64,000 nt of DNA, taken from the NCBI GenBank assembly GCA_964537975.1, contig CAZIDP010000010.1, forward strand, positions 39,433-103,432. Direction: 5' to 3'. The notes under the pieces are model-generated. The model searched no databases, had not been told where the DNA came from, and worked only from the letters and a program-made list of their open reading frames with translations. Origin of the DNA: an uncultured Nitrospirales bacterium (lineage in GTDB: Bacteria > Hydrogenedentota > Hydrogenedentia > Hydrogenedentales > SCBR16-9). Positions 1 to 64,000 of this stretch are shown one piece after another. A program made the translations under genes and the position numbers. The first letter of the stretch is position 1; every line of letters begins with the position of its first letter.

Positions 1-255
1 TCCAGTCATAACAATGGACACCAAGTCCGGCTTCATCAGGTGTGCTTCATGAATCAGAGCGATCCCATCCATTTCCGGCATCATGAGATCGGTGAACAAT
101 AGCGAAAACTCCATATCACCTTGGAGTTTCTCAATCGCTTCCACTCCGTTTCCAGCTACATCAACGGTATAACCTTCATCAGATAAAATACTGGAAAGCA
201 GTTCACGTATAACGACTTCGTCGTCAACAACAAGAATACGGCATTTGTTTGCCAT
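1..255 (-). CDS. Response regulator, receiver domain (partial, runs off window start)
   Basis: Manual translation from ATG at 255: MANKCRILVVDDEVVIRELL...LLFTDLMMPEMDG...SIVMTG; GGAGG RBS upstream. Confidence 0.9.
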   Translation of the reverse strand, partial: MANKCRILVVDDEVVIRELLSSILSDEGYTVDVAGNGVEAIEKLQGDMEFSLLFTDLMMPEMDGIALIHEAHLMKPDLVSIVMTG

Positions 256-306
256 CAAATTGCACTACCTCCAAAAAAAACCTGTTCATGCTCAACTCTA
301 ACATAT

Positions 307-1716
307 TTATTGCATTTTGTCATGTTTTTTTGGTGTCCAGTTTGGTGTAAGTCGTTCCCGAGCATTCTGTAAAGCCTGGAGCACCTGCGATGGTGCCGTT
401 CCACCTATGTGATTTCGTCGTGAAACCAATGTTTCCGGTTCCAAAAATGCATGGATATCTTCTTCGAACTTCGGGCTGAAACGCTGGTATTCTTCCAGGG
501 ATAATGCTGGCAAGGTTGTTTCTGTTGCAAGACAATGTCGAACAATCCGTCCAACAATGCCGTGTGCTTCACGAAAGGGAACTCCCTTCGTAACCAGATA
601 ATCTGCCAAGTCTGTTGCTTCCATGAATCCTGCACGCGTGGCGTCAGCCATCACCTCCCGGTTGAAAGTTATAGCCGGAATCATTCGACCATAGACTTCC
701 AGGCACAACTGCGTTGTGTCGCTCGCATCGAAAAGTGGCTCTTTATCTTCCTGCAAGTCTCGGTTATACGTCATTGGCAACCCCTTCATCAGCACTAAAA
801 GCGCAGTCAGGTCACCATATACCCTGCCTGTCTTACCACGAACCAACTCGGCTACATCGGGGTTCTTTTTTTGGGGCATAATACTGGAACCAGTTGTAAA
901 TGCATCGCCAATTTCTATGAAACCGAATTGCGGACAGGACCAGAGAATCAACTCCTCACTGAAACGTGACAGATGCATCATCACCAAGGCACAATCCGAA
1001 ACAAACTCTACGAGGTGGTCACGGTCACTTACAGCATCCATACTATTTCGGGTTACCCCGTCAAATTCAAGGATTTCTGCAACCAAGTTACGGTCAATCG
1101 GGTATGGTGTACCCGCCAAAGCTGCTGAGCCCAAGGGCAAGATGTTCACACGATTTCGCAATTCACTAAACCGTGCCGCATCACGTTGAAACATTTCCGT
1201 ATAGGCCAGTAAATGGTGTGCTAAAAGTACAGGTTGTGCAGGTTGTAGATGGGTGTAACCCGGTAAAATAACATCCAGATGCTCCTCCGAGCATTCAATT
1301 AACACCAACTGTAAATGACCCAGCAATAAGAGGATGGTATCGATTTGATCACGCATCCAAAGCCGAATGTCTGTTGCAATCTGATCATTACGGCTTCGAC
1401 CGGTATGCAGTCTTTTTCCCGCATCACCAATTTTCTCCACCAATGCCGCTTCAATGTTCGTGTGAACATCTTCAAGCGCAGGATTCCACTTCAATAAACC
1501 AGAAGCTATGTCTTCCAGGACAGAAGCCAGACCAACACAGATTTTATCGGCATCTTCCTCAGATATAATACCGCATTTGCCCAACATCTGGGCATGTGCC
1601 AGACTACCCTGGATATCCCAAGTCGCTAACCTTGCATCAAACGAAACCGATTCACCCAGCGTTTCAACAAGCGAGTCTGTGGCTCCTTCAAACCGGCCAC
1701 CCCACAATTTGCTCAT
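307..1716 (-). CDS. argH: Argininosuccinate lyase
   Basis: LWGGRF N-terminus, HTGRSRNDQ, GSSIMPQKKNPD, YNRDLQEDKE motifs. Confidence 0.98.
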   Translation of the reverse strand: MSKLWGGRFEGATDSLVETLGESVSFDARLATWDIQGSLAHAQMLGKCGIISEEDADKICVGLASVLEDIASGLLKWNPALEDVHTNIEAALVEKIGDAGKRLHTGRSRNDQIATDIRLWMRDQIDTILLLLGHLQLVLIECSEEHLDVILPGYTHLQPAQPVLLAHHLLAYTEMFQRDAARFSELRNRVNILPLGSAALAGTPYPIDRNLVAEILEFDGVTRNSMDAVSDRDHLVEFVSDCALVMMHLSRFSEELILWSCPQFGFIEIGDAFTTGSSIMPQKKNPDVAELVRGKTGRVYGDLTALLVLMKGLPMTYNRDLQEDKEPLFDASDTTQLCLEVYGRMIPAITFNREVMADATRAGFMEATDLADYLVTKGVPFREAHGIVGRIVRHCLATETTLPALSLEEYQRFSPKFEEDIHAFLEPETLVSRRNHIGGTAPSQVLQALQNARERLTPNWTPKKHDKMQ

Positions 1717-2421
1717 TCCAACCCCTTCTAGAAACCCAGCATAAGTCCATTTTGTACAAATAATAATAAATGTATAAATTCTATTTAGATATCTTCATGC
1801 AACAAATACACGACGTATAGCGATAGTTGCACTATAGCAGAACTCTGAGATGATATTAACAATGCCTAAAAGATAACTTTTTGTTCATACTTGAATGATA
1901 CCTTATTTTGGCACAACTTTGCTAAATCATACCAGAGAATCAAAAAAATAATGATGGATTATGTGATTATTGCGAACATAACAAAATAATTATAGCAATA
2001 ATATAAATATTCCTTTTCCGATCAAAGAAATAAAACCAATAAAATATAGCTATAGAAATGGCGTGGTACTGTCCAACTCAAACGATTATAGCGTATAACA
2101 CGACCCCGTGCAGTTGAGACAACAATGCCAGATTTTAAAAAGAGGAAGGGAATTGCAACTAAAAAACCGTATTCATGTACATAACAACATTACGAGACAG
2201 CACCTTGAGTTTTATACGGCTAGTTTTCGATATCGATCAGCTATATTTCAATTTGTATTATTGGAAACTTACAATGAAATACACGCACATAAGAACTCAC
2301 ACATAGGAACACACAAACCTAAACGATTATAATAAAAAAGTCCCAAACAACATAGACAATGTGCAATATATCTTATCCAAATTATCTGATAGATTGGGAC
2401 TTCTGTGGTACTCACCAGAAA

Positions 2422-3519
2422 TTACTTTAAAAGCGCTTCGACCACTTTGTCGCCAAAGGCAGCCGTCTCCATAATCGTCAATTTTCCTTCGGGGTCTCGC
2501 AAATCGGCTGTTGTAATTCCTGCACCGAATACCTGCCGCATGGCATCCCAGACAGCGCGTGCTTCATGCTTCATACCAAAACTTTTATCCAGCATCATTG
2601 CCACTGAACCCAGCATACTGTACGGGTTGGCGATGCCTTTACCCGCAATATCCGGTGCGGAACCATGAGACGGCTCATAATAAGCTTTATCCGGACCTAC
2701 GCAGGCAGAGGGCATCAGTCCCAGTGAACCCAATATCCCACCACCCAGATCGCTCAGGATGTCACCAAACATATTTTCCATCACCATGACATCGAACTGT
2801 CGTGGGTTTATCACCAATGCTGTTGCCGCGGCATCGACGATGATGTGCTTTACTGTCACCTCCGGGTATTCGATTGCGACTTCTTCGAGAACTTCATTCC
2901 AAAGAACACTGGACTTCAAAACATTGCTTTTGTGTACATTGTGCAACAATTTTTTCCGATCCATGGCTTCTTTGAATGCAACGTGCATTATTTCTTTGAT
3001 CTGGTCTTCATCGTATTCCAGGTGTTCAACGACAAATCGTTTTCCGTTTTCATTTACTCCCTGAATTTTTTTACCAAAGTATAGTCCACCCACCAGTTCA
3101 CGGATCATCATAATGTCGATCCCACCTTCAACCACATGGGACTTCAATGGTGAGAAATGGGCAAGTTCCGGGGGAAGGTAAACCGGTCGGAAATTGGCAA
3201 AAGTATTGTAGCGTTTACGAAGTGGAAGCAAAGCACCGCGTTCGGGTTGCTCATCGACAGGAATCTTGCGCGATTCTTCAAAACTCAACCCGATAGGACC
3301 TTTTAGAATGGCGTCAGCCCTGTCACATATTGATTTGGTTTCTTCTGGGAAAGCATGTCCATGCTTAAAATAAGCATTACCACCAAAATCACCATGCTGT
3401 ATATCAAAACGGGCTTCTGAAACGGATTCAACTGCACGCAGTACTTTTTCTGCTTCCAGCGCCAATTCCGGACCAATACCATCGCCCGCTAAGAGAGCTA
3501 TTGTGTATTTCTTTTTCAT
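2422..3519 (-). CDS. leuB: 3-isopropylmalate dehydrogenase
   Basis: GDGIGPE, LLPLRK..NTFANFRP, NMFGDILSD, EPSHGSAPDIAGKGIANP; ATG at 3519 with GAGG RBS. Confidence 0.93.
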   Translation of the reverse strand: MKKKYTIALLAGDGIGPELALEAEKVLRAVESVSEARFDIQHGDFGGNAYFKHGHAFPEETKSICDRADAILKGPIGLSFEESRKIPVDEQPERGALLPLRKRYNTFANFRPVYLPPELAHFSPLKSHVVEGGIDIMMIRELVGGLYFGKKIQGVNENGKRFVVEHLEYDEDQIKEIMHVAFKEAMDRKKLLHNVHKSNVLKSSVLWNEVLEEVAIEYPEVTVKHIIVDAAATALVINPRQFDVMVMENMFGDILSDLGGGILGSLGLMPSACVGPDKAYYEPSHGSAPDIAGKGIANPYSMLGSVAMMLDKSFGMKHEARAVWDAMRQVFGAGITTADLRDPEGKLTIMETAAFGDKVVEALLK

Positions 3520-4023
3520 TCGTATCCTCACTACTGTATTGAAGCCTCATTAACATTTTTCAAAGCACAAGACGCGTACAAGTCCCAACCTTTTCCGGCT
3601 AAGCCTGGCTCTCACACCATGCCACTCGTAAAGATTTATATACCGGAATGCATACGCAAACGACACGTTAAGGCATCTGGAGTAACGCTATCAGGCAAAA
3701 AATAGTTTCTGCCCAATAATGGTTGGAAGGGGATTCACCGTCAAAATCAGTACACAATAATAGCATAAAAAACTGCTATTTTTCATATCATCCTGAACAC
3801 AAGCTGCCGCAACCATAAATATGCCCTATAATATAATTGAGACAAAAAAATAGCTGACAACTGCTTCTTCGCTGTCTTATCTCGTGAATATACATTGGAA
3901 TTGGTTTCACAATCATATAAACTTAGCAAGTTCGGAGGTTACAGGTTTGTCGTACTATATAATGCTTGTATCTGTTGAACACTAGGTGCTATCGGAATTC
4001 TGAAAGTAAGGAGGAAGTTTCTG

Positions 4024-7000
4024 ATGACAAGTTTTTTACTGATGACGTCAATCATTCTGGGAGCTGCAACATCATTGACTCCGGTAACAGGATGGAATTT
4101 TCTTGAAGCGGGTAACCATGAAGGTTGGGCCCCAAATCAATTCATTACAGATGTACGCATTGAAGAAGGCATTCTTTCAGGATATACAAACGGGCATGAT
4201 GCATTCTTCCTTAACCGCAGTGTGTCTTTTTCCGCGTCGCCATTTTACTATGTCCAGATTCGAATTCGAGCGGACAGGGGCGGCATGGGCAAATTGTATT
4301 GGTCTGAAGCGCTTGAAGGGCAATATGGCGGATTGACCGAGGCGCAAACCGTGCAATTCAATCTTGCTGGTACAGGAGAGTGGGAAGTGATAACGTTGTT
4401 TCCGTATTGGCACACGGTCAACACGATCCAACAGTTACGTTTAAATATTCCATATGGCGCACAGTTTGAGATAGACGCCATTGAAGTGTACGACCTGAGA
4501 GAAGTGACTGGTGACGGCGAGGCAGGCCAGACCGCCTGGGAGACTTCAGACATCACAACCTGGTGGCAATCACCGGACGGTCGTGTTCTAATGGCTCCTC
4601 CTTTTCCAACAGACTCTCCGGATCCAGGCTGGAACGAGCGTTTCGGCAATCTGGATGTAGACAACCTGTCCTGGGCAACACTACAAATACAATCAGAGTA
4701 TGATGGTCTTGCCGCGATAGTGTGGGCTTCCATGCATTCTCATGGTCTGAAACGCGAATACTTTCCTGTACGTGCCGGAGAGACCTCGAACATCTATGTT
4801 GTCGAGTTGGCAGAGCTAACCGGTTGGGAAACTCCGGTGATTGCTTTGGGTGTGCAGTTGCCCGGAGATGGTCAGGCCAGCTTGCAATCTGTGCAACTCG
4901 GTGCAGAACCCACAGGCCCTGCTCAACTTGAGGTTTCCTATTTCGGATTTGAAAACATGCCAAACCGTATTGGCATGGACGCTTCTATCCTGTTGCGCAT
5001 TGAAAACCATGGCGGTAGTGCGGCAGGAATAGACCATTTTGAGTTTATAACACCAGACGGTCTGGAAGTGGTCTCAGCACCGGACTCAACCATAGTGGCC
5101 CCTGTGAAATATGGTGAATTCATTGATTTGCTGTGGACGGTTCGGGCTGACGAAAACAAGACCCATACAGCCGATTTAATCGGCAATCATCAAATCGACC
5201 TGACTGACCTGTTGCACCTGGTTTCATTGTACAACGCGGGTGATTTCCATTGTGTACAGCATGCACATTACACATCATATCACCCCGGGCTTGGTAATAA
5301 TGCCTGCCTCCCACATCACAGTGATTATAACCCGACCGACTGGCAGATCAACATGGCGGAATTACTACGCCTGGTACAATTCTACAATGCAGGTGCCTAC
5401 CACGCACGTTTCGAAACAGAAGATGGTTTCGCACCAGGCGCCGCCAGCGAAAAAGAATTCAACCGTGACAATCAGGTATTTGAAGTAGAAGTTCGATTTA
5501 CTGGTGACGATGCACCGACTTCTGCAATAACTTCTCTGACATTTACACCGTCATTAAACCTGCCCGTGGCAGACTATGTGCCAGAGCCGCAACCAATAGA
5601 GACAGAGCTGGACATTGCTGCTTACTATTTTCCAGGCTGGGACACCATCGCCAAGTGGCGTCCGATTCATTTAACAGCCCCTATACGCAAACCTGTACTT
5701 GGATATTATGACGAAAGCAATCCAGAAGTTGTAGATTGGCAGATTAAGTGGGCTGTTGAAAATGGTATATCGACTTTTCTCGTAGACTGGTACTGGGTCG
5801 ATGGGTCTCGGCATCTGGAGCACTGGTTTGATGCGTACCGACAAGCCCGCTACCGCGACCATCTCGAGGTTGCGATAATGTGGGCCAATCACAATCCTCC
5901 GGGCACGCATTCACACGAAGATTGGGTGCGTGTAACAGAACACTGGATCGAGCATTATTTTTCACTGGACTCCTACTATCACATTGATGGAATGCCTGCG
6001 GTGTTCATTTGGGACCCACGTGGCATACGCAATGATCTGGGCAGTTCAGAAGCTGTACGTGCCGCATTTGATGAATCACAACGCCTGGCACAAGAAGCTG
6101 GATATGCAGGGATTTATTACGCAGCCCTGTTCGGTCATGAATCCAGTGATCTCGTTGCGATGCTCGAAGCGGAAGGCTATTCCGGAACCACCACCTATCA
6201 TGAATGGGGTGATGTAACTGGACAACAGACACAATTTCGGCGTGAGGATTTTGAAGAAGTAGTACAAACGACACCAAAGCATTGGCTTGAAAAATTACAA
6301 CGCTCCCTGCCGTTAGAATACTTCCCGGTAGCCACCACCGGATGGGACTCCCGGCCCTGGCACGGTACGCAGTCACTTGTGATTGCTGGACGCACACCAG
6401 AACGCTTTGAGCGACTCCTGAGAAATGTCCAGACATTTTGTGCCGATCACCAGAAAGAGCTGCTGGTCATTGGTCCGATGAATGAATGGGGTGAGGGCAG
6501 TTATATCGAACCAGCCACAGAATATGGGTTTGAAATGTACGAAGCCATTCGTGATGTCTTTGGCATTGGAAGTCCGGAAACATGGCCTGTGAATGTAGCA
6601 CCTGTAGACGTGGGCTTGGGCCCCTATGATTTCCCACCACTCATACCCAGATCACATTGGGATTTTATTGATGGCACCCAGAGCTGGACACCCATGATGG
6701 GTATAGGAGATTTTCGGCATGAGAATCAAAGTTTGCGTTTCCGCAGCATGACCCCTGATCCTGCCTTTACCATAGATTTTGCTCCATTACGCGCTGATGA
6801 TTTTGACTTCATGGAAGTTCGCATGCGGGTTGTCGGCAACAATCCCGGTGCCGGACAACTTTTCTGGTCATCCAATGGTCGTGCCATAACGGAAAGTACC
6901 AGCGTTCGATTTACACTCGCTACAGACGGATTAACACACACATACCGGGTTAGTCTTGCGGAGCATGCCCGTTGGCGTGGCCAGATCACCGGACTACGCT

Positions 7001-7074
7001 TCGATCCCTGCACCGTCAGCAATATCGACGTGACGATAGAGGACTTTCGTCTGGTGCCTGCGGGTGAGGAATAG
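4024..7074 (+). CDS. Secreted multidomain GH99-like/WbsX-family glycoside hydrolase with CBM-like modules and an internal dockerin/EF-hand-like repeat
   Basis: Signal peptide; AAYYFPGW, PVLGYYDE, WQIKWA, GWDSRPW, NEWGEGSYIEP motifs; AGGAGG RBS. Confidence 0.75.
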   Translation: MTSFLLMTSIILGAATSLTPVTGWNFLEAGNHEGWAPNQFITDVRIEEGILSGYTNGHDAFFLNRSVSFSASPFYYVQIRIRADRGGMGKLYWSEALEGQYGGLTEAQTVQFNLAGTGEWEVITLFPYWHTVNTIQQLRLNIPYGAQFEIDAIEVYDLREVTGDGEAGQTAWETSDITTWWQSPDGRVLMAPPFPTDSPDPGWNERFGNLDVDNLSWATLQIQSEYDGLAAIVWASMHSHGLKREYFPVRAGETSNIYVVELAELTGWETPVIALGVQLPGDGQASLQSVQLGAEPTGPAQLEVSYFGFENMPNRIGMDASILLRIENHGGSAAGIDHFEFITPDGLEVVSAPDSTIVAPVKYGEFIDLLWTVRADENKTHTADLIGNHQIDLTDLLHLVSLYNAGDFHCVQHAHYTSYHPGLGNNACLPHHSDYNPTDWQINMAELLRLVQFYNAGAYHARFETEDGFAPGAASEKEFNRDNQVFEVEVRFTGDDAPTSAITSLTFTPSLNLPVADYVPEPQPIETELDIAAYYFPGWDTIAKWRPIHLTAPIRKPVLGYYDESNPEVVDWQIKWAVENGISTFLVDWYWVDGSRHLEHWFDAYRQARYRDHLEVAIMWANHNPPGTHSHEDWVRVTEHWIEHYFSLDSYYHIDGMPAVFIWDPRGIRNDLGSSEAVRAAFDESQRLAQEAGYAGIYYAALFGHESSDLVAMLEAEGYSGTTTYHEWGDVTGQQTQFRREDFEEVVQTTPKHWLEKLQRSLPLEYFPVATTGWDSRPWHGTQSLVIAGRTPERFERLLRNVQTFCADHQKELLVIGPMNEWGEGSYIEPATEYGFEMYEAIRDVFGIGSPETWPVNVAPVDVGLGPYDFPPLIPRSHWDFIDGTQSWTPMMGIGDFRHENQSLRFRSMTPDPAFTIDFAPLRADDFDFMEVRMRVVGNNPGAGQLFWSSNGRAITESTSVRFTLATDGLTHTYRVSLAEHARWRGQITGLRFDPCTVSNIDVTIEDFRLVPAGEE

Positions 7075-7102
7075 CAAAGCAACAATGATGTCATGACTTT
7101 TT

Positions 7103-7133
7103 CGGAAGCAGATCACACAATGGTTTGCTTCCG
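7103..7133 (+). terminator. Stem-loop after GH99-like gene
   Basis: CGGAAGCAGA...TTTGCTTCCG inverted repeat. Confidence 0.5.
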
Positions 7134-7396
7134 GCAATTCATATTATTTTCAATTGCTGTTATAATTAAAACTGATGGCTGGATTATGTTCGATTACGGG
7201 TTCTGCAAAAGCTATGATGCATATTAACCGGTAGATGTGAAATATCATGCCATTACTCGATTTGGTTGAAGGCATTGCTTCATTTTGATGGAAATAAAAT
7301 AATATAAAAAACTCAATTGAAACGTCATTATATCTATAATTTTGTTAAACTATATGTATTGTAATTATATATTTGGCTTAAAAGGATAGTAAGAAC

Positions 7397-8398
7397 ATGT
7401 ATCCTCAGCGAAAGCACCTTTACATCAAATTAGAAGAAATGCGTAAGTCAAAAGTTCTAGTGTATGTTACAGGTGATCGCCAACAACTAGAAACAAAAAT
7501 CGGTGCAGATGTCTTTGATATTTTTACGCACCATCTTGATCAAATTTATAAGCATGAACGAATCTCATTATATTTATATACACGTGGTGGAGATACATTA
7601 GCTGCTTGGAGCCTTGTCAATTTAATTCGTCAATTCACAGATTTTCTGGAAGTTATAGTACCATCCAAAGCGCTGAGTGCGGGAACATTAATGTCACTAG
7701 GCGCTAACTCCATAATCATGACCAAACAAGCAACACTTGGTCCGATAGATCCTTCAGTCAATACACCTTTAAATCCTCAAGTACCCGATGCGATTCCAAA
7801 TGCTAGAATTCCAGTAAGTGTAGAAGATTTGAATGCATTCACTGAGTATTGTCAGCAAACGCTAGGTCAACATGCGAGCGAGAAAGAATTCATTTTGTTA
7901 TTGTCCGAGAAAATACATCCCCTGGTATTAGGTAAAGCGTATCGTGCTAGAAGTCAGATTAGGATGCTGGCAAAAAGGCTGTTAAGTAATCAAAGTCATG
8001 CTCCAGATAAACTCGATAACTTGCTAAGTTTTCTTTGTAGCGAGTCAGGCAGCCACGATTATACTATCAACAGACGGGAAGCACACGATGAATTGGGGCT
8101 GCCAATCGAGAAACCAGACGATGCGCTATATAGAATAATAAAAGAGATATATGATGATATAGCTGGTGAATTAGAACTTTCAACCCCGTTTCAACCCAAT
8201 AACATCCTGGCAAAACAAAACGCTGTTGAATATAATTTACCCAGAGCACTTGTTGAAAGTGTTGATGGTGGTTCGCATTGTTTTTGCAGTAAAGGTATAC
8301 TGACAAAAACACAATTAAAAAATGATTCCGGTATACTCCAAAACGCAATATATGACAATCGCGTTTTTGAAGGATGGGAACAACAAAATGAGCATTAG
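7397..8398 (+). CDS. SDH-family (Ser-Asp-His) ClpP-fold serine protease
   Basis: LYTRGG, ALSAGTLMSLGA (Ser), LGPIDP (Asp), GSHDYTI (His). Confidence 0.85.
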   Translation: MYPQRKHLYIKLEEMRKSKVLVYVTGDRQQLETKIGADVFDIFTHHLDQIYKHERISLYLYTRGGDTLAAWSLVNLIRQFTDFLEVIVPSKALSAGTLMSLGANSIIMTKQATLGPIDPSVNTPLNPQVPDAIPNARIPVSVEDLNAFTEYCQQTLGQHASEKEFILLLSEKIHPLVLGKAYRARSQIRMLAKRLLSNQSHAPDKLDNLLSFLCSESGSHDYTINRREAHDELGLPIEKPDDALYRIIKEIYDDIAGELELSTPFQPNNILAKQNAVEYNLPRALVESVDGGSHCFCSKGILTKTQLKNDSGILQNAIYDNRVFEGWEQQNEH

Positions 8399-8726
8399 AG
8401 AAGAGAAAAAACTACAAAATCCAAGCAATTTCAGCACTACCTCAGACGCTCAGATAGGGTCAAAATCCAGTACTGCTGATAATAATACTCATTCATCATA
8501 TATCATGGAGCGCATTACCAGACTGGAAGGCCCAATTGCGATTATTGAGGACATCCATAGAACACATCAGGCAAAAGAAAACAAAGAGGTAAATACCTCT
8601 ACACCAGAACAACATCAAATTTCCAAATTTTCATCTCACAGGCTTGACAGCAACAAGACATTAGATGATGCCATATGTTACGTAATCAATAAGCGTTTTG
8701 AAGTGCTACAACAGCTTGCTGAATAA
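8388..8726 (+). CDS. Probable antitoxin (diverged AbrB/MazE-like) for the downstream Doc toxin
   Basis: Overlaps protease end; TAATG coupling to doc; C-terminus 'DDAICYVINKRFEVLQQLAE' resembles Doc-antidote tails; alternative start at 8505. Confidence 0.6.
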   Translation: MSIREEKKLQNPSNFSTTSDAQIGSKSSTADNNTHSSYIMERITRLEGPIAIIEDIHRTHQAKENKEVNTSTPEQHQISKFSSHRLDSNKTLDDAICYVINKRFEVLQQLAE

Positions 8727-9127
8727 TGACTTCTGTCATCTATCTTACTGTAGAAGATATATTGAAAATTTACCGACATTCAATGTTCAAGTTTGGTGGA
8801 GAGGCTGGTATTTTAGATAATAAGCTACTGGAGTCTGCTGTTGCCATGCCACAATCAACGTATGACGGTATAGAACTTCATATCGGTATATCTGAAAAGG
8901 CTGCTGCGTATCATTATCATTTATGCTCAAATCATCCATTCATTGACGGCAACAAGCGTATTGCTCTCGCCGCTGCAGAAGTTTTTTTACTCCTGAATGG
9001 TTATGAACTCGATGCAAGTGACAATGAAGTATTAAATCTTACGCTTGGTGTAGCAAATGGAGAACTTTCTAAAGCACAGGTCATTGCATTTTTCAAACAA
9101 CATGTTATTGATAGAAATACTGATTAA
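8726..9127 (+). CDS. doc: Doc (death-on-curing) family type II toxin
   Basis: HPFIDGNKR motif, GILDNKLLESAVAMP, EKAAAY; 133 aa. Confidence 0.92.
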   Translation: MTSVIYLTVEDILKIYRHSMFKFGGEAGILDNKLLESAVAMPQSTYDGIELHIGISEKAAAYHYHLCSNHPFIDGNKRIALAAAEVFLLLNGYELDASDNEVLNLTLGVANGELSKAQVIAFFKQHVIDRNTD

Positions 9128-9189
9128 ATCTGGAAATAACATGTAAATTAAAAATTCGACAGATCTGGTTAATAAGCTTATGTGCAAAA

Positions 9190-11310
9190 TCACTCCAATT
9201 CTATTCGTGGCATAACCCACAACGCCCAGTCATAAGTTAAGTCTTCGAGTTTATCGACTTGCAGGGTGATTTTTACTTCATTACCGGCATAAGAGGTAAA
9301 ATCAATTTCACGTTGAATAAAATCCAGGCTGGACTGCGCTGCTTCCCACAGTGTTTCATCATTTACCAGCACAGAGAATCCAACTCCGTCTTGTGTCTCT
9401 GCCATGAAACCAGTTTCAAAGCGCATGTAAAGTTTTTGATCTGGTGATATCTCCGGCAAATTCACCGTATAATGGGCCTCCCCTACCCCTTCTGCCGGTG
9501 GATGGTGAAAAATGGCAGGCGCGAGCCAGCCAGCAGCAACGACAACATATTCAGGTCGGAAAGAGCCAAGTACTTCCTGATTCACCAACCGAGCGTCTAG
9601 CATGTTTTTATAAAAATCAAACACCATATCTTCGTTGTTATCCACAGGCGACGGTGTCAAATCGATGTCGTAGTTGGGTAATGCCTCATCCCAACTATCT
9701 ATACCGATAACAGACAATGCAAACGCAAAGGCTTCATCCTGTTGCTCCGTGTCCGCATACTTGTATACTTCCCAGATATGCTTCTTCTCATGGGCACGCG
9801 CGCCATGAGGGTCTTCCGGGTCCCACGTCCACAGCCCCAGATCGAGACCACCTTCATCCCGCATGGAAGTATGACGGTGCATGATGTGAGCCGCAATCTC
9901 TGGCATATGTTTGATTTTGTGATGCGCGTAGGCAAATGCTGCTGCTTGAATCTTTTGCCCATCTTCCGTATTGGGAGTATGAAACCCCTGCTCACCCAAA
10001 ATGATTGTACGCTGCGCTCCCTCATACAGAAATTCGGGTTGATTCATCCATTTTACCAACACTTCCAGATTCTTGTAGGTAATGCGTGGAGTATCAAATC
10101 GATGAGTAGCTGTGCGGTCCAACCAGAAACGTGGTTCAAAGAGATTCTCGGGGTAGGGATGGTGATTCAGATGCCAGGGGAAATTCCCTTCACGGTGTCC
10201 CCATTCATTAATTAACGTCAGCAATTCATCACCACGGGTTTCATGCAGTGGGTTGTTCGTGTGACCCCGCTTAGTCCAATGGTGTTCCATAGATACATAT
10301 ATTTTCAGGTCACCATGAAACTTTCTTGCTGCCAGGTCCGCGATTCGAAGAGCCCACACATATTCTTTGGCTACTTGCTCTGGAGATGCTTCTCCCATGT
10401 TGTGCCACACCCAGTGGCTTTGGATTTCATTGCCTATAACAATTCCAGAAATCAACCCATACTTGCGATCAGGGCGGGTATATCTGTCAGCCATAAACTC
10501 GATAGCAGCGATGTAACAGCGCAGTCCTTCCTCATCCAACAGGTTGAAAGCACCATGCCGCATAGGTGTGTTCTCCAAATCTGTATTCGGATGAATCAAC
10601 GGATTCCCCGGCTGTGCTTCCCGGGGGACATGTTGTATCAGTATGGGTGTGAAGTTGATACCGCCTTCATACATATGCCTGTACCGTATATCCATCCAGC
10701 CACGAACATAGTCCATGTTGATGGGTATCGCATGACCGTCTACCTCCCAGGTGAACTCCGGGTCGGGGTTGTCCCAATCAATCAGCGCATTAATCAACAC
10801 CCCTTCATCGGAATATTTCGTTCCGATGGCAATAGCATCATCAATATCAGTAATACAGGTGAGTCCTTTTTTGCTTTCAGGCCAAGGAATTTCAAAGTCG
10901 CGCTCAATAATTGCATCGATATCGGTCACATATCGGATATGCCCCATTGCATCACCGGTAGCCATGTCTATCATTTGAAATTTAGAATACAGTCGGTCGC
11001 GTTTACCATCAAATCGTGGTATATCAATTAAAAGTTCAGTGACATGCTCTGCAGCATCACCTTCCCATATGATTGGAAATACACTATCCGGACTGAATGT
11101 TTCATAAGGACGCAATTCTACTAACTGTACTTTTTTGTTGGAACCGATCATGCATTGAAATTGAAGTACATCTGTCATCGCACTGATTTTTATGATGTAA
11201 TCTCCTTCCGGTTCATCCAATATGCCATATACCTTTTCTGGTTGGAAAATTCCTGTAACCACCGAGAACAAGACACAATATATAACCATTAATATGTACT
11301 TTCGCTGCAT
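9190..11310 (-). CDS. Secreted DUF5722-like putative glycoside hydrolase with C-terminal CBM-like domain
   Basis: Signal peptide; IGNE and ILGEQGF (clan GH-A-like Glu pair), HPYPENL. Confidence 0.65.
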   Translation of the reverse strand: MQRKYILMVIYCVLFSVVTGIFQPEKVYGILDEPEGDYIIKISAMTDVLQFQCMIGSNKKVQLVELRPYETFSPDSVFPIIWEGDAAEHVTELLIDIPRFDGKRDRLYSKFQMIDMATGDAMGHIRYVTDIDAIIERDFEIPWPESKKGLTCITDIDDAIAIGTKYSDEGVLINALIDWDNPDPEFTWEVDGHAIPINMDYVRGWMDIRYRHMYEGGINFTPILIQHVPREAQPGNPLIHPNTDLENTPMRHGAFNLLDEEGLRCYIAAIEFMADRYTRPDRKYGLISGIVIGNEIQSHWVWHNMGEASPEQVAKEYVWALRIADLAARKFHGDLKIYVSMEHHWTKRGHTNNPLHETRGDELLTLINEWGHREGNFPWHLNHHPYPENLFEPRFWLDRTATHRFDTPRITYKNLEVLVKWMNQPEFLYEGAQRTIILGEQGFHTPNTEDGQKIQAAAFAYAHHKIKHMPEIAAHIMHRHTSMRDEGGLDLGLWTWDPEDPHGARAHEKKHIWEVYKYADTEQQDEAFAFALSVIGIDSWDEALPNYDIDLTPSPVDNNEDMVFDFYKNMLDARLVNQEVLGSFRPEYVVVAAGWLAPAIFHHPPAEGVGEAHYTVNLPEISPDQKLYMRFETGFMAETQDGVGFSVLVNDETLWEAAQSSLDFIQREIDFTSYAGNEVKITLQVDKLEDLTYDWALWVMPRIELE

Positions 11311-11703
11311 GTTATTTCCCCCCGCGTCAGTATAGTTTTGATTTTTACAACCAAGATTTACAGCACTGCACCGATGAGCAGCATGTTATTCAACATAGTT
11401 ATTATTATGACAGGTAAAGGAGTATTGGGTTCAATCGATAATTGAAGCATATTCTGCATAAAATGGTCATGATTAATACAATATCTTTGAACATTTCACG
11501 CAAAGCTACTCTACAACTTTGAAACTTAAATGTTTTGTTTGAAAGGATTGCCACGGGCAGTATACACTTCGCAATGCAATAAATGCAGAGTTCCTGGAAT
11601 CAGAAAACCAAGGTGTTTTTCTCAGGGTAATCACAAATTATCCAGGTTTGAATAAAATACGGTGTAACAAAATTCAGATAGCAGCTTCAAGAAAGGGTCT
11701 TTC

Positions 11704-14700
11704 ATGAACGCCGACATTGTCAAATTGTTTCAATCACCTACAAATGCTTATCGGGCTAAACCGTTCTGGTCCTGGAATGGCCAATTGGAAAAAGATGAGC
11801 TGCTGCGGCAGGTACATGTCATCAAGGAAATGGGCTTTGGCGGTTATTTCATGCATTCTCGCACAGGCCTCGCGACAGAGTATCTGGGTAAGGAATGGTT
11901 TGATCTCATTAATGCCTGCGCGGATGAAGGTGAAAAACTGGGGTTAGAATCCTGGCTATATGATGAGGATCGTTGGCCGAGCGGCACAGCAGGGGGCATG
12001 GTAACCAAAGACCACCAATTTCGTCTCAACTTTATCCGCTGTAGTGTAAAACCCGGTACTGATTTTCAATGGAATGAAGCCATTTTTAAAGCGTATACCT
12101 GCGATATTGAGGGCATGAACTACACCAACCTGGAGGAAATTACTCGCGACATTCCAGTAGCCGATTTCGATTTTAAAGCGGTAATAAGTTTTTCTATCGA
12201 GCAAATGAAGGAATCCAGTTTTTATAATGGTGAAACCTATGCCGATCTGATGAATGCTGACACTACGGCACGATTCATTGAGATTACCCATGAAGTCTAT
12301 AAAAGTGAATGCGAAGGGCGAATTGGCAAGAGCATTCTGGGCATTTTCACGGATGAACCACATCGTGGAGCCTTAATGGACGGTTTTTCCATGACGACTG
12401 ATGAAGCACACTGGATAGCACCCTGGACAACCAAACTACCGGAGTACTTTCAAGACCGTTTTGGTTACGACATTCTTGAAAAGTTGCCGGAAGTCTTTCT
12501 CTTTCCTGAAGGCCAGCGCATTTCACAGGTAAAATGGCATTATGTCGAATTGTTACAACAGTTATTTCTCGAAAACTGGGCCGAGCCATGCGACAAATGG
12601 TGTCGTGAAAACAATCTTATCCTGACCGGTCATATTTTACATGAAGACAGCCTTACAGCCCAGACTGCAATGTGCGGTTCTGTCATGCGTTATTATGAGC
12701 ACATGGAATACCCCGGCATTGATCTTTTGACAGAAGGAAACCGGTGTTTCTGGGTGGCCAAGCAACTCCAATCGGCGGCAAGACAGGTCGGGCGGGAGTG
12801 GCTGCTTTCTGAACTCGATGGATGTACGGGGTGGCAAATGCCCTTTGAAGGCCATAAGGCCATCGGAGACTGGCAGGCATTGTTCGGTATCAATCTCCGA
12901 TGCCCACATCTGTCCTGGTATACCATGCAGGGTGAAGCCAAGCGCGATTTCCCGGCCAGCATCTTTCACCAGTCTGCCTGGTGGCGAGAATATGAACACT
13001 TGGAAACCTATTATGCCCGAATCGCCGTACTGATGAATCAGGGCACACCCCAATGCGATGTGCTGGTACTGAATCCCATTGAAAGCTTGTGGTGCCAGAT
13101 TTACCCGGGCTGGTCTCGCTGGCTCAGTGCGCAACATGATGACATTCGCAAGATAGAAAAAAATTATGTGGACATGTTTCATTGCCTGATGGGAGCGCAA
13201 ATTGACTTTGATTATGGTGATGAAGACATGCTGATGCGAATGGGCGGCCTGGACACGGAAACTGATACACCCCGATTACGATTGGGCAAGCAAAGCTACC
13301 GAGCTGTCGTGGTAAGTGGTATGGTAACCATCCGGTCAACCACACTGGAACTTCTTGAGGCGTTTGAAAAGGCGGGTGGAACAGTAATTTTCGCTGGCGA
13401 AGCCCCTGCATATGTCGACGCGTTAAAATCCAATCGGGCACTTGCATTACAAACGAGTGTTGAAAGTGTCGATGCACCTTCCGATGCCTTGGTATCGTTG
13501 TTGAAAACAAATACGCCACAATATATTGCCGCGTTGAAAAAAGATGGAACACACCAAAAAGATATTTTCACGCAATCCCGGAAAGAAGGCGAAAACACCA
13601 TCGTCATGGCAATCAACACCAGCCGGGAAAACTGGCACCATGACACCATACTGCGTGTATTCACCGACGGACATGTGCAGGAATGGGATTGTGTCTCTGG
13701 TGAACGTTTTGCTGTGAAAGCAATGCGGCATGAAGGGTATCTGGATATTCTGACCGACTTCCCACCTGTAGGTGAGAAGCTGTATGTCATCACCACTGAT
13801 CTCGACACCGCTCTGCCTGTACGCACTCCGCATACAACGCCAGACTTGTTCCACATAGATGGTCCCTTTGATTACACCCTGGGTGAGCCAAATGTCTGTG
13901 TGCTGGACCGTGCCATGTATCGCATTGACGAGGGTGATTGGCAGGAAGAGCAGGAAATATTAAAAGTGGACCGGACAATACGTACCGCATTGGGCATGGA
14001 CTTGCGTGGTGGTGAAATGGTACAACCCTGGTTTCGCAAGAAATTTCATCCCCCGTTGCAACCAAAGGCAAAACTGGCCCTCCGTTTTCAGTTCCATGTG
14101 GAATACCTGGAGGGCAATACCCATGAGCTGGTGCTGGAGAATCCCGAAAAATTTTCTATCCGTGTGAATGGCCAGAAATTCACACACAACGATGTTACCG
14201 GTTGGTGGATAGATGTAGCCTTCAAGCGACTCACCCTGCCAGATGGCCTGTTGCGTGTTGGTGAGAATCTGATTGAACTGGAAGCAGACTTCCACGAGCA
14301 TGTGGACCTAGAATCGCTGTATCTCCTCGGCAATTTTGGTGTGCGCATTGACGATACAAAACGCACCTTGGTGCCTCTGCCAGAAAAAATAGCGGTAGGT
14401 AGCCTGGTTGAACAGAATCTACCCTTCTACTCCGGGCCAATAACATTAAAATTGAAACCTGAATCAAGCCTTGGCGAAAATGATCAGGCTATCTTGTCTA
14501 TTCCAAAATTTCAGGCAGCCTGTCTGAAAGTAAAGGCTGAAGGTAAAGAACCCCAAATTATCGCATGGCAACCCTATGAAGCAGACATCACAGAGGCAGT
14601 CACTTCAGGTAAGTCTGTTGATTTGGAAATAGTCCTCACTCGGCGCAACCTTTTTGGGCCATTGCATCAAGTGCCGTTGGACACCCCAGGATACGGCCCA

Positions 14701-14805
14701 AACAACTTTATCACCGAAGGTGATAATTTCAGTGACAACTATATGCTATATCCAGCAGGTCTACTGGAACGCCCTGAGATAAAGTTACGCAAATTTGCAC
14801 CTTGA
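11704..14805 (+). CDS. Large glycoside hydrolase, GH106 (alpha-L-rhamnosidase)-like
   Basis: PFWSWNG, GFGGYFMHSRTGL, WLYDEDRWPSG, IFTDEP motifs. Confidence 0.7.
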   Translation: MNADIVKLFQSPTNAYRAKPFWSWNGQLEKDELLRQVHVIKEMGFGGYFMHSRTGLATEYLGKEWFDLINACADEGEKLGLESWLYDEDRWPSGTAGGMVTKDHQFRLNFIRCSVKPGTDFQWNEAIFKAYTCDIEGMNYTNLEEITRDIPVADFDFKAVISFSIEQMKESSFYNGETYADLMNADTTARFIEITHEVYKSECEGRIGKSILGIFTDEPHRGALMDGFSMTTDEAHWIAPWTTKLPEYFQDRFGYDILEKLPEVFLFPEGQRISQVKWHYVELLQQLFLENWAEPCDKWCRENNLILTGHILHEDSLTAQTAMCGSVMRYYEHMEYPGIDLLTEGNRCFWVAKQLQSAARQVGREWLLSELDGCTGWQMPFEGHKAIGDWQALFGINLRCPHLSWYTMQGEAKRDFPASIFHQSAWWREYEHLETYYARIAVLMNQGTPQCDVLVLNPIESLWCQIYPGWSRWLSAQHDDIRKIEKNYVDMFHCLMGAQIDFDYGDEDMLMRMGGLDTETDTPRLRLGKQSYRAVVVSGMVTIRSTTLELLEAFEKAGGTVIFAGEAPAYVDALKSNRALALQTSVESVDAPSDALVSLLKTNTPQYIAALKKDGTHQKDIFTQSRKEGENTIVMAINTSRENWHHDTILRVFTDGHVQEWDCVSGERFAVKAMRHEGYLDILTDFPPVGEKLYVITTDLDTALPVRTPHTTPDLFHIDGPFDYTLGEPNVCVLDRAMYRIDEGDWQEEQEILKVDRTIRTALGMDLRGGEMVQPWFRKKFHPPLQPKAKLALRFQFHVEYLEGNTHELVLENPEKFSIRVNGQKFTHNDVTGWWIDVAFKRLTLPDGLLRVGENLIELEADFHEHVDLESLYLLGNFGVRIDDTKRTLVPLPEKIAVGSLVEQNLPFYSGPITLKLKPESSLGENDQAILSIPKFQAACLKVKAEGKEPQIIAWQPYEADITEAVTSGKSVDLEIVLTRRNLFGPLHQVPLDTPGYGPNNFITEGDNFSDNYMLYPAGLLERPEIKLRKFAP

Positions 14806-14820
14806 TCCCTATTTTATAAG

Positions 14821-14871
14821 GCACATGATGGATACAGACCTACCCAATAGTAACTGCTGTTCATCATGTGC
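14821..14871 (+). terminator. Inverted repeat after GH106-like gene
   Basis: GCACATGATG...CATCATGTGC followed by T-rich tract. Confidence 0.5.
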
Positions 14872-14932
14872 TCTATTATTTATTCCAAGGCCGAATATAT
14901 TTGATAAAATATTTTTACTACCCATTGCATTA

Positions 14933-15021
14933 TGCTATAATCCAAGAAATCCCTAAACACCAAATTTTATAATGCGACAGGGGGCATCGTCAGTTCTATA
15001 CCCGGGGGTAGATGCTATAAT
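14933..15021 (+). promoter_or_regulatory. Two perfect extended -10 elements upstream of fba
   Basis: TGCTATAAT at 14933-14941 and 15013-15021. Confidence 0.5.
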
Positions 15022-15059
15022 CTGTCGTGATGACTCACCAAGCTAAGGAGAACTTAACT

Positions 15060-16115
15060 ATGCCGCTTGTACCAATGCGTCAAATACTCGATGAAGCTGC
15101 CAAAGGCGGTTATGGCGTCGGCGCTTTTAACATCAATAACATGGAGCAAATCCAGGCGATTATGATGGCCGCGCAAGAAACCAAAAGTCCGGTTATCATG
15201 CAGGTCAGCCGTGGTGCATTGAAGTACTCAAATGACTTGTACTTGCGCCGGTTGGTAGATGCTGCCGTCGAATTGAATCCAGATATTCCCATTGCACTGC
15301 ACTTGGATCATGGCAACAGCTTCGATACTTGTAAGCGTGCTATTGAATTGGGCTTCACCTCAGTCATGATGGATGGCTCACTGGATGAAGATGGTAAGAC
15401 ACCCAACACCTATGAAAAGAATGTGGATGTCACCCGTCGCGTTGTCGAACTTGCCCGCCCACTGGGCGTAACAGTGGAAGGCGAATTGGGCTGCCTGGGT
15501 GGTATTGAAGACGGTCATGGTGCCGGTATTGCCGCGGATGACACGGAACACCTTACAGACCCGGCTGAAGCCGAAGATTTTGTTGCCAAGACCGGCGTCG
15601 ACGCGCTGGCCGTTGCCATCGGTACCAGTCATGGTGCCTACAAATCATTGCGGAAAGACCCCAAAACTGGTGAAATGCTTCCTCCAGCATTGGCCATGGA
15701 CCGGATTCATGAAATTCACAAACGTATGCCCCATTGCCACATGGTGATGCACGGTTCCAGCTCAGTACCAAAAGAACTGGTCGACATCATCAACCAGTAT
15801 GGTGGCAACATGCCCGGCACCTATGGTATCCCGGTCGATCAGATTCAAGATGGAATCAAGCATGGTGTGCGTAAAGTCAACGTTGACACCGATATGCGCT
15901 TGGCCATGACCGCGGCAATCCGCAAAGTCTATGCGGAACAACCAGAAAAGTTTGACCCACGTGATTACCTTTCAAAAGCACGTGAAGCTGCTGCGGAAAT
16001 GTACAAAGACCGTATGCTGGCATTTGGCCAGGCAGGGCACGCTGGCGATTTCAAGCCAATGACCCTGGAAGAGATGATTGAAATCTACAAAAGCGGCGAA
16101 CAAATCAAAGCATAG
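15060..16115 (+). CDS. fba: Fructose-bisphosphate aldolase class II
   Basis: [40 protein letters not shown]; AAGGAG RBS before ATG 15060. Confidence 0.97.
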
Positions 16116-16152
16116 GCATCGATCTCGTTCTATTTATACTCAATCTTGAATT

Positions 16153-16181
16153 TCACCTCGGGCAGCTCATGTCCGGGGTGA
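16153..16181 (+). terminator. Probable terminator after fba
   Basis: TCACCTCGGGCA-GCTCA-TGTCCGGGGTGA hairpin. Confidence 0.5.
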
Positions 16182-16297
16182 TGTTTCAGTAGAGTATATA
16201 GGCGCGGCATAGAACAATAAACGACTAACCCTTTCTCATTTTTTAGAATAAATACTGAAATCAAAATAGTCGACCAAAGTGACGATGTTATAAATAG

Positions 16298-16326
16298 TTG
16301 CAGTGTCTGACGAAAAATGGTTTAAT
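16298..16326 (+). promoter_or_regulatory. Putative sigma70 promoter for the peptide gene
   Basis: TTGCAG-N17-TTTAAT with TGn extension, about 40 nt upstream of ATG 16364. Confidence 0.4.
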
Positions 16327-16363
16327 AGTGCTTTCTTGGAGAACGACCAACGGAGCGAAGCAG

Positions 16364-16483
16364 ATGAAACATATTAGAACGATTTCGACGGCCAGGGCGG
16401 ATGCTTTCACCGATTTCTGGAATGCGATCTGGCGCGCTTGGCGCGATTTTCGATTTCAGAAAAAAAATGAAATGGGCATTTAA
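16364..16483 (+). CDS. Putative RiPP precursor peptide, 39 aa (MKHIRTISTARADAFTDFWNAIWRAWRDFRFQKKNEMGI)
   Basis: GGAG RBS 8 nt upstream; SCIFF-like MKHI(R/K)T leader; first gene of a GNAT/CPBP/ABC/RRE cluster; followed by a hairpin. Confidence 0.8.
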   Translation: MKHIRTISTARADAFTDFWNAIWRAWRDFRFQKKNEMGI

Positions 16484-16499
16484 GTCCCAGAATTTTTAT

Positions 16500-16545
16500 A
16501 GACCGGAACATGTGTGTTGAGCCTTAATCGGCAATGTTCCGGTCT
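16500..16545 (+). terminator. Stem-loop directly after the precursor gene
   Basis: Perfect 12-bp inverted repeat AGACCGGAACAT / ATGTTCCGGTCT followed by TACTTT. Confidence 0.7.
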
Positions 16546-16668
16546 TACTTTGTACATCATATTGTTTATTTTATATTTTTTTCAATATGATATTATGCTT
16601 CATGCATTTCATGGTTTCACATCATTTCGTTGATGTGTGTCGAAATTCAGAACGATTGTTGTATCTGT

Positions 16669-17190
16669 ATGATTACTCTCAATAATGGCTATATCCGCAT
16701 GGCAGAACCCGATGATGCCCGAGCACTTTGCTGGTTGTACCTTGACGGGAAACCAAGGGCTGGACTTCTCGATAACCGCAGAGAACCATTGATACCCACG
16801 GTTGATGAGCTTCGTGAATTATTGGGACGCCATGAAGCTGCTATGGGGAATCTCTTTGCCATTGAAGACGACATCGGTGAAGTCATGGGGTTTTGCAATT
16901 TGCGTGGCATGACGCAAGATACCGGTTTCGGTGACCTGGCAATGATGTTTCTTTCAGACGATACCTTTCAGTCAACCCTGGCAGACAGTGTTATGCACTT
17001 TGTCTTCGAACGCTCTTTCGAAAAGTCACAACGTAAACGAATTTATGCTTCATTGCTTAGTTGTGAAACCTGTTTTCGCGATTTCCTCATACGCCATGGA
17101 TTTGAAAGCAACGGGGTGCAGCGAGAAGTCATTTATACCGGGGGTAACTGGTTAAATCTCGAATCTCTGTCACTAGATACGTCAATCTGA
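16669..17190 (+). CDS. GNAT-family (RimJ/RimL-like) protein, atypical
   Basis: IRMAEPDDA start, FAIED..GEVMGF, HGFESNGVQREVIYTGGNW C-terminal signature; start could be further upstream (16630). Confidence 0.75.
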   Translation: MITLNNGYIRMAEPDDARALCWLYLDGKPRAGLLDNRREPLIPTVDELRELLGRHEAAMGNLFAIEDDIGEVMGFCNLRGMTQDTGFGDLAMMFLSDDTFQSTLADSVMHFVFERSFEKSQRKRIYASLLSCETCFRDFLIRHGFESNGVQREVIYTGGNWLNLESLSLDTSI

Positions 17191-17220
17191 AAGCAATACC
17201 AATAGGGAAAATATTTACCG

Positions 17221-17865
17221 ATGTCGTTTAGCACAGACTCATACTTGCGGCGCGCAGAGCGGGAAGATCTCGACACGGTTGTAGCCTGGATGGAAGATGA
17301 AGACTTTCAGCACTTTCTCTATGGTGATCCCACCCGCTCTCCAAAGCAGATTCGCGAACATATCGTATCCATGTTGGGCCGTTCTGTTGGGCATACGATG
17401 CCTGGAGGGCTGTATCTCATTATCGATTCACCCTCCCAAGGGCCATTGGGCATGATTTCACTCCAAAACGTCAGTTGGCGAAATCGTTCATGTAACCTGG
17501 ACTTTTACTTGGGCAGTAAGGGCATGAGAAACCACATGATGACAGCAATTGCAGTATATCGAGCCTTGGAATACTGCTTTGATGAGTTAAATTTGCATCG
17601 GGTTGCCGCATACATATATGCATTCAATACTCCATCTTGGCGAATATTCCAAAAGGCTGGCGCTATTCGTGAGTTGGTCATGCGGAATCACATTGTCCGT
17701 AATGGCAATTTGTATGATGTTTACGGTTATGGATTGTTACGCCGTGAATTTGAAGCTGTTCGCGCGCAAAACAAGAGCATGCATAGTGTATCGTTACAAC
17801 AGATGATTTTAAAATTGGCAGAAGTAGAAGACGATACGCCAATGGATGAGGCAGCTACCCCGTGA
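17221..17865 (+). CDS. GNAT-family (RimJ/RimL-like) N-acyltransferase
   Basis: LRRAEREDL, LEYCFDELNLHRV, FNTPSWRIFQKAG, RNGNLYDVYGYGLLRREF. Confidence 0.85.
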   Translation: MSFSTDSYLRRAEREDLDTVVAWMEDEDFQHFLYGDPTRSPKQIREHIVSMLGRSVGHTMPGGLYLIIDSPSQGPLGMISLQNVSWRNRSCNLDFYLGSKGMRNHMMTAIAVYRALEYCFDELNLHRVAAYIYAFNTPSWRIFQKAGAIRELVMRNHIVRNGNLYDVYGYGLLRREFEAVRAQNKSMHSVSLQQMILKLAEVEDDTPMDEAATP

Positions 17866-18581
17866 ATGTGGTAATTGCTCTGTTTGGCGTTTTCTTTTTG
17901 GGCTATTTCCTGCATGCACTTTACGCAAACCTTGCATCCGCTGAACAAGACGCAACAGTAAAACCTGGCCCCAATGTTTTTCTTTTACAAACGCCTTTGT
18001 TTATTTTATCTATTTTTATTGCTGCCAGAGAAGGTTACATGGACAGGGGACTTATCTCACCACCATTCATTGCTCTGGGGGTTCTGGCTGGACATCTGAC
18101 TTTTGCTGTATCGGTCTGGATTACACACAGGAACGGACAAGACGCCTGGAAACATTTTACCCACATACGCCCTGTTTTATATTTTTTCCAAGAAAGCCCG
18201 ACCCTGATTATCCGTTTTCTTGTTATCAGTGTTATAGAAGAAATCATCTACCGCGCTGCCCTTCAACCGCTTCTAATTAACTGGTCGAGCAATCCAATAT
18301 TTGCAATTGCGGTGGTTGCCATCCTGTTTTCTGTGGTACACTGGCACTTCTTTCGAAACCGGCTACCCGATTCATTGGAATTTCTTGGATTCTCAATATT
18401 ACTTGGCGTACTGTTTTACTATACAGGCAATTTGGCACTTGTTATCTTGATTCACACACTGCGAAATCTCGAAATTGTCTATCTGGAATATCTAGTGAAG
18501 CTGGATGAATTAAAAGATGAAACTTCAGCACTGCAATATATTGAGCAGCAATATGTACGACAGACATCGGAGAAATTTTAA
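17862..18581 (+). CDS. CPBP/Abi (type II CAAX) intramembrane metalloprotease
   Basis: EEIIYR, FSVVH, HTLRN motifs; multiple TM helices; GTGA overlap with the upstream GNAT. Confidence 0.88.
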   Translation: MNVVIALFGVFFLGYFLHALYANLASAEQDATVKPGPNVFLLQTPLFILSIFIAAREGYMDRGLISPPFIALGVLAGHLTFAVSVWITHRNGQDAWKHFTHIRPVLYFFQESPTLIIRFLVISVIEEIIYRAALQPLLINWSSNPIFAIAVVAILFSVVHWHFFRNRLPDSLEFLGFSILLGVLFYYTGNLALVILIHTLRNLEIVYLEYLVKLDELKDETSALQYIEQQYVRQTSEKF

Positions 18582-18583
18582 CG

Positions 18584-19603
18584 GTGAACACAGAATCGCT
18601 GGTTACACTGGATGGTATTCACAAAACCTTTTTTACACGCCATTTCTTTTATAAAGATGGTGATGTTGCTCGACGCAAGATATATGTAAAAAAAGAAGTA
18701 CCGGCGGCACAAGATATCAATCTGAATATTGCCCCGGGACATATATTCGGGTTACTCGGACCCAATGGGGCTGGGAAGACAACAACGGTTAAAATGATAT
18801 CCGGGCTGGTTAAACCTGACCAGGGAACAGTCTGGGTAGATGGCATCAATGTAGAACGGGCCCGCAAAAAGGCATTACGAAAGATTGGTGTGGTACTGGA
18901 GGGGACACGCACCACTATATGGCCATTGACCCCAATGGAGAATCTGCGTTATTACGGCAACTTGAAGAATGTACGGGGCCGTGTGCTTAAAGAACGGGCA
19001 ACCCAATTGTTAGATTTTATCGGTCTTTCAGAAAAGAGAGATATTCAGGTGCGCCTGTTGTCTCGGGGACAAAAACAAAAATTGGCTATCTGTATAGCCT
19101 TGATAGCCGACCCAAAAATTATCTTGCTGGACGAACCGACGACCGGTCTCGATGTGCAAAGCAGTCGCGCTATAAAAGACAAAATAATCGAAGTTACCCG
19201 AGAACAAGGTAAAGCAGTGCTTGTCACCACACATGACATGCATGTGGCTCAGGAACTGTGCGACACCATTGGCATTATTGACAAAGGGGTCATGATTACC
19301 TGTAAGCCTACCGGTGAATTAATTGAACTGTTCAGTGAGACCGTTTTTGTTTTCCGTCTGGATGAATCACCAAATCTGGATACCATAAAAGATATCCCGG
19401 GCATTCTGCACGCAAAAAATGAAGTCAAAAAGGGTGAAAAGATATTGGTTCTTCATATGACCCCGAACAACACATTTCGTTCTGAAGCCCTGTATGCCGT
19501 TATCGAACAACTCAGAAACGCCGGTATACAATTGCATGGTATCGATCAACGCCAGCAAAACCTGGAAAGCGTTTTTCTTCAACTTACAACCAGTTCTATA
19601 TAA
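18584..19603 (+). CDS. ABC transporter ATP-binding protein (ABC-2/DrrA-like exporter)
   Basis: GPNGAGKTT, LSRGQKQK, LLDEPTTGLD, TTHDM. Confidence 0.95.
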   Translation: MNTESLVTLDGIHKTFFTRHFFYKDGDVARRKIYVKKEVPAAQDINLNIAPGHIFGLLGPNGAGKTTTVKMISGLVKPDQGTVWVDGINVERARKKALRKIGVVLEGTRTTIWPLTPMENLRYYGNLKNVRGRVLKERATQLLDFIGLSEKRDIQVRLLSRGQKQKLAICIALIADPKIILLDEPTTGLDVQSSRAIKDKIIEVTREQGKAVLVTTHDMHVAQELCDTIGIIDKGVMITCKPTGELIELFSETVFVFRLDESPNLDTIKDIPGILHAKNEVKKGEKILVLHMTPNNTFRSEALYAVIEQLRNAGIQLHGIDQRQQNLESVFLQLTTSSI

Positions 19604-29926: not shown

Positions 29927-29980
29927 GCAAAGGCACACAACCAGAATCATGAAATAAAACGCTGTGAGGAATTTATCAAA

Positions 29981-31279
29981 GTGAAACGCAGAGAAATAAT
30001 GATGAGCGCGGCAGCGGGACTGGGTGCTTCCCTGTTGAACATGACCGGCGAATCTCTGGCTGCTCCATTGGTCGATGGACTTGAACGCAACGCCGCGGGA
30101 CGTCGTCCGGACATGACGATAACCGATGTCGAGCAATTTGAAGTCTATGTCAAGGACCAAGATGAAGAAGAGAACCGGGGCGAGGAACGCCGTTTCTATG
30201 TGTATAAAGTTATGAGCGATGCCGGAATTTCCGGGTATGCCTTTGGCCGCTTTCACCCCTACAGCGATATTCCACGCGTGAAAGAAATCCTGCTCGGAAA
30301 AGACCCCTTCGCACTGGAAGACTTCATCCACGAAGGATTGTGCCACGTAAGCAGTTGGGAAAACGCAATCTGGGACCTCATCGGTAAGGCATGTAACCAA
30401 CCGGTATTTCGCCTGCTCGGTGGTCCCTACCGCGATCGCATAAAACTGTATCTCACCACCGTTTGGCCCGGCAATCCCGATCAGTCGGATGTCTCCTTCG
30501 AACAACAAGCTGAGGACTTATACTACTTCAAACAAAATGGATTTCACGCTGCGAAAATCCGCTGCTGGCGTGAGAATCCCATGGACGATGTCGAAGCCCT
30601 TAAACATATCAAGCGCGCCGTAGGTGATGACTTTCTGGTCATGTTTGATCGTACCGGACAACGCGCGCCCTGGATATGGTCTTACGATCAGGCTTTACAG
30701 GTGAGTCTGGCCATGCAGGAGGAAGGTGCTTACTGGATAGAAGAACCTTTCGAACGCGAAAACTACACCAGCTCTTTCCGCGAACTCATTCCAACCCATG
30801 AATCCCCATCGTATCATTCCATAGCGCGTTCGGCAAGGCTGCGAGAGGCAGTGGATATTCGTATCACCGGAGGAGAAGGTGATAATGACACGCATATGTT
30901 TGGACAGTATCTGATTAATGGCGCTTTTGACATGCTGCAACCTGATTGTCTGCTGGTAGGCGGTATTCTGACGTCAATCAAAATTGCCATGATGTGTGAG
31001 GCTTTCGATACCGAGTTCATACTACATGGCATTCACGGGTTGCCCGTCGCGGGAAACCTCCAGGTCGACGCCGCATCGTCCTTACCATATATGCAGGAGT
31101 TGGTCATGACTACACCCGGTGTCCTGCCCCAGGAGACCTTGGCTCCAGGAAAGCGACTGCTGCATAATCAAGACGCGCTGCACATTGAAGACGGTTACAT
31201 GCACATCCCGCAAGGTCCCGGGCTTGGCTTGGATATCAATCTGGATGCTTTAGAGCACTACCGCGTCCGCAGGCGTTGA
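29981..31279 (+). CDS. Mandelate racemase/muconate lactonizing enzyme family protein, paralog of the upstream gene
   Basis: KRRE signal; AIWDLIGKACNQPVFRLLGG, KIRCWREN, WIEEP, LQPD, PGLG. Confidence 0.88.
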   Translation: MKRREIMMSAAAGLGASLLNMTGESLAAPLVDGLERNAAGRRPDMTITDVEQFEVYVKDQDEEENRGEERRFYVYKVMSDAGISGYAFGRFHPYSDIPRVKEILLGKDPFALEDFIHEGLCHVSSWENAIWDLIGKACNQPVFRLLGGPYRDRIKLYLTTVWPGNPDQSDVSFEQQAEDLYYFKQNGFHAAKIRCWRENPMDDVEALKHIKRAVGDDFLVMFDRTGQRAPWIWSYDQALQVSLAMQEEGAYWIEEPFERENYTSSFRELIPTHESPSYHSIARSARLREAVDIRITGGEGDNDTHMFGQYLINGAFDMLQPDCLLVGGILTSIKIAMMCEAFDTEFILHGIHGLPVAGNLQVDAASSLPYMQELVMTTPGVLPQETLAPGKRLLHNQDALHIEDGYMHIPQGPGLGLDINLDALEHYRVRRR

Positions 31280-31327
31280 TCGTGCCGAGACAAAAGCAAT
31301 ACCAAGTTCACTTATTTGTACTCAGGC

Positions 31328-32476
31328 TCAGCCCCACAACTCAGGTGATTTGCCATTGACAGAAGCGGCTACTTGCTCATACAATGTTTCATATTGCTGT
31401 ACTATTTTGTCCCGGTTGAATACATTTAATGCACGCTCATGACCTTTATCACCCATCGATTTAGCAAGCGCTTCATCGGTCAGCACACGTATGGCACAAG
31501 CAGCCATGGATTCAATGTCACCGACTTCGCACAAGAAACCCGTTTCTTCATGCACCACGACTTCCATAATTCCACCACTTGCCGTCGCCAGCACCGGAAC
31601 GCCACACGCCATGGCTTCCAAGGGTACCAGCCCAAAACTCTCATGCTCACTGGGCTGAAAAACCAAATCAGCACATGGCAATATATTCTCGATCTGTTCA
31701 TAATTACCCAGATATTTAATACGATCCGAAATCCCCAGTTGCTTGGCTACGCCTTGTGCCGCAAGCCGCTCCGGTCCTTCACCAACCATGATTAAACGCG
31801 CGTTCACCTTTTCCAGCACTTTCTTAAATACACGAACCACATCGGTCACGCGTTTCACCGGCCGGAAATTTGATATGTGCATTATAATTTTTTCATCATC
31901 TTCAGTGAGCTGACACTTATTAGAGGTATCATTGGAAAACTTGGCCGGATCAATGAAGTTGTATATGGTATGTATGGGTTTTTTAAGCTGAAATTCGCGT
32001 TGGGTCTCCTCTCGAAGCCAGTTTGATACGGCTGTAACCGCGCAACTGTTTTCCATGGCATACTTGGTAATGCGGAAAAACGATGGATCACTTCCGACCA
32101 GGGTAATATCTGTCCCATGCAATGTCGTCACAATTCCGAAACGTTTTTCCGGGACTGTCATCGAACGGGCAAACAGCGTTGCCGCAGCATTCGGTATAGC
32201 ATAATGCGCATGCCAGACCTGGATGTCATGTTCTTCCGCGACTTCACAGATGCGTGTAGCAAGTGCCAGCGAATAGGGTGGAAATCGAAACAGCGGATAC
32301 GACAAGACATCGACATAATGAAAGCTGATATTCTTATAAAATCCAGTCAAGCGAAACGGAGGCTCCAAGGTAACAAAGTGGATTTCGTGACCACGCTCTG
32401 CCAATGCGATACCCAGCTCCGTTGCAAGTATCCCGCTACCACCTGCTGTCGGGTGACATGTAATTCCAATCTTCAT
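31328..32476 (-). CDS. bshA: N-acetyl-alpha-D-glucosaminyl L-malate synthase
   Basis: MKIGITCHPTAGGSGILATELG, HAHYAIP, TTLHGTDITLVG, HISNFRPVKRV, ESFGL. Confidence 0.95.
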   Translation of the reverse strand: MKIGITCHPTAGGSGILATELGIALAERGHEIHFVTLEPPFRLTGFYKNISFHYVDVLSYPLFRFPPYSLALATRICEVAEEHDIQVWHAHYAIPNAAATLFARSMTVPEKRFGIVTTLHGTDITLVGSDPSFFRITKYAMENSCAVTAVSNWLREETQREFQLKKPIHTIYNFIDPAKFSNDTSNKCQLTEDDEKIIMHISNFRPVKRVTDVVRVFKKVLEKVNARLIMVGEGPERLAAQGVAKQLGISDRIKYLGNYEQIENILPCADLVFQPSEHESFGLVPLEAMACGVPVLATASGGIMEVVVHEETGFLCEVGDIESMAACAIRVLTDEALAKSMGDKGHERALNVFNRDKIVQQYETLYEQVAASVNGKSPELWG

Positions 32477-32535
32477 GATACTATATCCTTAAAGTTTCAA
32501 CGAATCCCAGATCGGAATCGTACTCGAATATGTTT

Positions 32536-33252
32536 TTATTCCTGTAAATCGGATTCCCAAGGCAAGTTTACGCCCAATGGCAATTCTGTATACAGTGGTT
32601 CGCCAAATTCAACTCCAATTCGTCGGCCCCAGAAACGTGCTCGTACTTCAATATCATCCCAGAAAGCTTTTGATGAAACATGTGTTTCCACCCCGGAATA
32701 GCCCGGATGGTACAATTGCGAAACATACGCACATAGCGCATTTATTTTCTGCGTATAAGTTTCTGAAACATTCACTACCAAGGTCGGAGTAGTCAGCGAC
32801 TCATAATAGGCATGATAATAATATATGCGTTCAGCACGATGCGGTGGCACATCGGTTTTCAACTTGTGTAATCCTGACAAGAAGTGCGCGTCCCGCACCA
32901 GGGCATGCGCCACACTATGATCCGGATGACGGTCCGGTGCCATGGGAGCAAATATAAATAGTGGAGTGAAACGCCGGATACAGGCAACAATTTCAAGACG
33001 TTGTGCTTCGTTATTTTCCAGTTTACTGTCCGGTAATTCCAGACAGACACGTTCTTTTATTCCTAAAATTTTACCAGATTCCGCGGCTTCTAACCTGCGC
33101 TCTTCAACAGTCCCGCGACTGGACATCTCCCCCGCAGTCATATCAGCTATAGTGACTGCATGCCCACCTCCAGTCAACTTGGCAATGATCCCGCCAACTC
33201 CCAGTTCTGCATCATCCGGATGCGCACCAAACACCAATATATTGCTGCTCAT
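32536..33252 (-). CDS. bshB1: GlcNAc-malate deacetylase
   Basis: GAHPDDAELG, GEMSSRGT, DRHPDH; between bshC and bshA. Confidence 0.9.
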   Translation of the reverse strand: MSSNILVFGAHPDDAELGVGGIIAKLTGGGHAVTIADMTAGEMSSRGTVEERRLEAAESGKILGIKERVCLELPDSKLENNEAQRLEIVACIRRFTPLFIFAPMAPDRHPDHSVAHALVRDAHFLSGLHKLKTDVPPHRAERIYYYHAYYESLTTPTLVVNVSETYTQKINALCAYVSQLYHPGYSGVETHVSSKAFWDDIEVRARFWGRRIGVEFGEPLYTELPLGVNLPWESDLQE

Positions 33253-34820
33253 AGAATTATTTCCTGTGTCTCATTACTCACTGGATTTATCGTGGCTATC
33301 AAATGTGGTATGAGATCGATTCCATGCTCAAACAGAAATGAAAAAATATTGAGCACCCGTTCTTGAGGCTTTCCGAGTGGTGCAATCACATTGCACATAC
33401 GCGTCACATGAGTGCAAACAGTGCGATTCCTTTCAATATCACCACGCAGGAGACCACGCTTGAGTTTTTCCAGATGATATTCAAAAGCTTTATGAAATAA
33501 ACGCACCTGTTGCTGTGCGCGTTCCTGGGTTGGTGACATTTGCTGCAGTGCCTCCCGCAAGCTGCCGACTTGTGCACGAAGCGAGGTTTCATGTCGATAG
33601 AAATGCTCCAAAGAAGCGAGTGTTGGCATTGAGGTCAGCGCCTGGGCTTCCAATTCTGTGTGCGGTCGGGTAAAGTCGGCATCTTGAAGGGCATAATCTG
33701 TCTGTAAACGAGCAACCGATTGCGGAAGAAGGAGTGCTCTGGCACGTGGATAAACTATCGGCATAGAATATTTATAGTGTTCAAACAAGGGTTTTAATTG
33801 TGCCCAATATGCAAGCTCACCCGGACCTGCCACATAACATCGCGTTGGAAATAAGGCTTGTTGAACTATACAGCGCAAAGCAACATTCGGACTGAATTGC
33901 TCTGGTAGACTGTTTAGCATATGCTCCAATTCAACGGGAGTACATCGCAGTTGTTCTTCTGGTATGTAGTAATAACCATCTCGAAACAACACTTTCCTTC
34001 GTCTGCCACCCATGTACAGAAAAAAATTACATTCATGTTCCGCTTTCACTACTTGCGCATCATACCCCAATGCTTTCAAGGCTTGACCGGTTTCGTTCAG
34101 CAGTTCAGTACTTTTGAGTGGTGTGGCAATATCATGCGCGATAACTGGTTTTGCGCATTCGCGTGCTGCGTCCAGGTGGGGTGAAAAAATACACAATGGC
34201 GTATTGCGAAAAAGTACTGCCATTAATCTAGCATGCCAGTCCGACAATGATGCTGCGTCATTCAACGTATCCAGCAACAAATCACGAATCTCTTCACCGA
34301 CATCTGAAAATCGCACGACGCGACTGATTTGATCTACAACCTCTTTTAAAGAAGATTCCAAAGGCATCCGAAACATCGGCAAGCCAGAAAATGCTCCGAA
34401 TCCATCTTCAGCAATTTCGTAACGGTGCGTAAAAACAGTATGGTTGCGTGTCAGAAAATGGGAACTACGTACTTCTTCAAAATCATGATCATCACTTGCA
34501 ACCCAATAGACAGGAAGATGGGGTATGCCTGTTCGTAATTCGCATTCCTGTGCCAAACGTATAGCCGAAATGGCTTTATAGATAGTGTACAGCGGGCCTG
34601 TGAACATACCTGGTTGCTGACCGGTAACAATGACCCACTCATTGCCTGTAATTTTGCGATCCAGACCGAGATACCCCTGATAGGATCGCAACGCTTCCAG
34701 CAATGCAGGATTCCATACCGGCCTTGCTGAATCATTATTAAACAACGCCTCAGGTGATTTCGCGTAAAAAGCCATCAACTGTGCATCTCTGGCCATATAT
34801 GATTGCAAGAACGTAGACAT
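33249..34820 (-). CDS. bshC: Bacillithiol biosynthesis cysteine-adding enzyme
   Basis: VTGQQPGMFTGPLYTIYKA, WVASDDHDFEEV, FSPNVALR, YVAGPGELAYW, PQER; ATG 34820 with GAGG RBS. Confidence 0.93.
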   Translation of the reverse strand: MSTFLQSYMARDAQLMAFYAKSPEALFNNDSARPVWNPALLEALRSYQGYLGLDRKITGNEWVIVTGQQPGMFTGPLYTIYKAISAIRLAQECELRTGIPHLPVYWVASDDHDFEEVRSSHFLTRNHTVFTHRYEIAEDGFGAFSGLPMFRMPLESSLKEVVDQISRVVRFSDVGEEIRDLLLDTLNDAASLSDWHARLMAVLFRNTPLCIFSPHLDAARECAKPVIAHDIATPLKSTELLNETGQALKALGYDAQVVKAEHECNFFLYMGGRRRKVLFRDGYYYIPEEQLRCTPVELEHMLNSLPEQFSPNVALRCIVQQALFPTRCYVAGPGELAYWAQLKPLFEHYKYSMPIVYPRARALLLPQSVARLQTDYALQDADFTRPHTELEAQALTSMPTLASLEHFYRHETSLRAQVGSLREALQQMSPTQERAQQQVRLFHKAFEYHLEKLKRGLLRGDIERNRTVCTHVTRMCNVIAPLGKPQERVLNIFSFLFEHGIDLIPHLIATINPVSNETQEIIL

Positions 34821-34827
34821 AACTACC

Positions 34828-35580
34828 TCAGGATTCTGCAACTATTATCATGCGTGGTGATTCTTCGGTCAAGGGAGCACCTGTGTAATCGCCAAAAAAC
34901 AAGCGCACTTTCAAACCTGCATCGGACATATAAGCGCTGATTTCATTGGCTGTAAATAATCGTACCGATTCTTTTATCTCCTGAACCACACCTTCTGAAT
35001 TTACAATCCGGGTATGCTTGTTCACCCGATGCGTTTCTTCGTCAATCCAACGGTTTTCTTCAATGGAAAAACCGGCCATAATTCTTTGTGAGTCCGGCAC
35101 CAATGTCTTACGGATAGAATTTACGTTGATATGGTCCATGAACAACAGACCACCTGGCTTTAATGCAAATTGAATTCCGCGTAAAACAGAAATGTTTTCC
35201 GTCATATCCAGAAAGTACCCAAAACTGGTAAAGAAATTTACAATGACATCAAAACATTTATGAAAAGGTATATTGCGCATATCTGCACGAAGCAACCGGG
35301 CATTCTCACCTAGCGATTTACAGGCTTTTTTAAGCAGTTCGTTTGAATAATCCAAACCATATAGTTGCGCAGTACAGTTGCTTAAATGAGCAAGATGACG
35401 ACCGGTTCCGCAACAGAGATCAAGTAAACGTGTTTGTGAATGTATAGACAAAACTTCAGCGGCAAATTCAGCTTCTGGTTTCGCTGCTTCAAGACTTCGA
35501 TGTCCATATAATACCGGGTACAGATCGTCGAATGCATTCGCGAACCAATTGACATCAATAGTCTTATCATTTAATGGCAA
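34828..35580 (-). CDS. Class I SAM-dependent methyltransferase (candidate bacillithiol N-methyltransferase)
   Basis: LLDLCCGTGRH, ADMR, FDVIVNFFTSFGYF; immediately upstream of bshC. Confidence 0.85.
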   Translation of the reverse strand: MPLNDKTIDVNWFANAFDDLYPVLYGHRSLEAAKPEAEFAAEVLSIHSQTRLLDLCCGTGRHLAHLSNCTAQLYGLDYSNELLKKACKSLGENARLLRADMRNIPFHKCFDVIVNFFTSFGYFLDMTENISVLRGIQFALKPGGLLFMDHINVNSIRKTLVPDSQRIMAGFSIEENRWIDEETHRVNKHTRIVNSEGVVQEIKESVRLFTANEISAYMSDAGLKVRLFFGDYTGAPLTEESPRMIIVAES

Positions 35581-35668
35581 ACCAGCAACCTCTTCCTCTT
35601 ATAAACGTTATACTGTTATCGGTTATTAATTGGTAACAGATACACCAATTATACACATTAGCAAACCA

Positions 35669-37150
35669 CTACAACATTTCTCCAATGGTATGCAGTTCCA
35701 TAAGGTTGGTTCGTCCACCAACCGTCATTGGAGACCCGGCTACAATAATAACTGTTTCACCTTGCAACACTAAATTATGCTCCAATAAAAGTTTTTCAAC
35801 CCGTATCGATAACTCATCAACACGATCAAAGTCATCTGTCTTCAACGCATTAATACCCCACATCAGGGCACATTTCCTTAACGTACTTTCCGAATTGGTT
35901 ATTGCGGTAATTCGAGAAGCTGGACGATGCCGGGCCATTGCCAATGCAGTATAGCCTGTCTTGGTGAAACAAATGATGCGCTTGATATCAAGCATTTCTG
36001 CCAGGCGGCACACTGCCAGTCCCATCGCATCGGCAAATGAATCAATACGTACCTGGCTCCGGCGTTCACGTCGTACACGCAATTTTTCTTCTACTATCTG
36101 CCGTTGTGCCCGACGTTCTTCCTGCGGAATTGTGGCAAGGGAATTGTCTGTCTTGAACGCAATTCTGGCCATAACGGCACAAGTTTCTACCGGGTAACGT
36201 CCTGCGGCAGTCTCACCTGACAACATTACCGCATCGGTACCATCCAATATTGCACTACTGACATCAGCAACTTCAGCCCGGGTTGGCCGTGGATGATTTA
36301 TCATAGACTCCAGCATCTGCGTTGCGGTAATAACGGGTACGCCCATTTCATTGCATTGATGGATAAGTCGCTTCTGAATTACTGGAACTTCTTCAAAATC
36401 CACTTCAACACCGAGGTCGCCACGCGCTACCATTACCGCATCACTGAGTGTAACGATCTCTTCAAAACATTCTAAAGCTTCGGGACGCTCTATTTTTGCG
36501 ATGATACCTGTTTCGGCTCCGGATTCATCAATAATCTTCCGTAAACATCGGATATCATCCGGTCTGCGCACAAAGGACAGTGCGATGTAGTCCACACCAA
36601 GCTTCAACCCAAAATCAATGTCTGATAAATCTTTTTCGGTCAATGAAGCCTCAGTTATGTCTACACCGGGTAAATTTATTCCCTTATGCGCTCCCAATGT
36701 ACCACCGCGAATGACAACACAATGAATATCGGGTGGTTCTATGGTACGAACTTGAACTTCCAGACTACCATCAGATATCAGGATTCTATCACCGGGATGA
36801 ACATCATTGGCCAGGTTCTTATAGGTCGTTGAAACTCGGAAGGCGTCACCAGGACAATTCTCAGTAGATATAACGAAATCATCTCCTTCGACCAATTCTA
36901 CAAAAGTTGTACCTTCCAAATGACCAGTACGGATTTTGGGCCCTTGCAAGTCCATCATGATGGCTAAATTCTTATCGAGAGATAAAGCAGCAGTGCGAAT
37001 TTTATTGTATCGGGCAAGGTGTTCTTCATGAGAACCATGAGAGAAGTTCAATCGGGCTACATTCATACCGGCCCGGATCAGGTTCTCCAGACATTCGGGA
37101 GAATCTGAAGCCGGACCGATGGTACAAACAATTTTGGTGCGGCGATCCAT
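35669..37150 (-). CDS. pyk: Pyruvate kinase
   Basis: TKIVCTIGPAS, ARLNFSHG, DLQGPKIR, MVARGDLGVE, ATQMLESM. Confidence 0.98.
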   Translation of the reverse strand: MDRRTKIVCTIGPASDSPECLENLIRAGMNVARLNFSHGSHEEHLARYNKIRTAALSLDKNLAIMMDLQGPKIRTGHLEGTTFVELVEGDDFVISTENCPGDAFRVSTTYKNLANDVHPGDRILISDGSLEVQVRTIEPPDIHCVVIRGGTLGAHKGINLPGVDITEASLTEKDLSDIDFGLKLGVDYIALSFVRRPDDIRCLRKIIDESGAETGIIAKIERPEALECFEEIVTLSDAVMVARGDLGVEVDFEEVPVIQKRLIHQCNEMGVPVITATQMLESMINHPRPTRAEVADVSSAILDGTDAVMLSGETAAGRYPVETCAVMARIAFKTDNSLATIPQEERRAQRQIVEEKLRVRRERRSQVRIDSFADAMGLAVCRLAEMLDIKRIICFTKTGYTALAMARHRPASRITAITNSESTLRKCALMWGINALKTDDFDRVDELSIRVEKLLLEHNLVLQGETVIIVAGSPMTVGGRTNLMELHTIGEML

Positions 37151-37156
37151 CCGCTA

Positions 37157-38494
37157 TTAATTCCAATCCAGGAATGCGTTATAGATCGCTTCTAAGGCAT
37201 TGGCAAGGTCTTTTTCAGCAACCCCAATTATGATATTCATCTCGGATGAGCCCTGATCAATGACTTGGATATTCACCTTGGCTTCCGCTAGCGCGGTACA
37301 CAGACGCCCTGCCACACCTATGTGATGGTTCATTCCCTGGCCCACTGTTGCTATCATCGCCAGCCCGCTCTCAATATTAATTTCATCCGGTTCACATCGA
37401 GACTTGATGAATTCTACCAGGTCTTCCCCTTTACCATTTAATTCATCATCTTTTATGATGACAGATATGGTATCAATGCCAGTCGGCATATGCTCCCAGC
37501 TTATACCATTTTCTTCAAGAACCTGGAGTACCTTGAAACCAAAACCACGTTCCTTGTTCATCAAGGTCTTTTCAATATTGATCATGGAAAACCCAGGTTG
37601 ACCAGCAATACCACAGACAGGATGTTCACTTGTCCGTTCCGATACAATCATTGTTCCTGGATTATTTGGTTCCCACGTATTACGAATTTGAATGGGAATT
37701 CCTACATCACGGACAGGATAGATGGCTTCATCATGTAATACCGTCGCTCCCATATAGGACAACTCTCGTAATTCCTTGTAGGTGACTTCCTCAATACGTT
37801 TTGCATTTTGCACAACACGTGGGTCCGCCATTCGAAAACCAGAAACATCCGTCCAGTTTTCATACAGAGAAGAGCCAGAAGCTCTTGCCACAATCGAACC
37901 AGTAACATCACTTCCGCCACGCGAAAACGTTTTAATACGACCATCCGGCAATGAACCATAAAAACCTGGCACTATAAACATGCCCTCACTTTTCAATTGT
38001 GTTCCTAATAATTGAAAACTGATTGGGTCCAGTCGTCCATTTTTTGTAAATTTGATATAGTCAGCCGGATCAATAAATGTTGCATTCAAAAAGCTAGCCA
38101 GCAATCGACCATTTATATATTCACCACGCGAAGCCATATAATCGGGTTTTGCATGTGGATGGGTTTCCGGTGAATCAGCCAGTCCCGAAAGCTGATCGTC
38201 AATATCGTCCAGTATGGCGTGAATATCAAATGTGACGTTAAGATCATCAGCCAACTGTTTAAATCGTTCTGCGATAATCTGTTTGGGTTCGGCCGGGTCC
38301 AGTCCCTGCAAGGTGACACTATGCCAAGCGTACAACAAATCGGTGATTTTACGGTCTTTCGGATCACGTTTCCCGGGAGCCGATGGCACAATAAATCGTC
38401 TATCGGGATTAGCCCTTATAATCCGTTCCACTTGTATCACGCACGCCGCATCAGCAAGTGAAGTACCACCAAATTTACAGGTAATTCCGCTCAT
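37157..38494 (-). CDS. lysC: Aspartate kinase
   Basis: CKFGGTS, SAPGKR, TFSRGGSDVTG, ENWTDVSG, two ACT domains. Confidence 0.92.
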   Translation of the reverse strand: MSGITCKFGGTSLADAACVIQVERIIRANPDRRFIVPSAPGKRDPKDRKITDLLYAWHSVTLQGLDPAEPKQIIAERFKQLADDLNVTFDIHAILDDIDDQLSGLADSPETHPHAKPDYMASRGEYINGRLLASFLNATFIDPADYIKFTKNGRLDPISFQLLGTQLKSEGMFIVPGFYGSLPDGRIKTFSRGGSDVTGSIVARASGSSLYENWTDVSGFRMADPRVVQNAKRIEEVTYKELRELSYMGATVLHDEAIYPVRDVGIPIQIRNTWEPNNPGTMIVSERTSEHPVCGIAGQPGFSMINIEKTLMNKERGFGFKVLQVLEENGISWEHMPTGIDTISVIIKDDELNGKGEDLVEFIKSRCEPDEINIESGLAMIATVGQGMNHHIGVAGRLCTALAEAKVNIQVIDQGSSEMNIIIGVAEKDLANALEAIYNAFLDWN

Positions 38495-38774
38495 TAAACA
38501 AAGTCTCCTATTCTACCGGCAATAAGTTATGAATTGGGGAATACTACAATGTTGTCTGGTATCCATCCGAATTATAGTACAAGCATTTTAGCTTGCATCT
38601 CTCTGTATCAAGAAATATGCAAAAAGTATTGTGAGGCATTTCCATCTGCATGCGTCCATGAATCAAGTTTTCTCATACCAAGAAATTGTAGGCAAACTGA
38701 GCATGCAACCAACAACATGTGTAGATAGACAATAGCACTTACCAGAAGTATACGAAGCCTGATTCAACTCATAT

Positions 38775-40475
38775 CTAGGGCATACTGTTGCTGATCAACC
38801 GAACAATATCCTGCCAGGTAACAAACAACATCAGACTGACTATCAGCAGCAACCCAAAAGCCTGGTATCGTTCTTGAATTTTTGGATTCAACGGCTTGCG
38901 TCGTATACCTTCCAGTGTATTCAATACAAGCAATCCACCATCCAATACCGGAATGGGTAACATGTTAAAAATTGCCAGGTTGATGCTGATAAATGCCGTT
39001 ATACGCGTCAGCCACAACCAACCTGCTTCAGCAGCTTGTGTTGTTACCGTATAGATCATCACAGGACCTCCCAGGTCCTTGATACTTACATCACGTAAAA
39101 TAAGTGCCTTTAATGTCAGCAATGTACGACTGCCAGCAAGATAACTTTGTCTGAACGCTTCTGGAATTATCCGGGATGCCGGAGAACGATGGTACACTGT
39201 TTTAGTTATCATACCAATACCCACAGCACGTACAGCATCAACCGGTAATACCAATTCGAGTTCATCACGACTTTGTAATATACCCATCATGATAGCAGGC
39301 CGCTGCACCTTAACCTCAAGACTTTCACCCGGGTGAGTCCGCTCCATATCTCGGAAAGTTTCTATTGTAGCCGGAAGGCCATTGACCTCTACGATAACAT
39401 CACGTCGTTGTAATCCAGTCAGCTCTTGATAGTCTGCGCCAATCATTACAACCTCGACCGACGATGCATCCACGTTAGATTTCGTCGGGATAACATTCAT
39501 ACCTTGAATACGTCCAATTGTATCCGGGATTAAGGCAACTTCAATTCGTTCACCATTGCGCAGAATCTCCAACAACATCTCATCGCCTTCGGGTATCTGC
39601 TCTGTCATTTCTCTGAATGTGGTAGCATCTACTGTCTCGCCATTTGCGCGTTGGATGATATCTCCTTCTTGAAGTGCCAAGGCTGCTGCCGGCATGCCTT
39701 CCATCACATCGCCGATCAAAGCGGTAGAAAATGGCGCAACACCAAAACGTGGGTATTCACCCTCTTCCAACAACCGTGGTGAAACACGCGACAGATAATA
39801 ATCGATATTGCCATCAGGTTGTACACGTTCCAACAATACATCATGCATACGGTCTTCACCACCAAGAACAGCTTCAATAGCCAAGTCCGAAATATTGTCA
39901 ACTGTACGCCCACCCAACGATACAATCAGGTCACCGGTCTTCCAACCATAAGTATCCGGTTCTCGCTGGAAATCAACCAGGTTATGATTTTGTATTTCTT
40001 CACCTTCTAATCTCCACATAGGCGCGGAGGCTGCTGGTGCCTCCGATTCCACTTTACCAATGCGGGCATTGACTTCCCATTCCGGGACATTTGCGCCAAC
40101 CGCAGCAATAACTCCATACAAAACGACCGCCACTACTACATTCATAAATGGCCCGGCAACAATAACGATGATTCGCTGCCACACCGGTTTGTTGTTGAAC
40201 CAGCGTTCCGGCGGAACATCTCCATATTCCTTGGAGCGCTCCTCCTCACTCATAGGCGCATCTTCCTGACCAGCCATTTTCACAAAGCCACCAATCGGCA
40301 GTGCTCCGATACAATAGTCGGTTTCACCCCATTTTATACCAAATGCCCTTGGCGGCATACCGATGCTGAACCTGTCAACATATATATTGCATGCTTTGGC
40401 TGCCAGAAAATGCCCAAGTTCATGGAAAAAAATCAAAAAACTCAAGACCAAAAGGAAAATAATAAAACTCATCAT
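38775..40475 (-). CDS. rseP: RIP metalloprotease RseP with multiple PDZ domains
   Basis: HELGH, LPIGGFVKM, AGPFMN, NMLPIPVLDGG; downstream of dxr. Confidence 0.95.
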   Translation of the reverse strand: MMSFIIFLLVLSFLIFFHELGHFLAAKACNIYVDRFSIGMPPRAFGIKWGETDYCIGALPIGGFVKMAGQEDAPMSEEERSKEYGDVPPERWFNNKPVWQRIIVIVAGPFMNVVVAVVLYGVIAAVGANVPEWEVNARIGKVESEAPAASAPMWRLEGEEIQNHNLVDFQREPDTYGWKTGDLIVSLGGRTVDNISDLAIEAVLGGEDRMHDVLLERVQPDGNIDYYLSRVSPRLLEEGEYPRFGVAPFSTALIGDVMEGMPAAALALQEGDIIQRANGETVDATTFREMTEQIPEGDEMLLEILRNGERIEVALIPDTIGRIQGMNVIPTKSNVDASSVEVVMIGADYQELTGLQRRDVIVEVNGLPATIETFRDMERTHPGESLEVKVQRPAIMMGILQSRDELELVLPVDAVRAVGIGMITKTVYHRSPASRIIPEAFRQSYLAGSRTLLTLKALILRDVSIKDLGGPVMIYTVTTQAAEAGWLWLTRITAFISINLAIFNMLPIPVLDGGLLVLNTLEGIRRKPLNPKIQERYQAFGLLLIVSLMLFVTWQDIVRLISNSMP

Positions 40476-41653
40476 GATAATAAAGGTTCCATGGTTTCAA
40501 CTCTATGCTTTGCGGCCTCTCGAGCAGAGCGGTCCGCATTCAGTATTTCATCAAGGTTCATGTCTTGTACAACAGTACAATGCCGTCGCACATCTGCCAC
40601 CACCTCACAAATTTGCAAAAAGGATATCTTTCGCCCACAAAACGCCTCTACAGCAATTTCGTTGGCAGCATTCAGTATGGCCGGCGCTGTACCACCTTCT
40701 AAAGCGGCAACTCGGGCCATCTCCAGGCAGGGAAACTCTGCAAAGTCGGGCTTTGCGAAAGTTAAGGGAGTCAAAGAACACAAGTCCAGGCGACTCAATG
40801 CCCGGGATGAGCGCTCTGGATACTCCAGTGCATACAAAATGGGCGACTTCATATCAGTCACTCCCATTTGGGCTAAAAAACTGCCGTCCGTAAATTCTAC
40901 CAGACCATGGACTATACTTTGTGGATGTATCACTACATCAATTTTTTCGACTGGAAGCTTGAACAACCACATAGCCTCGATAATTTCTAGGCCTTTGTTC
41001 ATCAAAGTAGCGCTGTCAACACTAATCTTCGGCCCCATGTCCCATGTTGGGTGTTTGACTGCCTGTTCTGGTTTGATGTTTCGGAGATTTTCCCGACGCC
41101 AGCCGTAGAACGGCCCACCAGAAGCCGTTAGATGAATTCGGTGAAGTCCTTTTTTTGAATGTCCTTGAAGACACTGAAAAATAGCATTATGTTCACTATC
41201 TACCGGCAACACAGGAACACCATGACGTGATGCGGATTCCATCACAAGAGCACCTGCCATGACAAATGGCTCTTTATTTGCCACTGCTACAGTGTTTCCA
41301 CTTTCAATAGCGACAAGCAAAGGCTGTAGACCAGCAGCACCTACTATGGCACACATCGCAATATCTACAGGTATACGCGCCAGCTCACATAACCCTTCAG
41401 CTCCTTCGAGAATAGTAACACCTGTTACATCTATCCGCAATCGTGATGCTGCCTCGGGATTACTCACCGCGACATAACGCGGTTGAAAACGACGTATTTG
41501 TTGAATGAGCAAATCCGTATTCGAATGTGCAGCCAATCCAACAACCTCAAAGCGCTCCGGAAATTCAGCAACTACTTCAAGTGTATTCCGACCAACAGAC
41601 CCTGTCGAGCCGAACAAAACGATTTTTTTTCGTTTTATTTCACTCGATTTCAT
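40472..41653 (-). CDS. dxr: 1-deoxy-D-xylulose-5-phosphate reductoisomerase
   Basis: GSTGSVG, ANKE, PVDSEHNAIFQ, TASGGPF, MGPKISVDSATLMNKGLE. Confidence 0.98.
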   Translation of the reverse strand: MKSSEIKRKKIVLFGSTGSVGRNTLEVVAEFPERFEVVGLAAHSNTDLLIQQIRRFQPRYVAVSNPEAASRLRIDVTGVTILEGAEGLCELARIPVDIAMCAIVGAAGLQPLLVAIESGNTVAVANKEPFVMAGALVMESASRHGVPVLPVDSEHNAIFQCLQGHSKKGLHRIHLTASGGPFYGWRRENLRNIKPEQAVKHPTWDMGPKISVDSATLMNKGLEIIEAMWLFKLPVEKIDVVIHPQSIVHGLVEFTDGSFLAQMGVTDMKSPILYALEYPERSSRALSRLDLCSLTPLTFAKPDFAEFPCLEMARVAALEGGTAPAILNAANEIAVEAFCGRKISFLQICEVVADVRRHCTVVQDMNLDEILNADRSAREAAKHRVETMEPLLS

Positions 41654-43451
41654 TAGTATGCAAGCTTTCTGAATGATTTTCCACCGTATGCATTTTATCT
41701 GTACTGCTGTAAAATTTCATGGTGCCTTTTTGATCTTGCCGTAAGCGTAACCTATTTTTTATTTCGTCAATTGTTGAACTTTCAAGGGCAGCATCTGCCA
41801 AATTCTTGGCTTGCTCAATATTTGTATGAACAACCTCGGCACGAACACGAGGCAAGGCCACCGATGACATACTCAATACACGTATTCCCAACCCAAGCAA
41901 CAATTCTGTATACAAGGGGTCGCTAGCCATTTCACCACAGATACGGCAAGAAATTCCGGCATTGTCCGCTGCCTGCGCTGTATGATGAATCATTCGAATT
42001 ACTGAAGGATGCGCAGGTTCATAGAGATATGCAATTTTCTCATTTGAGCGGTCTACTGCCAGTGAATACTGGATTAAATCATTGGTGCCAATACTGAAAA
42101 AATCACATTCACGAGCCAAATCATCAACCAACAATACAGCCGATGGTACTTCAATCATGGAACCAAGCTTTATATCTGGGCTATATTCAATTCCATCTGC
42201 TTTCAGCTCTTCCAATACTTCATTATATATATCTTTGACCTGACGAAGCTCATCAACACTGCTAATCATGGGAAACATGATTTCCATGTTGCCATGTTTG
42301 GATGCTCTGCACATGGCCCTGAGTTGTACCTTGAAAATATCCGGTCTGGCCAGGCAAAAACGCACTGCGCGTAATCCCAATTGCGGATTATCTTCCTTCG
42401 ATATCTGGAGGTGAGACACAAATTTATCACCCCCAATATCAATGGTACGAAGGGTTACTGGTTGAGGTGCAAATGCTTTAACGACATTGGCATATGCCTG
42501 ATATTGCTCCTCTTCAGACGGCAAAGTATTGCGATTCAGAAACAAGTATTCTGTTCTATACAAGCCAATACCTTCTGAAAACATGTCTTTACAATGCTGA
42601 ATTTCTATAGGCAGCTCAATGTTTGCTTGTGTGATGATACGCTCGCCATCAAGTGTTTCCCAAGGTCCGCCATGCAATACTTCTTCAAGTAAATTCTTGC
42701 GTTCAATGTCAAGTACCTGTTTTGCGTTTTCGTATCTAGATTGTGTCTCCGGAGTTGGCTCAACAATCACCAAACCAGCAGCTCCATCTATAATCATGTT
42801 GTGTCCGGAGGCTATATGGTTACAGAAATCTCCCAGACCCATTACAGCGGGAACCTCAAGAGCCCGTGCCAGAATGGAAGTGTGTGAGGTCATGCTTCCT
42901 GAGTCAAGTGCGATGCCACAGACATGTCGTAAATCAATTACCGCAGTATCAGAGGGCGAAAGATCATGCATTACAATGATACATCGCTCGTGCAAGTTTC
43001 CCAGGTTGGGACGCTCACAATTCAGCAAAATGCGAATAATTCTATCCACCACATCATGTAAATCTGCTGTGCGCTCACGTAAGGTAAAATCATCCAGGTT
43101 ACTCAGCATACGCTCGTATTTACGACACATCAACAGGAGCACATGCTCAACGTTTTTACGCTCTGTTTCCAGCAACTCTGCTACACCATCCAGCATTGCA
43201 ACATCTTGTAATAACATCAGGTGTGCTTGAAAAATATTGGCGTGCGATTCTCCCAACTCTTTTTTTGTAGTCTCAAAAAGCTGAATTAAATCTTCGCGTG
43301 CAGTTTCAATGGCCGTATCTAAGCGTTGCATTTCTGCGTCTGGATCAGAAATGGCATAATCCGGCACATCACATGGTTCTACACCAATTACCAATGACGG
43401 TGCTAAAGCAATCCCCGGAGACACCCCAATACCATTGAATGTTTTTTCCAA
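41640..43451 (-). CDS. ptsI: PTS enzyme I
   Basis: GSMTSHTSILAR phospho-His, GIGLYRTE, NPQLGLRAVR, SIGTNDLIQY, ICGEMA. Confidence 0.96.
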   Translation of the reverse strand: MEKTFNGIGVSPGIALAPSLVIGVEPCDVPDYAISDPDAEMQRLDTAIETAREDLIQLFETTKKELGESHANIFQAHLMLLQDVAMLDGVAELLETERKNVEHVLLLMCRKYERMLSNLDDFTLRERTADLHDVVDRIIRILLNCERPNLGNLHERCIIVMHDLSPSDTAVIDLRHVCGIALDSGSMTSHTSILARALEVPAVMGLGDFCNHIASGHNMIIDGAAGLVIVEPTPETQSRYENAKQVLDIERKNLLEEVLHGGPWETLDGERIITQANIELPIEIQHCKDMFSEGIGLYRTEYLFLNRNTLPSEEEQYQAYANVVKAFAPQPVTLRTIDIGGDKFVSHLQISKEDNPQLGLRAVRFCLARPDIFKVQLRAMCRASKHGNMEIMFPMISSVDELRQVKDIYNEVLEELKADGIEYSPDIKLGSMIEVPSAVLLVDDLARECDFFSIGTNDLIQYSLAVDRSNEKIAYLYEPAHPSVIRMIHHTAQAADNAGISCRICGEMASDPLYTELLLGLGIRVLSMSSVALPRVRAEVVHTNIEQAKNLADAALESSTIDEIKNRLRLRQDQKGTMKFYSSTDKMHTVENHSESLHTNEIE

Positions 43452-43457
43452 AGTTTC

Positions 43458-43742
43458 CTATTCCTCTCCGAATCCAGAGGCAAAAAGTTCTTTTACGGCA
43501 TCCAAGGCTTCTTGCGCATCCTTGCCCTTGCAATGTACCATCAGACGACTACTACGGGTTGCCGCAAGCGTTAACAATCCCATAATGCTTTTGGCATTAA
43601 CACGATTTCCGTTAAAATTAAAATGAACATCGGACTCAAATGATAATACACGCTGAACTATTGCTGCGGCCGGACGCGCATGTATTCCCAATCGGTTGGT
43701 TACCGTAACTTCTTCTGTAACTTCATGTACGCCATCATCCAT
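43458..43742 (-). CDS. ptsH: Phosphocarrier protein HPr
   Basis: GIHARPA (His15) and NAKSIMGL (Ser46). Confidence 0.96.
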   Translation of the reverse strand: MDDGVHEVTEEVTVTNRLGIHARPAAAIVQRVLSFESDVHFNFNGNRVNAKSIMGLLTLAATRSSRLMVHCKGKDAQEALDAVKELFASGFGEE

Positions 43743-43990
43743 GCTTGGCTGTCTCCTTCAGTAAATATGGGTCCGCATTCATTAAGCTCCGACGGACACA
43801 ATAACAATGGTTACACATTATTAGAATGGGTTGTAACAGCGCTATGACGTAGCACGGTGTTTCAACCGATGCAGAGTGCATGAGAAGCAACTAAAGATGT
43901 CATGGTTTATATTCCAAGTGTGAATCATACGTTAACCGAGTATAGGTCGGCAAGATGTAACTCCAGACTTCGAAATATTCTCGTCTTACT

Positions 43991-46135
43991 TTACAAGATC
44001 GGATAAATAACTTTAGTTGACATGTGAAATGTATGCGTCTGCCCAGGACTCGATTCAAAAACCCGAGTCGGAATCACAACACTACCCTGGTATACTCTTT
44101 CTTGACCTCCCTCAGACTGGCTGATGGTCTCAATCGGGTATACAAAAAAATCTGCCACATCGGACAAGTGTATATGAAATGCCATGTTCATCCAGGAATC
44201 GCAAAGCGCGATGTGAGAGATGCGATTAAAACAATCACGCACACCCAGCATAGCATTCTCCAGGTTCTTTTCTTCAGAGTAGTAATATCGATCATGTGCT
44301 GTGCCGGTGAGAAAATTAACCACCCATTCTACACCAAATCGAAAATTACATGCGCTACCTTGTATATGCTCCAGTGTATAACCCACTTCAGTTATAGCCG
44401 TATCTGGGGACAGGCTCAACTGTTTAGTAATACAGAAATGTTGCGTTTCTGGTGTATTTATATGTCCATCACGCGACATAGTTAATTTATTCGTGTCTTT
44501 TGTAAGCGAGTACTCACCCGTCGCGAAATCACCCAGTTCGTTATAAGAATTAGACCACAATGCATCGGGTGAAATGTCCAGCTCAAAAAAGTGGTCCCGC
44601 AATGAAACCCGCCGATATGAATCATACAATAAATACCCATCGAGTCCAGCTTCCTTCACACGGGTGATCTCATGGATACTCTGATTACCATCTGATACTT
44701 CACCAACCTGAACATTTCCACCACGGAGATTGTCGTGATATGGTTCTTCCCGACGGGTCAACGTATTTAATAAATTAAAGGGCTTGGGTTTATAATCCAA
44801 TTCAAAAAGTGTACCACCGTCCAGAGGACATACATATGCTGAAAGTTTGCTGTTGCTTAATAATCCCTCGGGATTCCCATCTCCATCGAAATCGCTTACC
44901 GCACACGCTACCCACCCAGTATCTTTACCATGCTCCAGTGAATCTAAGATAACGTCTGCTGCAATCATTTTTTCATACAGCGCGGTACGAAGATGATTGA
45001 GGTAGAGTCCACCAAAGACACCATGCCAGTACGCACAATTACATTGTGCCTCGTGCAATAATTTTTCAACTTCGGCAAAGCTGCCTTTGGAATCCAATGG
45101 GTCTCGCATTGCCTCCAGGCGATTACTAACTTGGAGCATACGTTTTTGAAGATTATTCGATTCGTCATATTTTGCGAGAAAACTCCGCCAAAACCCACCT
45201 CGAATAAAGGGTTCAATCCTTTTGAAATAATGCGGGTCTTCTTTAAGTCCATGAACCAGGCTGTGTAATTCACGTTGTGCCGGGGTAGGCAAAGCCCATT
45301 CCATCATTTCAACATACGATGCGCAGGTAATGTACGCTCTACCCAAAGCTCTTGCTTTGTCAAGATGTTGGTTGTATGTCACTGAGTGCAGCCATTCTTT
45401 ATTGTCGGTAATAGCTTGAAAAAAGGCTTCCAGCCACTTCTCTTTATATACACTGTTGAAAGTACCGGGCCATATACCAAATTTCTCACTGTCATCATGA
45501 ATCACCGCACAACGCAAACCATCTTCAGTAGCATGTTCGTGTAGAAATGCAATGGACTGGTCTACCGGGTGAAATGGAATCAGATATCGCAAGCGCTCCA
45601 ATATCGGGAACACTTTCAAGGTTAATCCTTCATGCTCGGTCATGTAATACCCGAATAAGTCTTCACGCGTATAACCAGAACATAAAAAATGGGTATCATC
45701 CAGCGCGGTATATTCCACTCCGGCCTTTGCCAATGTGCCTGCCATTTGAGGCTCCCAAACACGCTCTGTCAACCACATACCTTTGGGGCGTGCACCAAAA
45801 TGCTCTTCGCAGAAGGTATGCATGCGATTGATCTGTGCTATTGCATCACGTTCCGGGATAGCACAAATGAGTGGTTCATAAAACCCACCCCCCATCATCT
45901 CTACTTGACCTCGTTGCACGAGTAGTGACAGACGTTTCAGAAAATCAGGTTCGTTAGCAGCAAACCAGTCAAGTAAGGGGCCTGTATAATGCAGCGTTAC
46001 ATGAACTTCAGGGAAATTTTGAAGCACATCAATAAATGGCTTATATGATTTTTCATATGCTTCTCTGAAGACAAAGTCGAAATTACCTACCGGTTGATGA
46101 CCATGGCATCCAAATATAAGATTAATATGCTTCAT
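43991..46135 (-). CDS. GH57 alpha-amylase/4-alpha-glucanotransferase
   Basis: HGHQPVGN, GMWLTERVW, DDSEKFG, AQCNCAYWHGVFGGLY. Confidence 0.9.
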   Translation of the reverse strand: MKHINLIFGCHGHQPVGNFDFVFREAYEKSYKPFIDVLQNFPEVHVTLHYTGPLLDWFAANEPDFLKRLSLLVQRGQVEMMGGGFYEPLICAIPERDAIAQINRMHTFCEEHFGARPKGMWLTERVWEPQMAGTLAKAGVEYTALDDTHFLCSGYTREDLFGYYMTEHEGLTLKVFPILERLRYLIPFHPVDQSIAFLHEHATEDGLRCAVIHDDSEKFGIWPGTFNSVYKEKWLEAFFQAITDNKEWLHSVTYNQHLDKARALGRAYITCASYVEMMEWALPTPAQRELHSLVHGLKEDPHYFKRIEPFIRGGFWRSFLAKYDESNNLQKRMLQVSNRLEAMRDPLDSKGSFAEVEKLLHEAQCNCAYWHGVFGGLYLNHLRTALYEKMIAADVILDSLEHGKDTGWVACAVSDFDGDGNPEGLLSNSKLSAYVCPLDGGTLFELDYKPKPFNLLNTLTRREEPYHDNLRGGNVQVGEVSDGNQSIHEITRVKEAGLDGYLLYDSYRRVSLRDHFFELDISPDALWSNSYNELGDFATGEYSLTKDTNKLTMSRDGHINTPETQHFCITKQLSLSPDTAITEVGYTLEHIQGSACNFRFGVEWVVNFLTGTAHDRYYYSEEKNLENAMLGVRDCFNRISHIALCDSWMNMAFHIHLSDVADFFVYPIETISQSEGGQERVYQGSVVIPTRVFESSPGQTHTFHMSTKVIYPIL

Positions 46136-46281
46136 TATAAAGAAAACTTTCTAGAGTATTTTTTTTTGAACGTATCGTTATTCCCTTATTCATGTCTTCA
46201 CGTACACCAGAATCGTGTCGTAGACCAGGCAATCAAAAAAATAACGATTCATTGATCGTAAAAATATTTATCATAAACAAC

Positions 46282-47250
46282 TCATCTATTTCGTTCATTC
46301 ATGATTCGCAATAAACGCTCATTGAATTGTTTTGCTGGATTCATCCCCATTTCTTTGAGCCGGTGGTTTAATGAAGCAACCTCAATTATAATGGCCATGT
46401 TGCGACCTGGACGTACGGGTATTCGCAGATATGGAATGCGCACGCCCAGAATTTCTACAAATTCTTCCAGAAGCCCGGTACGATCGTAATTGGCATCTTC
46501 GTTCCATTCTTCAAGCTCTACAATCAGGCCGATGGTCTTGCGATTACGCACCCGACCAACACCAAAAACAGCCTTTACATCAATAATCCCGACACCTCGG
46601 ATTTCCATATGATGCTCAACCATCTCATTGGTTTCTGCATACAGATGGTCTTCACGATGTCGTTTAAGTGCGACAACATCATCTGCTACCAAGCGGTGAC
46701 CACGTTCAATCAATTCCAACGCTGTTTCACTTTTACCTACACCGGGAGAGCCTACAATCAGGCATCCGACACCATAACAATCTACAGCTGTTGCATGAAT
46801 TACAGTTTCTGGTGAGAACTCCTCCGCAAGGAAGAGGATGATACGACTGATAACTTCATCGGTGCTGCTTGATGATTGAAGTACCGGGACACCTCGCTGA
46901 TTGCACATATCCAGAAAAATGTTTTGTGGAGTCAGATGCCTGGATAAAACAAAGGCGGGAATCTCGAACGAAAACATGCTGTCCAATCGAGACGACAATA
47001 AAGCAGTATTCAGCTTCTCCATATAATGGATTTCTGTATTGCCTAAAATCTGTACCCGATCATTTGCAAAATATTCCAGATACCCACCAAGTGCCAGGCC
47101 AGGTCGATTAATGTCCGAAGAAAGTACTGGACGCCCAACCCCCTGGAACCCTGCCATAACTTCCAGTTCAAGCTCTTGCGTCATATAATCCAACAGACGC
47201 GCCACAGCGATGTGCGTTTTGCGGTTGACCGGTAGATCCTGGGTATCCAT
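46282..47250 (-). CDS. hprK: HPr kinase/phosphorylase
   Basis: INRPGLAL, GVGKSETALELIERGHRLVADD, MEIRGVGII, IPVRPGRN. Confidence 0.97.
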   Translation of the reverse strand: MDTQDLPVNRKTHIAVARLLDYMTQELELEVMAGFQGVGRPVLSSDINRPGLALGGYLEYFANDRVQILGNTEIHYMEKLNTALLSSRLDSMFSFEIPAFVLSRHLTPQNIFLDMCNQRGVPVLQSSSSTDEVISRIILFLAEEFSPETVIHATAVDCYGVGCLIVGSPGVGKSETALELIERGHRLVADDVVALKRHREDHLYAETNEMVEHHMEIRGVGIIDVKAVFGVGRVRNRKTIGLIVELEEWNEDANYDRTGLLEEFVEILGVRIPYLRIPVRPGRNMAIIIEVASLNHRLKEMGMNPAKQFNERLLRIMNERNR

Positions 47251-47373
47251 TACACCTCAATCTGTTGTAAAGCAGAAACAACCTTAACAAGGAACTTGTA
47301 CAGCGCACTCAGGCACCACGATGCAGGAATCGTTGTTACCTCAGACACCTGAGTTTCGCTTTGTGTTTACAGA

Positions 47374-47940
47374 TTAAAACTGGGGCTCAATTAAACCATA
47401 TGTGCCGTCTCCACGCGCATACAACACATTGACTTTCGCAGTGTCCGCATTTGAAAACACCAGAAAATTGTGATCTCCAAGCAACTGTAACTGCATCAAT
47501 GCTTCATCTATATTCAATGGTGTCATTGGCAATTGTTCGCGTTTGATCACTTCATGACTGCTCTCTTCTTTGTCATAATCGTCAGAACCATTCCCCATAG
47601 GCAAAGCCAGGATTGCATGATTATAATCTTGTAACTGCTCTACAACACGAGGCTTGTGTCTTTTGATGCGACCTTTGAACTTGCGAATCTGCTTTTCGAG
47701 TTTGTCAATAGCCGCATCTACCGAGGCATACATGTCACCCGATGATTCTTTACTATGGATTCGAACGCCATTGATGTTCAGGTTCACTTCTGTAATCTGT
47801 TGCAGCTTCTGCACCTCGAGTACGACATCCGCTTGCAGGACTTTCTCAAAGTGCGAATCAAGCTTCGTTAAAGCATTCTCAACATAAGAACGCAAGGCAT
47901 CGGTCAATTCCATATGCCGGCCAGCAATTTTAATATTCAT
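47374..47940 (-). CDS. hpf: Ribosome hibernation promoting factor (long HPF)
   Basis: MNIKIAGRHMELT, DMYASVD..KLEKQIRK, C-terminal domain ending DGTYGLIEP; GGAGG RBS before ATG 47940. Confidence 0.93.
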   Translation of the reverse strand: MNIKIAGRHMELTDALRSYVENALTKLDSHFEKVLQADVVLEVQKLQQITEVNLNINGVRIHSKESSGDMYASVDAAIDKLEKQIRKFKGRIKRHKPRVVEQLQDYNHAILALPMGNGSDDYDKEESSHEVIKREQLPMTPLNIDEALMQLQLLGDHNFLVFSNADTAKVNVLYARGDGTYGLIEPQF

Positions 47941-48573
47941 GGCGTTTACAACCTCCGTTAATAAGTACAGGTATGATGGCGCATCATAGCACCGAATTTC
48001 CAGACTTGTCAATTATTCTTGTTTTTTCGCCTTGTAGTTAACCTCCTAAATCGTTTAGTCGGAATAGCTTAGGTATTTAAAAAACCATAGATATCGTCCT
48101 ATTCCATACCCTAAAGAAAGAACACCAACCGCATCCAGAATTACAAACTTGCACACGGGTGGTGTTGTTACGATAGCTATAAAATATGTGAGGAAGATAT
48201 ACTATTCTTTCAAGGAATACTGCGGTAATACCCTTTCTTACCATAACGCCTCTCTTTGAAGCGCATCAAGCAAAAAGACTACAATTATTCGAAACTATAA
48301 TAAATTTGACAATTGGTCAACAATTAACTAAAATCTTTACCAGGATCACTTTAATTGTAGCACATATTATGCTACTTGCAAAGTGACAATTTAAAATAAT
48401 ACAGCTTCGTATCGAAATGCGTGTGCTGTATTCAGCAATATCAGATGGCTACAACCCTTTTGTATATTGTTGACAACTTGTCATTCGTTTTATCGGCTAC
48501 CTGTAAATGAATCAGGTGGTGTGGTTCGACGGATGACAGAATAGACTGTTCAATTGACAACCGAGGGAGGCCG

Positions 48574-48912
48574 TTGAGCAGAATGAATCAAGTTGCTCAG
48601 GAATTATGTGAGAAAGAAGCGCTGGCACCTATACATCCTGTTACCAAGCATGATGATTTCATGGTACTTGGGGGACCAGCAGCTATTCGAAGACACTTGT
48701 GGCGGTATGGTGCAGAAAATTCAGAGAACCTCGACCCTGATCTGGAAACCATCCGGGTTTCCATGCGCATCCCGATGGATGTATTTGAAGCAATTGGATT
48801 GGCTGCTTGTGGGGAAGGAATGACTCGTCAGGAACTGGTTATACGGCTGTTGACGATGGGATTGTCACAAATGCCACGTTCCATCTATCCTGGTGAATTT
48901 TCCGATTCCTGA
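48574..48912 (+). CDS. Small protein with a C-terminal ribbon-helix-helix-like DNA-binding domain
   Basis: GAGGGAGG RBS, TTG start; IRVSMRIPMDVFEAIGLAACGEGMTRQELVIRLL. Confidence 0.6.
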   Translation: MSRMNQVAQELCEKEALAPIHPVTKHDDFMVLGGPAAIRRHLWRYGAENSENLDPDLETIRVSMRIPMDVFEAIGLAACGEGMTRQELVIRLLTMGLSQMPRSIYPGEFSDS

Positions 48913-48983
48913 AAATCAGTTGATTTGAACCAGTAACGTAACTACATTATCCATACAACAAAGAATGCTATGTTACTGAAAAA

Positions 48984-49229
48984 TCAGTGACGCCATAACA
49001 AAAGAAAGCGCGTCCATAAAGTGGCATTGTGACGCAAATCTTTTTTCTGCTTTTTAGTTTTATAAGCAGTTGATGTAGCATTATTGTATCCATTCCCCTG
49101 GATGCCTTTATCCCATTCAGAATCGAAGGCAGAAGGATCTGGATAGTAGGGCTCCTCTTCAATAAAGTCATAGTTACTGTCAAAATCTTCGGCTTCAGGG
49201 GCTCCGTCATCATGAAATACATATGGCAT
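48984..49229 (-). CDS. Small hypothetical protein (acidic N-terminus, basic/hydrophobic C-terminus)
   Basis: Strong AAAGGAGGAG RBS before the ATG. Confidence 0.55.
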   Translation of the reverse strand: MPYVFHDDGAPEAEDFDSNYDFIEEEPYYPDPSAFDSEWDKGIQGNGYNNATSTAYKTKKQKKDLRHNATLWTRFLLLWRH

Positions 49230-49685
49230 AACGCTATACTCCTCCTTTCATTCGGAAGATCGTTTCTTGCGTTCAAACTATTATACCTGATTCTACGATT
49301 TATTGATTGCAATACGATGCAAAACTAATTAGAATTTCATTAGCTGATCAACAAATGATTCGGCTTGACATTATCGCAATTACAGTATCGATTACGCATT
49401 TAAAGCTGTCAATCAACGAGATAAACGCACAGAAATTAGTCGTGTTGGCATGTAGTCCCCAATCATTTAACGCTTCATAAGTCATAGCAGAAAAGGCATA
49501 ATTGAAATAAATTACAATGCCACTATCAGCCCATAAAACTACGGCATAAGAATCTGGCTGAATATCGCAGACAACAACTCAACTATGTTTTGTGAAAATT
49601 TCAGGAGTTCATATATAAATGTACGCAAGTCTTACAGAGCAAGTCAGAATCAGCACACTACCAGAAGACGGCACTGCCAGGCAGA

Positions 49686-51086
49686 TTAAGTCGGAAAATT
49701 AAACTGCTCTATGTCGCATGGCGAATGTGCTTTGTCAAGAAGTTCCTGTGCCTTCGCAACAATATCCGGGTGCTCTCCAGCCAAATCATGTTGTTCCCCA
49801 ATGTCTTCAGCTAGATTATAAAGTTCTATAGAGTTGAATGGTCGCTCACTCATACTGAGTTGAACTGCTTTCCAGTCGCCACATCGTATTGCCCGCTTCC
49901 CACCTTGCTCATGAAATTCCCAATACAGATGATCATGTAGTTTCTGGGAGTCAGGGTGACCCAGGAGTGTCGGCAGGAATGAAATGCCATCTGTGTCGTG
50001 CGGAATTGCGGCACCGGCCAATTCGCAAGCGGTAGGCAGAAAATCCCAGAACGCGGATACATGGTCGGTCGTCGTAGCTTCTTGTATTTTTCCCGGCCAC
50101 CAGGCAATGAATGGTACGCGAATACCTCCTTCATACAAATCACGCTTACCCCCTCTATGTACACCACTGGAATTAAAAAAGAAACGATCATGACCCCCTT
50201 CATGCATGGCGCCATTATCACTGGTAAATATGACCAGTGTATTTTCGGCAATTCCAAGTTCTTTGAGTTTATCCAGCAATTGGCCTACTTCCCAATCCAT
50301 CCGCGACACCATCGCAGCAAAAGCTGTACGTGGTTCTTCTTCACTTCGATAATGCCCCTGAATAACAGGTTCCTCATCAAATTGACTACGATACATCTTC
50401 ATCCAGTCTTCGGGTGCATATAGACTTGCGTGCGGAATCTGCATAGACCAGTGCAAAAAGAATGGTCCATCTTTGTGCGATTCCAGGTAACGTGTGATGT
50501 CGTCCATAAATAAATCATGACTGTAATGGGTTCCCTCATGCAACGCATTTCCGGGATAATGAATAACCTCACCATTATGGTATAGCTTTTCTGGAAAATA
50601 ATGGTGGGCATCTACATGGGTCAGGTATCCGAAGAAGTGGTCAAAACCTTTGGCATTGGGCTGTTCCGGTGTGGTAATACAACCCGTGCTCGCCTTGCCA
50701 ATCATAGCGGTGTGATATCCGACTGTTTGTAAAAGTTCCGCCACCGTAGTATCTTCGGGAGATGTTCGCAATTGGTAATCTCCATTGCCCCGCACATACG
50801 TATTGCCTGAATGTTTCCCTGTGAGAAAACACGCACGAGAAGGCGCGCAAACCGTGCTGCCGGCATAATGCTGTGTAAACATCAACCCCTCAGAGGCCAT
50901 TCGATCGATGCATGGAGTTTTGATAACTTCCTGGCCGTAACACCCGAGATCGGCATATCCAAGATCATCGGCAAGTATGAATATGATATTGGGACGATCT
51001 TCCGGGGTCCCTGCAACTGCTAGAGGGTTAAACATAGCTGCTAAGCCCAAAGTCCCTGTCAGTTTCATAAATGATCTTCGTTCCAT
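49686..51086 (-). CDS. Tat-exported Cys-type arylsulfatase
   Basis: RRSFMK signal; ADDLG, CAPSRACFLTG, TSDNG, GKRDLYEGGIRVP. Confidence 0.95.
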   Translation of the reverse strand: MERRSFMKLTGTLGLAAMFNPLAVAGTPEDRPNIIFILADDLGYADLGCYGQEVIKTPCIDRMASEGLMFTQHYAGSTVCAPSRACFLTGKHSGNTYVRGNGDYQLRTSPEDTTVAELLQTVGYHTAMIGKASTGCITTPEQPNAKGFDHFFGYLTHVDAHHYFPEKLYHNGEVIHYPGNALHEGTHYSHDLFMDDITRYLESHKDGPFFLHWSMQIPHASLYAPEDWMKMYRSQFDEEPVIQGHYRSEEEPRTAFAAMVSRMDWEVGQLLDKLKELGIAENTLVIFTSDNGAMHEGGHDRFFFNSSGVHRGGKRDLYEGGIRVPFIAWWPGKIQEATTTDHVSAFWDFLPTACELAGAAIPHDTDGISFLPTLLGHPDSQKLHDHLYWEFHEQGGKRAIRCGDWKAVQLSMSERPFNSIELYNLAEDIGEQHDLAGEHPDIVAKAQELLDKAHSPCDIEQFNFPT

Positions 51087-51256
51087 AGTACCTCCTTCGA
51101 AAAATTGGTATTTAAAGTGGACTCTATTTCCAAGTTGACGTTTTCATGTAATATCGTACAAGTATCAACATGTAAATTGGCAGGTTGTACCTAATGGTCT
51201 GAATATGTTTTCATGGTAGCAGGTTGATAGTCACAATTAATACAAAGGGGAACGTC

Positions 51257-52258
51257 ATGAACAATGATGAAAAGAACAACGAGTTAAGTCGGCGTGGTTT
51301 TATGGGCAGTTCGATTGCACTGGCTGCAATACCGTTGGGTTTGCATGCCATCAATCAGCAAGCTGCGGCACAACAACAGCCACCAGATGGCGCAGAACAG
51401 CTCACACATTACCAGGAAGCGGAGCAGGGAGGCGAACAACATGGACCGCATATCTGGTTACGCTGGAATAATGCGCCACTGGCAAGTTACCGGGCACATC
51501 ACGGCCAGAAGTATCCCTATTTTTATCCACTCATGGGCCTTGTCTCAGGTCAATCAATGACATCCGAAACCGCACTCCCCTGGCCCCATCACCGTTCCAT
51601 GTATTTTTCCTGTGACAAAGTAAATGGAAAAAATTACTGGCAACAAGGCCTGGAGCATGGACAGGTATTATCGACCGGCCCCAAGGTGACAGAGGCAACG
51701 AGCACTTCAGCTATTATTGAAGATGCCTGTGAATGGCGTGCTCCTGACATGCCGCTTCAGATGACAGACAAACGGAAATATTCCATTGCCATCGACTATC
51801 CAAACAAATGGATCATCGATACAGAGATTGAATGGAAGGCCGAGGTCGATATAACGATTGAACGTACCAATCACGCGCTGTTCTCCATACGTTCCGCGAT
51901 CGATATCTCCACTTGGGGCGGTGGCACCCTGGTTTCAAGTGAAGGGGATGTCGGTGAAGAAGCTACATTCGGCAAGCCCGCACGCTGGTGTGCTTTCTAT
52001 GGCAAACGTCGACAAGCCAAAGGAGAACCTGTGGAAGGTATTGCCCTGATTGATCATCCCGACAACCCTTGGGAGCCTTGCCCCTGGTTTACCCGGGACT
52101 ACGGCATGATCTCCCCCATGCCTTTCCAATGGTTAGAAGAACCCTGGCAACTTCCTGCCGGTGAATCTGTCAAACTTAAATATCTCACGGTTATATTTAA
52201 TGGCGACCCAGAAGAGGCAGGAATTGATCAAATCAGTAATAGCTGGATTGGTACCTGA
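51257..52258 (+). CDS. Tat-exported DUF6807 ('PmoA-family') protein, copy 1
   Basis: SRRGFM signal; KYPYFYPL, WPHHRS, IDHPDNP, WFTRDYG. Confidence 0.75.
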   Translation: MNNDEKNNELSRRGFMGSSIALAAIPLGLHAINQQAAAQQQPPDGAEQLTHYQEAEQGGEQHGPHIWLRWNNAPLASYRAHHGQKYPYFYPLMGLVSGQSMTSETALPWPHHRSMYFSCDKVNGKNYWQQGLEHGQVLSTGPKVTEATSTSAIIEDACEWRAPDMPLQMTDKRKYSIAIDYPNKWIIDTEIEWKAEVDITIERTNHALFSIRSAIDISTWGGGTLVSSEGDVGEEATFGKPARWCAFYGKRRQAKGEPVEGIALIDHPDNPWEPCPWFTRDYGMISPMPFQWLEEPWQLPAGESVKLKYLTVIFNGDPEEAGIDQISNSWIGT

Positions 52259-52389
52259 TTTTTAGTACACAGTAACCTGCTGGTACAAGATAATCAATTC
52301 ACCAGGGCTGGTAGCATTATCAGCCCTGACACAATTAAAAAGCAGAATGACATGCACTAAAAGCTTAACAAGGCAACATCAACGTACTC

Positions 52390-53388
52390 ATGACAAATGA
52401 CAAAGACCACCACACCTTAAACCGTCGCCTATTTATGGGCAGTTCACTGGCTCTTGCCACGGCATCATTGGGGTTCCAAGCCATGAATCAACAAGCTACA
52501 GCACAACAACACCCACCTGAAGGAGCAGAACAACTTACGCATTACCAGGAATCAGAGATAGGAGGCCAACAACATGGCCCGCATATCTGGTTGCGTTGGA
52601 ATAACGCTTCATTGGCCAGTTACAGAGCACACACAGGCCAGAAGTATCCCTATTTTTATCCGCTTATGGGTTTGGCTTCCGGAATGTCATTAACATCAGA
52701 AACTGCGTTACCCTGGCCACACCACCGCTCGATGTTCTTTTCTTGCGACAAGGTAAATGCGGTGAATTATTGGCACCTGGGCCTGGAGCATGGACAGGTA
52801 TTATCGACCGGCCCCAAAGTGACAGATGCAACGAGCACTTCAGCTATTATTGAAGATGCCTGCGAATGGCATGCACCTGACATGCCGCTTCAGATGACTG
52901 ACAAAAGGAAATACACCATTACCATCGACTACCCAAATAATTGGATCATCGACTCAGAGATTGAATGGAAGGCTGAGGTTGATATCACCATTGAACAAAC
53001 CAACCACGCACTGTTTTCGATACGATCTGCTATTGATATCTCTCCCTGGGGTGGTGGCACCTTGGTGTCGAGTGAAGGGGACATCGGTGAAGCGGCCACC
53101 TTCGGCAAGCCCGCACGTTGGTGTGCTTTCTATGGCAAGCGACGACAGACCAAAGGAGAACCTGTAGAGGGTATTGCCCTGATTGATCATCCCGACAACC
53201 CTTGGGAACCATGCCCCTGGTTTACCCGGGACTACGGCATGATCTCCCCCATGCCATTCCAATGGATTGAAGAACCCTGGCACCTTCAAGCCGGAGAATC
53301 CGTTCATCTTAAGTACCGTACAGTCATGTTCAATGGAGATCCAGAAGAAGCCGAGATAGACAAGATCAGTAAAAACTGGACAGCATAG
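52390..53388 (+). CDS. Tat-exported DUF6807 ('PmoA-family') protein, copy 2 (tandem paralog)
   Basis: NRRLFM signal; mature region nearly identical to copy 1. Confidence 0.75.
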   Translation: MTNDKDHHTLNRRLFMGSSLALATASLGFQAMNQQATAQQHPPEGAEQLTHYQESEIGGQQHGPHIWLRWNNASLASYRAHTGQKYPYFYPLMGLASGMSLTSETALPWPHHRSMFFSCDKVNAVNYWHLGLEHGQVLSTGPKVTDATSTSAIIEDACEWHAPDMPLQMTDKRKYTITIDYPNNWIIDSEIEWKAEVDITIEQTNHALFSIRSAIDISPWGGGTLVSSEGDIGEAATFGKPARWCAFYGKRRQTKGEPVEGIALIDHPDNPWEPCPWFTRDYGMISPMPFQWIEEPWHLQAGESVHLKYRTVMFNGDPEEAEIDKISKNWTA

Positions 53389-53519
53389 TTAATATATTAT
53401 AAAAATAATAAGTATACGTCACTTAAGAATTACTATATCACTTGCTATAAGTAGCTTGTAAATCAGGTATAATATTAATGGTACGCTTCCGTGACTACCA
53501 TGAATCCATGGGAGTTCAC

Positions 53520-53930
53520 ATGATGAAACTGTTAAGTTTGTTGTTTGCCATGCTGACTGCATTGTTCGGTTTATCGGGAAATGCCTTTCAGCCATCAATG
53601 TATAGCGGAGATTCTGATATGGTTGTGACCATTAGAATTGCTCCGTCTGTGTTAATACTTGACAAGGATCAAGGTGGTGATATTACTGTTCACGTTGAAA
53701 TTCCTTATACACAAGTAATAAGAGACAGTGTTTTCTTGAGTGGGACACCAGCAAGGGTTATTTTTCCTGACAATCGAGGAAATCTGGTCGCAAAGTTTGA
53801 TGAAATATGTGTTAAAGAAAAAATTGACTCCGGTTATGTCACCCTGGAACTAAGGGGAGAAGCCACAGATGGTAATACATTTTGTGGCAGCGAAAAGGTG
53901 CTTGCAATCTATTGGCGGAATCCGCGTTAA
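53520..53930 (+). CDS. Secreted hypothetical protein
   Basis: GGAG RBS, signal peptide MMKLLSLLFAML..., beta-rich body. Confidence 0.6.
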   Translation: MMKLLSLLFAMLTALFGLSGNAFQPSMYSGDSDMVVTIRIAPSVLILDKDQGGDITVHVEIPYTQVIRDSVFLSGTPARVIFPDNRGNLVAKFDEICVKEKIDSGYVTLELRGEATDGNTFCGSEKVLAIYWRNPR

Positions 53931-55121
53931 TTACCTGCCAAAATGTTTGTCAGCGAAATCCATATAGTGGTTCCAGTCTTCGAGCAGTAGATTATGCCCG
54001 CCCTCTCTGATGTGGTAACCGATAGTACCATGGGCTGCTTCACCGGGAGCGGGCATGGTATCAACAGGCATCCCTTCCAGGCCCAGCAATGCATACACCG
54101 GTGTGGCATGATAAGCGCCCAGGAATTCTCCCTTGGGGTCTGCCCATCTGTCTTCTACCGCACTAGCCGCGTATACCGGACGTGGAGCCATCAGCGCAAA
54201 TAACATGTGCTGGTCGATGGGCAGGGCATCTTCATTTTCAGCGAATTCCTGGAAATTGCGGCAGAACCAATAATGGAATCGGTCTTCAGCAGTGATATGG
54301 CTGATACGCTCACCAAAACGTCGCCGCGACAATGCGGCACCACCACAACCAGACTCATTGCTGATGGCAATGGCAAAACGTTCGTCTTCTGCACCACCCC
54401 ATAAAGCAGCCTTTCCACCACGAGAGTGGCCAAGCAACACGACACGGGATTCGTCTATGTTTGCATCCTGTTCGAAGTAATCCAGGGCACGGCTGGCCCC
54501 CCAGCCCCAGGCAGCCAAGCCACCCCACGCATCGGCTGGTCGTTCTGCTTCGATATCTTCAAAAAGACTGATTACACCTGTACGATAAGATTCAGCATTA
54601 TCTGGTGCGATTTCATTCACCTGTACAGCGGCAATGGCATATCCCCGGGCAATAACTTCCTCTACTGGCCAGAATTCAGATTTGGTTTCCCGGGTAGGAT
54701 CTGTATTTTCACGACCTCTGTTGTTCATTAACAAAAATAAGGGTACGGCCGATTCAGCAGCATTCGGGGCAAACACGATTAACTCGAATGCATGTGTTTT
54801 ATCTCCCTGACTCACTTGTATATTCACACGACGCATTGTAGCTGCGCCATCCAACGCTTCCACATCTTCTTCAAGCTTCTCAAAAGCGATGTGCTCAGGC
54901 GGCCCGGGACGCCGACCGTAAACATGTTCACGGAATAGTTCCAGTATTTCGGTTCGACGTTGCTTGAACCACGCCTCTGCATCATTTACCGGTTCACCAT
55001 TTTCCAGAACCAATGGGTCAGGCAAGGTATACTCAGGTACATTTTCTTCCTCGTACATTGCCGGATCAGGCGCAGATGAATGTAATAAGGCAATGGACAA
55101 CAGCATGGCACTGAAACACAT
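53931..55121 (-). CDS. CE15-like glucuronoyl/acetylxylan esterase
   Basis: YTLPDPL, AWGWGASRALDY, GHSRGGK nucleophile, SGCGGAALSRR, DQHML. Confidence 0.85.
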   Translation of the reverse strand: MCFSAMLLSIALLHSSAPDPAMYEEENVPEYTLPDPLVLENGEPVNDAEAWFKQRRTEILELFREHVYGRRPGPPEHIAFEKLEEDVEALDGAATMRRVNIQVSQGDKTHAFELIVFAPNAAESAVPLFLLMNNRGRENTDPTRETKSEFWPVEEVIARGYAIAAVQVNEIAPDNAESYRTGVISLFEDIEAERPADAWGGLAAWGWGASRALDYFEQDANIDESRVVLLGHSRGGKAALWGGAEDERFAIAISNESGCGGAALSRRRFGERISHITAEDRFHYWFCRNFQEFAENEDALPIDQHMLFALMAPRPVYAASAVEDRWADPKGEFLGAYHATPVYALLGLEGMPVDTMPAPGEAAHGTIGYHIREGGHNLLLEDWNHYMDFADKHFGR

Positions 55122-55335
55122 TTTGATGACTCCTCATGTTTTGCATACAAAAAATCTGAAACTGTTAGTTGCAAATTGCTTCTCCATCATATCGCACAAG
55201 GCATTTTTATGCAACGCCAGCATAAAATCAATTCCAGCAATTTGTTCTGTATTTTCGAAACTGAGGACATACAGGTAGCATCTGGTGACGCTGCTGTGGA
55301 TAATCAATACATATTCGAATTTGAGGTTATGATAT

Positions 55336-55557
55336 ATGGTCGAAATTATTCCAGAAATTGGTCTGTGCAGTATATGTAAATTTGCCCGGGCAATACGGCA
55401 TCCACGGGGCGGTGCATCCTATTGGCAATGTAGTCTGGCAGAACAAGATTCCAATTTCCCGCGTTATCCTGGTCTTCCAGTTATTCAATGCATGGGATTC
55501 ATAAAGTCAGAAAACAAATCTCAAAACAATGCCAATTCTAGTGGGGAGTTCAAATAA
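55336..55557 (+). CDS. Small four-Cys hypothetical protein
   Basis: GAGG RBS; GLCSICKFAR...YWQC...FPRYPGLPVIQCMGF. Confidence 0.6.
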   Translation: MVEIIPEIGLCSICKFARAIRHPRGGASYWQCSLAEQDSNFPRYPGLPVIQCMGFIKSENKSQNNANSSGEFK

Positions 55558-55561
55558 AAAA

Positions 55562-56317
55562 ATGAATAATGCCAGTCCATCAACAAACACACTAGAAACA
55601 CCCCAAGTTTTACCGGACAACTTGCATCAACTCTGTGTAGTAATACCAAGCTACAACGCGGGTACCCGATTGGCTCCGGTCGTCAAAGGTGTACAGCAAG
55701 TCGGGGTGCCATTTATTGTAGTCGATGATGGCAGTTCCGATGGGTCAGTATCCGCGTTATCACTACCAGATGAGAACGTCCTCCATCTGCCTGAGAACCG
55801 CGGTAAAGGGCACGCGCTTTTGGCCGGATTCCGTAAAGCTTTGGAAAACAACGAAATCGCTGCAGCATGTGTGGTTGATGCCGATGGCCAGCATAACCCA
55901 CAAGATATCCCCCGCTTCTGGGCAACATATAAGAGCAGTGAAGCAGATTTCATTACAGGAGTGCGGAGCCGTGCTGGAACTTATGTACCGCTACGTAGTC
56001 GCTTCGGAAACTGGCTTACCGTTCATGTAACTAGCTGGTTATTAGGGCGGCGCTTGCCCGATACCCAATGTGGCTTTCGATTGATGTCGCGTCATTTTAC
56101 AGAAACCGTGTTGCAGGAAGTGGATGGCGGGCGTTATGAAACCGAGATGGAAATCCTGGTTTTGGCTATTCGCCGGGGATTCAGTCTTGAGCAAGTTTCC
56201 ATAGCCACTGTGTATGAATCTGGTAATCCTTCATCGCACTTTAATAAATTCTTGGACTCCTATCTGATATACCGTCGTCTTTGGGCAGCGATAAGAAAAT
56301 ATCGTCGGAAAACTTGA
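55562..56317 (+). CDS. Glycosyltransferase family 2 (DPM/DPG synthase-like)
   Basis: VIPSYN, VVDDGSSD, NRGKGHAL, DADGQH, DTQCGFR. Confidence 0.92.
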   Translation: MNNASPSTNTLETPQVLPDNLHQLCVVIPSYNAGTRLAPVVKGVQQVGVPFIVVDDGSSDGSVSALSLPDENVLHLPENRGKGHALLAGFRKALENNEIAAACVVDADGQHNPQDIPRFWATYKSSEADFITGVRSRAGTYVPLRSRFGNWLTVHVTSWLLGRRLPDTQCGFRLMSRHFTETVLQEVDGGRYETEMEILVLAIRRGFSLEQVSIATVYESGNPSSHFNKFLDSYLIYRRLWAAIRKYRRKT

Positions 56318-56444
56318 TGAGAAAAACAACGCAGATCAATATTACCCTTAAACACTTTTGACAGTTGTATCATCGGCACTCTATCATGGATTCAAAATAT
56401 GACTAACGTAGTATTTTTATCACAATCAACCTTGGAGTTCCAGC

Positions 56445-57434
56445 ATGCGAATTTCAGCAATACCACCTACCATTCTAAGCATCTTTCTGTCCTTTATGAT
56501 TTCGCACAATACCATAGGAGAGGAAACCACCATGCGTCTGGGGCTAATTGGGCTTGACACATCTCATGTTATCTCATTTATCAGCCTGTTGAATGACCCA
56601 GTACATGCAAACCATGTACCAGGCGCAAAAATCGTAGCAGGATACAAAGGGGGCAGCGACGATTTCCCGCCAAGTTACGAACGCATTGACAATTTTACAC
56701 AACGCCTCGTGGAGGACTGGAATATCACGCTCTACGATACGATAGAAGAATTGTGTGAGAATGTTGATGCTGTTTTTCTGACTTCGGTGGATGGCCGACA
56801 ACACCTGGATCAGGCACGGCCAGTAATTACCGCGGGTTTACCACTTTTTGTCGACAAGCCATTCACAGGATCATTAGCTGAAGCGATTGAATTATTTAAA
56901 TTGGCAGAAACACATGAAGTTCCGCTGTTTACTTCATCTGCCTTGCGTTTCTGGGAGCCGGTTGTTGAAATGGGAAGCTTGGAAAATATCCAGGGTGCTA
57001 CATCTGTCGGCCCCTGCTCGTACCAGCCAGGCATACCCGATTTATACTGGTACGGTATTCACGGTATTGAAGTATTGTTCAGCATTATGGGGCCAGAGTG
57101 CATCGAAGTGACTCATATTCACACCGACAATACGGATCTGATTGTAGGCAAATGGCTTGACGGTAGAATTGGCACCTATCGGGGCATACGAAATGCGGCC
57201 TCACCATTTCGCCTCACCGTTTATGGTGCCGATGAGGTAGTTGACCAGGAACTCAGCGGTAATTATCAAGGATTGATGGAAGCCACTTTGGAGCTTTTCC
57301 GAACTGGAAAACCAGCTGTATCCCGGGAAGAAACACTGGCGATATTTGCATTCATGGAAGCTGCCGCAGTCAGTAAACGCCAGGGAGGAATTCCGGTATC
57401 CATGCAGGACACACTTGATGCCGCACAAAAATAG
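56445..57434 (+). CDS. Gfo/Idh/MocA family oxidoreductase
   Basis: LGLIGLDTSH, SVDGRQHL, FVDKP, SSALRF, WYGIHGIE. Confidence 0.88.
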   Translation: MRISAIPPTILSIFLSFMISHNTIGEETTMRLGLIGLDTSHVISFISLLNDPVHANHVPGAKIVAGYKGGSDDFPPSYERIDNFTQRLVEDWNITLYDTIEELCENVDAVFLTSVDGRQHLDQARPVITAGLPLFVDKPFTGSLAEAIELFKLAETHEVPLFTSSALRFWEPVVEMGSLENIQGATSVGPCSYQPGIPDLYWYGIHGIEVLFSIMGPECIEVTHIHTDNTDLIVGKWLDGRIGTYRGIRNAASPFRLTVYGADEVVDQELSGNYQGLMEATLELFRTGKPAVSREETLAIFAFMEAAAVSKRQGGIPVSMQDTLDAAQK

Positions 57435-57528
57435 AAAACTTTATCGATTGCAACTAATAATAATGAACATCATGCGGTGAATCAGCATCCAAAAAAATTA
57501 CTGTAACGTATGCTACAAGGACCACACC

Positions 57529-58626
57529 ATGTCACACTATCCAGATTTAAGTATCATTCTCACGTATGCTGTCAGGTTAATGGTAATACCAATCTTAGTC
57601 ACAACATTATCATCCCATGCGGAGGAGCATACTTTGGACCCCGCTTTATTAACACCTCACCCACCTGAAGAACGCTTGGTGGGTATTGCTTACCAGACCT
57701 GGTTCCCTCCCACCAACTGGAACCATGTTTGGGGAACACCGGAACTGGGACATTACCGCTCTGATGACCGGGAAATCATTCGGAAGCATGCGGAGTGGCT
57801 TTATGATACCGGAGTAGATTTTATATGGATAGACTGGTCGAACAATGTGGACCATGATCCTGGTTTACCTCCTGGAGAACCTGTTCTGGACGCGAATGGT
57901 GAGCGTTATTTGGCAAATCGGCCGGATATACTGGCAATAGAGACGGCTACTGAAATTGTGTTCGAGGAATATGCAAAGCTGGAGCAACGGCCCAAGATTG
58001 CCATTTTTGCAGGTGCACAACCAGCAGCCTCAGCCGATGATGGAAGATTGCAGAAGAAAGCAGATCAGATTTACGACACCTTTATTGCGAATCCTGAGTA
58101 TCGAGACCTTTATGTAGATTACCTGGGCAAACCGCTGCTGGTCGTCTATGTTGGTACCCCTTCACCTTGGCGGTCAGGAACTGCAAACTGGGACGATCCA
58201 CGCTTTACCGTACGATGGATGACTGGTTTCATCACAGAGCAACCCAATCTAAGAACAGAAGACCGCATCAGTAAATTTGGATATTGGTCCTGGGAAGACC
58301 GTGGTGCCCAAACCTATACCGTACATGATGGCAAGCCTGAGTCTATGGTGGTCGTCGCCAGCTGGCGCAAACAAGCCGAACCAGGCGAAGCGAGTTACAT
58401 CCCGGCTCGTGGCCGATTGGGAGGCGCCACATTCAGGGAACAATGGGCACGAGCCCGAGAAATCGGCCCAAAGTTTGCCATGGTAGTATCCTGGAACGAA
58501 TGGACCCTCGGTGAAGCGGTTGATGCGGAGATCAGCAAAGATATCGAACCTTCCCTGGAGCATGGGCATTTTTATCGTGAGCTATTAAAAGAAGAGATTG
58601 TGCGATTCAAATTTAATAGACAATAA
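57529..58626 (+). CDS. Secreted GH99/GH71-like glycoside hydrolase
   Basis: GTPELGHYRSDD, GVDFIWIDWSN, GKPLL, SWNEW, DIEPS. Confidence 0.65.
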   Translation: MSHYPDLSIILTYAVRLMVIPILVTTLSSHAEEHTLDPALLTPHPPEERLVGIAYQTWFPPTNWNHVWGTPELGHYRSDDREIIRKHAEWLYDTGVDFIWIDWSNNVDHDPGLPPGEPVLDANGERYLANRPDILAIETATEIVFEEYAKLEQRPKIAIFAGAQPAASADDGRLQKKADQIYDTFIANPEYRDLYVDYLGKPLLVVYVGTPSPWRSGTANWDDPRFTVRWMTGFITEQPNLRTEDRISKFGYWSWEDRGAQTYTVHDGKPESMVVVASWRKQAEPGEASYIPARGRLGGATFREQWARAREIGPKFAMVVSWNEWTLGEAVDAEISKDIEPSLEHGHFYRELLKEEIVRFKFNRQ

Positions 58627-58894
58627 AGACTATAATTATTTGCGGGATTATAAACTTAATTCCTTTTTTTACATTCCGCTGCAAACGGCCTACCATTTGG
58701 TATCTTAAAACGCAAAAAGCAACCAAAAAGTAGCTTATCTAGATTATATAGTTCTAGCCTGTACAAAAAGGAAACCTCTATCAACCGGGTTTCGCTCTCT
58801 TCATGGCAGGCTTTACTATGAAAATTGTGCTTTTTGAGCCTCATTTTGCCCATTTATGATTGCTTAGTAATTTATAATGCTGCATCTCAATTAT

Positions 58895-58910
58895 TGGCAT
58901 CATAATTGCT
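58895..58910 (+). promoter_or_regulatory. Sigma-54 (-24/-12) promoter upstream of glutamine synthetase
   Basis: TGGCATCATAATTGCT with correct GG-N10-GC spacing, about 100 nt upstream of ATG 59012. Confidence 0.7.
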
Positions 58911-59011
58911 CATTTTGGAAATGGTGTCCATTTCATCCTGAAATGGCAAATAACTTTGGGCAAACCTATTGGAAAACCTTTTGGCAACCCTTTAACTCAG
59001 GAGATAAAAAT

Positions 59012-61192
59012 ATGAGTGGTAGTCAAGCCAGACTGCAGGCTATTTGTGCAGTGAATAACTACACCCCCATTTCGGAACCATTAAATTTTGCCGAGACTTC
59101 AATCAGCGAATTGTTCGGGGTTAATGTTTTCAGCAAAAAAGTAATGAAAGAACTACTTCCCAAGCCAATATTTAAGTCACTGGTCAAGACCATAGAAACT
59201 GGTGAAAAGCTTGACCCCTCTGTGGCAGATGTCGTAGCCAATGCGATGAAAGATTGGGCTATACAACGGGGTGCCACGCACTACACTCACGTTTTTTATC
59301 CTCTTACGGGCCAGACAGCCGAAAAGCATGATAGTTTTCTTTCTCCAGACGGTCAAGGCGGCGCAATTTCTGAATTTAGCGGCGAAGCATTGATTCAAGG
59401 GGAGCCAGACGCATCCAGTTTTCCATCAGGTGGTCTGCGGGTAACATTTGAAGCACGCGGCTATACAGCTTGGGATGTTACGAGTCCGGCTTATATATTG
59501 GAAAATCCCAATGGCACAACGCTGTGTATACCAACGGCATTTGTGTCTTGGACGGGAGAAGCACTGGACAAAAAGACGCCGGTATTGCGTTCCATGCAAG
59601 CACTCAACAAACAGGCCGCACGGATACTTAAGTTGTTTGGGCACAGTGATCCCGGTGTGGTAACGTCAACGGCAGGAGCTGAACAAGAATACTTTTTGGT
59701 GGACCGTAATTTCTTCTTCGCACGCCCGGACCTGGTTACTGCCGGTCGCTCTTTGTTCGGAGCACCTTCGCCCAAAGGACAGGAGTTTGACGACCATTAT
59801 TTTGGAGCAATTCCGGACCGTGTACTTGCATTCATGCTGGAATCAGAACGGGAACTATTCAAACTGGGGATACCAGTTAAAACGCGGCACAATGAAGTGG
59901 CACCAGGTCAGTTTGAAATTGCACCTGTGTTTGAAAATGCCAATGTAGCAACAGACCATCAGCAACTGACCATGATAACGTTACGCCGTGTCGCACAAAA
60001 ATACGGCATGACTTGCCTGACGCACGAAAAGCCATTCAAAGGTGTAAATGGCTCAGGCAAGCACGTTAACTTCTCAATTGCCAGCAGCACCTTGGGCAAC
60101 TTGCTGGACCCGGGTGAAACGCCACACGAGAATGCTCAGTTTCTCATATTCTGTACTGCGGTAATTCGCGCAGTGAACAAGTACTCAAAACTGTTGCGCG
60201 CTGTCGTAGCTTCTGCAGGAAATGATCACCGTCTAGGTGCAAATGAAGCGCCGCCAGCCATTATATCTATCTTTCTTGGCGAGCAACTGACCGATGTATA
60301 TGAACAATTAAAGCTGGGCAATGCAACTGCTTCCAAGCAAGCGGGTACCTTAACCATCGGTGTGGATACCCTACCTTCATTGCCCAAGCATTCTGGAGAC
60401 CGCAACCGCACCAGCCCATTTGCATTTACCGGTAACCGTTTCGAATTCAGAGCAGTAGGATCAAACCAATCAATCGCAGGACCGCTGGTGGCTATGAACT
60501 CCATCATCGCAGAGTCCCTGGACTATATGGCAACCTACCTTGAAGATGCAGTGAAAAAGGACCCCAAGAGTCTCAACAGCACCATACAGGTCTTGTTGAA
60601 AGAATTGATAACGGAACATCAGAACATAATTTTCAACGGAGATGGCTATTCTGAAGCCTGGCACAAAGAAGCAGAGCAGCGTGGCCTGCCTAATTTGAAG
60701 AACTCGGCAGAAGCTTTGCCCATGATAACGGACCCGGAAAATGTCGCTCTTTTTGAAAAATACAATGTACTCTCCAAGAGAGAAGTTGAAAGCCGCCAAG
60801 AGATTTATCTGGAACAATATTGCATGGCGGTTATCGTTGAAGCAAAGCTCATGCTTGAAATGGGTCGTACTATCATTTTCCCTGCCGCGGTCCGGTATCA
60901 AAATGAACTTGCCGGTACCTGTAGCCATCTGAAACAATTGGGTTATGAATACGACACCAAAACCCTGGACCAGGTTATCAAATTGATCAACGGTCTGGAA
61001 AGCAGCCTGAACGAACTCGAAGCCAAGATGCAAATCAAGGTTGAGGGCATGATTGAAGAAACCAATTATGTATGTTATACGTTGCTTCCAGCTATGAATC
61101 AGGTAAGGCATTATGCAGACGAACTGGAAGGTTGGGTAGCAGATGACTTGTGGCCTCTGCCGACCTATCAGGAAATGCTGTTCATCAAATAA
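59012..61192 (+). CDS. glnA: Glutamine synthetase type III
   Basis: [62 protein letters not shown]; AGGAG RBS. Confidence 0.95.
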
Positions 61193-61302
61193 CAATTAAA
61201 ACAAACAGCGTTATATCTCCCCTCTGGCAGCACCATCTCGTTTCCCCCTTTTCGAGGTGGTGCTTCACATTTTGAAATTTTTAAAAATGGTGTAACGCAA
61301 AA

Positions 61303-61341
61303 AAGCCCGAGAGACATCTTAACAAGCATTTTCTCGGGCTT
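61303..61341. terminator. Probable bidirectional terminator between convergent genes
   Basis: AAGCCCGAGA...TCTCGGGCTT with A/T flanks. Confidence 0.55.
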
Positions 61342-61373
61342 ATATGCGTTTCGATTTCGCATATAGTGGTGGA

Positions 61374-62804
61374 TTAGTTGCTGCGCAGCATTACTACAAT
61401 ATCATCTACAAATTCTGGAAGTTCAACACGAACCTGATCGCCATCCTGGGTAAAATCAGCGTCAACGAGTTCTCCCGTCCGGGGTTGAAACAGTGAAACA
61501 CTGCCCAGGTATTCGGGAGCTTGGAGTACTACTTGAGAAGCTGCGTAGGTGTTGTTCCAGGTATGTGAACCACATTCAAGATAGACAAGATGCAGTTCGG
61601 GAGATCGCATTCCATAAGCTTGTGGCGTAACAGTCTCAGATAAAATAATGCTGTCATCGACAACCAAAGCGGGCCACTGGTCTTTGATCATGTTCCAAAA
61701 TGCTCTCAGTGCTTCGGCGTATTGCGGCCAGTATTCCATATCGCGATAATCAGCACGATCTATGGGTGTTTTCCAATAACAGCCTATGGATTGCAAATTG
61801 GAGAACATGCTGCGATAGCACAACGTGCGGTATCGGGTCTGATGTTCTGGTCCCACTTGTGATTCATCCAGAAACATATAATCTTCACGGTGATTGCGAC
61901 CATCGCTGGGTCGTACACTCACGATAGGTTTCTGGAAGGTATCAAAGGCCTGCCTGGCGTGTGCTGGACTTTTCAGCTCATTAAACATAATGATGTCGAA
62001 GTGATGTGCGTAAGGCCCAAAACGTTCCGGAGTATAATGATGCTCGGAATCTACACCTACCAGGAAGTGCCAATCGTTTTCTACTTCCCATTCCCGAATC
62101 CACCGTACTACCTCAACCGCCCATTCCAGGGTACCCATTTCATTCCCAAGCTCGTTAATCACATCAATCATGATATTCTTCCGCCCTTTGACGGCATCCA
62201 GGATACGTGTCACCCACTCCCGCTGGTGTTCCCGCGCTCGGCTGTCCGCTGGTGCATCAATATATTGACGGCCACGGCTGAATTCATTGGTCCAATCGTT
62301 GATATTGTTCTGTGGATTAATGTAGTTCGCTTCCCAGCGTGTAGCTCCTGCCTTAAAAAAAACTATCTGCCAAAGTTGCAGGTGAACTATGATGTCCAGT
62401 TCTTCCAGCCGAGCAAGATTATTACGAAGCATAGTAAAATAGGCATCATTGAACCGATCCACATCCCACAGCTCTTCATCTTCACTTCTATGAAATGGCT
62501 GCTGCTCACAAGGTGTTCCCCAGGCAACCATCGGTATGGAAGTGGGATAAGCACGTATCAGGTTCATACCATGGCTTTTCTGCCAGGTAGCCCAACGTTC
62601 CAAATCCGCGGCACCTGCCAGGGTCCTGGCTTCATCCGCTGGACCAAAGGCAAATAATGGTTCTCCATCATAGGTTAAATAGGGCTTGCCTTCTGGCCCT
62701 TGCGCGATTTCCAGCCCATTACCTTGTGCATTTACATTTGACATAAATGCGGCTATGAAAATAACCACAACAGCAAAACGACAAAACATGAGATACGCCT
62801 CCAA
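61374..62804 (-). CDS. Secreted GH5-like (clan GH-A) putative glycoside hydrolase
   Basis: Signal peptide, GMNLIR, DRFNDAYF, VINE acid/base-like motif, C-terminal beta domain. Confidence 0.55.
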   Translation of the reverse strand: MEAYLMFCRFAVVVIFIAAFMSNVNAQGNGLEIAQGPEGKPYLTYDGEPLFAFGPADEARTLAGAADLERWATWQKSHGMNLIRAYPTSIPMVAWGTPCEQQPFHRSEDEELWDVDRFNDAYFTMLRNNLARLEELDIIVHLQLWQIVFFKAGATRWEANYINPQNNINDWTNEFSRGRQYIDAPADSRAREHQREWVTRILDAVKGRKNIMIDVINELGNEMGTLEWAVEVVRWIREWEVENDWHFLVGVDSEHHYTPERFGPYAHHFDIIMFNELKSPAHARQAFDTFQKPIVSVRPSDGRNHREDYMFLDESQVGPEHQTRYRTLCYRSMFSNLQSIGCYWKTPIDRADYRDMEYWPQYAEALRAFWNMIKDQWPALVVDDSIILSETVTPQAYGMRSPELHLVYLECGSHTWNNTYAASQVVLQAPEYLGSVSLFQPRTGELVDADFTQDGDQVRVELPEFVDDIVVMLRSN

Positions 62805-63049
62805 TTATTTTGTGCAAATTTTTTTGTGCATATTTGCGTACTTCCCTCAGATTTAGAACTAACAAATAATCAGCTCCATTCTTGATTATGCCTGATATTT
62901 TTGAATAGTTTCATTATGAAATTATCATTACAACATTTTGTATCTATTCCGACTTGATTTATGAAGTGCATCTAGAAAACAATGCATGTATTCAAACAAC
63001 ACTTTCGATATCGAATAAACCCGTTTTAATCCTGTGGAGGACACATATA

Positions 63050-64000
63050 ATGAGCTGCATCTTGCTTTTTTGTAGCCTGATAGGAGTATTTACTGCTGAG
63101 ACGCCGATTGCACGCTGGTCAGGAGCTGAATTGGATGGTGGCGCCGCATCCGTTTTTGGCTCTGTGCATTACAATGTAGGTGGTGTAAATTTTATTTACG
63201 CGGAGGGCACCGGACTGAATACCATGTCAGCCAAATTCACACTGACACAGGTACCTGAAACTGAATTGGCTCTGTATTTATTGGCACGGCAGGATGATTC
63301 TGAAAACGATGTGCCGATACAAATCTTGTTGAACGATCAACTAATATATGATGCATTGAGTACGCATGACCGTAATTCTTTCGACTGGAAGTCACACAGC
63401 ATACCCGCGGGCATGATACACGCGGGAGAAAATCTCCTAGAAATAAAGAACATTGCTATGGAAGGCAGTGCGGGTATGCCGCCCTGGTTCATGGTGTCCA
63501 GAATAGTGATTGCGAGCAGTGCATTTGACCCGACAGCCCCACCACCATTTTCTGAAAATGTGTTTATCGATTGGCCCTTACCGGAACCTGTAATACCAGA
63601 TCTAGTTACACTGGAAGCATCAGGCGGATTCCCATTACGCGGTACCAAAGGCTGGTTATGGACGGTTGATCAGTATCTGGATGAAGTAAAACCACTGGCA
63701 GAGATGGGTGGAAATTTTTTGATGATCTGTTATGGCTCGATGTGTGACATTGAAAACTACCCCTGGGGACATCCGCAGTGTAATCGGTGGTGGGAACCGC
63801 TTCCCGATAATAAAAAAGCAGACTACGAGCAATTGCTAGCTCTGTGCAAAGAACATGACATTGAGTTGTGCCTGAGTTTTAATCCGAATCTGGGAGCACA
63901 GCGCATTTTAGATTATTCCAGTGATGCGGATTTTGAAGAACTCTGGCAACATTACGCATGGATGGCAGAATTGGGAATGAAATGGTTCAGCCTGGCACTG
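63050..64000 (+). CDS. Secreted GH84-like beta-N-acetylglucosaminidase domain protein (partial, runs off window end)
   Basis: Manual translation from ATG 63050 (GGAGG RBS): MSCILLFCSLIG...FPLRGTKGWLWT...NFLMICY...RWWEPLP...GMKWFSLAL, open to the end. Confidence 0.65.
   Translation, partial: MSCILLFCSLIGVFTAETPIARWSGAELDGGAASVFGSVHYNVGGVNFIYAEGTGLNTMSAKFTLTQVPETELALYLLARQDDSENDVPIQILLNDQLIYDALSTHDRNSFDWKSHSIPAGMIHAGENLLEIKNIAMEGSAGMPPWFMVSRIVIASSAFDPTAPPPFSENVFIDWPLPEPVIPDLVTLEASGGFPLRGTKGWLWTVDQYLDEVKPLAEMGGNFLMICYGSMCDIENYPWGHPQCNRWWEPLPDNKKADYEQLLALCKEHDIELCLSFNPNLGAQRILDYSSDADFEELWQHYAWMAELGMKWFSLAL

What the first reader, a model, noticed from the sequence alone, without database searches (positions are those of the whole stretch)
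16364..16483. Small, easily missed precursor: SCIFF-like leader fused to a Cys-free amphipathic Trp/Phe helix
Seen: MKHIRTISTARA-DAFTDFWNAIWRAWRDFRFQKKNEMGI with its own RBS and candidate promoter. F15, F18, W19, I22, W23, W26 and F29 fall at i+3/i+4/i+7, forming one aromatic helix face with R/K/D on the other. The peptide has no Cys, which matches the loss of Fe-S ligands in the maturase. Inference: a membrane-active bacteriocin or signal-like core. Candidate acylation sites are K33/K34 or the new N-terminus after cleavage near ARA|DA.
Basis: partly seen in the sequence, partly recalled or inferred. Interest (0 to 1): 0.8.

Follow-up and report, generated by a model that had tools for sequence, protein, structure and literature searches.

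The report
Conserved precursor peptide of new RiPP-like system
The 39-codon gene is real and strongly conserved: it encodes the standard substrate peptide of a peptide-modifying gene cluster found in almost every genome of the candidate phylum Hydrogenedentota, and this cluster appears to be undescribed.

Summary
The ORF at 16364-16483 (+) exists as described and is a real gene. A same-genus relative differs at 21 of 120 bases with no amino-acid change. 110 of 135 genomes of the phylum carry a homologue. It has a GGAG ribosome-binding site and a strong terminator hairpin.

It is the "type A" member of a family of 131 distinct small peptides found here. They share the leader M-K-H-[ILV]-[RK]-x-[IVL]-[ST]. 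130 of 131 have a Lys in the core, usually a few residues from the C-terminus.

The gene always lies upstream of GNAT, GNAT, CPBP protease, ABC exporter and a 663-aa fusion protein. That fusion resembles the SCIFF maturase CteB but has no CxxxCxxC motif (0 of 32), and it ends in a third GNAT domain.

A complex model places leader residues 1-11 on the fusion's leader-binding (RRE) domain: score 0.82, best control 0.02. This may partly reflect the solved CteB-CteA complex.

Best reading: a leader-guided RiPP precursor. Inferred steps are acylation at Lys33, trimming by the CPBP protease and export.

The phylum-wide, single-copy distribution argues against an ordinary bacteriocin. No chemistry was shown. 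No description was found in seven literature searches.

The parts
16294..16332 (+). Conserved upstream block; candidate promoter (TTGCAG 16298-16303, 17-nt spacer, TTTAAT 16321-16326)
   Evidence: Conserved with L004 while the rest of the upstream spacer is not (114/266 identical overall). Not listed by the consensus scan. Promoter function is inferred.
16352..16355 (+). Ribosome-binding site GGAG, 8 nt before the ATG
   Evidence: In the family, 122 of 132 peptide genes have such a site, against 10.8% of random positions.
16364..16399 (+). Leader, residues 1-12 (MKHIRTISTARA)
   Evidence: Family leader logo: K/R2 in 122/131, H3 in 121/131, I/V/L7 in 127/131, S/T8 in 128/131. Residues 1-11 are the confidently placed interface in the complex model.
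16397..16405 (+). Leader-core junction A12-D13-A14; candidate cleavage region
   Evidence: A12 is invariant, and D13 and A14 are at least 90% conserved in 41 type A peptides. Cleavage here is inferred, not shown.
16400..16483 (+). Core D13-I39 plus stop codon: Trp/Phe amphipathic helix followed by KKNEMGI
   Evidence: Hydrophobic moment 0.56, shuffle fraction 0.018. N20, A25, W26 and K33 are at least 90% conserved.
16460..16465 (+). Lys33-Lys34; K33 is the proposed acyl acceptor
   Evidence: K33 is at least 90% conserved. 130 of 131 family peptides have a Lys in the core; the last one lies a median of 6 residues from the C-terminus. Acylation is inferred.
16500..16552 (+). Terminator or attenuator hairpin (arms 16500-16511 and 16534-16545) with a T-rich tail
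   Evidence: MFE -24.3 kcal/mol, z -4.08, 0 of 200 shuffles fold as well. Both arms differ in L004 yet still pair. Across 44 loci the hairpin after the last precursor gene has median z -2.1.
16630..17190 (+). GNAT1 (the true start is probably the ATG at 16669)
   Evidence: PF13420, E 1.2e-06. Always directly downstream of the type A gene. It moves together with the peptide array in three genomes. Homologue alignments begin near residue 14.
17221..17865 (+). GNAT2 (RimJ/RimL-like amine N-acyltransferase)
   Evidence: PF13302, E 7.2e-19. The nearest solved relatives are amine N-acetyltransferases.
17862..18581 (+). CPBP (Rce1-like) intramembrane glutamic protease
   Evidence: PF02517, E 8.3e-15. 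The EExxxR, FxxxH and HxxxN motifs are conserved in 42 homologues.
18584..19603 (+). ABC transporter ATPase (DrrA-like)
   Evidence: PF00005, E 8.8e-31. TIGR01188, E 7e-70.
19654..20493 (+). Membrane permease partner of the ABC ATPase
   Evidence: No family hit. Conserved in synteny at 40-89% identity. Its role is inferred from position and hydrophobic sequence.
20498..22489 (+). 663-aa maturase: RRE, degenerate radical-SAM barrel, SPASM-like domain and GNAT
   Evidence: AF2 model, mean pLDDT 85. Best Foldseek match is CteB (5WGG), E 6e-16, TM-score 0.70 on the target; the C-terminus matches RimJ/RimL/SpeG. 0 of 32 homologues have CxxxCxxC; C23, C25, C28, C411, C414, C420 and C443 are invariant. 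Present in 123 of 135 phylum genomes.

Best explanation
The ORF encodes the conserved 'type A' precursor of a RiPP-like pathway that is specific to, and almost universal in, the candidate phylum Hydrogenedentota.

Proposed mechanism, step by step:
1. The gene is transcribed from its own upstream region and ends at a strong hairpin. This would give more precursor than enzyme transcript (inferred).
2. The basic leader MKHIRTISTAR binds as a beta-strand to strand beta3 (C23-D29) and helix alpha3 (E59-L70) of the N-terminal RRE of the 663-aa maturase. This is the way the SCIFF leader binds CteB (modelled, not measured).
3. The maturase has lost radical-SAM chemistry. It now serves as a scaffold that presents the core to its fused GNAT domain and to the two free GNATs. 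These acylate an amine, most likely the epsilon-amine of Lys33. The acyl donor is unknown (inferred).
4. The CPBP intramembrane protease removes the leader near A12-D13-A14, the short tail after the Lys, or both (inferred).
5. The ABC transporter exports the Trp/Phe-rich amphipathic product (inferred).

The core is frozen and the system is single-copy and vertically inherited. The product is therefore more likely an envelope-associated or signalling factor of the lineage than a strain-level weapon.
For: Real coding gene:
- 21 of 120 bases differ from the same-genus locus L004 with 0 amino-acid changes, while the flanks are 43-44% identical.
- Median pS 0.79 against pN 0.27; codon-position entropies are 0.80, 0.71 and 1.28.
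- An RBS is present in 122 of 132 family genes, against 10.8% of random positions.

Family and synteny:
- 142 HMM hits, of which 132 received a start codon (131 distinct sequences), all on the enzyme strand.
- They lie upstream of GNAT1 in 43 of the 45 loci whose sequence reaches that far.
- Type A is the last gene before GNAT1 in 41 of 44 arrays by automatic typing. The other three have an A-like peptide there by eye.

Co-distribution over 135 genomes: 109 have both maturase and peptide, 14 the maturase only, 1 the peptide only, 11 neither.

Leader recognition:
- The complex model scores 0.82; the best of 3 controls scores 0.02. The mark was reached by 58 of 80 solved complexes and 2 of 110 mismatched pairs. 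The three runs share at least 48% of contacts, and partner pLDDT is at least 47.
- The interface residues are among the maturase's invariant residues: C23, F24, C25, E27, C28, D29, E59, E62, V63, E66, W69, L70. They are acidic, opposite a basic leader.

Maturase:
- CteB-like fold plus GNAT, with no CxxxCxxC in 0 of 32 homologues.
- In the same-genus pair the RRE is 76% identical and the barrel only 39%.

Modification site: K33 is at least 90% conserved, and 130 of 131 peptides of six core types have a Lys in the core, the last one usually near the C-terminus.

Protease: catalytic motifs are intact.

RNA: a 352-nt contig of a metatranscriptome library from a close relative covers 16359-16711. 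It has 2 listed differences inside the ORF, both synonymous by my reading of the codons, and 19 downstream.

Precedent: GNATs acylate Lys or Orn side chains, or new N-termini, of RiPPs (passages of PMC8784127 and PMC13647313).
Against: - No modification, cleavage or export has been observed. The acyl donor and acceptor are inferred.
- The complex score may come from the model's memory of the solved CteB-CteA complex (5WGG). Only residues 1-11 are placed, and the core, including K33, is not.
- The usual Q/R-x-x-G-x-G/A CoA-binding loop (motif recalled) is not evident in GNAT1, GNAT2 or the fused GNAT of the window, judged by eye. The donor may therefore not be an ordinary acyl-CoA, or some domains may be inactive.
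- RimJ/RimL-like GNATs are N-alpha-acetyltransferases, which fits N-terminal modification as well as Lys modification.
- The RNA-library contig does not prove transcription, because DNA can be present in such libraries.
- 14 genomes with the maturase showed no type A peptide. Many are fragmented assemblies, so this is not proof of absence.
Confidence: 0.7

Rival explanations
1. It is a classical antimicrobial bacteriocin. The amphipathic Trp-rich helix would kill competitors, and the CPBP (Abi-type) protein and the ABC transporter would provide self-immunity and export.
For: The core is an amphipathic aromatic helix. CPBP and ABC-2-type genes sit in the cluster. Arrays of up to five or six diverse precursors in other loci look like diversifying weapons.
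Against: The maturase is present in 123 of 135 genomes and the peptide in 110 of 135, mostly as a single copy in fixed synteny. The type A core is more conserved than its enzymes: it is 100% identical where the maturase is 54% identical. Sporadic distribution and fast-changing cores are what bacteriocins usually show (general knowledge). The CPBP keeps all catalytic motifs, so it is not merely an immunity protein.
Confidence: 0.15
2. It is a precursor, but the shared modification is N-terminal acylation after leader removal, as in lipolanthines, goadvionins and lipoavitides. The conserved Lys would then be a recognition or membrane-anchoring residue rather than the acyl acceptor.
For: GNAT2 and the fused GNAT resemble the N-alpha-acetyltransferases RimJ and RimL. 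The A-D-A junction is nearly invariant. N-terminally acylated RiPPs made by GNATs are known (passage of PMC13647313).
Against: The fused GNAT sits on a protein that holds the leader, so it should act before leader removal. The new N-terminus differs between core types, whereas the C-proximal Lys is common to 130 of 131 peptides.
Confidence: 0.2
3. It is an unmodified small protein. It could be a membrane-associated regulator or subunit of the GNAT/ABC machinery that merely docks on the RRE-like domain.
For: The core is highly conserved, which is unusual for RiPP cores. The maturase is catalytically degenerate as a radical-SAM enzyme. No chemistry has been shown.
Against: The same leader is attached to at least six unrelated core types in arrays, which is the RiPP pattern of a shared leader with variable cores. 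Three conserved GNAT domains and an active-looking protease travel with the peptides. Precursor arrays also work unlinked from the enzymes.
Confidence: 0.08
4. It is a chance ORF in an intergenic spacer, or the conserved signal belongs to a non-coding RNA.
For: The ORF is short. The mechanical list holds several other small ORFs overlapping it.
Against: 21 synonymous and 0 non-synonymous differences from L004. Variability follows codon position. The RBS is conserved. 84 cluster representatives were found in 1.84 billion proteins. There is no Rfam match at E <= 1.
Confidence: 0.01

Closest known systems
SCIFF / ranthipeptide system (precursor CteA with radical-SAM/SPASM maturase CteB)
   Same: The maturase's best structural match is CteB (5WGG, E 6e-16). 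Its best family matches are QhpD and the SCIFF maturase. The leader is modelled as a beta-strand between beta3 and alpha3 of the RRE, the mode reported for CteA-CteB (passages of PMC6231123 and PMC8326336). Like SCIFF in Clostridia, the system is lineage-wide, which has been taken to argue against an antimicrobial role (passage of PMC8326336).
   Different: The core has no Cys, and the peptide does not match TIGR03973. The maturase has no CxxxCxxC (0 of 32) and no Aux I ligand pattern, so thioether formation by radical chemistry is excluded. It carries a fused GNAT and comes with two more GNATs, a CPBP protease and an ABC exporter.
Selidamides (kamptornamide, phaeornamide, nostolysamides): RiPPs fatty-acylated on Lys/Orn side chains by leader-dependent GNATs
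   Same: GNAT maturases in a RiPP cluster. A conserved Lys lies near a core terminus as the likely acceptor. Acylation is presumed to occur while the leader is still attached (passages of PMC8784127 and PMC13647313).
   Different: Selidamide precursors have NHLP or Nif11 leaders with a Gly-Gly cleavage motif. Here the leader is a 12-14 residue MKH type with no GG. The GNAT is fused to an ex-radical-SAM scaffold. No lanthionine synthetase or arginase is present. Relatedness of the GNATs was not tested.
N-terminally acylated RiPPs (lipolanthines, goadvionins, lipoavitides)
   Same: GNAT-family acyl transfer to a ribosomal peptide (passage of PMC13647313).
   Different: Those are acylated at the new N-terminus after leader removal, and their clusters include fatty-acid or polyketide machinery. 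No such genes lie in this cluster.
Peptides processed by bacterial CPBP proteases (AgrD processing by MroQ; C-terminal sorting-signal proteases MrtS/MrtJ)
   Same: A CPBP intramembrane glutamic protease is encoded beside small peptide substrates. There are weak family matches to MrtS, MroQ and MrtJ, all far below their cut-offs.
   Different: None reaches its family cut-off. The substrates here carry an RRE-type leader and come with GNATs. The roles of MroQ and the Mrt proteases are recalled, not read here.

Membership tests
SCIFF precursor family (NCBIfam TIGR03973, six_Cys_in_45) | Match to the family model above its 50-bit cut-off | tested here: not met
   The model does not hit the peptide locus in the own genome even at E <= 10. 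TIGR03973 is not among the 7 families that any of the 41 type A peptides match at E <= 10.
SCIFF precursor family (NCBIfam TIGR03973, six_Cys_in_45) | Cys-rich core (six Cys) | tested here: not met
   0 Cys in the 39 residues. 113 of 131 family peptides have no Cys in the core.
SCIFF precursor family (NCBIfam TIGR03973, six_Cys_in_45) | Partner is an active radical-SAM/SPASM maturase (TIGR03974) with CxxxCxxC | tested here: not met
   TIGR03974 scores 56 bits against a cut-off of 425. CxxxCxxC is present in 0 of 32 homologues.
SCIFF precursor family (NCBIfam TIGR03973, six_Cys_in_45) | N-terminal leader motif resembling that of SCIFF peptides | not tested
   The resemblance is recalled. No real SCIFF sequence was obtained from a tool, and a text search for the motif together with 'SCIFF' found 0 papers.
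RiPP precursor (general definition) | Small gene clustered with modifying enzymes, a protease and an exporter | tested here: met
   The gene order is conserved in the related loci.
RiPP precursor (general definition) | Conserved leader joined to variable cores | tested here: met
   The shared leader logo sits on six core types in 131 distinct peptides.
RiPP precursor (general definition) | Leader bound by an RRE of a pathway enzyme | tested here: inconclusive
   In silico only: score 0.82 against 0.02 for the best control. Leader residues 1-11 sit on beta3 and alpha3 of the RRE. The result is possibly remembered from 5WGG.
RiPP precursor (general definition) | A post-translational modification of the core is demonstrated | not testable with these tools
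   Needs mass spectrometry of co-expressed or native peptide.
Selidamide-type GNAT-acylated RiPPs | NHLP or Nif11 leader with a Gly-Gly cleavage motif | tested here: not met
   No Pfam or NCBIfam match for the peptide. There is no GG in the leader. The defining feature is taken from a passage of PMC13647313.
Selidamide-type GNAT-acylated RiPPs | Lys or Orn acceptor near a core terminus, acylated by a GNAT of the selidamide clade | tested here: inconclusive
   A conserved C-proximal Lys is present. Neither acylation nor the clade membership of the GNATs was tested.
CPBP / Rce1-like intramembrane protease (neighbour gene 17862-18581) | EExxxR, FxxxH and HxxxN/D motifs | tested here: met
   PF02517 scores 55.3 bits against a cut-off of 22.4. 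The motifs are conserved in 42 homologues. The motif definitions are recalled.

The most novel reading that the evidence does not exclude
Hydrogenedentota carry a new RiPP class as a lineage-wide, vertically inherited trait. A former radical-SAM/SPASM maturase has lost its SAM cluster. It keeps only its leader-binding RRE, one auxiliary-cluster site and a newly invariant CxCxxC. It now acts as a scaffold that feeds MKH-leader peptides to three GNAT domains for Lys acylation. Trimming then follows by a CAAX-protease relative that may recognise the acylated Lys. The invariant type A product would be an acylated Trp-rich amphipathic peptide with a housekeeping envelope or signalling role. The variable satellite cores would diversify around it.
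Probability: 0.3. Interest if true: 0.85.

Novelty: new variant of a known kind. Interest (0 to 1): 0.72.

Why it matters
If the inferred chemistry holds, this would be a new way of building modified peptides. A radical-SAM maturase would have been recycled into a non-radical, leader-binding scaffold for acyl transfer.

It would also be a rare modified-peptide system that is a core trait of a whole, uncultured phylum rather than a sporadic accessory. That gives a concrete, easily cloned entry point into the biology of Hydrogenedentota: a 39-residue peptide and three or four enzymes. It would also supply a compact 12-residue leader and RRE pair for peptide engineering.

The parallel with SCIFF may help with the long-open question of what such lineage-wide small modified peptides are for. 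SCIFF is likewise lineage-wide, and I regard its function as still poorly understood.

Tried and rejected
Searches that led nowhere:
- A locus search with the single maturase protein found no relatives. The alignment A1 was needed.
- Pfam and NCBIfam gave nothing for the peptide. Scanning all 41 type A peptides against NCBIfam at E <= 10 gave seven unrelated families, each matched by at most 3 members.
- The SCIFF model TIGR03973 did not hit the peptide.
- A sequence search of the peptide against solved structures gave two chance matches with E > 1. It did not find a CteA chain.
- The protein atlas gave only unnamed clusters with scores below 0.8.
- Rfam found nothing in 15900-16800.
- The promoter scan listed no promoter directly upstream on the + strand. 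Its two terminator-like hits were one inside the ORF and one partial match to the real hairpin.
- GNAT1 has no solved relative by sequence.

I could not decide which GNAT acts on which amine, nor whether the GNAT CoA loops are functional (by eye).

Sequencing runs:
- Runs with small shares that I did not lay (X5, X6, X8-X12, X14-X19) are no evidence of habitat.
- Parts of the stretch without cover in X13, X4 and X7 mean nothing.

Literature:
- No description of this system was found.
- I read only search listings and abstracts, plus passages of PMC13647313, PMC8784127, PMC6231123 and PMC8326336.
The selidamide paper's supplementary lists of GNAT-containing clusters could include such loci, and I could not check.

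I considered a Lys-Trp or thioether cross-link made by radical chemistry. I rejected it because the radical-SAM motif is absent in 0 of 32 homologues.
Full report
**Observation.** The mechanical ORF list extends the frame back to a TTG at 16298 (61 aa). All homologues begin at the MKH methionine, and GGAG lies 8 nt before that ATG.

The aromatic face is real. On a 100-degree wheel F15, F18, W19, I22, W23, W26 and F29 lie between 140 and 280 degrees, and D13, D17, N20, R24, R27 and D28 lie opposite. The hydrophobic moment of D13-Q32 is 0.56, against a shuffle mean of 0.27 (sd 0.13), and 1.8% of 20,000 shuffles reach the observed value. Of 41 type A relatives, 31 have a shuffle fraction below 0.05, but they are kin and not independent.

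**It is a gene.** Locus L004 comes from a record titled Candidatus Hydrogenedentota. There the peptide is identical in all 39 residues although 21 of 120 bases differ. The upstream spacer is 114/266 identical and the downstream spacer 67/151.

In the same pair the neighbouring proteins are less conserved. The aldolase is 93% identical, the ABC permease 89%, GNAT2 81%, the ABC ATPase 78%, CPBP 68%, GNAT1 60% and the maturase 54%.

Sixteen type A genes of exactly 39 codons give median pS 0.79 and pN 0.27. Column entropies are 0.80, 0.71 and 1.28 for codon positions 1, 2 and 3. A Shine-Dalgarno core lies at -18..-4 in 122 of 132 family genes, against 10.8% of 5,000 random positions. Rfam finds nothing in the region.

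**Flanking signals.** A block at 16294-16332 is conserved with L004. It contains TTGCAG, 17 nt and TTTAAT. The consensus scan did not list it, so it is only a candidate promoter.

After the stop codon, 16500-16545 forms a 12-bp-armed hairpin followed by a T-rich tail. Its MFE is -24.3 kcal/mol with z -4.08, and 0 of 200 shuffles fold as well. In L004 both arms differ yet still pair. In 44 loci the 90 nt after the last precursor gene fold with median z -2.1, and 24 have z below -2. Most share a CCGGGAC...GTCCCGG stem and a T run.

**Surroundings.** Downstream on the same strand lie, in order:
- GNAT1 (PF13420);
- GNAT2 (PF13302);
- a CPBP/Rce1-like protease (PF02517);
- a DrrA-like ABC ATPase;
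- a hydrophobic permease without a family match;
- a large protein whose homologues start at 20498 (663 aa).

The large protein has only sub-threshold matches to the C-terminal halves of QhpD (66.8 bits, cut-off 453) and the SCIFF maturase (56 bits, cut-off 425).

Its AlphaFold model was built from an alignment of 32 sequences and has mean pLDDT 85. It matches the SCIFF maturase CteB best (5WGG, E 6e-16, TM-score 0.70 on the target, 489 columns). Its last roughly 170 residues match RimJ, RimL and SpeG acetyltransferases.

None of the 32 aligned homologues has CxxxCxxC. The loop after the first barrel strand is disordered in the model. The invariant Cys are C411, C414, C420 and C443, plus C23, C25 and C28 in the RRE. 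The first four form a CX2CX5C...C pattern, which I recall as the Aux II ligand pattern of SPASM domains. So radical-SAM chemistry is lost, but not all possible metal ligands.

Between the window and L004 the RRE is 76% identical, the barrel 39%, the SPASM-like part 66% and the GNAT 60%.

The CPBP keeps the EExxxR, FxxxH and HxxxN motifs in 42 homologues.

**The family.** The maturase has 94 relatives in the protein collection; the few that carry an organism name are labelled Hydrogenedentes or Hydrogenedentota. A scan of species genomes found 110 relatives, and 80 loci were kept.

The gene order peptide(s), GNAT1, GNAT2, CPBP, ABC ATPase, permease, maturase is kept wherever the contig reaches far enough.

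Two rounds of profile search over six-frame translations of these loci gave 142 small ORFs. All lie on the enzyme strand upstream of GNAT1. 132 received a start codon, giving 131 distinct sequences.

43 of the 45 loci that extend upstream of GNAT1 have at least one. The exceptions are L069 and L078.

The leader is shared: K/R2 in 122/131, H3 in 121/131, I/V/L7 in 127/131, S/T8 in 128/131, P11 in 70/131 and A14 in 97/131.

The cores fall into at least six types. They share a hydrophobic or amphipathic stretch followed by a Lys. 130 of 131 have at least one Lys in the core, the last one lies a median of 6 residues from the end, and it is followed by N, E or D in 92.

The window's peptide is type A. 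In 41 aligned type A peptides M1, H3 and A12 are invariant. K2, D13, A14, N20, A25, W26 and K33 are at least 90% conserved.

Type A is the last gene before GNAT1 in 41 of 44 arrays by automatic typing. In the other three (L010, L016, L060) an A-like peptide sits there by eye.

**Distribution.** In 135 genomes of the phylum, the maturase is found in 123, and in 83 of 86 high-quality genomes. The type A peptide is found in 110, and in 77 of 86. 109 genomes have both, 14 the maturase only, 1 the peptide only (G073, 88% complete), and 11 neither, 9 of them in family f7. Kin are not independent, and incomplete genomes do not show absence.

A profile search of 1.84 billion cluster representatives found 84 hits at E <= 0.001. 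All but one are 30-87 residues long; the exception is a 287-residue protein at E 7.7e-04. Of 58 cluster members read for ten representatives, 9 carry a name, always 'hypothetical protein'.

**Unlinked precursors.** The window's genome has only one type A gene. It has further MKH-leader ORFs elsewhere. One is a tandem of three (B-, C- and D-like cores) at about G000:C1:101283-102000, just downstream of a PAS/HisKA/HATPase/REC hybrid kinase.

In the three genomes whose main cluster lacks both GNAT1 and the peptides (L019, L024, L027), the array, type A and GNAT1 lie together at another locus (L089, L088, L087). In the genome of L078 the array is on another contig, while GNAT1 stayed with the cluster. 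Recognition therefore works in trans, as expected for leader-guided enzymes.

**Leader binding.** A complex model of the maturase (alignment A1) with the peptide (alignment A2) scored 0.82 as the median of three runs. The best of three controls scored 0.02. The mark was reached by 58 of 80 solved complexes and 2 of 110 mismatched pairs, and these counts hold only roughly because my own alignments were used. The runs share at least 48% of their contacts, and the partner's pLDDT is at least 47, so its own fold is uncertain.

Only peptide residues 1-11 are placed with confidence. They touch maturase residues 16, 23-29, 31-32, 59, 62-63, 66-67, 69-70, 73-75, 345-348 and 454-468.

Residues 23-29 form the third RRE strand and 57-72 a helix in the separate model. 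This is the beta3/alpha3 mode described for CteA on CteB (passages of PMC6231123 and PMC8326336). Because that complex is solved (5WGG), the pass may be memory. It shows likeness, not binding.

Independent of the score, the contact set coincides with the maturase's invariant residues: C23, F24, C25, E27, C28, D29, E59, E62, V63, E66, W69 and L70. These are acidic, opposite a basic leader.

**RNA.** One metatranscriptome library (X13) holds a 352-nt contig from a close relative covering 16359-16711. It has 22 differing letters, of which 21 are listed. Two lie in the ORF (16438 T>C and 16465 A>G). Both are third codon positions of A25 and K34 and synonymous by my reading. Nineteen lie in the 228 nt downstream. 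Contigs cannot show transcript ends or levels, and DNA may be present in such libraries. This is a hint of expression only.

**Mechanism.** Shown or modelled:
- a selected coding gene with its own translation signals and terminator;
- a shared leader on variable cores;
- fixed linkage to three GNAT domains, an intact-looking protease and an exporter;
- a CteB-like scaffold without the radical-SAM motif;
- a modelled leader-RRE interface.

Inferred:
- the GNATs acylate an amine of the core, with K33 as the best candidate because a C-proximal Lys is the only feature common to all core types;
- the CPBP removes the leader near A12-D13-A14, the tail after the Lys, or both;
- the ABC system exports the product.

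GNAT acylation of Lys or Orn side chains and of new N-termini in RiPPs is established (passages of PMC8784127 and PMC13647313). The donor is unknown. The usual CoA-loop glycines are not evident by eye. GNAT2's nearest solved relatives are ordinary amine N-acetyltransferases.

**Comparison and novelty.** This is not a SCIFF. The model does not match, there are no Cys, and the maturase is not a radical enzyme. It is not a selidamide as defined either, because there is no NHLP or Nif11 leader and no GG motif. It works like a leader-guided RiPP pathway and borrows the SCIFF maturase's architecture for a different chemistry.

Seven literature searches found no description. NCBIfam release 20 has no model for the peptide. 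I file it as a new variant of a known kind, namely a candidate new RiPP class.

The lineage-wide, single-copy, syntenic distribution and the frozen type A core argue against an ordinary bacteriocin. They point to a conserved cellular or signalling role, as has been argued for SCIFF in Clostridia (passage of PMC8326336).

Noticed in passing
window 20564-20584 (maturase residues 23-29): An invariant C-F-C-F-E-C-D strand (CxCxxC, 32 of 32 sequences) forms strand beta3 of the RRE. This is exactly where the leader is modelled to dock, next to the nearly invariant His3 of the leader. It could be a metal site or purely structural.
   Followed up: partly
G000:C1:101283-102000 (L086 about 8284-9000); further hits on contigs C24, C64, C22 and the minus strand of C1: The window's genome carries further MKH-leader precursor-like ORFs away from the enzymes. 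One is a tandem of three (B-, C- and D-like cores) directly downstream of a 1141-aa PAS/HisKA/HATPase/REC hybrid kinase.
   Followed up: partly
window 20498-22489 compared with L004 7512-9527: Within one genus the maturase has diverged to 54% identity while the peptide is unchanged. The degenerate barrel is 39% identical and the RRE 76%. The ex-catalytic barrel appears to be under relaxed constraint.
   Followed up: yes
window 20408-20497 and 16630-16668: The mechanical ORF starts are probably too early. The GTG at 20408 overlaps the permease gene, whereas maturase homologues align from the Met at 20498. GNAT1 homologues align from about residue 14, so the ATG at 16669 is the likelier start.
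   Followed up: partly
L087, L088, L089 (genomes of L027, L024, L019): In three genomes the precursor array and GNAT1 have moved together away from the rest of the cluster. This suggests that type A and GNAT1 form a functional pair.
   Followed up: yes
phylum survey, family f7: One family of the phylum has mostly lost both genes: the maturase is in 5 of 14 genomes and the peptide in 1 of 14. Several of these genomes are 94-97% complete, so this looks like a natural loss-of-system clade that could be used for comparison.
   Followed up: no
window 22513-23400 (-): The gene after the cluster, on the opposite strand, begins with what looks by eye like a prepilin-type N-terminal methylation motif. 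Such proteins are common in Planctomycetes-like genomes (recalled). No tool was used on it.
   Followed up: no
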